Shown here: positions 1 through 10,610 of the stretch, piece after piece | How positions within the stretch are numbered: the stretch's first letter is position 1 | Layout of the letters: each line of letters begins with the position of its first letter | DNA from: a virus | Taxonomy: Duplodnaviria > Heunggongvirae > Uroviricota > Caudoviricetes | Direction: 5' to 3' (one strand) | IMG/VR virus record: IMGVR_UViG_2531839178_000012 | Coordinates: 1 to 10,610 of that record | DNA length: 10,610 nt | Translations under genes and position numbers: made by a program | Notes under the pieces: generated by a model | Told to the model about the DNA's origin: nothing | What the model saw: only the letters and a program-made list of their open reading frames with translations | The model's database searches: none

Positions 1-1389
1 GTTTTTCCGGGCTTCATGGAGTTCTGCCCGCAGTTCCTGATATTTCGCATCAACAGAATTTACCTGTGACTGAGCATCCAGCGGCTGCGTGTTCTGATGA
101 TGTTCAGTTGCATTCGGTTCCACTGTTTCAGCCGTTGCCTGTTCATCTGTCATTGCGCCAGATGGTTGTGGTTTTTCTCCATCGTCCTGTTTTCTTTCTT
201 CTGTTACTCGCTGCGGCATCGGGGCAGAGGAGCGACCGCAGGCAATATCCACGATTTCCGGATCAGGGTTGGCATGATCGGTTTCAGTCAGTACTTTGTC
301 CAGATATTCAGTGACGTGTGCGGGGATGACCTCGATCCCAATTGGTGCTTCTTTCACGGACGCAACCACGATGGCGCGGGAATAATCCAGCCCGCCAGGC
401 ATGGTGATGAATTTGTCGCGGAAAACAGAAAAGGGTGGTTTATTTTCAGCGATAATTTCCTCAATGCGTTTAGCGTGTGCCGGATGAAGGTTATAGATGT
501 CCACGTCCATTGAACGGGCCAGTACGCCAGTGGCTACATCGCGCGTCAGTGACGTCAGATCGTGGACGAAACCTTCGCCGCGATCGGTGAGGTTCCCGCC
601 GCCAGCATTAGCACCGGAAGTCGTGCGAGTGATGCGTGAAACACGATTCCCTTTTCGCCATTCTTTTGTCAGAAGACCGCGATCAATGTGTTCGGTATCC
701 AGCCAGGCTGAAATGAAATTCTTAAATTCATAGGGCTGATGTTTTTTCGTGATAGAGAAAACTGCCTTAATTGCATCAGTCAGGCGGAGCAGGGCGGCAT
801 TATCCAGAGTTGTCGGTTCTGCCATGCCGCGTATGGCCAACAGCAGATTCTGGACATAGCTGTTTTCCTGATCCATCTCAAGAGCAGTAATGTGTTTGCG
901 TTGTTCACGGGTGGCATGATGCAGGTATTTCCGATCCCCGGCAGCATACGTAAAAATGTGCAGAAGACGCTGTGTGAACCGCAAAGTGGCTACAGAGACT
1001 TCGCAATCCTGGCAATCCTCGTGGGCGTCTGCCTGCGCGTTTTCTTCCTGGCCTCCCGCCAGTTCTTTGGTTTCTTGAGCATTATCCTGGTGGTGAACGT
1101 CGTCTGGCGCTGCTCCCGGTTTTAGTTCCCATGTCATGGAGTCTTTGCTGAGTTGATAGCGTTCACTCCAGGTAAAATCGATCTCACCTTCAGGGGGAAG
1201 GTCATTAACGACAGGAAAATTTGTGGCAACAGCTTTAAAATAGTTGCTCAGTTTTTTACCTGACTTAACGAGCAGATAGTCCAGAGTGGTGCTGGTCGAT
1301 TCAAAATCGTCGCTTGCCCACAGGACGACGTCAGGTTCACCGGATGATTTTTTCGCTTTCCGTAACAGGAAGAGTGGTTTTGTGCTCAT
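1..1389 (-). CDS. Large hypothetical prophage protein, at least 463 aa; the 3' end of the gene lies beyond the left window edge
   Basis: ATG at 1389..1387 preceded by GAGG about 10 nt upstream. I checked every in-frame triplet from 1389 down to 1 and found no stop codon on the minus strand. The several overlapping plus-strand ORFs in 66..1125 are typical antisense artefacts of a real gene. Acidic, low-complexity segment in the N-terminal third. Family not recognised with certainty. Confidence 0.7.
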
Positions 1390-1459
1390 TGTTTTTTAAC
1401 CTCAACTCAGATTAAAATTACTGCGAGTGATGAATAAATGTCCCAGGTTCTTCACTCAG

Positions 1460-1489
1460 GCCTGCACACTGTGCAGGCTTTCTTTTTTT
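1460..1489 (+). terminator. Intrinsic-terminator-like hairpin oriented for plus-strand transcription
   Basis: Stem gcctgcac (1460-1467) / gtgcaggc (1471-1478), 3-nt loop, followed by tttcttttttt (1479-1489). On the minus strand the same hairpin is preceded, not followed, by the U/A run. Confidence 0.35.
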
Positions 1490-1517
1490 CAGATTTCACC
1501 TTTTAATTTCATTGCAA

Positions 1518-1763
1518 TCAGAGTTGCCAGAAATTCGGCTTTTTTTCTGCGGGCAGATTATTTCCGATGTAAACCAGGCACATTTTTGTGGCACCTTCAA
1601 CAAGAGTTTTAAAGTTTCCTGATAGACCGTCGATATCAACCACAGTGAATGGGGTTTCTTTATTTTCTGTTTTAATTACGTAGCCAATATGCTTTCCTTC
1701 CAGGTAAACCTCGTGAATAATGTTATCAGTAGTTGCAACAGTGGCTTCATAATTGGTGTTCAT
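1518..1763 (-). CDS. Hypothetical small protein, 81 aa
   Basis: ATG at 1763 with AAGGAG 6 nt upstream; stop TGA at 1520..1518. Same strand as, and just upstream of, the large ORF. The ORF track's longer version (start 1811) lacks a comparable ribosome-binding site. Confidence 0.55.
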   Translation of the reverse strand: MNTNYEATVATTDNIIHEVYLEGKHIGYVIKTENKETPFTVVDIDGLSGNFKTLVEGATKMCLVYIGNNLPAEKKPNFWQL

Positions 1764-1837
1764 GTTTTTCTCCTTAATTAAGGTTGAGCGAATCCCTGCC
1801 ATTGCTGGCATAAATTCAGTTTCGAATAGTCAGTTAA

Positions 1838-2119
1838 TTAAAGTTCGTGTGCCATCTGGTCTTTTTCGGCGCAGATTTCACTACAATATTTGCGTTTCTT
1901 TTTCCTCATCATGGTTCCGTGCATGTAAATAAGTTCAGCAGTGTAAGCCTTATCAGGGCTTACTTGTCTGTCACACAGGCCATAAGCACAGGGAATTAAA
2001 TCGGGATCACCTTTCTGCTGGAGGGTTTTTTTGATTATCCATAACAATTTTTTGATTCCGGTGTGTGTTATGGTCTGCTGAGGTGCAGAGGTAAAACAAT
2101 AATCAAGCATAGGGTTCAT
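1838..2119 (-). CDS. Cys-rich small protein, 93 aa, possible zinc-binding (Cx4C ... Cx3C)
   Basis: ATG at 2119 with GGAG 8 nt upstream, starting 16 nt after the Rha-like stop (operon-like). Cys pairs CAYGLC and CSEIC about 30 residues apart, plus a basic patch RKKKRK. Confidence 0.55.
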   Translation of the reverse strand: MNPMLDYCFTSAPQQTITHTGIKKLLWIIKKTLQQKGDPDLIPCAYGLCDRQVSPDKAYTAELIYMHGTMMRKKKRKYCSEICAEKDQMAHEL

Positions 2120-2135
2120 ATCCGTAGCTCCATTT

Positions 2136-2684
2136 TTATTTTAAAGAAAGTAATTGTTCCACAGTCATATTTTTAATTGCGCCCCGGTTAACAAGAGTCC
2201 ATCCCTGTTTTTCCAGATAAAACCGGAAAGTCTCCAGGGTACAGACCAGTGCGCCATCAGGAACGGTTTCGGTGAATTCGACATTGCCGAATTTGTCGAA
2301 GTGAACAACCAGAGTGCGACCATCACCCGGAATCATCTTGTCAGCAGGTGGGGTGTTATTCTGGCGCAGTTCGGCCTCCATGCGGTCGAACTCAGCAATG
2401 TAGGCTTCCTTGAATGCGGCGGCTTTTTTGCCAGTGAAGCCCATCACCAGGAAAACGAAGCCGTTTTTGGTGATTTGGTACATTGGGAGTTTGCGCCCGG
2501 TTGAGTCGGTGTATTCGCTCGCCTCAAAATTGAGGGCAGTAAATTTATCTGAGCATTCAATATTTGCGATGGCACGTAACACATTGTCGTGTCGTTTGTG
2601 GAAGAACTCTGCAACCGCAACAGACGTAGTGACAGCGCGACCGTTTTCTACGGTTACACAAGGGTGAGAAAGGGTAGTAGCCAT
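2136..2684 (-). CDS. Rha-family phage regulatory protein (Phage_pRha-type N-terminal domain), 182 aa
   Basis: Segment VAEFFHKRHDNVLRAIANIE ... MYQITKNGFVFLVMGFTGKKAAAFKEAYIAEFDRMEAELR matches Rha-family motifs I recall (KRHDNVLR, GF.LLVMG.TGKKA). ATG at 2684 has GGAGG 8 nt upstream and puts the Rha domain at the N-terminus, as is typical. The track ORF extends in frame to 2978 (280 aa); see findings. Confidence 0.8.
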   Translation of the reverse strand: MATTLSHPCVTVENGRAVTTSVAVAEFFHKRHDNVLRAIANIECSDKFTALNFEASEYTDSTGRKLPMYQITKNGFVFLVMGFTGKKAAAFKEAYIAEFDRMEAELRQNNTPPADKMIPGDGRTLVVHFDKFGNVEFTETVPDGALVCTLETFRFYLEKQGWTLVNRGAIKNMTVEQLLSLK

Positions 2685-2850
2685 GATGGCAGCCTCCGCG
2701 ATGAATTTGATTAACTCACCACCGGAGGTAGCAATCTCATGGGTGGTGAGACGTACAGGGTTGCTACAACCGGTCATCACGGAACCCGGCCAGTCTTGCG
2801 ACTGCCCCGCACGCCCCACCATAATTTGAATGTGGCTGTGCATTACGCAT

Positions 2851-2873
2851 AAAAAAACCGCCTGAGCGCGGTT
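2851..2873 (-). terminator. Possible intrinsic terminator, minus-strand orientation
   Basis: Stem aaccgc/gcggtt with 6-nt loop (2856-2873); on the minus strand it is followed by T7 (complement of the A-run 2851-2857). Modest stem (4 GC pairs). It lies inside the optional N-terminal extension of the Rha ORF, so it conflicts with that longer gene model. Confidence 0.3.
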
Positions 2874-3379
2874 ATGCGCCGTGAATGACTTCGGGGTAGC
2901 AATCCCGGCACCCGTTTTATGAGGTGCAGGTGCACTATAATTCCACCCGTTCTGGTTTTCAATAGCTACATTCAACATTTTCTCTTTCCTTTCATCACCG
3001 AAGTGAACTTTGTTGATGCGGTGCCTGGTGCCTCCAGGTGACGTTAACCAGTTAATAATTAACGCCGGAATAAGGGATTTTCCTTACTGTTTTAACTGTT
3101 CCGCGTGCGCTGAGCCGCATTCACCGCATCACAAAATTCACTTTAAAAAGGGCGGACATCAGCCAGCAATTAAACCGATGCCGCCAACTGGTACTTCACA
3201 CAGCAATGTCGTTATTTACAACCGGAGGCGCACTCCCACCATTTAAATTTAACAGACAAGACCGACTCTTTATGGATACCGGAAATGCGCCTTCGTGTTG
3301 TGCCCGGTTTTATTTCACCACCTCCGGGCTTTGGTGGTATCTTTACTGAAGTTCTCGCACAACCAGTAAGGAAATGAAT

Positions 3380-3463
3380 ATGCCAACGTATCTCGCCAGA
3401 GTAGAACTATATAATGCTGAGCCAGAGGATTACGAAGGGCTTCATAAATATATGCTCTCACTA
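3380..3463 (+). pseudogene. 5' fragment of a small gene interrupted by IS630 (reconstituted ORF 78 aa)
   Basis: ATG at 3380 with AAGGA 8 nt upstream; the reading frame runs to the IS630 junction at 3463/3464 and continues in frame at 4619 after the IS (stop TGA 4769-4771). With the IS present the ORF stops at 3476-3478 inside the IS terminus. Confidence 0.55.
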
Positions 3464-4616
3464 AATAGCTGCGCTTAATACCGCTACACTTTTGCCAGTC
3501 CATGTTTGCCTCCGGGGAATGGGCTGACGGTTTCCATAAAATGGCGAACTTTTTTCAACAGTTGCCACATTGAGCGGCACTGATGATTACGCGTTATTGT
3601 GTCGTGAAGTGCCTGCCATAGCCGTTCAACATGATTCACCCATGGCGAGTAAACCGGCTGATAAATGCCCCTGAACTTCGGGTTCTCCTTCAGCCAGCTC
3701 TGTGTTTCCCGGCTTTTGTGGATAATGTAGTTGTCCACGATCAGCGTGATGGTTTTCGCCCGACGGTATGTCGCTTTAAGCCGCTTCAGCAGGCTGATGA
3801 ACAGCGCCGAACTTTTGCTGTTGCCGCCCACATAGCTGACTTTACCTGTCCCGCTGTGCAGCGCTCCGGCCAGATAATATTTTTCATTCTGTCCCGGCGT
3901 GACCACCCGTTTTTGCTGTCCGCGCAGTTGCCAGTCCGCACCGATTTTGGGATGAAGATGGATATCCACTTCATCTTCATAAAAGACCGGATGCTCTGCG
4001 CTGCATTCGTCCAGTGCTTTATGGATTGCTGCCATCTTTTCATCTTTATGCGGGTCACGGATACGCAGAGTTGGCGCAGCCCTTCGCCACACAATCCCCG
4101 CAGACGGCAACCAGCGGCGAACGGTTCCGGCATTTAACTGGCAACCGGTTATCTCATTGATTTTTATTGCCAGCAGTTCTGTACTCCAGCGTGAACGCTG
4201 GTAGCCAAAGTCGCCGGGAGAATGTTTTACCAGCTCACGTAACAGTGTGCAGATATGCTCAAACGGCCAGCGACGGGCACGCCCGGCAGGTAATGATTTC
4301 AGTCCCTCAACACCCGACTGCGTGAACCAGTTAATCCAGCGTCCAACAGAGGAACGGGCGCAGCAGAGCGTTCTGGCAACGTCGCTGACACGGTCGCCCC
4401 GGTGCAGCATCAGCATGGCAGTCAGTCTGCGGGCATAATTTTTATCGTGTGTTTTATGGATGGCTTTCTGCATCAGGCGTCGTTCGTCACGGGAAATTGG
4501 TGCTATGATCGGCATTGCTCAGTCCGGTTGGTGATTTGTTTTGATTTGGCGATTGTTCAGATCGCACAATCCGGGCTAAGTTCCCTCAAAGTGATCTACT
4601 ATTCCGCGCAGCTATT
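3464..4616 (-). mobile_element. IS630 (Tc1/mariner-related IS630 family), complete copy, 1153 bp
   Basis: Terminal inverted repeats AAATAGCTGCGC (3464-3475) and GCGCAGCTATTT (4605-4616). Flanked by TA (3462-3463) and TA (4617-4618) inside a C-TA...TA-G context, i.e. insertion into CTAG with TA duplication. Length 1153 bp agrees with IS630 as I recall it. Contains one 343-aa transposase ORF. Confidence 0.9.
3484..4515 (-). CDS. IS630 transposase, 343 aa
   Basis: Single long ORF filling the element. Sequence (MPIIAPISRDERRLMQKAIHKTHDKNYARRL ... DNYIIHKSRE ...) matches my recollection of the IS630 transposase, with an N-terminal HTH-like region and a C-terminal DDE-type region. Confidence 0.9.
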   Translation of the reverse strand: MPIIAPISRDERRLMQKAIHKTHDKNYARRLTAMLMLHRGDRVSDVARTLCCARSSVGRWINWFTQSGVEGLKSLPAGRARRWPFEHICTLLRELVKHSPGDFGYQRSRWSTELLAIKINEITGCQLNAGTVRRWLPSAGIVWRRAAPTLRIRDPHKDEKMAAIHKALDECSAEHPVFYEDEVDIHLHPKIGADWQLRGQQKRVVTPGQNEKYYLAGALHSGTGKVSYVGGNSKSSALFISLLKRLKATYRRAKTITLIVDNYIIHKSRETQSWLKENPKFRGIYQPVYSPWVNHVERLWQALHDTITRNHQCRSMWQLLKKVRHFMETVSPFPGGKHGLAKV

Positions 4617-4618
4617 TA

Positions 4619-4771
4619 GCATCCAGTAATCAGGTTAGCGAATTAACAATGTGGGTTAAACGACTGGTCAGTCAACTGAAAAAAGCTAAGCCTGACTGCA
4701 AATTACCGGAGAAGGCGATGGATTACCTGAAGCGAAATGGACTGATAAGCGTGGAGGATGTTTTACGATGA
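4619..4771 (+). pseudogene. 3' fragment of the IS630-interrupted small gene
   Basis: In frame with 3380..3463 once IS630 and one TA copy are removed. Encodes ...ASSNQVSELTMWVKRLVSQLKKAKPDCKLPEKAMDYLKRNGLISVEDVLR. Stop TGA 4769-4771 overlaps the ATG of the next ORF. Confidence 0.5.
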
Positions 4772-4851
4772 CCTGGCCTGAAGCATTCACCACGGTAGGA
4801 ATTGCAATGGCGGTGGCGCTGGTTGTGTATTCGATTTGCCGCTGGGGGTAA
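4768..4851 (+). CDS. 27-aa hydrophobic peptide (MTWPEAFTTVGIAMAVALVVYSICRWG), single predicted transmembrane helix
   Basis: The ATG overlaps the upstream stop in an ATGA arrangement (translational coupling). Hydrophobic core of about 17 residues. Followed by a hairpin at 4858-4876 (ccagccc/gggctgg). No recognisable family; existence of the gene is uncertain. Confidence 0.35.
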   Translation: MTWPEAFTTVGIAMAVALVVYSICRWG

Positions 4852-4880
4852 GGTAAACCAGCCCCGAACGGGCTGGTAAT

Positions 4881-5167
4881 TTAAAGAGGTAATTTGATGA
4901 TGGCTGTCAGTGCGCCAACAGCAACGACGAGCATGCCACCAAATCTGACGGTCAGTTGCAGGCTGAGTTTGTCTATTTTTGCATCAAGGGCTGCAATGTC
5001 GTTTTTAGTTCAGTTCTGACATCATTTAGGTCGCGCTTTGTGGCGACTTCTGCGGCTTCGTGAGAATCTTTCACTGCGGCAGATATAGCGCGCGCCTGAG
5101 CTGCCGGCATTCCTGCGGCTTCCAAGGTTTCGACGAACTTCAGTGTATCAAAATAGACCTGAGCCAT
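4881..5167 (-). pseudogene. DUF1640-like small tail-anchored protein, disrupted by a -1 frameshift in a homopolymer
   Basis: N-terminal ORF 5167..4973 (MAQVYFDTLKFVETLEAAGMPAAQARAISAAVK...) with GAAGGA 7 nt upstream of the ATG. The C-terminal part (DIAALDAKIDKLSLQLTVRFGGMLVVAVGALTAIIKLPL, stop 4883-4881) is in another frame. One extra A/T in the T5 run at 5002-5006 would restore a roughly 96-aa ORF. Confidence 0.6.
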
Positions 5168-5218
5168 GTTAAATCCTTCGTTGTTGGGGAATATTGTTAG
5201 TTTAGCCTGTAGTGGCTG

Positions 5219-5248
5219 TTGACGACAACGTTAATCCGGGGCTATATT
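5219..5248 (+). promoter_or_regulatory. Sigma70-type promoter, copy 1 of a duplicated late-promoter-like module
   Basis: -35 TTGACG (5219-5224), 18-bp spacer, -10 TATATT (5243-5248). Homologous to the promoter at 9400-9429 that directly follows the Q-like gene. Confidence 0.5.
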
Positions 5249-5293
5249 CCTCACGCGCCAGCAAAATCTGGCGTCGGGATTGGCGTCCCGGAT
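5234..5293 (+). repeat. 60-bp exact direct repeat, copy 1 (promoter -10 plus initial transcribed region)
   Basis: atccggggctatattcctcacgcgccagcaaaatctggcgtcgggattggcgtcccggat is identical at 5234-5293 and 9415-9474. Flanks are related upstream (CTGTTGAC[G/T]) and diverge downstream. Confidence 0.9.
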
Positions 5294-5331
5294 GTTTACG
5301 GAGCGATATGAGACGCGTCCGCGTCTTTTTT
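5255..5331 (+). ncRNA. Predicted short terminated transcript (about 77 nt), analogous to a lambdoid 6S/pR' leader RNA
   Basis: Predicted start about 7 nt after the -10; two hairpins (cgccag/ctggcg and cggga/tcccg), then an intrinsic terminator at 5311-5331. Existence of the transcript is inferred, not observed. Confidence 0.35.
5311..5331 (+). terminator. Intrinsic terminator (tR'-like)
   Basis: Stem agacgc (5311-5316) / gcgtct (5321-5326), loop gtcc, then T-run to 5331. Confidence 0.5.
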
Positions 5332-5494
5332 CATATCGTTTGCACAGTCACATTCGCGATTTATGGCGGGCTGTGTGGGGGAGCCGAAAGGCTCGCCGGT
5401 TTCCGTACCCGGTTACGCCAACCCTGCACAGTTCGCCACCAGTTCGATTGGCGTCGTCGGTGGCGATAATTTCCAAATGTACGGAGTTATCGTT

Positions 5495-6043
5495 ATGACC
5501 ACTCAAATCTCTGTTGAAACTCTCTCCCCGATCGCCCATAACCAGATACCTGTTATTACCACTGAACTTTTGGCGCAGTTGTACGGCACAGAAGCGATTC
5601 GCATTCAGCAAAATCACGCCAGAAACGCTGAACGTTTTATTGAAGGTAAGCATTTTTATAAGTTAGTGGGCGATGAGCTTAGAGGTATGAAGCACAGACT
5701 ATCTTTAAGCGAGTCTGTGAAAATTGCCCGTAACGTTCGCTCCCTCATTCTCTGGACAGAACGCGGAGCAGCACGTCACGCCAAAATGCTCGAAACCGAT
5801 CAGGCGTGGGAAGTATTCGAAAAATTGGAAGACTGCTACTTCAACCAGTACGAGAAAGATCGGGCTACGGGGAAAATGAACATCGATATTCACCTGGCGA
5901 TCCGTGATGATAAAACTGCCTTCATCCGAAGTTATGCGCCTGGTCAGCTGGTGACGGTTGAAGAAGCCCTGATGTTGCTTAAATCGCGCGGATGGCTGGT
6001 AATGCCGCGAGATGAATTTGCCGGAAAATTAATGGAGCTTTAA
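5495..6043 (+). CDS. ORF6N-domain (KilA-N-like) phage protein, 182 aa
   Basis: ATG at 5495 with GGAG upstream, in frame with the longer track ORF. Motifs LAQLYGTEAIRIQQNHARNAERFIEGKHFYKL ... LILWTERGAARHAKMLETDQAWEVFEKL fit the ORF6N family pattern as I recall it (L..LY...RN.ERF, LWTE.G). Confidence 0.8.
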   Translation: MTTQISVETLSPIAHNQIPVITTELLAQLYGTEAIRIQQNHARNAERFIEGKHFYKLVGDELRGMKHRLSLSESVKIARNVRSLILWTERGAARHAKMLETDQAWEVFEKLEDCYFNQYEKDRATGKMNIDIHLAIRDDKTAFIRSYAPGQLVTVEEALMLLKSRGWLVMPRDEFAGKLMEL

Positions 6044-6057
6044 CTGGTTAAATTAGC

Positions 6058-6083
6058 CCCGATATGGGAATTCCCATATCGGG
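6058..6083. repeat. 26-bp perfect palindrome (cccgatatgggaa|ttcccatatcggg) centred on GAATTC
   Basis: Perfectly self-complementary, 15 nt after the ORF6N stop codon; no U-tract follows it. Confidence 0.85.
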
Positions 6084-6110
6084 AGAACATTACCACCGGG
6101 GATAAAATGA

Positions 6111-6139
6111 TTTGCGGTGAAAGGGAAGTTAAGTAGAAT
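6111..6139 (+). promoter_or_regulatory. Candidate promoter of the hok mRNA
   Basis: -10 TAGAAT (6134-6139) with a weak -35 (tttgcg, 6111-6116). The predicted start near 6146 gives a 5' end GGGUGCUUGAGGCU..., resembling the 5' end of plasmid R1 hok mRNA as I recall it. Confidence 0.3.
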
Positions 6140-6204
6140 TGCTGCGGGTGCTTGAGGCTATCTGTCTCAGGCATGAACACCAAAAGGCAGATGAGAAGCC
6201 CCAG

Positions 6205-6265
6205 TTAACATTACGCGTCCTGCAAGACGCTTAACATTAATCTGAGGCCAATTTCATGCTAGACA
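6205..6265 (-). ncRNA. sok: Sok-like antisense RNA (antitoxin of the hok locus), predicted
   Basis: Minus-strand promoter -35 TTGCCT (6299..6294), 17-bp spacer, -10 TAACCT (6276..6271), mirroring the R1 sok promoter layout. The transcript would overlap the mok start codon and ribosome-binding region; hairpin 6214-6231 followed by UAAUGUUAA. Confidence 0.4.
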
Positions 6266-6468
6266 CATGTAGGTTAGCCTCTTACGTGCCGGAAGGCAAG
6301 GAGAAGCAGGCTATGAAGCAGCAAAAGGCGATGTTAGTCGCCCTGATCGTCATCTGTTTAACCGTCATAGTGACGGCACTGGTAACGAGGAAAGACCTCT
6401 GTGAGGTACGAATCCGAACCGGCCAGACGGAGGTCGCTGTCTTCGTAGACTACGAATCCAGGAAGTAA
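6256..6468 (+). CDS. mok: Mok-like reading frame (in-frame N-terminal extension sharing the hok stop), 70 aa
   Basis: ATG at 6256, in frame with and ending at the hok stop, as in chromosomal mokC/hokC. The start region is the predicted Sok target. Confidence 0.55.
   Translation: MLDTCRLASYVPEGKEKQAMKQQKAMLVALIVICLTVIVTALVTRKDLCEVRIRTGQTEVAVFVDYESRK
6313..6468 (+). CDS. hok: Hok/Gef-family type I toxin, 51 aa
   Basis: MKQQKAMLVALIVICLTVIVTALVTRKDLCEVRIRTGQTEVAVFVDYESRK is near-identical over the first 44 residues to E. coli HokD/RelF and HokC/Gef as I recall them. Confidence 0.85.
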   Translation: MKQQKAMLVALIVICLTVIVTALVTRKDLCEVRIRTGQTEVAVFVDYESRK

Positions 6469-6545
6469 GAGTGACCGGGCGGGGAGCTGATCCCATCCCC
6501 GCCCACCTCTGATGTGTCAGGCATCCTCAACGCACCCGCACTTAA

Positions 6546-6588
6546 CCCGCCCATCGCTGTGATCTCTCAGCGTTTCGGCGGGTTTTTT
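6546..6588 (+). terminator. Intrinsic terminator of the hok transcript
   Basis: Outer stem cccgcc (6546-6551) / ggcggg (6577-6582) with inner stem cgctg/cagcg, followed by T6 (6583-6588). A 9-bp GC hairpin (6477-6504) lies just after the hok stop. Confidence 0.6.
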
Positions 6589-6608
6589 GTTGTTTATTTC
6601 CGGTGAAT

Positions 6609-6636
6609 TTGATTTGCGCACCTTCGCAGATAGAAT
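6609..6636 (+). promoter_or_regulatory. Candidate sigma70 promoter of the nin-like operon
   Basis: -35 TTGATT (6609-6614), 16-bp spacer, -10 TAGAAT (6631-6636), about 80 nt upstream of the 6718 start codon. Confidence 0.35.
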
Positions 6637-6717
6637 CGACTCACTTAAGTAGCGCGCAGGGAGAAGAGGGATGGACCCCGAACAGGGGAGAGCTATTTAT
6701 CTGGAAGGATTCTGAAG

Positions 6718-7005
6718 ATGAAAATCGAAGAATTGCGTGAAATTTTTAGTGAAAATGGCCTCTATGCTGTGCGCGTTGAGAATGGAGCGATTGTCAGCCA
6801 TTGCCGCATTAGATGTTTGCAATCTCAACAAAGGAAGAGCGGTGCTGTGTTATTTTATTTTTGTAATGGACTTCTGACGGACGGTTTTATTTTGCGTGAG
6901 GACGAATTTGTCACATCATTACGGGTTTTGAAAGAGATTGGTTTTAAGGCTGGTTTTCTGCTTTTGCTGAAGAATAAACTCATCTACAATCTTGAGCAGG
7001 ATTGA
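6718..7005 (+). CDS. Hypothetical small phage protein, 95 aa (occupies the position of rem in Qin-like prophages)
   Basis: ATG at 6718 with GGAAGGA 8 nt upstream. The assignment is positional only (hok - this ORF - DUF1367 - ... - Q). Confidence 0.55.
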   Translation: MKIEELREIFSENGLYAVRVENGAIVSHCRIRCLQSQQRKSGAVLFYFCNGLLTDGFILREDEFVTSLRVLKEIGFKAGFLLLLKNKLIYNLEQD

Positions 7006-7043
7006 ACTCCTGCTGTGTAACACCGTGCCACCGGAGAAAGCCG

Positions 7044-7643
7044 ATGGCACATATACAACTGGTCAAACAAACCTTTTCCGGATTACTTCTCCCGGCGACG
7101 CCGGAGAGTTGCGATTTTCTGCATCAAATCAAAATAGGTGAGTGGATACACGCAGACTTTAAGCGTGTGCGTAACTACGCATTCCACAAGCGTTTTTTCA
7201 AACTCCTGCAACTGGGTTTCGATTACTGGACTCCGGTCGGTGGGGCGATCACGCCTCGCGAACGAAAACTGGTGTCCGGTTTCGTTGATTACCTGTGTGA
7301 ATCAGTAGGCCGGGAACATACGCCAGCTCTGAGCGAAGCCGCAGAGCAATATCTGAATACAGTTGCGACACGCAGAACCCGTGATACGGCATTGCTAAAG
7401 TCGTTTGAGGCTTTCCGCGAGTGGGTAACCATTCAGGCCGGATTTTACACCGAGCATATTTATCCTGATGGTAGTCGTGGGCGCAGGGCAAAATCTATCG
7501 CATTTGCGAACATGGACGAAACCGAGTTTCAGCAGGTTTATAAATCTGTACTGAATGTGCTGTGGAACTGGATCCTGTTCCGTAAATTCTCCTCTCCGGA
7601 GGAAGTCGAAAATGTGGCCGCGCAGCTACTGGAGTTTGCGTAA
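7044..7643 (+). CDS. DUF1367-family phage protein (YdfU-like), 199 aa
   Basis: ATG at 7044 with GGAG 7 nt upstream. Family assignment from recalled similarity and the conserved position upstream of DUF1364 and Q. Confidence 0.75.
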   Translation: MAHIQLVKQTFSGLLLPATPESCDFLHQIKIGEWIHADFKRVRNYAFHKRFFKLLQLGFDYWTPVGGAITPRERKLVSGFVDYLCESVGREHTPALSEAAEQYLNTVATRRTRDTALLKSFEAFREWVTIQAGFYTEHIYPDGSRGRRAKSIAFANMDETEFQQVYKSVLNVLWNWILFRKFSSPEEVENVAAQLLEFA

Positions 7644-7933
7644 TGGTGGATTTACGTAAAGCGGCGCGGGGGCAGATGTGCACCGTCAGAATTCCTGGCT
7701 ACTGCAATCACGATCCGGAAACGTCTGTGCTGGCGCATTACCGACTGGCGGGAACGTGCGGAACAGCGACAAAACCACACGATATGCAGGCGGCGATTGC
7801 CTGTAGCTCATGCCACGATTTAATCGACGGGCGGGTAAAAACAAGCGATTACACCAAAGAAGAATTACGCCTGATGCATGCAGAAGGTGTTTTTCGCACG
7901 CAAGAAATCTGGAGAAAGGAAGGTTATTTATGA
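7643..7933 (+). CDS. DUF1364-family protein (YbcO-like), 96 aa
   Basis: TAATG start overlap with the previous gene. Motifs DLRKAARG.MC.VRIPG.CN..PETSVLAH.RL ... IACSSCHD match YbcO of prophage DLP12 as I recall it. Confidence 0.8.
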   Translation: MVDLRKAARGQMCTVRIPGYCNHDPETSVLAHYRLAGTCGTATKPHDMQAAIACSSCHDLIDGRVKTSDYTKEELRLMHAEGVFRTQEIWRKEGYL

Positions 7934-8254
7934 TTTACCCAACAAATACAGGCAAAAGCGGGGAACACCTTCGTCTCACCACGCTGGAAAGTGTCTGGAT
8001 TCAGGGAAAACTGCGCATGTGGGGGCGCTGGTCGTATATTGGCGGCGGTAAGACGGGGAATATGTTCAACCAGTTGTTGGCCTCTAAAAAGCTGACAAAA
8101 ACGGCAATTAACGAGGCGCTCCGGAGGATGAAAAAAGCAGGTCTGGACAAACCTGAACTTGAGGCTTTTTTGCGGGATATGATCAACGGCAAGCAAAAAA
8201 GCTGGCTGGTGCATTGTACTGATGCAGAGGCGTTATGCATTGATCGGGTGATTA
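7930..8254 (+). pseudogene. Q-like late antiterminator, 5' part, interrupted by an IS5-family element
   Basis: ATGA start overlap with the DUF1364 gene. The frame runs to the IS junction at 8254/8255 and, after removing the IS and one TA, continues in frame at 9174 to the stop at 9401-9403 (about 184 aa). A WG.W motif near the N-terminus and the position after a ybcO-like gene and before a promoter module suggest a Q-type antiterminator; family assignment is tentative. Confidence 0.55.
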
Positions 8255-8265
8255 GGCTGTGTCCC

Positions 8266-8571
8266 TTAATTACGTAAGCGTTGATAAAAGAGTCGGATGC
8301 AGCCCAGTTTCACCATCGCCAGGTAATTTCTCGCCGTTTTGTCGTAACGCGTGGCGATGCGGCGATATTCTTTCAGCCGCCCAAAGCACCGTTCAACGAC
8401 ATTACGATTGCAGTACGCATCACGATCAAGCTGTGCACGTCCATCCGATGCCATTTTCTCATTTGACTTTCGGGGGATTACTGCCTTTATACCGTTATTT
8501 TTCAGCTCGTTGCGCAATGCGCGCCCTGAATACGCTTTATCAGCCAGTACCGCATGTCCACGGCGTTTCAT
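8266..8571 (-). CDS. IS5-family transposase, C-terminal ORF (OrfB)
   Basis: C-terminal motif VVERCFGRLKEYRRIATRYDKTARNYLAMVKLGCIRL resembles the IS5-family signature. The frame is open upstream to about 8646 and overlaps the OrfA frame region, suggesting frameshift expression or a degenerate copy. Confidence 0.6.
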   Translation of the reverse strand: MKRRGHAVLADKAYSGRALRNELKNNGIKAVIPRKSNEKMASDGRAQLDRDAYCNRNVVERCFGRLKEYRRIATRYDKTARNYLAMVKLGCIRLFYQRLRN

Positions 8572-8661
8572 GCTGCCGTTCTGACGCTGAACGCCAATCC
8601 CGTCCAGAAGTCGTTGCGCGAACTGGCTTTCATGAGCTTGTCCGGGGGCTTAGCACGATAT

Positions 8662-9111
8662 TTATCGGGAGGCCACTTCCGTCTGTTGCCAGATGGATTT
8701 TGGTGCCAAAACCGCCGCGAGAGCGACCCAGCCCATTATCTCCGTCGATATCGGGATGTTTTTTTGAGCACCGGCGGCACATTTCAGCGCCCGGATATTA
8801 CTGCCATCCAGCGCGGTGGCAGACCAGTCAATAAAGCCGTTTGCATCAAGTAGCGAAAGCAACCTGTTGAAAATAATATTAATCACGCCTGACTTAGACC
8901 ATCGGTTAAAGCGGTTATAAACAGTTTTCCATGACCCATATCGTTCGGGTAAATCGCGCCATGGTGCACCGGAACATAACACCCAGAACATGCCATTGAT
9001 GATTTTACGGTGCTCAGCCCATGGGCGTCCGGCCCGTGGTGTGGCGGGTTCAGGAGGTAACAGGGGCTTGATGATGGTCCATGCCTCATCGGGAAGGTCG
9101 TAGCGAGCCAT
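8662..9111 (-). CDS. IS5-family transposase, N-terminal ORF (OrfA), 149 aa
   Basis: MARYDLPDEAWTIIKPLLPPE ... APWRDLPERYGSWKTVYNRFNRW is a typical IS5-family N-terminal motif set. Confidence 0.7.
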   Translation of the reverse strand: MARYDLPDEAWTIIKPLLPPEPATPRAGRPWAEHRKIINGMFWVLCSGAPWRDLPERYGSWKTVYNRFNRWSKSGVINIIFNRLLSLLDANGFIDWSATALDGSNIRALKCAAGAQKNIPISTEIMGWVALAAVLAPKSIWQQTEVASR

Positions 9112-9173
9112 AGTTCAATATGTTGTGTAAACAGACAGTTACTATAGCTCAGATGATTAAGGGACACAGCCTA

Positions 9174-9403
9174 GTGAAGTGCTGGCAGAACACCCAGGAT
9201 TGATTTGTATCCTCCGGCAACGATATGAAGGGAGGGGGATGACTAAGCGAAAAATGGCTGAATTGCTGAATGATTCACACCCTGAGTGGTGTTACGCCAC
9301 GTGCCGTAATCGCATAGATGCGTGGTTGAAAATGGCAGAGTTTATGCTCTATCTGCCGATGCGTGATGCATTCTCTTCCGGGGATTTAAAAACTGTCTGT
9401 TGA
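9174..9403 (+). pseudogene. Q-like antiterminator, 3' part, separated from the 5' part by the IS5-family insertion
   Basis: In frame with 7930..8254 across the reconstructed insertion site. The track's ORF 9179..9403 begins at a GTG read as M, so it is not an independent gene. Confidence 0.5.
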
Positions 9404-9429
9404 CTCAATCTGTTATCCGGGGCTATATT
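9400..9429 (+). promoter_or_regulatory. Late-promoter-like sigma70 promoter (pR'-like), copy 2, immediately after the Q-like gene
   Basis: -35 TTGACT (9400-9405, overlapping the Q stop codon), 18-bp spacer, -10 TATATT (9424-9429). Lambda pR' also has a TTGACT -35 as I recall it. The transcribed region is identical to copy 1 for 60 bp. Confidence 0.5.
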
Positions 9430-9474
9430 CCTCACGCGCCAGCAAAATCTGGCGTCGGGATTGGCGTCCCGGAT
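9415..9474 (+). repeat. 60-bp exact direct repeat, copy 2
   Basis: Identical to 5234-5293. Identity ends a few bp before the IS911-like element begins. Confidence 0.9.
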
Positions 9475-9481
9475 ATCGAAA

Positions 9482-10421
9482 TGAGGTGTACTGGCAATAG
9501 CGGACACTACCATTTGTCTTTTTTTAAGCAGCCATCTGATGATATTTTTCCCTGAAGGCTGCCGGGGAGATATTCCCCAGACGAGAGTGACGACGCTGAC
9601 GATTGTAGAAAATCTCAATGTATTCCCGTATTACTGAGATGGCTTCATCCCGGTTATTAAAACGATAGTGGCTCAGGCTCTCATTTTTCAGCGTTCCCCA
9701 GAAGCTTTCCATCGGAGCGTTGTCGTAACAGTTACCTTAACGGCGACATTGGATGTTTTCAGACCAAACTGCTCCTGTATGACCCGGTAATCGTATGCGC
9801 AGTACTGTGAACCTCGATCAGAGTGGTGGATTAGCCCGGCAGGTGGGCGCTGGCTCCTGAGCGCCATAAACAGGGCTTTACCTGTCAGCTCTTTTGTCAT
9901 GCGCTCTCCCATGGCGTAGCCGACAATTTTGCACGTATAAACATCTTTGATGCCAGCGAGGTACAACCATCCCTCCTGTGTGGCAACATACGTCAGGTCC
10001 GCCACCCAGACCTGATTTGGTGCTGTAGGAGCGAACGTCTGGTTCAACAGATTTGGCGCAACTGGCAGATTGTGGTTCGGGTTCGTAGTCGCTCTGAACT
10101 TGCGTTTCTGCTTACAGCGTAGCCTTAGCTCCTTACGAAGACGTGCCAGTCGGTCACGACCAACGATGATGCCATTCTCTGCCAGCTCCGTCTGGAGCCG
10201 CCGGGTTCCATATGTTTCGCGAGTGCGGATATGTGCCACCTTAATCTCCAGTTTTAGCCGCTCATCACTTTGTTTTCTGTCTGAGGGTTCATGCTGTACC
10301 CAGTTGTAATAACCGCTCCTGGATACACCAAATACCTGACACATCGCTTCAATGGGAAATTGTTGTCGCCATTGTTCGATTAACGCGTATTTTTCAGCGA
10401 CTCCTGTGCAAAATACGCTGT
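9482..10421 (-). mobile_element. IS3-family (IS911-like) element remnant, truncated at its orfA side by IS30
   Basis: Contains an IS911-type orfB on the minus strand and only the last codons of orfA. The terminus near 9482 starts TGAGGTG (IS3-family ends begin TG). The inner boundary is set by the IS30 end at 10422. The left boundary is approximate. Confidence 0.7.
9524..10344 (-). pseudogene. insO: IS911-type transposase OrfB (InsO-like), inactivated by indels
   Basis: ORF 10344..9688 (MCQVFGVSRSGYYNWVQHEPSDRKQ ... HSDRGSQYCAYDYRVIQEQFGLKTS) and ORF 9712..9524 (MESFWGTLKNESLSHYRFNNRDEAISVIREYIEIFYNRQRRHSRLGNISPAAFREKYHQMAA) are two halves of one IS3-family OrfB. Several small indels near 9700-9730 break the expected SRKGNCYDNAP segment. 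Confidence 0.8.
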
Positions 10422-10610
10422 TGTAGATTCAATCTGTCAATGCAACACCCCTTTCAATTATCTCTTTCGGTGTTTTGAACTTCAGTGTCTTTCTCGGTCT
10501 GTTGTTTAGCTGAGCAGCAACCAGATCTAGTTCATGTTGAGTATATTGGGCAAGACATGTCTTTTTAGGAAAGTACTGCCGAATTAGCCCATTTGTGTTC
10601 TCATTTGTTC
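10422..10610 (-). mobile_element. IS30, terminal 189 bp of a copy that continues beyond the right window edge
   Basis: The terminus TGTAGATTCAATCTGTCAATGCAACACC starting at 10422 matches the IS30 end as I recall it. The transposase C-terminus is encoded on the minus strand. Confidence 0.75.
10429..10610 (-). CDS. insI: IS30 transposase, C-terminal fragment (5' part of the gene is outside the window)
   Basis: Minus-strand translation ends ...FPKKTCLAQYTQHELDLVAAQLNNRPRKTLKFKTPKEIIERGVALTD, the characteristic IS30 transposase C-terminus (LNNRPRK..L.F.TP.E). Stop at 10431..10429. Confidence 0.75.
   Translation of the reverse strand, partial: TNENTNGLIRQYFPKKTCLAQYTQHELDLVAAQLNNRPRKTLKFKTPKEIIERGVALTD

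Follow-up and report, generated by a model that had tools for sequence, protein, structure and literature searches.

A probable Rac-type recombination operon headed by a Rha gene behind an isrK/C4 antisense-RNA switch

We analysed a 10,610-nucleotide stretch of prophage DNA (IMG/VR record IMGVR_UViG_2531839178_000012, positions 1 to 10,610), referred to below as the window, in which four genes occupy the first 2,684 positions. The cluster most likely belongs to a Rac-type lambdoid prophage of E. coli/Shigella, of which it forms the early-left (recombination) operon, with a Rha cassette upstream. It is a cluster that is already known, and its Rha gene lies behind a known isrK and C4 antisense-RNA switch. 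An earlier note on this DNA had described four same-strand genes with short gaps, which proved correct: all four are on the minus strand, with spacers of 16, 74 and 128 nt. The same note could not assign the last three proteins to families, whereas curated families identify them as YdaE, RacC and RecE. Matches to curated families were obtained for all four proteins, with E values from 1e-25 to 1e-207, far beyond chance. RefSeq already lists this order in E. coli as 'RecE family exodeoxyribonuclease', 'hypothetical protein', 'YdaE family protein' and 'Rha family phage regulatory protein'. The coordinates of the genes and of the associated RNA features are given in Table 1.

Table 1. Positions of the genes, RNAs and signals discussed in the text
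Feature	Position	Strand	Remarks
recE, N-terminal 463 codons of exodeoxyribonuclease VIII	1..1389	-	ORF leaves window at left end
Terminator-like hairpin and T-run	1458..1490	+	Opposite strand, racC-recE spacer
racC, frameshifted	1518..1763	-	81 aa instead of 91
Long-form ydaE, 93 aa, Cys-rich	1838..2119	-	YdaE domain after 41-aa N-terminal extension
Rha-family regulator, antirepressor type, 182 aa	2136..2684	-	Phage_pRha
Rha leader, two C4 target sites	2693..2736	-	Complementarity search
C4 antisense RNA	2739..2826	-	Rfam RF01695, 79 bits vs gathering score 45, E 1.4e-14
isrK sRNA	2851..2927	-	Rfam RF01394, 64.8 bits vs gathering score 50
Sigma-70 promoter-like site TTGAAA-17-TATAGT	2934..2962	-	Promoter scan, 10/12 matches
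Second isrK/C4-type cassette	5242-6043		RNA part 5242-5500, ORF6N protein 5495-6043

Identity of the four genes

The first gene encodes a Rha-family regulator of the antirepressor type at the head of a prophage operon, as had been proposed. Its product matched Phage_pRha (Pfam PF09669) with an E value of 1.5e-32 (112.4 bits compared to a gathering score of 29.9) and TIGR02681 with an E value of 9.1e-34 (115.8 bits compared to 45.95). It also matched PHROGs 995, 518, 373 and 63, annotated as transcriptional regulator or anti-repressor. A BLASTP comparison with Gifsy-1 AnrP (STM2616) gave an E value of 0.049. As Rha is not an orthologue of AnrP, its antirepressor activity is assumed from the family annotation. 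Upstream of its start, the Rha frame continues without a stop through an orf45-like AUG at 2822 as far as 2978, and this longer frame corresponds to the 280-aa ORF found in relatives in RefSeq. This 'Ash + Rha' ORF of the databases very probably includes translated isrK and C4 RNA genes.

The Cys-rich 93-aa protein encoded by the second gene is a long form of YdaE. The NCBIfam model YdaE_coli (NF041288) matched residues 42-93 (E 6.5e-25, 87 bits compared to a cutoff of 35), PHROG 6751 covered the whole protein (E 1.6e-46), and homologues carry the precomputed Pfam assignment PF27493:YdaE. Alignment of 10 sequences revealed a Cys4-type domain, C44-x4-C49 ... C79-x3-C83, in which all four Cys residues are invariant; this small Cys4 protein probably binds zinc. 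Only the long form has the N-terminal extension, which is conserved. Its 41 codons gave pN/pS values of 0.16-0.24, and in E. coli and Salmonella long YdaE as a whole shows purifying selection (pN/pS 0.16-0.29). KilR was considered as the origin of this extension and rejected, there being no sequence similarity between the two. AlphaFold2 modelling of the 93-aa protein, for which the homologue search gave only 9 clusters, yielded a pLDDT of 43.8 and a pTM of 0.27, too poor for a fold search. YdaE also scored 21.4 bits against Pfam Rtr1/RPAP2, below the cutoff of 33, with C-x4-C...C-x3-C/H spacing in common; we regard this similarity as a lead only.

The third ORF exists as an 81-aa reading frame, as reported previously, but this is not its native length. 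Judged from its sequence, it is a frameshifted member of the 91-aa RacC family rather than a member of another family. The RacC model PRK09790 (NCBIfam) matched at positions 1-78 of 91 with an E value of 4.7e-41, and the score of 138.9 bits fell below the full-length cutoff of 171. DNA alignment revealed a 1-nt deletion within a run of A residues, A7 at 1546-1540 compared to A8 in Rac-SA53. The resulting frameshift substitutes the last 13 residues, and the native C-terminus, AEFLATLIAMKLKGEI followed by a stop, is readable in the +1 frame. The closest E. coli racC copies carry the annotation 'frameshifted'. In the AlphaFold model of the 91-aa RacC (pLDDT 85.4) a helix extends from 72 to 87, and the frameshift is predicted to destroy it.

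The large protein, for which an acidic low-complexity region had been correctly noted (approximately aa 95-130), is the N-terminal part of RecE. RecE is a 5'->3' dsDNA exonuclease that acts with its partner RecT in single-strand-annealing recombination. It is a well-studied phage recombination enzyme, and its domain structure has been described (PMC11611040). The ORF matched Pfam Exonuc_VIII (PF06630; E 8.7e-67, 225 bits compared to a cutoff of 25), PHROG 607 (E 1e-190) and the NCBIfam RecE model PRK09709 (E 6.8e-207), with aa 1-463 collinear with positions 1-457 of 877 of the last model. The PRK09709 score of 689 bits is lower than the full-length cutoff of 1269 bits solely because half of the protein falls outside the window. 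The C-terminal PD-(D/E)XK nuclease domain (approximately 564-866 in K-12 RecE) and recT lie beyond the window edge. The RecE part is 96% identical at the amino acid level to RecE of phage Rac-SA53, and the recE DNA is 95% identical to KU052037. A PDB sequence search with all four proteins gave no meaningful match, which for this part of RecE is consistent with the sole RecE structure, to our knowledge, being that of the C-terminal nuclease domain. The C-terminal part is intact in some close relatives and replaced or truncated in others. Because recE is truncated in several of these relatives, and is followed by Gam and an AAA_24 ATPase instead, RecE in this prophage may be non-functional.

A terminator scan found no minus-strand terminator-like site in any of the three intergenic gaps. 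The top terminator-like match of the scan was the hairpin in the racC-recE spacer, which has 10 pairs, 6 of them G-C, and the tail TCTTTTTTTC. Alignment placed a hairpin with the same outer stem at the same position in Rac-SA53. As this hairpin has no U-tail on the gene strand, it should not stop transcription of the operon. The four genes may be co-transcribed, as they lie close together with no terminator-like site between them. Silencing of racR has been found to derepress kilR, ydaE, racC, recE and recT together (PMC11014345; bioRxiv 10.64898/2026.09.06.749655).

The isrK/C4 switch upstream of Rha

In the region from 2962 to 2739, which was overlooked in the earlier note, a promoter-like site is followed by isrK sRNA and then C4 antisense RNA. 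The promoter-like site was the best within positions 1-3500 and is placed for a start at isrK; the isrK promoter of Gifsy-1 has been described at the matching position (PMC4825925). The terminator scan identified isrK's own terminator (2873..2856 followed by a U-run). The loop of the isrK hairpin at 2902-2896 is UUGCUAC, the upstream (b1-like) C4 target, and the Rfam c4-a1b1 model scored only 20.6 bits on this copy compared to 46.7. The C4 match was full-length, covering model positions 1-87 of 87.

The complementarity search identified two C4 target sites in the Rha leader. The a2-like site at 2704-2694, UCAUCGCGGAG, overlaps the Rha Shine-Dalgarno sequence (GGAGG, 2697-2693) and is complementary to the C4 loop at 2784-2774, giving an 11-nt duplex that spans the Shine-Dalgarno sequence. 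The b2-like site at 2734-2728 has the same UUGCUAC sequence as the isrK loop, and both are a 7-nt perfect match to C4 residues 2767-2761 (GUAGCAA). The RNA part of the second cassette, whose C4 lies at 5359-5443, contains other but mutually complementary pairs, UUCCGUAC/GUACGGAG and ACGCCAA/UUGGCGU. The C4-target pairings covary between the two cassettes at both positions.

The isrK/C4/Rha arrangement belongs to a known class of switch, that of P1 immI and Gifsy-1 IsrK. In immI of P1 and P7 (c4 - icd - ant1/2), as here, an antirepressor-type gene is preceded by a C4-family RNA. Sequences complementary to two short stretches of C4 occur at an upstream site and again downstream, at the ribosome-binding site. 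The cassettes in the window differ from each other in C4 specificity, as do P1 and P7. According to a passage in PMC8198154 that cites Citron & Schuster 1990, C4 blocks ant expression in P1 immI. Whereas P1 immI has icd, there is no separate icd-like ORF here, and the frame of the AUG at 2822 runs stop-free into Rha. The cargo also differs, a Rha-domain protein compared to Ant1/2, as does the host element, a lambdoid prophage compared to the plasmid prophages P1 and P7.

The Gifsy-1 isrK-orf45-anrP locus (PMC4825925) consists of isrK with its terminator, a C4/orf45 region and a regulator gene, as does the present cassette, in which C4 is the same region as Gifsy-1 orf45/STnc1160. An orf45-anrP fusion was noted for S. 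dysenteriae in the same study. In the MFE fold of the present sequence, the middle of isrK would pair with the 3' part of the C4 region, resembling inactive structure A of Gifsy-1. Unlike Gifsy-1, the Rha cassette has another antisense specificity and no adjoining Q-type antiterminator gene. In the window, it is the second cassette that encodes the AnrP orthologue, an ORF6N protein (56% identity, E 5e-68).

In the most likely mode of action, the operon of an intact prophage would be transcribed from a repressor-controlled left promoter, with the cassette contributing its own promoter and riboswitch-like control of the P1-immI/Gifsy-1-IsrK type. C4 RNA would be processed out of the same transcript and would pair with the two leader sites; as one of these pairings would cover the Rha Shine-Dalgarno sequence, Rha would be kept untranslated. 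IsrK, which carries a decoy copy of one C4 target, could shift this balance. Because the gaps are short and no terminator-like site follows Rha, transcripts from the isrK promoter may continue into ydaE, racC and recE.

Mosaic structure and state of the prophage

In Rac of E. coli K-12 and in Rac-SA53, ydaE, racC and recE have the same order and orientation as in the window; the annotated order in Rac-SA53 is recT-recE-racC-ydaE-kilR. Positions 1-1891 (recE, racC and the 3' end of ydaE) are approximately 95% identical to Rac-SA53, and the Rac segment upstream of kilR matches positions 3001-3384. Unlike Rac, the window has a 1.1-kb segment (1892-3000), comprising isrK, C4, Rha and the rest of the long ydaE allele, in place of kilR and the 5' part of ydaE, and its racC is frameshifted. 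The counterpart of this operon in lambda is the exo-bet-gam-kil region.

The four-gene stretch was present at a coverage of at least 80% in 15 of 5426 E. coli genomes, compared to 2121 with the recE-racC-ydaE piece alone and 982 with the Rha cassette alone, indicating that the parts of the cluster assort independently. The gene between long YdaE and the RecE homologue is racC in some loci and encodes an unrelated 98-117-aa protein in others. E. coli FDAARGOS_944 was the best genome match to positions 1-3100 (96.5%). The Rha cassette of E. coli CFSAN029787 is 100% identical, but the recE of that genome is different, being truncated with gam and an AAA_24 gene after it. The exact 25-mer at the Rha-ydaE joint was found in S. 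flexneri SFBU1023 and E. coli ECMA0423, which are just 92.7% identical overall. A Shigella or enteroinvasive E. coli lineage is the probable origin of the DNA.

The prophage is probably defective. The window is riddled with at least three IS elements and contains a split DUF1133 gene and a truncated third isrK cassette. The repressor (immunity) region is absent from the window, and an IS630-family element is found there (3484-4515). These features, together with the racC frameshift, raise the possibility that the genes, although rightly identified, no longer have a function and are the decaying remains of a defective prophage riddled with IS elements. A S. flexneri relative whose ydaE has a stop codon and whose recE carries IS insertions points in the same direction, as do the closest E. 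coli genomes, in which recE is a truncated pseudogene. However, the ORFs for Rha and long YdaE are intact, as is recE over its 463 codons in the window; the models for the promoter, C4 and isrK are matched over their full length; and the selection on long YdaE argues against loss of function. We consider decay without current function possible, though unlikely.

Linkage of long YdaE to Rha

The sole mildly new point of the analysis is that long YdaE is linked to Rha and does not occur together with KilR. In a small sample of loci that are not independent of one another, long YdaE was located directly after Rha and KilR was absent in 12 of 12 cases, whereas KilR was present in both of the short-YdaE loci. 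The adjacency of Rha and long YdaE was also found in 17 of 17 E. coli genomes. This pattern would be expected if Rha and long YdaE were a functional pair behind the C4 switch, like icd and ant, with YdaE replacing KilR as a small host-directed effector, e.g. a cell-division inhibitor. The 16-nt gap between the two genes and the conserved, selected N-terminal extension would fit such a pair, as would the occurrence in other genomes of the same cassette followed by kilR. Icd of P1 and KilR of Rac are each a small protein that inhibits FtsZ (PMC11897509; PMC11014345). However, the extension does not resemble KilR in sequence, the AlphaFold model of long YdaE is unusable, and the pattern could stem from no more than one ancestral recombination joint inside ydaE. 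We therefore regard a functional pair as doubtful. More speculative still is a broader proposal in which the isrK/C4 cassette may be a Rha and long-YdaE unit, placing an antirepressor and a small host-directed protein under one antisense switch as in P1 c4-icd-ant, with YdaE occupying the place of the FtsZ inhibitor KilR and perhaps acting in its stead. The promoter of the cassette might also let recE escape control by the prophage repressor, as a natural 'sbcA-like' activation.

The suggestion in the earlier note of an undescribed accessory or defence module, here read as a dedicated one controlled by Rha, is favoured by the constant adjacency of Rha and long YdaE, the RecE N-terminal homologue that always follows them and the two of four proteins without known function, but it is highly improbable given that the large protein is a recombination enzyme, that no PADLOC-DB v2 defence family matched any of the four proteins at E <= 0.01, that the parts assort independently around a variable middle gene and that the gene order was already in RefSeq. 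The note had itself named findings that would count against such a module. The large protein does belong to a well-characterised family and the small ORFs are common and conserved; a known role for the small ORFs is the one element that was not found, and structure searches gave no clue to it.

As a Rac-type recombination operon of textbook form joined to a known RNA-controlled antirepressor cassette, the cluster in itself matters little, and RecE is the label that its 'unknown large protein' should now carry. RacC and YdaE are widespread and adjoin RecE, which is much used in recombineering. That long YdaE is strictly linked to Rha and excludes KilR provides a small, testable lead.

Gene families and the mosaic joint

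Profile searches placed all four minus-strand ORFs in families, including the three that the earlier note had been unable to assign from sequence alone; its ORF coordinates and lengths proved correct on an ORF check of the window. The first ORF is Rha (PF09669, E 1.5e-32; TIGR02681, E 9.1e-34), and its matching PHROGs carry regulator or anti-repressor annotation. The others are YdaE (NF041288, 87 bits versus a cutoff of 35, residues 42–93; PHROG 6751 over its full length), RacC (PRK09790, E 4.7e-41, model positions 1–78 of 91) and RecE, exodeoxyribonuclease VIII (Pfam Exonuc_VIII, E 8.7e-67), the last being collinear with positions 1–457 of 877 of PRK09709 (E 6.8e-207). From 2684 to 1 the spacers are 16, 74 and 128 nt, and a terminator scan found no terminator-like sites on the minus strand within these gaps.

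Features of the Rha operon, the second cassette and the adjacent transposase gene
Feature	Position	Strand	Detail
Rha ORF	2684..2136	minus	182 aa
Long-form YdaE ORF	2119..1838	minus	93 aa
RacC ORF	1763..1518	minus	81 aa
RecE ORF	1389..1	minus	463 codons, open at left end of window
C4 antisense RNA, full length	2826..2739	minus	Rfam, 79 bits vs 45
isrK	2927..2851	minus	Rfam, 64.8 bits vs 50
Promoter-like site TTGAAA-17-TATAGT	2962..2934	minus	promoter scan
isrK terminator	2873..2856	minus	terminator scan
IS630-family transposase gene	3484-4515	minus	DDE_3 and HTH domains; ~500 bp upstream of isrK promoter
Second cassette c4-a1b1	5242-5294	plus	
Second cassette isrK	5255-5331	plus	
Second cassette C4	5359-5443	plus	
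Second cassette ORF6N-domain protein	5495-6043	plus	

DNA comparison showed that window 1–1891 is ~95% identical to phage Rac-SA53 (KU052037), annotated in the order recT-recE-racC-ydaE-kilR, and that 3001–3384 is an 84% match to the Rac-SA53 region directly upstream of kilR. The 1.1 kb between them (1892–3000), the Rha cassette, stands in place of kilR and the 5' part of ydaE. Other E. coli genomes, O157:H7 included, have the order Rha-kilR-ydaE(56 aa)-racC-recE, and a few have the same order as the window, Rha-YdaE(93 aa)-racC-recE. As RefSeq labels the genes there 'Rha family phage regulatory protein', 'YdaE family protein', 'hypothetical protein (frameshifted)' and 'RecE family exodeoxyribonuclease', this arrangement is already in public annotation.

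A proposed isrK/C4 switch upstream of Rha

The earlier note had missed C4, isrK and a promoter-like site upstream of Rha. A complementarity search matched the C4 loop UUCCGUGAUGA (2784–2774) to UCAUCGCGGAG (2704–2694), which overlaps the Rha Shine–Dalgarno sequence at 2697–2693. Another C4 segment, GUAGCAA (2767–2761), is complementary to UUGCUAC both in the isrK hairpin loop (2902–2896) and in the Rha leader (2734–2728). The second cassette, which is complete, has other sequences at both pairing positions, and these are mutually complementary again: UUCCGUAC pairs with GUACGGAG at the Shine–Dalgarno sequence of its ORF (start 5495), and ACGCCAA pairs with UUGGCGU. Judged from sequence, this covariation supports a mechanism of the P1/P7 type, with C4 covering the ribosome-binding site of the gene that follows it (as described in PMC8198154, citing Citron & Schuster 1990). 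C4 would thereby repress translation of Rha, a putative antirepressor. The differing pairing sequences imply that the two cassettes have different specificities, and they are probably mutually heteroimmune.

In the minimum free energy fold of 2927..2660 (z-score −4.6), central isrK bases are paired to the 3' portion of C4 and the Rha Shine–Dalgarno sequence is sequestered; this fold resembles inactive structure A of isrK-orf45-anrP in the Salmonella prophage Gifsy-1 (PMC4825925). In S. dysenteriae orf45 is fused to anrP (PMC4825925); likewise, the window frame from AUG 2822 is stop-free into Rha. However, protein comparison showed that Rha is not orthologous to Gifsy-1 AnrP (E 0.049), whose orthologue is the ORF6N protein of the second cassette (56% identity). 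Thus, the same RNA chassis bears different cargo proteins.

Transcripts from the isrK promoter would read through as far as recE, and the four genes would be co-transcribed. When RacR is silenced, kilR, ydaE, racC, recE and recT rise jointly (PMC11014345; bioRxiv 10.64898/2026.09.06.749655), which is consistent with a single repressor-controlled left operon in Rac.

A 280-aa ORF that begins at 2978, upstream of the isrK promoter, has a match to Pfam Phage_ASH ('Ash protein family') at residues 14–104 (window 2666–2939, minus), and this match coincides with the isrK and C4 RNA genes. In the second cassette, no open frame links the isrK part to the gene downstream. Translated RNA genes probably make up part of the 'Ash' domain and of the 280–282-aa RefSeq 'Rha' proteins. 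In the related Salmonella loci L014–L017 (~3298–3390; L017 733–825), Rfam identifies the RNA upstream of Rha as sRNA-Xcc1 (RF02221) rather than C4. In these loci a DicF RNA lies further upstream (L014, 2685–2736), and E. coli locus L003 likewise has DicF ahead of its cassette (7304–7354); none was detected in the window.

YdaE, RacC and RecE variants

By sequence, the 93-aa protein is a long form of YdaE in which an N-terminal extension (residues 1–41) precedes the YdaE domain (residues 42–93; C44, C49, C79 and C83 invariant in the alignment). The extension is under purifying selection (pN/pS 0.16–0.24, E. coli versus Salmonella copies). An origin of the extension from KilR was rejected, as sequence comparison found no similarity. 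The AlphaFold model of long YdaE was unusable (pLDDT 43.8). A homologue search yielded only 9 clusters; among 50,697 phage records long YdaE was not found, the matches being to the C-terminal domain only, and 17 of 5426 complete E. coli genomes contain it, each annotated 'YdaE' and 'Rha'. All 12 long-YdaE loci compared (E. coli, Shigella and Salmonella) lack KilR and have Rha directly upstream (75–100% identity) and a RecE N-terminal homologue downstream. The gene between long YdaE and the RecE homologue is variable, either RacC or an unrelated 98–117-aa protein. KilR is present in both short-YdaE loci. The whole sample of loci is small, and its members are not independent. The linkage of Rha to long YdaE without KilR may reflect one ancestral joint inside ydaE.

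The 81-aa ORF is, by alignment, a frameshifted racC: its A-run is A7 (1546–1540) versus A8 in Rac-SA53, and the native C-terminus AEFLATLIAMKLKGEI is preserved intact in the next frame. The frameshift deletes most of the second C-terminal helix predicted in the confident AlphaFold2 model of 91-aa RacC (pLDDT 85.4; five-stranded sheet and two C-terminal helices). This 91-aa form is dominant in the database (1448 member sequences), where RacC variants (P0010–P0113) terminate in all three frames at the same A-run and a second poly-A tract; many of these are singleton sequences derived from read assemblies. Such ends could be due to slippage, to homopolymer errors in sequencing or to repeated pseudogenisation. 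The region's strongest terminator-like hairpin (1458–1490, plus) lies in the racC-recE spacer, antisense to the operon. A similar hairpin is also present in Rac-SA53.

RecE is 866 aa with its nuclease domain at residues 564–866, and the function of its N-terminal domain is not known (PMC11611040). The portion in the window is therefore entirely the non-catalytic N-terminal region, which explains why a PDB sequence search returned no hits. In related prophages (L006, 5094–7308; L008 and L009, 4683–8000), the RecE homologue has no C-terminal nuclease domain, and the place of recT after it is taken by a Gam-family gene and an AAA_24 ATPase, which suggests that recombination modules were swapped 3' of a retained RecE N-terminal region.

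State of the prophage and status of the locus

In related prophages a DUF1391/repressor/cro region occupies the spot of the IS630-family gene, and the window seems to have lost its immunity region. With this region missing and racC frameshifted, the element is probably defective. A third c4-a1b1/isrK copy (9423–9524, plus) has the specificity type of the second cassette and Gifsy-1. A DUF1133 gene immediately precedes it, just as antQ precedes isrK in Gifsy-1, and the copy ends after isrK, where an apparent IS3-family element, seen by eye only, cuts it (ORFs 9524–10344, minus). The DUF1133 gene is itself split (7930–8277, profile positions 1–109; 9179–9403, positions 112–175) by an inserted element that carries IS4/5-family transposase ORFs (8266–9111, minus); DUF1367 (7044–7643) and YbcO (7643–7933) lie upstream. 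A hok/sok type I toxin-antitoxin locus (6146–6468, plus) comprises sok RNA (96.3 bits) and a Hok/gef family ORF (6316–6468, plus; E 2.4e-23).

The recE-racC-ydaE piece was matched in 2121 of 5426 E. coli genomes and the Rha cassette in 982, and the whole stretch 1–3100 was at least 80% covered in 15; thus, the four genes are not a conserved unit. PADLOC defence models gave no matches to the four proteins. We conclude that the locus is no candidate for a new defence system but an ordinary Rac-type recombination operon, of a kind that public genomes already annotate, joined to a known RNA-controlled antirepressor cassette.

Follow-up and report, generated by a model that had tools for sequence, protein, structure and literature searches.

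The locus considered here raises two questions: whether an open reading frame (ORF) of only 27 codons, joined by an ATGA overlap to the gene before it, is a gene at all, and what a peptide of that size would do for the phages that carry it. The ORF lies at 4768-4851 on the + strand of a 10,610-nt stretch of viral DNA (the window, by which we mean the whole of the stretch analysed), and its 27-aa product, MTWPEAFTTVGIAMAVALVVYSICRWG, has the sequence found most often among the variants of the 27-residue family described below. A preliminary description of the window had pointed out this ORF, the ATGA overlap and the hairpin that follows, all of which we find where they had been placed (Table 1). 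The window contains many ORFs of 20-40 codons, and taken alone the 27-codon ORF is no more than chance would be expected to supply; it is the comparative data that lift it above chance.

The signals around the ORF are compact. Its ATG (4768-4770) shares two bases with the TGA (4769-4771) that ends a 40-aa ORF at 4649-4771, inside which the Shine-Dalgarno sequence (SD) is located. In the window context the SD region is predicted to be mostly paired, with a probability of being unpaired of 0.10, and in the minimum free energy structure it pairs with codons 5-9 of the peptide gene to form a hairpin. This occluding hairpin is strong in the window and is not universal across the other contexts, so that coupling of the two reading frames may not be strict. 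The hairpin downstream of the ORF begins 6 nt past the stop and consists of the arms A4857-C4864 and G4870-T4877 around a CGAAC loop. It probably serves as a terminator in both directions, and its T-tract on the + strand (TAATTTAAA) is weak, which is why a scan for consensus terminators did not call it; at the corresponding position relatives have other hairpins, some of them with canonical T-runs.

Table 1. Features around the 27-codon ORF, in window coordinates.
Feature	Position	Strand	Basis or remark
IS630-family insertion sequence	3461..4619	-	inverted repeats, transposase
20-nt terminal inverted repeats of the IS630-family element	3461-3480 and 4600-4619		
343-aa DDE_3 transposase	3484-4515	-	Pfam DDE_3 and HTH domains
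3' remnant of phrog_660-type early gene	4628..4771	+	last 48 codons, pseudogene fragment
Shine-Dalgarno GGAGGA	4753..4758	+	9 nt before ATG, within the 3' end of the upstream ORF
ATGA start/stop overlap, putative translational coupling junction	4768..4771	+	216/216 homologous loci
27-codon gene (with stop), putative single-pass membrane microprotein	4768..4851	+	ORF, conserved length, purifying selection, hydropathy
8-bp G+C-rich hairpin	4857..4877	.	between the peptide gene and the convergent (-) gene
Convergent CCDC90-like / phrog_17872 gene	4880..5167	-	95 aa in relatives

Comparative evidence for the 27-codon frame

The conservation of length was judged in sets of loci collected in different ways. 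When viral contigs were scanned with a pattern in which the stop was left unspecified, 127 of the 129 loci selected were found to stop exactly after codon 27. Sets based on a pattern are subject to ascertainment bias, which a second scan countered by using as its anchor 24 nt outside the ORF (the 3' end of the DUF551 gene through the ATGA). In this set, which is dominated by DUF551 contexts, 115 of 119 evaluable loci had 27 codons, two had 29 and two were frameshifted. The overlap that the preliminary description had noticed is itself conserved: with codon 2 left free in the pattern, the ATGA was present in 216/216 loci, and 211 of these 216 had 27 codons. Variants down to 59% identity retain the 27-codon length. 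The stops or lack of conservation in homologues that the preliminary description would have taken as a refutation are clearly not what the pattern-selected and outside-anchor sets show, and the idea of a real single-helix peptide gene missed by annotation is borne out by them. Disrupted copies do occur in nature, as in Shigella phage POCJ13, where codon 3 has changed from TGG to TAG to give a pseudogene.

To examine the pattern of substitution, 67 distinct nucleotide sequences were joined in a minimum spanning tree and the changes along its branches were counted. Codon positions 1, 2 and 3 took 56, 53 and 132 changes, and among single-base codon changes 100 were synonymous and 90 nonsynonymous, where 28% would be expected to be synonymous (p = 7e-13; dN/dS about 0.35). 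Restricting the count to the 16 codons that the pattern had left free gave a dN/dS of 0.42 (p = 4e-7), and the unbiased outside-anchor set gave 0.54 (p = 0.01). The comparison of synonymous with nonsynonymous variation that had been suggested as a check thus comes out in favour of a coding sequence, with dN/dS of 0.35-0.54 and an excess of third-position changes.

Antisense frame -1 is of particular concern here, since it yields the same synonymous fraction as the sense frame and is also mostly open. The ratio is shared because the wobble positions of the two frames coincide, and for this reason synonymous and nonsynonymous counts alone cannot separate them; we have accordingly dropped these counts as a sole proof of frame. 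The nature of the replacements does separate the two. Mean BLOSUM62 scores were +0.38 in the sense frame against -0.56 expected, and -0.40 in the antisense frame against -0.29 expected, that is, replacements are conservative in the sense frame and not in the antisense. The conserved ATG, stop and SD, together with the boundaries of the conserved block, match the sense ORF and likewise favour the sense frame. The openness of the antisense frame is passive, because the peptide contains one Tyr and almost no His or Gln. Judged from these comparative sequence data, ORF 4768-4851 is a genuine protein-coding gene. Its peptide sequence was absent from the text supplements of two EHEC translatome papers.

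Distribution and mosaic behaviour of the 84-nt block

The gene is widespread in E. coli. With window positions 4740-4900 as the blastn query, the 84-nt block was found in 1764 of 5426 complete E. coli genomes and in up to 7 places per genome, and many of the matches span exactly query base 29 (the A of the ATG) to base 112 (the last base of the stop codon). By tblastn, 93 phage records carry the peptide ORF, among them 933W, VT2-Sakai, VT1-Sakai, BP-4795, Min27, Stx2 II, the Vequintavirinae phage TH18 and Av-05, a 121-kb phage that we take to be of the same kind as TH18. A further 181 plasmids carry it (155 from Escherichia, 25 from Salmonella and 1 from Klebsiella); 174 of them are non-mobilizable, and most of the records listed measure about 90-110 kb; these non-mobilizable carriers of about 100 kb are probably phage-plasmids. 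A strict-pattern scan of one genome per species returned Escherichia and Shigella only, besides two contigs of <450 nt labelled Xanthomonas and Acinetobacter, which are probable contamination. Within the reach of these searches, the family is confined to phages of Escherichia, Shigella and, in some cases, Salmonella. Besides the plasmids, its carriers include lambdoid prophages, to which the Stx phages 933W and VT2-Sakai belong, and some lytic phages of the rV5-like kind.

Phage lambda and the K-12 prophages DLP12, Rac, Qin and CPS-53 contain no homologue of the peptide. YpdJ, a small ORF in a similar position, was considered and is unrelated to it. Lambda and the K-12 prophages are where small proteins were mapped experimentally, and the absence of the gene from them is plausibly why the K-12 small-protein surveys never met it. 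An ORF of 84 nt is also below the usual length limit of gene callers, and in the annotated phage records examined, including that of the reference Stx phage 933W, the small ORF was left unannotated.

What surrounds the block varies on both sides. In most annotated contexts examined, the first 3 nt of the match still belong to the CDS before it; the exception is VT1-Sakai, in which that CDS ends at the start of the match because that variant begins ATGATGA. The upstream genes are of several unrelated types: a DUF551 / Ea22-like type ending ...LPEPPQEVNQ, a phrog_660 type ending ...GLISVEDVLR, the 156-aa gene of 933W ending ...NIEQKVNQ and a gene annotated as EaA ending ...KKGMNQ. Most upstream genes terminate in a DUF551 domain, and a peptide identical to that of the window is found behind three unrelated types (DUF551, phrog_660 and 933W). 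On the other side, at least 8 different downstream sequences follow the peptide gene, the options including at least 5 different hairpins, hok/sok, or another ORF and then xis/int. In annotated contexts the gene ends an early ea/exo-xis or a replication/nin operon and stands beside xis/int, hok/sok or a terminator. An SD, either GGAGGA or AGGAGGTG, is placed 5-9 nt upstream of the start, and AGGAGGTG is conserved in DUF551 contexts. Taken together, the alignments present the 84-nt block as a discrete mosaic module with exact boundaries at the ATG and the stop, and the locus provides an example of a tiny gene able to move in just this way.

No family has been named for the product. Searches of Pfam, NCBIfam, PHROGs and PADLOC gave no match above threshold; below it were DUF883_C (14 bits, E = 0.042), phrog_4612 (E = 0.019) and the KdpF model TIGR02115 (E = 0.024, a score of 14.7 against a cut-off of 26.85). 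Exact-sequence look-ups showed the peptide to be deposited only as a "hypothetical", "bacteriophage" or "prophage protein", and some fragments consisting of the peptide only are mislabelled by NCBI as "DUF551 domain-containing protein, partial". A word-indexed search of a collection of 5.8 billion sequences, with a tandem of three natural variants as the query, gave 25 clusters named only "hypothetical protein" (from E. coli or E. albertii where an organism was named). An exhaustive HMMER search of 1.84 billion representative proteins gave 23 hits, 8 of them also in the larger collection, and no distant relatives. A few in-frame fusions of an upstream protein to the peptide were among the proteins recovered (P0043, 114 aa; P0054, 101 aa; P0075, 143 aa); they arose by deletion. 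In the searchable literature, queried with N-terminal heptapeptides as text, no paper contained the peptide sequence, and papers on the exo-xis region make no mention of such an ORF. The peptide represents an unnamed and previously unrecognised family of phage membrane microproteins, with copies in roughly one in three complete E. coli genomes.

The product and its possible roles

The peptide is moderately hydrophobic and plausibly forms one transmembrane (TM) helix. Its best 19-residue Kyte-Doolittle mean is 2.11 (residues 6-24), and the median over 42 variants is the same. When conservation was scored over these 42 distinct variants, M1, P4, A6, G11 and W26 were invariant, W3 was present in 40/42, A15, A17, S22 and Y21 were near-invariant (40-41/42) and R25 was found in 36/42. 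Position 13 accepts only A or V, and positions 8, 10, 12, 14 and 16 are variable within the hydrophobic or small types. The helix of about 23 residues has aromatic residues near both of its ends (W3 and F7 at one end, Y21 and W26 at the other), and the tail after it is about 3 residues (R-W-G) with one positive charge. An acidic residue (E/D5) lies near the N-terminus and R25 near the C-terminus, the net charge being -1 over residues 1-7 in 40/42 variants and +1 or +2 over residues 23-27 in 36/42 (+1 in 34/42). From this distribution of charge the positive-inside rule predicts an N-out/C-in orientation. A test for one conserved helix face was negative (permutation p = 0.77), and we have dropped such a face as an argument for a specific partner. 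Small residues alternate (G11, A13, A15 and A17) to give two small-xxx-small faces, an arrangement that is compatible with homo-oligomer packing as well as with partner binding.

Two known systems come close in different respects. KdpF, AcrZ, MgtS and CydX belong to a class of small single-pass inner-membrane regulators of E. coli, and the peptide fits the size and topology of such regulators: a length below 50 aa, little more than one TM helix with hardly any soluble part, and a gene that annotation systematically misses. The class is a functional one and not a homologous family, and the peptide differs from its members in being phage-borne and coupled to non-membrane genes. The other is YdfD of the K-12 prophage Qin, a small ORF whose first 4 nt are also the last 4 nt of the early gene in front of it (dicB 21610-21798 and ydfD 21795-21986 in our Qin locus, L139). 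Like the peptide gene, ydfD is near the distal end of an early operon and close to the integrase end; its product is 63 aa, and the Qin region gave no tblastn match to the peptide. YdfD is known for a lysis phenotype and is annotated as a lysis protein. These nearest analogies, ydfD and the small single-pass regulators, are functional ones.

Based on these observations, we propose that the conserved 27-aa family is an early, translationally coupled inner-membrane microprotein that works by helix packing, the copy in the window being a stranded one; we put the probability of this reading at roughly 0.6. The module is always the distal cistron, sharing a 4-nt ATGA overlap with the preceding early gene, and is usually the last in its operon, just before a terminator, xis/int or hok/sok. 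With an SD inside the preceding gene and a place at the end of the operon, the peptide would most likely be made by coupled translation from the early (pL or pR/nin) transcript, and it would act within the inner membrane through helix-helix packing. As to its mode of action, we tentatively suggest, by analogy with the small regulators, that it may bind and modulate a host membrane protein during early lytic growth, a suggestion to which we would give rather less than even odds. Possible, and more doubtful still, is that the obligatory coupling to genes of the ea/DUF551 type reflects a specific host inner-membrane target or a tether for Ea22/DUF551, with effects on early development, superinfection or the induction of Stx phages; Ea22 reportedly favours lysogeny. 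As a conserved early gene of Shiga-toxin phages that is under purifying selection, it makes a well-defined target in which tagging, deletion and interaction screens would cost little.

A modulator of a host protein is somewhat likelier than a peptide that damages the membrane itself, which we consider unlikely. Such a peptide would depolarise or permeabilise the inner membrane as a homo-oligomer and could serve as a toxin, as a viroporin-like host-shutoff factor or in the timing of lysis when the early operon is on. A single hydrophobic helix in a 27-aa product can be imagined in this role: its small-xxx-small faces suit self-association, the sub-threshold resemblance to DUF883_C (E = 0.042) is a weak likeness to a glycine zipper, the 4-nt overlap of Qin ydfD with dicB at the end of an early operon offers a precedent, and toxicity would be tolerated in a repressed prophage operon. 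The preliminary description had leaned the same way, with a toxin/modulator pair or an accessory to lysis, and it is on these two points that the genomic contexts speak against it. Both flanks vary freely and the identical peptide is found behind three unrelated upstream families, so that no antitoxin or antisense RNA travels with the gene, nor does a promoter of its own. Only about 3% of copies are disrupted and a genome may hold the gene in up to 7 places, which gives no sign of counter-selection, and its presence in strictly lytic rV5-like phages leaves a prophage-stabilising toxin without sense there. Products of the Hok/Gef kind are, like the peptide, small hydrophobic membrane peptides of phages or prophages, and in 933W the peptide gene is found about 100 nt upstream of sokW (of the hokW/sokW pair). 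Hok, however, has its own transcript, a mok leader and the cis-antisense Sok RNA, none of which accompany the 27-aa gene, and the peptide, whose gene is joined to a variety of upstream genes through the ATGA, matches neither Hok/Gef nor any other toxin family in Pfam or NCBIfam; with no antisense RNA, no leader or promoter of its own and no family match, a type I toxin of the Hok type was rejected. The lysis role fares no better. In annotated contexts the gene is never within a lysis cassette or beside an endolysin or spanin gene. Holins bear a charged C-terminal domain, and the peptide has instead a 3-residue tail with one positive charge. Lambda S, to which it can be likened as a phage-encoded hydrophobic membrane protein, has 107 aa and its gene neighbours R/Rz in the late lysis cassette, whereas the peptide has 27 aa and belongs to early operons. 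The identity of a holin was therefore rejected on the grounds of the wrong operon, the lack of a charged C-terminal domain and too small a size.

Two further readings have to be weighed against a membrane microprotein acting on its own account. The peptide could be a membrane anchor for the upstream DUF551/Ea-type protein, either as a non-covalent partner in fixed ratio or, occasionally, as a C-terminal tail anchor fused to it. The obligatory ATGA overlap, the DUF551 domain at the end of most upstream genes, the rare natural fusions (P0043, P0054 and P0075) and the "DUF551 domain-containing protein, partial" labels of NCBI on peptide-only fragments would all agree with an anchor. Finding the identical peptide behind three unrelated families argues for the absence of any partner-specific co-variation, however, and the fusions are few and derived from deletions. 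By eye, no canonical slippery heptamer before the stop is common to the contexts, and programmed frameshifting as a means of fusing the two proteins was discarded on this and on the deletion origin of the rare fusions. We regard the anchor as improbable. More improbable again is that the peptide is functionless and that the block is kept as a nucleic-acid element (e.g. a recombination linker or an RNA structure) or for the act of translation, which might carry ribosomes along the transcript as far as the terminator or influence termination 6 nt further on. The coincidence of the block boundaries with mosaic junctions, the 6 nt that separate stop and hairpin in the window, and the mostly open antisense frame with its equal synonymous fraction could be read in this way. 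The downstream hairpins, however, differ or are absent among contexts, the antisense openness follows from amino-acid composition, and the peptide region folds no better than its shuffles (z = -1.2) and overlaps no Rfam family within 4619-4851, results on which a conserved RNA structure was dropped. Neither dN/dS below 1 with an excess of third-position changes, nor replacements that are conservative in the sense frame only, nor a start, length and stop that are kept even between variants 59-67% identical would be expected of a peptide without a function.

The copy in the window

The window represents a mosaic, Rac-like lambdoid prophage of E. coli that has become degraded, and its own message is a modest one: the copy of the peptide gene is intact and stranded. 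Just upstream is an IS630-family element, whose 343-aa ORF (considered as an integrase and rejected as such) encodes the DDE_3 transposase. The start of the feature in the preliminary description, 4619, turns out to be the base with which the right inverted repeat of this element ends. Mapping the window on phage vB_EcoS-666R9 (locus L231) placed window positions 3001-3341 at the kil-sieB junction (L231 2814-3170) and positions 4628-4847 at L231 8845-9064, where the intact upstream gene occupies 8485-8988. The alignments on the two sides of the element indicate that about 5.7 kb was deleted adjacent to it. In phage 666R9 the deleted stretch holds sieB, the repressor gene, cro, cII, O, a dnaC-like gene, ydaW and lygF.

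The deletion also took the first two-thirds of the 167-aa gene upstream of the peptide gene. The soluble partner that the preliminary description had seen upstream amounts, in the window, to no more than the final 48 codons of a phrog_660-type gene, cut by the IS630-family element and the deletion. The first in-frame ATG of this remnant is at 4649, giving the 40-aa ORF, which matches positions 154-193 of the 193 of phrog_660 (E = 8e-22); the intact gene encodes 167 aa in the closest phage, and the full product would be about 167-193 aa. Since the element and the deletion removed the promoter region together with most of the upstream gene, the window copy probably has no promoter. Indeed, a promoter scan found no sigma-70-like site on the + strand between 4400 and 4768, and the transposase gene is oriented away from the peptide gene. 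With the SD predicted to be paired in addition, this copy is probably silent in its wrecked prophage.

Beyond the hairpin, the convergent CCDC90-like gene is frameshifted in the window, where a run of five T at 5002-5006 replaces the six T of its relatives; this gene is context only and stands outside the peptide module. Further along, at about 6.1-6.4 kb, the window also contains a hok/sok locus, with the Rfam sok match at 6146-6318.

Variant and fused copies of the peptide gene

The peptide gene takes other forms in other phages. In the VT1-Sakai locus (L007, 1998-2004; also protein P0019), which has the MNWPEAF variant, the start reads ATGATGA; the first ATG retains the ATGA overlap with the stop of the DUF551 gene and yields a 28-aa product, and the overlap is therefore kept despite a one-codon shift of the start. 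The copy in Shigella phage POCJ13 (L009, 2001-2081) is a natural pseudogene, in which codon 3 has changed from TGG to TAG, and small ORFs on the opposite strand are annotated at this site in the POCJ13 record instead.

In three database proteins (P0043, P0054 and P0075) the upstream early protein is joined in frame to the 27-aa helix. These natural but rare fusions derive from deletions that bring both frames together, and one of the three represents 11 member sequences from 7 contigs.

The antisense frame and substitution tests

Antisense frame -1 of the 84-nt ORF (4768-4851, minus strand) has its wobble positions in common with the sense frame. Its synonymous fraction, 0.53, equals that of the sense frame, and it is free of stop codons in 65 of the 67 variants. 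Codon-position or dN/dS tests, used alone, would "validate" an antisense gene here that does not exist.

Regulatory RNAs, mobile elements and a decayed neighbor

Features of the window other than the peptide gene
Feature	Position	Strand	Details
isrK/C4/a1-b1 set	2739-2927	-	Rfam
isrK/C4/a1-b1 set	5242-5443	+	Rfam
isrK/C4/a1-b1 set	9423-9524	+	Rfam
Rha/Ash-domain ORF	2136-2978	-	
ORF6N antirepressor-like ORF	5363-6043		
sok antitoxin RNA	6146-6318	+	96 bits
IS630-family insertion sequence	3461-4619		343-aa DDE_3 transposase on - strand; 20-nt inverted repeats
CCDC90-like / phrog_17872 gene	4880-5167	-	convergent; 95 aa in close relatives
rve/HTH_21 ORF	9688-10344	-	218 aa

The isrK, C4 antisense RNA and a1/b1 target elements form three sets that resemble antirepressor control of the P1 immI type. 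One set lies directly upstream of, and overlaps the start of, the ORF6N antirepressor-like ORF, and another overlaps the 5' end of the Rha/Ash-domain ORF. Since the sok match is full-length, the hok/sok type I toxin-antitoxin locus that follows the peptide gene ~1.3 kb downstream in the window is a genuine one. In 933W, ~100 nt separate the end of the peptide gene from sokW.

The left end of the IS630-family element interrupts an ORF with its start ATG at 3381. Adjoining the element is a deletion of ~5.7 kb relative to phage vB_EcoS-666R9, with which the prophage immunity and replication region has gone. The window's second mobile element is an IS3-type transposase or fragment, whose ORF carries an rve integrase-core domain and an HTH_21 domain. 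The CCDC90-like gene is frameshifted at a T-run (5002-5006; T5 here versus T6 in close relatives), and all that remains of it is a 64-aa ORF (4973-5167, minus strand).

Follow-up and report, generated by a model that had tools for sequence, protein, structure and literature searches.

The window, by which is meant the whole 10,610-nt stretch of phage DNA analysed, contains a promoter, a 77-nt structured RNA and an intrinsic terminator on its plus strand, at 5219-5331. The terminator is followed by a C4-type RNA, an ORF6N-domain gene, hok/sok and nin-like genes, with no late (lysis or structural) genes among what lies 3' of it. The parts of this module and its cargo are the following.

5219..5248, plus strand: promoter of the IsrK module, TTGACG-18-TATATT (consensus scan, 10/12 matches)
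5255..5331, plus strand: IsrK small RNA, 77 nt (Rfam RF01394)
5255-5274, plus strand: IsrK hairpin 1 (fold)
5275-5290, plus strand: IsrK hairpin 2 (fold), which bears site b1
5280-5286, plus strand: site b1, UUGGCGU, in IsrK hairpin 2
5297-5303, plus strand: site a1, UACGGAG, in the IsrK linker
5310-5331, plus strand: IsrK terminator, a hairpin at 5310-5327 and then a T-run to 5331
5359..5443, plus strand: C4-type antisense RNA (Rfam RF01695, 77.6 bits against 45)
about 5400-5407, plus strand: C4 loop a', UUUCCGUA, exposed in the fold
5415-5421, plus strand: C4 single-stranded b', ACGCCAA, exposed in the fold
5446..5494, plus strand: leader of the antirepressor-like gene, with C4 target sites (site complementarity)
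5446-5455 (7-nt core 5448-5454), plus strand: site b2, GAUUGGCGUC, in the ORF6N leader
5479-5486, plus strand: site a2, (G)UACGGAG, containing the Shine-Dalgarno GGAG, 8 nt before the ATG
5495..6043, plus strand: ORF6N-domain antirepressor-like gene, the cargo of the module (Pfam PF10543, E = 2.3e-20)
6146-6318: sok (Rfam)

The whole window was scanned against Rfam at curated thresholds. The isrK model, RF01394, matches 5255-5331 with 75.1 bits (gathering score 50) over model positions 1-77 of 77, and the c4-a1b1 model, RF03163, covers 5242-5294 with 52.2 bits against a threshold of 46.7. Transcription from the promoter is predicted to start at about 5255. The predicted transcript has its own sigma-70 promoter and Rho-independent terminator, as the IsrK family requires; promoter, structured RNA and terminator (5219-5248 and 5255-5331) had already been noticed in a sequence-only reading of this DNA.

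Consensus scans of the window find 3 promoter-like sites where 5.2 are expected and 7 terminator-like sites where 5.5 are expected, and the 77-nt IsrK folds modestly better than shuffled sequences (z = -1.84). Since the scans are at chance level and the fold is modest, the case for the module rests on homology and conservation. Its significance comes from the covariance-model match (E = 5e-15) and from conservation in relatives. For instance, the CCGGGGCTATATT core lies 5' of the isrK matches in seven plus-strand modules, that of SfV being a variant. The copy in the window, here called copy 1 (5219-6043), is complete and has the same neighbours in E. coli RMDEC465, where the gene order is also divergent small gene, module, ORF6N, hok, DUF1367, YbcO, DUF1133.

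The cargo gene runs from an ATG at 5495 to a stop at 6043. Its place 3' of the terminator agrees with the earlier prediction that terminator read-through feeds a downstream gene. The protein is best called antirepressor-like, a label taken from annotation and context: in Stx phages, homologous modules carry a cargo gene annotated as antirepressor Ant. It has no homology to P1 Ant as far as compared, and NCBIfam has no name for it or for the Q-like protein described below.

Two further modules and the state of the prophage

A third module, also complete, lies on the minus strand and is absent from the sequence-only reading.

2684..2962, minus strand: third complete module, of other specificity (Rfam isrK 64.8 bits, C4 79 bits)
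2962-2934, minus strand: copy 3 promoter, TTGAAA-17-TATAGT, which differs from the core of the plus-strand modules
2927-2851, minus strand: copy 3 IsrK, b1 UUGCUAC
2826-2739, minus strand: copy 3 C4, b' GUAGCAA
2736-2727 (b2) and 2704-2694 (a2/Shine-Dalgarno), minus strand: copy 3 leader (site search)
2684-2136, minus strand: Rha-family gene, cargo of copy 3 (Pfam Phage_pRha, TIGR02681)

The design is the same as in copy 1, and the pair of a sites is UCAUCGCGGAG/UUCCGUGAUGA. Going by Pfam and TIGRFAM family names, the cargo would belong to a family commonly annotated as antirepressor or regulator. Relatives of copy 3 are found in an early-left operon with YdaE and DicB.

The remaining module, copy 2, is a fragment, and is surrounded by the traces of insertion sequences.

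3461-4619: IS630 (sequence repeats and ORFs)
7930..9403, plus strand: Q-like antiterminator gene (DUF1133), in two parts, 7930-8252 and 9174-9403 (Pfam PF06576 matches both halves)
8253-9173: ISSfl7-like IS5-family element, with inverted repeats 8253-8279 and 9147-9173
9400..9481, plus strand: second, truncated IsrK module, directly 3' of the Q-like gene (Rfam, repeat, scan)
9400-9429, plus strand: copy 2 promoter, TTGACT-18-TATATT (consensus scan)
9436-9481, plus strand: first 46 nt of copy 2 IsrK, with hairpins 1 and 2 and b1 as in copy 1
9482..10610, off the window end, minus strand: IS600 (IS3 family), its transposase on this strand up to the window end, 99% identity to annotated IS600 from query position 103 on

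Copies 1 and 2 form a repeat. Positions 5213-5293 and 9394-9474 are 90% identical over 81 nt, and the longest exact run is 60 nt (5234-5293 = 9415-9474). An exact repeat of this length cannot be chance in 10.6 kb, and the earlier report of 100% identity over 60 bp with the region after the Q-like gene is correct. A whole module after Q, as had also been reported, is not there: copy 2 diverges from copy 1 at 9475 and is interrupted at 9482, where it meets the end of IS600, and therefore has no terminator of its own. It also lacks a1, C4 and an antirepressor gene. An isrK match at 9436-9524 reaches 55.2 bits only by borrowing a T-run in the IS600 end, and no C4 lies behind it. Thus the description of copy 1 as "ectopic" has to be reversed. 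Copy 1 is intact and is placed as in RMDEC465, and the copy after Q is the truncated one. What remains behind the Q-like gene, the 60-nt repeat, is the stump of a second cassette that shared the specificity of copy 1 and was later cut by IS600.

Two other origins of the 60-nt core were considered and rejected. It is not a tRNA fragment, as no tRNA is found by ARAGORN, and it is not an IS terminus, as IS600 begins only at 9482, past the core.

With three insertion sequences in 10.6 kb (IS630, the IS5-family element and IS600), the locus resembles a Shigella-type prophage in decay. Loci that are related but not identical occur in Shigella flexneri SFBU1023 and E. coli ECMA0423, and the exact IsrK/IS600 junction has no match in the species-representative genomes.

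Pairing sites and their covariation

The minimum free energy fold of C4 shows an outer stem that encloses two hairpins, as expected for this RNA. Two short sequences link this RNA to its surroundings. The 10-mer GATTGGCGTC is found at three places in the window: in IsrK hairpin 2 (5278-5287), in the leader (5446-5455) and in copy 2 (9459-9468). TACGGAG is found only twice, in the IsrK linker (5297-5303) and at the Shine-Dalgarno sequence (5480-5486). The complements of both sit in unpaired parts of C4. Sites b1 and a1 are exact copies of b2 and a2, so that IsrK bears copies of the C4 sites covering the ribosome-binding site of the antirepressor-like gene. In the 246-nt read-through RNA, a local hairpin is predicted to sequester the Shine-Dalgarno sequence and AUG of the ORF6N gene (z = -5.0).

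Evidence for the pairing can be provided by comparing modules. The set used for covariation consists of eight modules: two from the window and one each from E. coli CFS3292, RMDEC465, an Stx2 prophage, VT2-Sakai, SfV and a Salmonella prophage. All 7 pairs of the b1-b' helix are formed in each of the eight modules (100%). Five of these pairs have changes on both sides, which none of 500 shuffles matches. When the partner is shifted by 1-3 columns as a control, pairing falls to 23-59%. Four b specificities are seen: UUGGCGU/ACGCCAA, UUGCUAC/GUAGCAA, UUGGUCU/AGACCAA and UUAGCAC/GUGCUAA. The a sites likewise co-vary between modules across IsrK, C4 and leader.

An example for such a change of specificity is the relationship between the window and RMDEC465. 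The latter has the promoter of the window and a nearly identical IsrK and C4, and the difference is mainly a coordinated swap to UUAGCAC/GUGCUAA, together with a few scattered substitutions. These RNAs are members of one family with a common anatomy and complementary sites, and they vary between modules in a compensatory manner.

The location of the sites at the start of the gene is also shared. Complementarity of a' and b' to a2 and b2 at the ribosome-binding site recurs in module 3. Site a2 lies on the Shine-Dalgarno sequence in SfV and in the Salmonella locus L013 as well, with one mismatch in the b2 of SfV; in the modules of Sp5 and locus L008, it lies just upstream of the Shine-Dalgarno sequence and not on it.

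Cognate and non-cognate IsrK/C4 pairs are not told apart by whole-molecule energies from RNAduplex, since some pairing is always available to long G+C-rich RNAs. For this reason the exposed sites and covariation were used instead, and it is from the exposed sites only that the specificity argument is drawn.

Neither an Icd homologue nor a separate orf45 frame is found in the copy 1 cassette. The frame that begins with the AUG at 5363, within C4, continues into ORF6N with no intervening stop codon. Thus, translational coupling of the Gifsy-1 type cannot be assumed.

Proposed regulation and rival explanations

The element at 5219-5331 very probably provides the promoter and the leader, the small RNA IsrK, for an antirepressor cassette under antisense-RNA control. 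Cassettes of this kind were first described in P1 and P7 (immI, c4-icd-ant) and in the Salmonella prophage Gifsy-1 (isrK-orf45/STnc1160-anrP). The direction of regulation, the processing of C4 and the antirepressor activity are taken by analogy from the published Gifsy-1 and P1 work. In this model, the promoter fires and most transcripts would end at the terminator (5310-5331), forming the 77-nt IsrK. A fraction would read through into the C4-type RNA (5359-5443) and the ORF6N antirepressor-like gene (5495-6043). Next, a' (UUUCCGUA) and b' (ACGCCAA) of C4 would pair with the leader sites a2 and b2. Since a2 covers the Shine-Dalgarno sequence, the long transcript is proposed to stay untranslated. 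IsrK, with its b1 and a1, would pair with the C4 region and relieve the antirepressor, as it does in trans in Gifsy-1. The antirepressor would then inactivate the prophage repressor.

An alternative that is unlikely, but still to be reckoned with, is that the module is an intact-looking relic, conserved by descent and without a current role, the repeat marking a rearrangement by insertion sequences or a mosaic recombination. The density of insertion sequences fits this alternative, as do the split Q, the truncated module after it, and the absence from the window of lysis genes and of a late-promoter module (see below). The edges of the repeat are sharp (5233/5234 and 5293/5294), and in this respect the earlier suggestion of mosaic junctions has held up. 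In a prophage so riddled with insertion sequences, the switch may have nothing left to induce. However, copies 1 and 3 keep their promoter, terminator, C4 fold, both target sites and complete downstream frames. Moreover, antirepressors can act on the repressors of other prophages in the same cell, an action that is established for the Gifsy phages and is referred to in PMC4825925.

Another alternative, which is improbable, needs no dedicated qut site. An abundant Q of the AntQ type would suppress termination generally, including at the IsrK terminator, and a loose positive loop would lead from IsrK to the antirepressor, to Q and to more read-through. AntQ of Gifsy-1 interferes with termination genome-wide, and the expression of a PisrK-isrK-orf45-anrP transcriptional fusion increases 8-fold when IsrK is provided in trans (PMC4825925). 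This rise can be explained equally by IsrK binding the C4-like RNA or by an mRNA stabilised through translation, and AntQ was not assayed at the IsrK terminator in that work. In the window, furthermore, Q is split by the IS5-family element (8253-9173), so that the loop cannot run from this copy of Q; the same holds for the Q-dependent positive feedback of the sequence-only reading, which is moot here.

Copy 2 may have a further effect. Because it has lost its terminator, C4 and cargo and has kept hairpins 1 and 2 with b1, an unregulated hybrid RNA is possible. It is quite doubtful that such an IsrK-IS600 RNA titrates the C4 of copy 1 and holds the antirepressor partly on; if true, this would be a rewiring of a prophage immunity switch created by an insertion sequence. 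Less likely again is that the DUF1133 Q also acts at IsrK promoters that abut its gene.

The remaining alternative is the original one, in which the module is the pR'/qut/tR' region of the DUF1133 Q, the copy at 5219 is ectopic, and ORF6N, hok, the nin-like genes and Q are under Q-dependent read-through. The label "Q-like" itself is justified. Relatives of the DUF1133 protein are annotated antitermination protein Q in phage records, and a profile of 20 DUF1133 proteins matches Q21 (PDB 6p18) over most of the chain with E = 1.4e-07 (E = 0.005 for the single sequence), which makes DUF1133 a distant relative of Q21.

Such Q genes have a late module of their own. A conserved promoter-terminator module of another sequence lies directly 3' of a DUF1133-type Q in more than 20 enterobacterial loci. 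It consists of TTGAYT/TTGACW, a spacer with TTACNNANAAA, about 75 transcribed nucleotides and then a terminator, and its hosts include Escherichia, Citrobacter, Klebsiella, Enterobacter, Buttiauxella, Providencia and Edwardsiella. With an nhmmer profile, the module is found in 28 loci; in about 22 loci, from many enterobacterial species, it starts within about 50 nt of the Q gene. No isrK is present at the Q-adjacent module in phages of E. coli, Klebsiella, Providencia and Edwardsiella. RMDEC465 also carries this module; in the window, two pattern searches and the nhmmer profile give no match. Gifsy-1 is not among the matches listed in the phage collection, which come from 10 of 112 records. 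The module might correspond to the sRNA IsrJ, which follows anrP in Gifsy-1; at a permissive Rfam E-value, no isrJ is found in L001 9780-10020 (E. coli) or L013 3000-4100 (Salmonella).

The position of IsrK next to Q has a different explanation. The IsrK promoter does overlap the stop codon of the Q-like gene in the window, in E. coli CFS3292, in Shigella flexneri and in Salmonella. Where IsrK abuts Q in this way, the module associated with DUF1133 is retained at a distance of about 830 nt, with the IsrK-C4-antirepressor cassette on its 5' side and the lysis genes on its 3' side.

L001 9831-9959: DUF1133-associated module in E. coli CFS3292 (nhmmer)
L013 3880-3992: DUF1133-associated module in Salmonella (nhmmer)

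The cassette is thus an insertion between Q and that module. The second cassette of the window was likewise placed between Q and the late promoter belonging to it, an arrangement also found in Gifsy-1 and E. coli CFS3292. Within the window, only the truncated 9400-9481 abuts Q, and the element for which qut identity was proposed lies 2.6 kb upstream of it.

The distribution of the modules points the same way. By a sensitive DNA search, 2751 of 5426 complete E. coli genomes carry the module, at up to six places per genome. It had been proposed to see whether the core invariably comes after a Q gene; it does not, as only 3 of 60 evenly spaced E. coli matches touch a DUF1133 gene. In phages with other types of Q, IsrK modules adjoin nin60/NinE, cro or early-left genes. 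For instance, VT2-Sakai has IsrK and C4 between nin60 and ant, and its Q gene, with the region that follows it, about 2.5 kb beyond them; in SfV the pair is beside cro in the immunity region, and in an Stx2 prophage that has another type of antiterminator it is upstream of ORF6N-hokD.

The -10-like CAAAAT, earlier proposed as a pause element, is present at +9 to +14. It forms the loop of hairpin 1, which in other modules reads CAUAAAAC, CCAAAUC or UAUAAAGC; the key A2 or T6 position is lost there, and with it the -10-like hexamer.

Thus, although the RNA is short and terminated like those of pR' promoters, and Sy et al. 2020 describe IsrK as made from an antitermination-regulated promoter (PMC7547250), the Q-utilisation alternative can hardly be right, given the separate late module, the other neighbours and Q types, the unconserved loop, the disrupted Q, and a C4 and antirepressor-type gene after the terminator in place of late genes. 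Of the earlier interpretation, the terminated regulatory RNA stands and the late promoter does not; by Rfam and covariation, the element is the IsrK/c4-a1b1 leader of a C4-controlled antirepressor cassette.

Significance and relation to known systems

The element in the window is of a kind already known and very common, a copy of the P1 immI / Gifsy-1 IsrK system. Its weight as a discovery is slight, since IsrK, c4-a1b1 and C4 are curated in Rfam, and Gifsy-1 and P1 have been dissected experimentally. It matters in three other respects. First, of the roughly 2750 complete E. coli genomes with these RNA genes, most have no annotation for them, as was anticipated when the element was said to escape gene finders. 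The IsrK/C4 region is often called "ash family protein" instead. Second, IsrK is not the short transcript of a Q-dependent late promoter, though it has been so described; the IsrK-C4-ant cassette is a separate unit, which sometimes stands between a Q21-like DUF1133 gene and its promoter-terminator module. Third, three modules of two specificities within 7 kb offer material for the study of possible antirepressor cross-talk between prophages.

The closest known system is that of Gifsy-1, with the locus order antQ - isrK - orf45/STnc1160 - anrP - isrJ (Hershko-Shalev et al. 2016, PMC4825925). Transcripts from its isrK promoter mostly end at the IsrK terminator, and some read into orf45, which is the stable RNA STnc1160, and anrP as an untranslated mRNA. 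When present in trans, IsrK base-pairs with orf45 in its 3' part, which turns on orf45 and, by coupling, the antirepressor AnrP; AnrP then increases antQ operon transcription and brings about prophage induction. The IsrK pairs G28-C162 and G31-C159 have been proven by compensatory mutation (PMC4825925). This G28/G31 pairing falls in the b1-b' helix of the window.

The window and Gifsy-1 share the same Rfam family at full length, a sigma-70 promoter, an intrinsic terminator with partial read-through (predicted for the window), and a C4-like RNA followed by an antirepressor-type gene. The C4 at 5359-5443 is the counterpart of STnc1160/orf45. The position in Gifsy-1, directly after a DUF1133 Q gene, is shared by the truncated copy at 9400-9481, whereas the intact copy of the window stands 5' of hok in the nin-like region, 2.6 kb upstream of Q. 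Moreover, the frame from ATG 5363 is fused to ORF6N, while Gifsy-1 has a separate 45-codon ORF. The specificity of the a site differs as well, GAAAAAGG in Salmonella L013 compared with UACGGAG in the window.

Another known system is immI of P1 and P7, in which, according to Citron and Schuster 1990 as cited in PMC8201110, C4 RNA controls ant via complementary sites. The window resembles it in the C4 fold (RF01695), in the upstream a1/b1 hairpins (RF03163), in having a putative antirepressor as cargo, and in two short complementary sites over the ribosome-binding site of the downstream gene. Modules of differing specificity also recall P1 and P7. The window differs in having no icd homologue and in its cargo, which is ORF6N or Rha and not P1 Ant1/2. 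Its terminator after a1/b1 is predicted to free a separate small RNA, and the module is located on a chromosomal lambdoid prophage, not on a plasmid prophage.

The immunity system of P4 (CI RNA; seqA, seqB and seqC) may be regarded as analogous, in that a processed antisense RNA pairs with repeated flanking sites in one transcript. The authors of the IsrK work consider P4 SeqA a structural homologue of IsrK. P4 differs in that it acts by premature transcription termination of replication genes, and no antirepressor is involved.

Finally, lambda 6S RNA and StxS of Sp5 (PMC7547250) share with the module a constitutive promoter, a short terminated RNA and downstream genes that are reached on read-through only. 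They differ in having a Q-binding element and a sigma-dependent pause, and in standing before lysis or late genes. In the window, C4 and an antirepressor-type gene lie downstream, and the module that belongs to the local Q family is a different sequence. Both kinds of element can be found apart in a single phage, Stx phage Sp5, where isrK occupies L036 7025-7101 and is followed, after about 2.5 kb, by Q and its pR' region.

The minus-strand module and its cargo gene

A third complete module of the small RNA IsrK and the antisense RNA C4 lies on the minus strand, next to a gene of the Rha family.

2684-2962, minus strand: IsrK + C4 module, including a promoter of its own (TTGAAA-17-TATAGT)
2136-2684, minus strand: Rha-family cargo gene of this module

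The pairing specificity of this module (UUGCUAC/GUAGCAA) differs from that of copy 1, the intact module upstream of the ORF6N gene. The Rha-family gene is predicted to be the gene under its control. In relatives, the counterpart of the module is found within the early-left operon, together with YdaE and DicB.

The module also coincides with a match to the Pfam “Ash protein family” (PF10554). The match covers residues 14-104 of a long ORF, 2136..2978 (window 2667-2939, minus strand), and these residues are the translated IsrK + C4 RNA region. Likewise, an “ash family protein” has been annotated on top of IsrK + C4 RNA genes in many E. coli genomes. The family may be based on non-coding sequence.

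The module downstream of DUF1133 genes

A module consisting of a promoter, a 75-nt leader and a terminator is conserved directly 3' of DUF1133 (Q21-like) genes in many Enterobacterales. It occurs in the following loci and in about 22 more.

L001 (E. coli CFS3292), 9831-9959
L002, 4530-4660
L007 (E. coli RMDEC465), 9797-9925
L013 (Salmonella prophage), 3880-3992

In Pantoea (L019), an inserted hok/sok cassette separates the module from Q. The module has no Rfam family, and is likely the cognate late-promoter unit of the DUF1133 Q family. In the Salmonella prophage Gifsy-1, the sRNA IsrJ, a possible candidate for the Q-dependent short transcript, has been reported at the position equivalent to the L013 module (PMC4825925); the Rfam isrJ model had no match in L013 or L001.

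Three insertion sequences lie within the 10.6 kb of the window, a pattern typical of Shigella-type genomes.

3461-4619: IS630
8253-9173: ISSfl7-like element of the IS5 family, within the Q-like gene
9482-10610: IS600

At the left end, positions 1-1400 appear to lack any clear gene and to contain just short ORFs that overlap one another.

The ORF6N gene and its leader

A perfect palindrome, CCCGATATGGGAATTCCCATATCGGG, is located just 3' of the ORF6N stop codon (6059-6086), with no T-run after its end. A toxin-antitoxin locus follows, between ORF6N and the nin-like genes.

6146-6468: hok/sok, type I (the sok hit in Rfam scores 96 bits; Hok ORF end 6468)

In E. coli RMDEC465, an element that matches Rfam sRNA-Xcc1 (75 bits; L007 6819-6902) is inserted between C4 and ORF6N. 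No recognisable b2, one of the target sites of C4, is present in this leader.

In the window, an AUG inside C4 (5363) opens a stop-free frame that runs into ORF6N (5363-5494). This AUG is the counterpart of the first AUG of Gifsy-1 orf45, and its frame would give ORF6N 44 extra codons, as opposed to forming a separate coupled ORF.

Follow-up and report, generated by a model that had tools for sequence, protein, structure and literature searches.

Is the hok-like region at positions 6104-6588 of the window (the whole stretch of 10,610 nucleotides analysed here) a complete type I toxin-antitoxin cassette and, if so, is it still armed? The first-pass annotation had described a complete hok/mok/sok architecture. 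This description is borne out, as every sequence feature that it listed was found again and as Rfam, Pfam and the fold statistics agree. We concluded with high confidence that this is a complete type I toxin-antitoxin cassette, hok/mok/sok, which belongs to the hokD/hokW clade of prophages (Table 1).

Table 1. Features of the cassette (positions in the window)
Feature	Position	Strand	Basis or remark
hok promoter: -35 TTGCGG (6112-6117), 16-nt spacer, -10 TAGAAT (6134-6139)	6112-6139	+	homology
Full-length hok (mok-hok) mRNA, 443 nt	6146-6588	+	Rfam leader match, fold
tac element GGGUGCUUGAGG	6146-6157	+	pairs with 6525-6537 in the full-length minimum free energy (MFE) fold
Rare leader allele GGCAGAUGAGAAGCCCC, including ucb/anti-SD (6198-6202)	6186-6202	+	comparison with relatives
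Sok antisense RNA (predicted), about 69 nt	6196-6264	-	ends taken over from sokW as annotated in 933W (L003 2593-2663)
mok Shine-Dalgarno (SD) GAGG	6244-6247	+	8 nt upstream of ATG 6256; predicted to pair with ucb 6198-6202 when the full-length RNA is folded
mok reading frame, 70 codons	6256-6468	+	in frame with hok; 933W mokW annotation has a like layout
Loop CUAGACA of the SDmok/dcb hairpin	6259-6265	+	presumed Sok recognition loop; CUAG fits YUNR
sok promoter: -35 TTGCCT (6299-6294), 17-nt spacer, -10 TAACCT (6276-6271)	6271-6299	-	homology
hok Shine-Dalgarno AAGGAG	6298-6303	+	read from sequence; overlaps the sok -35 on the opposite strand
hok toxin ORF, 51 aa: MKQQKAMLVALIVICLTVIVTALVTRKDLCEVRIRTGQTEVAVFVDYESRK	6313-6468	+	Pfam HOK_GEF
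Tyr47 codon UAC + G, TadA editing motif UACG	6451-6454	+	read from sequence
GC hairpin, 9 bp, 10-nt loop	6477-6504	+	in both full-length and truncated predicted folds
fbi element CCUCAA(C)GCACCC	6525-6537	+	pairs with tac, C6531 bulged
Intrinsic terminator: stem AACCCGCC/GGCGGGUU around a nested hairpin, then U-run	6544-6588	+	predicted fold

Parts of the cassette

The sequence GGGTGCTTGAGGCT, with which the leader had been said to begin, occurs once in the window, at 6146. The Rfam model RF01794 matches 6146-6318 over all of its positions (1-157 of 157, which comprise the tac stem, the second stem-loop and the SDmok/dcb hairpin) with 96.3 bits and E=3e-21, the gathering threshold being 59. 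This is less than the 113.5 bits of 933W, and the alignment of the window has a 3-nt gap in the leader and, where one of the stems begins, three pairs of non-standard type. The toxin frame, from the ATG at 6313 to the stop TAA at 6466-6468, matches the Pfam profile HOK_GEF (PF01848) over its whole length (1-42 of 42; 81.8 bits for a cut-off of 22, E=2.6e-23), while the NCBIfam Hok subfamily model gives sub-threshold matches only (55.5 for a cut-off of 73), a low score which reflects the fact that this model is built around plasmid Hok. That the ORF or the motifs are there by chance, with no genuine element, has practically no probability left: its sole support is the weak consensus match of both promoters, and it is already refuted by the homology statistics, so that we rejected it on the two E-values, on the fold of the full-length mRNA (MFE of -186.1 kcal/mol, z=-6.8) and on conservation.

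A simple consensus scan of the window locus for promoters and terminators called neither the sok promoter, because its -10 matches the consensus at only 3/6 positions, nor the terminator, because the loop of this compound structure is longer than 8 nt; the -35 of hok was missed by the consensus scanner for the same kind of weak match (3/6). The sok promoter and the terminator are therefore called here from homology and folding, not from the consensus scan. The antisense promoter announced on the minus strand, TTGCCT-17-TAACCT, is indeed present and is placed as in R1, in the same alignment columns as the TTGCGC-17-TATCCT of an R1-type plasmid locus. Its two hexamers recur unchanged in sokW of 933W and Sp5, loci in which tac and fbi are identical too, and the TAACCT of sokW was mutated (primers YO-421 and YO-597) so as to abolish antitoxin activity (PMC8621323). 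On the other strand AAGTAGAAT, followed by 6 nt and by GGGTGC, is conserved across hokD/W-type loci, and hok transcription would start at G6146.

The predicted Sok consists of a single-stranded 5' end and of a long stem-loop (6197-6249), folds with -30.4 kcal/mol (z=-5.5) and has a sequence complementary to both the SD and the AUG of mok. Direct repeats TTAACATTA had been proposed to flank a hairpin at its 3' end. Both copies are present, the first at 6205-6213 and not at 6204-6212, but they do more than flank it: when read on the Sok strand (UAAUGUUAA), one copy pairs with the other, by A-U and G.U pairs, within one long Sok stem-loop. The role of the YUNR motif, which the loop facing Sok would carry (Table 1), is reportedly due to work on R1 by Franch et al. 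in 1999. Behind its hairpin, Sok of the window has a shorter U-tract than Sok of 933W (GGGGCUUCUCAU against GGGGCUUUUCUCU). We considered that this short U-run could make a defective Sok terminator and set the idea aside, the tail of the R1-type locus, CUAUCUUCUUUCU, being no better.

The mok start claimed at 6256 is there, 57 nt upstream of the hok ATG and in the same frame, with no stop before hok, so that by its sequence the mok frame encodes a putative N-terminally extended Hok. We rejected the view that an in-frame mok is aberrant, since mokW of 933W is annotated in frame, with the same offset, and since an R1-type plasmid variant has it likewise (57 nt). Most of the related loci have an offset of 57 nt, and some have one of 56 or 58 nt; an in-frame mok is thus the majority state, but the frame is not conserved. 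The hok SD is invariant in the alignment of related loci. As to the editing motif at Tyr47, A-to-I editing that turns the corresponding Tyr into Cys is reported for hokC, hokD and hokE (PMC12214031).

Fold of the mRNA and proposed mechanism

The pairing of the 5' and 3' ends, for which folding of the hok mRNA had been suggested, is present in both the MFE and the centroid structures of the full-length RNA. It covaries across genera: the 12 pairs of tac/fbi are formed in 98% of the cells of the alignment (19 haplotypes), a percentage inflated by the fact that the fbi segments were located by duplex search, against 30-60% in slid controls, and 3/12 pairs have compensatory changes. In the same predicted fold, the mok SD is paired with ucb. 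Enforcing the alternative tac/ucb pairing yields the SDmok/dcb hairpin, which matches the third Rfam helix. The strong GC hairpin reported after the hok stop is formed by GGGCGGGGA (6477-6485) and UCCCCGCCC (6496-6504). By analogy it is presumed to be the protective 3' end of the processed mRNA, the equivalent stem-loop of R1 being required for the stability of the truncated mRNA (PMC9841398). The terminator, likewise found where it had been announced, has its stem at 6544-6551 / 6577-6584 followed by a T-run to 6588, and its loop has a 24-nt insert relative to the Rac prophage of E. coli 442/2.

The homology to validated loci (R1 hok/sok and Sp5 hokW-sokW) suggests the following scheme for these parts. 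The weak promoter would give the 443-nt mRNA, in which the 5' tac would pair with the 3' fbi while ucb holds the mok SD, so that the full-length RNA would be neither translated nor bound by Sok. Slow trimming of the 3' end up to the GC hairpin would remove fbi, whereupon the 5' end would refold onto ucb and expose the mok SD in a hairpin. Sok would pair with this exposed hairpin and the duplex would be destroyed; once Sok had decayed, ribosomes would translate mok and thereby hok, the final product being Hok, a 51-aa inner-membrane toxin. Hok toxicity and its suppression by Sok have been demonstrated for homologues only, R1 (PMC9841398) and hokW-sokW (PMC8621323), and it is from such loci that we infer the transcripts, the processing, the toxicity and the current activity of the window locus.

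Is the cassette then a fully active killer or stabiliser, as the first-pass annotation had suggested it may be, in which Sok decays faster than the hok mRNA, so that loss of the prophage or shut-off of the cells' transcription kills them? All the canonical elements are intact, the close homologue hokW-sokW acts as a toxin-antitoxin pair, and for R1 hok one copy on the chromosome is enough to kill when Sok is absent (PMC9841398). We nevertheless find this somewhat unlikely. No stabilising role has been shown for hokW, and a recent preprint cites reports that chromosomal hokA, hokB and hokC of E. coli do not mediate post-segregational killing (PSK) or rifampicin activation (bioRxiv 10.1101/2025.08.07.668861). 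The immunity and replication genes of the closest E. coli relative are missing and Q is split, which leaves little of a mobile element to stabilise, and the deletion in the leader described below is predicted to disfavour activation.

Relatives of the cassette

The closest known relative is hokW-sokW of Shiga-toxin phages: mokW/hokW/sokW of 933W, a record in which all three genes are annotated (AF125520), has about 90% nucleotide identity to the window over 444 nt. The toxin had been called nearly identical to K-12 HokD. This holds for the first 44 residues (43/44, the exception being I9V; 45/51 overall), but HokD is not the nearest known relative: HokW is identical at 49/51 residues, differs by I9V and E50R, and shares the C-terminus VFVDYES (VFVDYES.K type), whereas the last residues are TAYEPEE in K-12 and VDYESRK in the window. 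The nucleotide identity across leader, ORF and fbi, together with the HokW-type C-terminus, places the window in the hokW-sokW subtype, and the label for this copy should be hokW-type mok/hok/sok locus, not K-12-like HokD. The exact Hok protein is found on 10 contigs. Compared with 933W, the window has, besides the shorter Sok U-tract, a 3-nt deletion in the leader, a longer GC hairpin and a different, longer terminator after fbi. In the Sakai prophage Sp5, hokW-sokW has been established experimentally as a toxin-antitoxin system of type I (Takada et al. 2021, PMC8621323).

With the paradigm, hok/mok/sok (parB) of R1, a plasmid locus with proven PSK, the window shares the order tac, ucb, SDmok, mok, sok promoter inside mok, hok, 3' stem-loop, fbi and terminator, and the Rfam leader model fits both. 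The differences are that R1 Hok is only about 46% identical to the window Hok, that a 16-nt GC hairpin is inserted in the second stem-loop of the window leader, and that mok of R1 lies at 58 nt, one base off the hok frame (inferred from the G176T stop, PMC9841398). The mok/hok locus of the Rac prophage of E. coli 442/2 (MN652886), whose record annotates both genes, is about 85% identical and has the gene order hok, rem, DUF1367 (irsA), ybcO, q in common with the window. Its -35 is TTGACC, its Hok has a HokD-like C-terminus, and because of an extra T its mok, at 58 nt, is not in the hok frame.

The first-pass annotation had opposed this copy to the K-12 Qin hokD (relF) locus, thought to lack mok and sok. 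K-12 does lack them: homology begins about 15 nt before the hok ATG and the 3' end of relE replaces the leader, with tac, ucb, mok start and sok promoter all absent upstream of about -15, and an Rfam search of K-12 hokD gave no match. A homologous GC hairpin, fbi box and terminator are shared downstream, where a rem gene follows. The junction with relE is seen in K-12 and in three further loci (L016, L041, L054); the window, with its full leader, is not of this truncated relBE-hokD type. The implied unusualness of the window copy, however, fails. The complete architecture is the usual state in prophages, and K-12 is the exception, since complete HokD-type loci are present in at least 120 viral contigs. 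The hok-type element is conserved in thousands of genomes, and the identical 445-nt locus is found in CP119446.1 and in one other assembly. Lambdoid-prophage hok/sok cassettes have already been annotated (933W, Rac 442/2) and shown to be functional (Sp5 hokW-sokW, 2021), and thousands of them have lately been catalogued (bioRxiv 10.1101/2025.08.07.668861). The locus is thus not new, its value as a discovery is small, and it is ordinary apart from a rare loss of three bases in the leader.

Prophage setting

The placement in a nin-like operon was correct: upstream of four genes of the same orientation, namely rem-like, DUF1367, YbcO and DUF1133 (Q-like), lies the locus. Around it is a lambdoid prophage of Rac/Qin-like type, degraded by IS, and the cassette occupies the nin/Q-proximal part. 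This prophage contains many IS, one of them splitting the Q-like gene, and the immunity and replication genes of the closest E. coli relative are absent from it. By similarity the source belongs with the E. coli/Shigella group. In intact relatives the series rem-like, DUF1367, YbcO, DUF1133 is followed by holin, lysozyme and Rz. The exact context of the window, with Ant upstream and DUF1367 and YbcO downstream, is found in a minority of the viral contigs (4/108 and 7/84). The cassette behaves as a movable module and not as a fixed gene of the nin region.

Such a position would suit a cassette helping lysis upon induction, as proposed for hokW-sokW of Sp5: once the prophage is induced, Sok would be gone and Hok would damage the inner membrane and speed phage release. 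Deleting the Sp5 locus halved phage release (PMC8621323), the cassette lies just upstream of rem, Q-like and lysis genes in intact relatives, and a rem-like gene comes after it in 26/84 viral contigs. Moreover hok is co-oriented with the early-right/Q operon, and read-through from upstream could occlude the convergent sok promoter. For the window locus we consider this role unlikely. With its Q-like gene split and its immunity and replication region missing, the phage cannot finish a lytic cycle, and help with lysis can be at most an ancestral role. In 933W the cassette has another place, close to the end of the prophage and next to a very large ORF (L0134), so that its position is not essential.

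A rare allele of the leader

What distinguishes the window from its relatives is the leader. It carries GGCAGAUGAGAAGCCCC, without one A and two further A's of the near-invariant GGCAGAUAGAGAAAAGCCCC (in context, GGCAGATGAGAAGCCCC where the near-invariant form in relatives is GGCAGATAGAGAAAAGCCCC). This allele is unique among 50 genome loci; of the viral contigs 2 have it, whereas the canonical sequence is found in at least 120. When the MFE of the truncated RNA is taken alone, the textbook open form is absent in the window; we therefore assessed this form by enforcing tac/ucb and by comparing loci. It is structurally possible for the window allele, at a predicted cost of +7.5 to +8.2 kcal/mol (overall 5-10 above the closed form), against 0-2 for most relatives. 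The difference between the open form and the MFE, +7.5 kcal/mol, ranks first among the 39 genome loci compared and likewise among 81 distinct viral or prophage loci (median about 0), about 120 loci together. Repaired in silico, the leader gives +0.6 with one A restored and 0.0 with full repair, and an ensemble calculation, made for eight different 3' ends, again finds a gap of about 6-7 kcal/mol. By this prediction the deletion makes the translatable open mRNA costlier by about 6-7 kcal/mol. In the predicted fold it lets UGAGA (6192-6196) pair with UUUCA (6252-6256), so that the SD/ucb helix reaches across the AUG of mok; the inner tac stem, moreover, loses pairs by the deletion.

The window allele may therefore be an attenuated one: the deletion, GAUAGAGAAAAG to GAUGAGAAG, would hold the 3'-processed mRNA closed, and little or no Hok would be made, even in the absence of Sok. 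We propose this reading tentatively. Besides the folding results and the rarity of the allele, it agrees with the decay of the host prophage and with loss-of-function mutations of the same class obtained in the laboratory in R1, which stabilise the anti-SD pairing (PMC9841398). Against it, the prediction is a thermodynamic one, which ignores co-transcriptional folding, ribosomes and RNases, and some loci with the canonical leader also score +5 to +6.4. The allele has stayed identical in 2 viral contigs and at least three assemblies, where hok and mok are intact as are the two promoters; this is equally compatible with function.

If the locus is attenuated, the rare allele, which lacks one A and AA of GAUAGAGAAAAGCCCC, could be a naturally selected "safety catch", by which the processed hok mRNA would be locked closed and the toxin silenced in a decaying prophage, all recognisable parts being left intact; we regard this as possible, at less than even confidence. 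Should it be true, "complete" hok loci could not be scored as active from lists of their parts alone, and natural variation would mirror the class of laboratory suppressors which stabilise the anti-SD pairing. A change of 1-3 nt in the leader, with its predicted shift of about 6-7 kcal/mol, would thus offer a cheap and specific test of whether chromosomal hok loci of complete architecture are armed.

Parts of the locus and folding of the hok message

All the features listed by the first-pass annotation for the hok/mok/sok locus at 6104-6588 were found in the sequence. Hok (51 aa) matches Pfam HOK_GEF across the full profile (E=2.6e-23), and Rfam RF01794, which is labelled "sok" although its model is the hok leader strand, matches 6146-6318 end to end with 96.3 bits (threshold 59).

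Features of the locus and of its surroundings in the window
Feature	Position	Strand	Remark
Anti-repressor Rha/Ash	2136-2978	-	beside immunity module
IS630-family transposase, intact	3484-4515	-	343 aa; DDE_3 and HTH domains
Anti-repressor ORF6N	5363/5495-6043	+	beside immunity module
Leader GGGTGCTTGAGGCT	6146	+	single occurrence in window
mok SD, GAGG	6244-6247	+	upstream of ATG 6256
mok ATG	6256	+	57 nt 5' of hok ATG 6313, same frame
sok promoter	TTGCCT 6299-6294, TAACCT 6276-6271	-	17-nt spacing
Common stop of mok and hok frames, TAA	6466-6468	+	
GC hairpin	6477-6504	+	9 bp
Compound terminator	6544-6584, continuing into T6583-6588	+	predicted fold
rem-like ORF	6718-7005	+	downstream of hok, co-oriented
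DUF1367	7002-7643	+	downstream of hok, co-oriented
YbcO	7643-7933	+	downstream of hok, co-oriented
DUF1133 Q-like gene, two pieces	7930-8277 and 9239-9403	+	downstream of hok, co-oriented
IS3-family element (HTH_21/rve)	9524-10344	-	after split Q-like gene

The window allele and its closest E. coli relative, FDAARGOS_944, have a GC hairpin loop (6486-6495) 5 nt longer than that of 933W, K-12 and Rac 442/2 and, compared with Rac 442/2, a 24-nt insert (6552-6576) forming a nested hairpin within the terminator loop. The Tyr47 codon reads as part of UACG (6451-6454), a TadA motif; Tyr-to-Cys editing has been reported at the equivalent position of hokC, hokD and hokE (PMC12214031).

The 443-nt RNA 6146-6588 has a predicted fold with z=-6.8. 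The pairing of its two ends, which the first-pass annotation had proposed to look for by folding, is present in both the MFE and the centroid structures: the 5' end, tac (6146-6157), is paired with the 3' box, fbi (6525-6537), with C6531 bulged, while the mok SD is paired with AGCCCC (ucb, 6198-6202). This predicted form corresponds to the closed, full-length one known from plasmid R1 (PMC9841398). In a comparison of 19 distinct haplotypes (Escherichia, Kluyvera, Citrobacter, Pantoea and Photorhabdus), the tac/fbi cells are 98% paired, a figure inflated by the finding of the fbi segments through a duplex search; sliding the partner columns lowers it to 30-60%. Both sides are changed in three of the 12 pairs (U-A to C-G, and G-C to A-U twice), and the position of fbi is conserved, 45-56 nt after the stop codon. 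The putative tac/fbi helix is supported by this cross-genus comparison. When the RNA is cut at the GC hairpin and tac/ucb pairing is enforced, the SDmok/dcb hairpin of the open form is predicted, with the loop CUAGACA; it is the counterpart of a hairpin of the Rfam consensus structure.

The direct repeats TTAACATTA do exist in two copies, the first being at 6205-6213 and not at 6204-6212, but they do not flank the Sok hairpin as had been proposed. On the Sok strand, where the copies read UAAUGUUAA, one base-pairs with the other (A-U and G.U pairs); hence they are the arms of one stem-loop, the predicted Sok being a single long one (-30.4 kcal/mol, z=-5.5). The U-run 3' of it is GGGGCUUCUCAU in the window and the longer GGGGCUUUUCUCU in 933W, from which we draw no conclusion, because the Sok tail of the R1-type locus is no better than that of the window.

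Relationship to hokW, R1 and K-12 loci

The interpretation as a hok/mok/sok locus holds, with HokW and not K-12 HokD as the closest relative. Over 444 nt the 933W locus shares about 90% identity with that of the window. Its GenBank record has annotations for mokW, hokW and the antisense RNA SokW, with mokW in frame with hokW as in the window; the two toxins differ by two residues (I9V and E50R). The hokW of Sp5 is toxic; sokW under its own promoter neutralises this toxicity, and a -10 mutation abolishes the protection (Takada et al., PMC8621323). Primers YO-421 and YO-597 of that study locate the mutated -10 at the TAACCT of the window, and in the alignment the corresponding columns of the R1-type plasmid locus read TTGCGC-17-TATCCT. 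This shows that the promoter was correctly placed, and rightly described as positioned like that of R1. With an identical -35 and one different spacer base, the putative sok promoter of the window is the experimentally validated sokW promoter. The element belongs to the long-known, experimentally characterised hokW/hokD clade and is, as such, already known.

The contrast drawn with K-12 hokD, which was thought to lack mok and sok, is borne out: it aligns to the window only from a point about 15 nt 5' of the ATG, the 3' end of relE lying further upstream, and an Rfam search of K-12 hokD gave no match. This agrees with the statement that K-12 hok loci have lost components (PMC12214031). The same junction (relE 3' end about 15 nt before hok, without the leader) was also seen in three related loci: L016, L041 (Kluyvera sp., divergent Hok) and L054 (hok frameshifted).

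Gene context and decay of the prophage

The window is the entire contig AKNA01000039.1. "Nin-like operon" is a fair label, given the co-oriented downstream genes and Rac 442/2 (MN652886), which has the same gene order with mok and hok annotated; in intact relatives these genes are followed by another anti-repressor gene, then by holin, lysozyme and Rz. This arrangement is not fixed: rem lies downstream of the cassette in only 26 of 84 viral contigs, DUF1367 with YbcO in only seven, and in 933W, unlike in the window, the cassette is near the prophage end.

The IS630-family transposase lies between the two anti-repressor modules, where FDAARGOS_944 has cI/cro-like, ydaT, replication and QueH genes, and transposase remnants (DDE_Tnp_1; 8266-9111, minus strand) totalling about 1 kb interrupt the Q-like gene. 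With this split and the IS3-family element after it, the prophage cannot express its late genes normally; it is defective.

P1/P7-type antisense immunity modules (Rfam isrK, C4, c4-a1b1 targets) occur three times, at 2739-2927 (-), 5242-5443 (+) and 9394-9524 (+). Two are complete, in opposite orientation, each preceding an anti-repressor gene; the third is an 81-nt direct repeat of 5213-5293, 90% identical, cut short by the IS3-family element. A perfect 26-nt palindrome, CCCGATATGGGAATTCCCATATCGGG (6058-6083), is found upstream of the hok promoter, after the stop codon of the anti-repressor gene; it has no U-tract after it and is conserved in three relatives sharing the upstream gene. Downstream of hok lies the sole sigma-70-like site called by the promoter scan, TTGATT-16-TAGAAT (6609-6636), followed by a leader beginning CTTAAGTAGCGCGCAGGGA.AAGAGGGATGG, which aligns with the K-12 hokD-rem intergenic sequence. 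The stretch 6609-6717 could serve rem as a conserved regulatory leader.

Prevalence of the complete architecture

At least 120 IMG/VR contigs carry the canonical leader sequence. In most of these viral loci the full leader, mok and the fbi box accompany a gene for a protein with exactly the K-12 HokD sequence. The query matched in 4719 of 5426 complete E. coli genomes, and a 2026 preprint catalogued 44,248 Hok homologues, with prophage enrichment (bioRxiv 10.1101/2025.08.07.668861). Judging from these sequences, the complete hok/mok/sok architecture is the norm in prophages.

In most loci the mok and hok ATGs are 57 nt apart (in frame); the spacing is 58 or 56 nt in L001, L014, L017, L018, L020, L021, L023, L029, L030 and several viral contigs; several of these changes trace to a single T or another 1-nt indel near AAAGG(T)CAAGG. 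The C-terminus of Mok therefore lacks sequence conservation, which fits the idea that what counts is the translation of mok and not its protein product. Near-identical E. coli-type hok loci filed under the unrelated Acinetobacter idrijaensis (L024, 275-nt contig) and Xanthomonas pisi (L026, 431-nt contig) and under Actinobacillus phage vB_Apl-pPE4 (PP818812.1, 90-93% identical to the E. coli-type prophage DNA of the window in five aligned pieces that cover about 2.9 kb of the phage record) likely reflect contamination or mislabelling.

A rare leader allele

In the 50 aligned genome loci, GAUAGAGAAAAGCCCC or a close variant stands just upstream of and including ucb; the window alone carries GAUGAGAAGCCCC there. 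Since an identical 445-nt locus recurs in CP119446.1 and one other assembly, and the allele also in two viral contigs, sequencing error is ruled out as its source.

For the 3'-processed RNA, we calculated how much free energy separates the open (tac/ucb) form from the unconstrained fold. Opening is predicted to cost +7.5 to +8.2 kcal/mol in the window, the highest value among 39 genome loci and among 81 distinct viral/prophage loci (median of the latter about 0), against +1.3 to +2.1 for 933W hokW. Re-inserting a single A in silico lowers it to +0.6, full repair of the leader to 0.0, and with ensemble free energies the gap is again about 6-7 kcal/mol, whichever of eight 3' ends is chosen. The deletion is predicted to act in two ways: UGAGA (6192-6196) would pair with UUUCA (6252-6256), the SD/ucb helix then covering the mok AUG, and the inner tac stem would be shortened. 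The predicted effect is like that of a class of R1 loss-of-function mutations, "stabilisation of aSD pairing" (PMC9841398). It is thus possible, if somewhat doubtful, that this is an attenuated allele, in which the rare leader deletion would lock the processed hok message closed; we stay tentative because the support is a thermodynamic prediction and because a few canonical-leader loci likewise reach +5 to +6.4 kcal/mol. The leader deletion is the only non-routine result here, and the sole lead deserving experiment.

Follow-up and report, generated by a model that had tools for sequence, protein, structure and literature searches.

The segment at positions 9400-9481 is probably the promoter and 5′ leader of an antirepressor cassette of the P1 immI type (IsrK/C4), split by an IS600 insertion. 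It overlaps the end of a disrupted Q-like gene, and a sequence-only reading had taken it for the late promoter pR′, an assignment that our results do not support. The window, i.e. the whole stretch of DNA analysed (10,610 bp), is the entire contig AKNA01000039.1 of Shigella boydii 965-58. Our assignment is based on how closely the sequences agree, on the anatomy of the cassette, on covariation in the paired segments, on the junctions of the insertion and on the distribution across genomes. Promoter activity, the transcription start (+1), the b1:b′ pairing and IsrK-dependent translation of AnrP have been established in Gifsy-1 (PMC4825925), and by analogy activity of this type would also apply to the 9400 copy. 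The cassette itself is an already described and widely distributed element; what is found here is an IS-split copy in a decayed prophage.

The promoter and its leader

The promoter TTGACT-18-TATATT, described from the sequence alone as overlapping the stop codon of the Q-like gene (TGA, 9401-9403), is indeed present. The motif scan gives it 10/12 consensus matches with a spacer of 18 nt, and its elements, together with those of the leader, are as follows.

9400-9405, plus strand: −35 hexamer TTGACT of a PisrK-type promoter; TTGAC is invariant across the Q-adjacent copies
9424-9429, plus strand: −10 hexamer TATATT, invariant save in the diverged copy 3
9436, plus strand: predicted transcription start, +1 of the IsrK-like leader (position 1 of the Rfam isrK model)
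9436-9471, plus strand: two 5′ hairpins of the IsrK-like leader (Rfam c4-a1b1, folds, b1:b′ covariation)
9461-9467, plus strand: b1 target site TTGGCGT
9476-9481, plus strand: a1 target site TCGAAA(C), truncated by IS600 and complementary to the C4 loop GTTTCGA of the sister assembly L004

Positions 9400-9473 are 90.7% identical to the isrK promoter of Gifsy-1, which is itself experimentally defined. The Rfam isrK model starts at 9436, exactly 7 nt past the −10 hexamer, and setting the Gifsy-1 +1 likewise 7 nt after TATATT fits all the published mutation numbers (C18, G28, G31, A107, C159, C162 and G173). Position 9436 is thus the homologue of the experimentally used +1. The Rfam family c4-a1b1 (RF03163) scores 52.9 bits at 9423-9475, above its gathering threshold of 46.7. 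An Rfam isrK match at 9436-9524 was rejected as partly spurious: its 3′ 43 nt are IS600 sequence, it folds no better than shuffled sequence (z-score −1.63), and it was not picked up by the terminator scan. Within the window, the 9436 copy has no intrinsic terminator closing an IsrK RNA of ~77 nt, the end of IS600 standing in its place, and no C4 RNA downstream of 9482; the latter is present in the sister assembly.

It could be argued that these hexamers are a chance motif, or the dead relic of a promoter that is no longer transcribed. The prophage is heavily decayed, and promoter-like motifs are no more frequent in the window than in shuffled sequence: there were 3 matches in 4800-9700 at a threshold of at least 9/12, not above the 5.4±2.0 of the shuffles, and 3 in the whole window at 10/12 or better, not significantly different from the expected 1.7±1.3. 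We nevertheless judge the promoter to be real, on homology and conservation and not on motif count. TTGA and TATATT are invariant in 6/6 aligned cassette copies, which come from different genera, the homologous Gifsy-1 promoter has measured activity, and no mutation sets the 9400 copy apart from the copies of the active type. A chance or relic origin is therefore hardly credible.

Two other copies of the cassette are found in the window.

5219-6043, plus strand: intact paralogous cassette, copy 1 (Rfam, motif scan, Pfam, pairing)
5219-5248, plus strand: promoter of copy 1, followed by its IsrK (5255-5331) and C4 (5359-5443)
5448-5454, plus strand: b2 site of copy 1, followed by a2 over the Shine-Dalgarno sequence (5479-5485) and the ORF6N antirepressor gene (5495-6043)
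2136-2960, minus strand: third, diverged cassette, copy 3, with isrK at 2851-2927, C4 at 2739-2826 and a gene for a Rha-family regulator downstream

Rfam thus recovers complete isrK and C4 pairs at 5255-5443 (plus strand) and 2739-2927 (minus strand), and neither copy has a Q gene upstream. The copy 1 promoter, TTGACG-18-TATATT, is a twin of the one at 9400, the two lying in an 81-nt direct repeat (5213-5293 and 9394-9474, 90% identity). A 60-bp core had been noted as conserved between them, with the IS as its downstream boundary. The core stands, 5234-5293 being identical to 9415-9474, while the divergence after 9474 turns out to be an allelic difference in a1 and not the IS boundary. The ORF6N antirepressor encoded by copy 1 is 56% identical to AnrP of Gifsy-1, and the ORF6N proteins of these cassettes range from 52 to 56% identity with AnrP over their full length.

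Beyond the window, the cassette promoter and leader are present in 281 phage records. Comparison with related prophages downstream of the promoter, which the sequence-only reading had called for, gave a direct view of an intact locus. E. coli LWY24, 98.9% identical as far as 9475, has in succession Q, promoter, isrK, C4, ORF6N, a hypothetical gene, holin, endolysin, Rz and terminase. Stx phages have the cassette promoter and leader within the nin region, where an ORF6N-like gene and roi follow; Q, with its own pR′, comes 2.5 kb further downstream.

The insertion and the genes beyond it

An IS3-family element at 9482 does separate the promoter from its downstream genes, as had been read from the sequence.

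9482-10421, minus strand: IS600 (IS3 family), the end carrying the 3′ end of the transposase gene (99.2-99.4% identity; rve and HTH_21 domains)
10422-10610, minus strand: IS30 lying within IS600; the contig ends inside IS30

The element had been called IS911. This identity was rejected, the matches being annotated as IS3-like element IS600 family transposase at 99.2-99.4% identity; the insertion is an IS600 that carries IS30. Native sequence reaches 9481, the base to which the matches with Stx phages extend, and the 3-bp target duplication is AAA, one copy of which occupies 9479-9481. The a1 site is consequently cut after six of its seven nucleotides (TCGAAA|C).

What lies on the other side is visible in the sister assembly L004, which was found via the truncated Q protein and is 99.85% identical across positions 1771-10610 of the window, with the same junctions. 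(In an exact-match scan of genome contigs, the promoter/IS600 junction gave no match.) In L004 the IS600::IS30 composite measures 2487 bp and is flanked by AAA, as a simple insertion. The IsrK terminator comes directly past the IS (14042-14072), followed by C4 (14097-14181; 68.7 bits with Rfam) and an ORF6N gene (14233-14790) whose product is 52% identical to AnrP, with an a2 site TCGAAAC adjoining its Shine-Dalgarno sequence. Further on come a terminator, four tRNAs, holin, lysozyme, Rz, a TrkH gene and terminase.

The late or lysis genes that this promoter was said to have driven had been described as gone or displaced. Loss and rearrangement were both rejected: the insertion is a simple one with a duplication of 3 bp, the remainder of the cassette, a pR′-like element, the tRNAs, the lysis genes and terminase follow 2487 bp further on in L004, and no late genes have been lost. 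We infer from L004 that the same continuity would hold past the end of the window in strain 965-58 itself. The proposed two-hit inactivation of late-gene control is likewise only half right. There are two IS insertions, but only the one in Q touches late control; the second disabled the antirepressor induction switch, not the late promoter.

The prophage also carries IS630, and it is devoid of an immunity/replication region between the early-left genes and the nin region.

The disrupted Q-like gene

The gene upstream of the promoter had been read as an IS-disrupted Q-like gene, and this was borne out.

7930-8254, plus strand: N-terminal part of a Q-like gene (DUF1133, Q21-related; Pfam, PDB profile, Foldseek)
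8255-9171, minus strand: IS5-family (ISSfl7-like) insertion in Q, 917 bp (inverted repeats; 99.6% identical to annotated IS5-family/ISSfl7 copies)
9174-9403, plus strand: C-terminal part of the Q-like gene with its stop TGA at 9401-9403 (DUF1133 fragment called at 9239-9403)

The IS5-family element is flanked by a TA target duplication (8253-8254 and 9172-9173), and excising 8255-9171 joins 7930-8254 to 9174-9403 in one frame of 184 aa. The reconstructed protein matches Pfam DUF1133 (E 3.9e-108), with a marginal match to Phage_antitermQ (PF06530; 26.6 bits), and is 92% identical to intact homologues. A profile built from the homologues has Q21 as its sole match in the PDB (E 1.2e-4), with collinear N- and C-terminal segments. 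In agreement, the top four PDB matches of Foldseek are all Q21, with TM scores of 0.57-0.65 normalised to the target; the query was a low-confidence AlphaFold model (pLDDT 58.6) of P0001, a homologue 92% identical to the reconstructed Q, and serves as supporting evidence only. In intact relatives the gene sits 3′ of DUF1367 and YbcO and 5′ of the lysis genes. The DUF1133 match, the Q21 matches in profile and fold and the gene order thus support the disrupted gene as a predicted Q antiterminator of the Q21 family.

Pairing of C4 with the leader and the antirepressor mRNA

In six full cassettes, the unpaired C4 segments a′ and b′ are complementary to a1 and b1 of the leader as well as to a2 and b2, which adjoin the Shine-Dalgarno sequence of the antirepressor gene. 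Loop and target sequences change together from one cassette to another, with b′ of the types ACGCCAA, GTGCTAA, GTAGCAA and GTTCCAA, and a′ of the types TCCGTAC, GTTTCGA, CGGTGAT, GGTTTC and CCGTGA. In an alignment of nine cassettes, b1:b′ and b′:b2 are paired in 63/63 cells and compensatory changes occur in five of the seven b-site pairs, against 17-59% pairing in controls where the 3′ partner was slid by 1-3 columns. The published mutants G28A/C162U and G31A/C159U map exactly onto b1 and b′, and C4 of the sister assembly is complementary to b1 and a1 of the window. The conservation of the leader is thus accounted for by its pairing with C4.

A candidate late promoter nearer the late genes

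The sequence-only reading had named as its own refutation homologous prophages with another promoter after Q and the 9400 sequence absent, and such cases exist. In vB_EcoS-683R6 and 666R9, the homologous Q is directly followed by a promoter/terminator unit unlike the 9400 promoter, with no Rfam match to isrK, a1/b1 or C4 in either phage; likewise, in 1559 complete E. coli genomes the 3′ end of Q is contiguous with this unit, leaving no isrK/C4 sequence between them. It comprises TTGATT overlapping the TGA, a 17-nt spacer, TGcTTCAAT, a −10-like TAYGCT close to +1, a leader with two hairpins and, at its end, a strong terminator, a layout that matches the published definition of Q-dependent units (promoter, −10-like pause element, terminator). 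Its −10 is atypical (TTCAAT, lacking A at position 2) and the exact hexamers are uncertain.

Each of the nine DUF1133-Q loci examined has this pR′-like unit, and in every case it lies closer to the late genes than Q and the cassette do. In cassette-bearing loci it comes immediately after ORF6N, upstream of the tRNA and lysis genes (14798-14912 in L004). Counted over complete E. coli genomes, the junction of Q with the cassette occurs in 129, and that of the ORF6N end with the unit also in 129. The cassette promoter, for its part, does not keep to its Q, since it occurs without Q and is missing after homologous Q genes. We consider that the unit after ORF6N is likely the real Q-dependent late promoter.

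Gifsy-1 displays the same arrangement with another Q. Its gene order is antQ, isrK, C4, anrP, isrJ and lysis genes, the isrJ element following anrP; in the cassette-less Klebsiella phage ST11-VIM1phi8.1 and Enterobacter phage CobraSix, isrJ lies 12-16 nt past the Q stop. IsrJ is the probable pR′ leader of Gifsy-1. In at least two unrelated Q families, the IsrK/C4 cassette lies between Q and what is probably the real late-promoter unit. The genetics of this prophage are also informative. PisrK drives isrK and a read-through isrK-orf45-anrP mRNA of ~910 nt (Hershko-Shalev et al. 2016, PMC4825925), which from the +1 at 4037 reaches the isrJ terminator at 4947 (4037 + 910). A fusion carrying PisrK gave 280 Miller units, as opposed to 3 when the promoter was missing; the read-through RNA is the trans target of short IsrK, which allows AnrP to be translated from it; AnrP raises antQ expression, and a strain deleted for PisrK still produces phage with AnrP in trans (PMC4825925).

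Could the 9400 promoter serve Q?

If the 9400 promoter were nevertheless a Q-dependent pR′, IsrK would be the equivalent of lambda 6S RNA, and Q would drive lysis and morphogenesis genes from it through the downstream terminators. The site has much of what is expected: the −35 overlaps the Q stop at the textbook pR′ position, the promoter is strong and in the orientation of the lysis genes, the late genes come after it on the same strand, and intact copies have an intrinsic terminator ~70 nt further on. The promoter is, moreover, the sole strict-consensus one between Q and holin in LWY24, closer to consensus than the candidate pR′, and strictly linked to the 184-aa Q allele, while the Gifsy-1 genetics bear on another Q family. 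Against this, the same promoter and leader are found in three upstream contexts, Q-less ones included, and Stx phages have them besides their own characterised pR′ after Q. The other unit follows homologous Q genes in 1559 genomes in place of the 9400 sequence, and it is retained downstream in all the cassette-bearing loci examined. In Gifsy-1, the read-through runs as far as the isrJ terminator, and phage production dispenses with PisrK once AnrP is given in trans; finally, C4 pairing explains why the leader is conserved. Taken together, we regard a late promoter at 9400 as very improbable.

A dual use of the site is somewhat easier to conceive, although we hold it to be unlikely as well. Near the 184-aa Q, the cassette promoter would then also be a Q-loading site, from which Q would antiterminate the IsrK terminator and boost the antirepressor by positive feedback, while still serving the pR′ further downstream; late-gene activation would in that case be coupled to antirepressor synthesis. 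The 184-aa allele is followed by a 9400-type promoter in all six loci examined, Salmonella and E. albertii included, which is not so for the 180-aa allele. A sharp divergence between the two alleles begins at about nt 445 and covers the C-terminal 36 aa, which align with a segment of Q21 that includes T125, a DNA-contacting residue of H6 in the H5-H6 helix-turn-helix. With this mosaic boundary the putative recognition segment travels together with the promoter, and the linkage could reflect a pair of Q and binding site rather than co-inheritance. Specific to the Q-adjacent version are CAATYTGTT, which forms the 5′ half of the spacer, and a repeat resembling it upstream, and a −10-like CAAAAT is present at +8 to +13 of the 9436 transcript. 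These repeats are, however, short, partly constrained by the coding of Q, and unlike the QBE of Q21 with its two 6-bp direct repeats spaced by 8 bp; no clear QBE for this Q family emerged when both promoters were searched for that arrangement. CAAAAT is equally conserved in Q-less copies, as it is a hairpin loop of the leader, and co-inheritance by linkage accounts for the association without any function. Since linkage suffices and CAAAAT is kept where there is no Q, we give little credit to Q loading and still less to a late promoter, and retain the IsrK/C4 cassette as our reading of the locus.

Comparison with known systems

In the immI logic of phage P1, an antisense RNA blocks translation of the antirepressor and upstream decoy sites lift this block. 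Citron and Schuster reportedly described in 1990 the P1/P7 immI operon, with the c4 antisense RNA, its a1/b1 and a2/b2 targets and icd-ant. The P4 CI RNA and the N15 CA RNA are relatives of the P1 c4 RNA (Rfam clan CL00128). The cassettes studied here share with P1/P7 a single promoter leading into decoy targets, a processed antisense RNA and an antirepressor mRNA with a second set of targets, and also the covariation of loop and target that makes immunity cassette-specific. They differ from P1 in that the leader is closed by a terminator of its own and works in trans as an activator (IsrK), that the antirepressor is of the ORF6N type and not P1 Ant, and that the host is a lambdoid prophage instead of a plasmid prophage.

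With Gifsy-1 PisrK the 9400 segment shares the −35/−10 architecture, the +1, the two 5′ hairpins, b1 TTGGCGT and the overlap with the end of Q, and the sister assembly adds the IsrK terminator, C4 (STnc1160) and the ORF6N antirepressor related to AnrP. The Q genes upstream are different, DUF1133/Q21-like here whereas AntQ of Gifsy-1 is phage 82-like, as is the a-site specificity (TCGAAAC/GTTTCGA here, TCACCG/CGGTGA in Gifsy-1). Unlike that of Gifsy-1, the copy in the window is interrupted by IS600::IS30 and comes after a disrupted Q.

Like the pR′-QBE-SDPE-tR′ units of lambda, 21 and 82 (10.1101/651190, PMC6606751), the 9400 promoter lies directly after Q, is strong and constitutive in type, and in its intact form yields a short terminated transcript. 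Unlike them, promoters of the 9400 type are without a demonstrated QBE or sigma-dependent pause, are not tied to one Q family and occur in the absence of Q, and the layout of a pR′ is seen in another unit, further downstream. A last parallel is StxS of Stx phages, also a constitutive, early-terminated phage transcript with a regulatory role in lysogeny (PMC7547250). StxS, however, originates from a true pR′ (PMC7547250), while IsrK is made from the promoter of an antirepressor cassette; at these loci, IsrJ or the unnamed leader after ORF6N would be the closer analogue.

Proposed mechanism and implications

In an intact cassette, a constitutive sigma-70 promoter would start RNA at the equivalent of 9436. 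Most transcripts would end at the intrinsic terminator, giving an IsrK RNA of ~77 nt with the a1 and b1 sites, and the read-through RNA would carry in turn the C4-type antisense RNA, to be processed out, and the mRNA of the ORF6N antirepressor, the AnrP homologue. By pairing with a2 and b2 at the ribosome-binding region of the antirepressor, the C4 loops a′ and b′ would prevent its translation; a1 and b1 of IsrK, competing for these loops in cis and in trans, would switch it on, and the antirepressor would then inactivate the prophage repressor. The cassette is a portable module, set here between the stop codon of Q and what is probably the real late promoter under Q control. After insertion of IS600 with its IS30 into a1, the promoter would yield no more than a shortened leader that enters IS600 in antisense orientation, and the terminator, C4, antirepressor, pR′-like element, tRNAs, lysis and terminase genes would sit 2.5 kb downstream of the IS-split promoter.

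A strong promoter overlapping the Q stop is thus not automatically pR′, and genome annotation as well as surveys of Stx or Q-type promoters could mislabel the promoter of an IsrK/C4 cassette as such. At this Shigella boydii locus, late-gene control was struck once, via the disruption of Q. By-products that may be of modest use in work on phages and sRNAs are a candidate pR′-tR′ unit for Q proteins of the DUF1133 type and the identification of IsrJ, probable as it is, with the Gifsy-1 pR′ leader. As for the leader truncated by the IS, its b1 is intact and identical to that of copy 1; a remaining activity in trans, on C4 RNAs made by the other cassettes in the genome, is conceivable but unlikely.

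Antirepressor cassettes and overlapping reading frames

The prophage remnant carries three IsrK/C4 antirepressor cassettes, and the specificities of their C4 loops differ:

Copy 1, window 5219-6043 (+): C4 loops a' TCCGTAC and b' ACGCCAA
Copy 2, window 9400-9481 (+): C4 loops a' GTTTCGA and b' ACGCCAA
Copy 3, window 2136-2960 (-): C4 loops a' CCGTGA and b' GTAGCAA

Since b is common to copies 1 and 2 but a is not, partial cross-talk between these two copies is conceivable. Cassettes 3 and 1 are set apart by an IS630-family element (window 3461-4619), which encodes a transposase of 343 aa on the minus strand and is bordered by inverted repeats of 20 nt (window 3461-3480 and 4600-4619). Rfam gives two sub-threshold matches upstream of cassette 3 (window 3009-3200, -), one to STnc100 at 33.5 bits and the other to DicF at 28.6 bits.

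Reading frames run across the RNAs of copies 3 and 1. A match to the Pfam family Phage_ASH (window 2667-2939, -) falls on the stretch of copy 3 that holds the isrK and C4 RNAs. This match corresponds to aa 14-104 of a 280-aa ORF (window 2136-2978, -), whose Rha-family domain starts only at aa 117. The Phage_ASH-matching part may be a conceptual translation of the RNA genes, or else an orf45-like frame. In copy 1, a stop-free frame leads from an ATG in the C4 5' end into the ORF6N gene (window 5363-6043, +), giving a single 226-aa ORF in place of a separate small ORF. This ATG is the equivalent of the orf45 start in Gifsy-1.

Q alleles and candidate late-gene control units

The DUF1133-type Q gene is mosaic, with a boundary at about nt 445 (window 9174-9403 compared with 3940-4042 of L007, a cassette-less phage with a homologous Q). 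The first 148 aa of the 184-aa allele of the window and of the 180-aa allele of L007 are about 90% identical, whereas the last 36 aa read CYATCRNRIDAWL in the former and CFSTCEKRIANWL in the latter. It is with this divergent end that the Q21 segment including T125 aligns.

Between Q and the late genes, all nine of the nine DUF1133-Q loci examined display a conserved unit composed of a promoter-like sequence, a -10-like sequence and a two-hairpin terminator. Examples, all lying outside the window, are:

L004 (sister assembly of the window) 14798-14912
L001 (E. coli LWY24) 7443-7560
L007 4040-4150

No Rfam family exists for this unit, which is a candidate for the pR'-tR' of this uncharacterised Q family.

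An isrJ element was located in the following genomes:

L002 (Gifsy-1) 4873-4947
L009 (Klebsiella phage ST11-VIM1phi8.1) 1833-1911
L010 (Enterobacter phage CobraSix) 1837-1910

In the cassette-less Klebsiella and Enterobacter phages, isrJ begins 12-16 nt beyond the stop codon of Q, with tRNA and lysis genes following it. The Salmonella sRNA IsrJ seems to be the short leader, ended by a terminator, of the phage 82-type late promoter; no statement to this effect was found in the literature searched. In the Klebsiella phage, a full STnc100 match lies directly after isrJ.

State of the prophage

The cI/cro and replication genes that would be expected to lie between exonuclease VIII and Rha, on the early-left side, and the nin region are absent, and the prophage is therefore a remnant. 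IS600 copies carrying IS30 at an identical insertion point are widespread: with window 9482-10610 as query, 2595 of the 5426 complete E. coli genomes give a match over 80% or more of its length. This arrangement seems either to be a composite that moves as one or to go back to an ancient insertion held in common.

ORFs at window 1838-2119, 4973-5167, 6764-7005 and 9524-10344 were compared with those of L004, which is 99.85% identical. YdaE (69 vs 93 aa) and a DUF1640-like ORF (64 vs 95 aa) are shorter in the window, while Rem (37+52 vs 95 aa) and IS600 orfB (62+218 vs 272 aa) are split. These short and split ORFs may reflect homopolymer errors of a draft assembly and not real pseudogenes.

The window also contains a type I toxin-antitoxin locus, which looks intact in its sequence:

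Window 6146-6468: hok/sok locus (sok, 96.3 bits)
Window 6313-6468: Hok ORF, 51 aa
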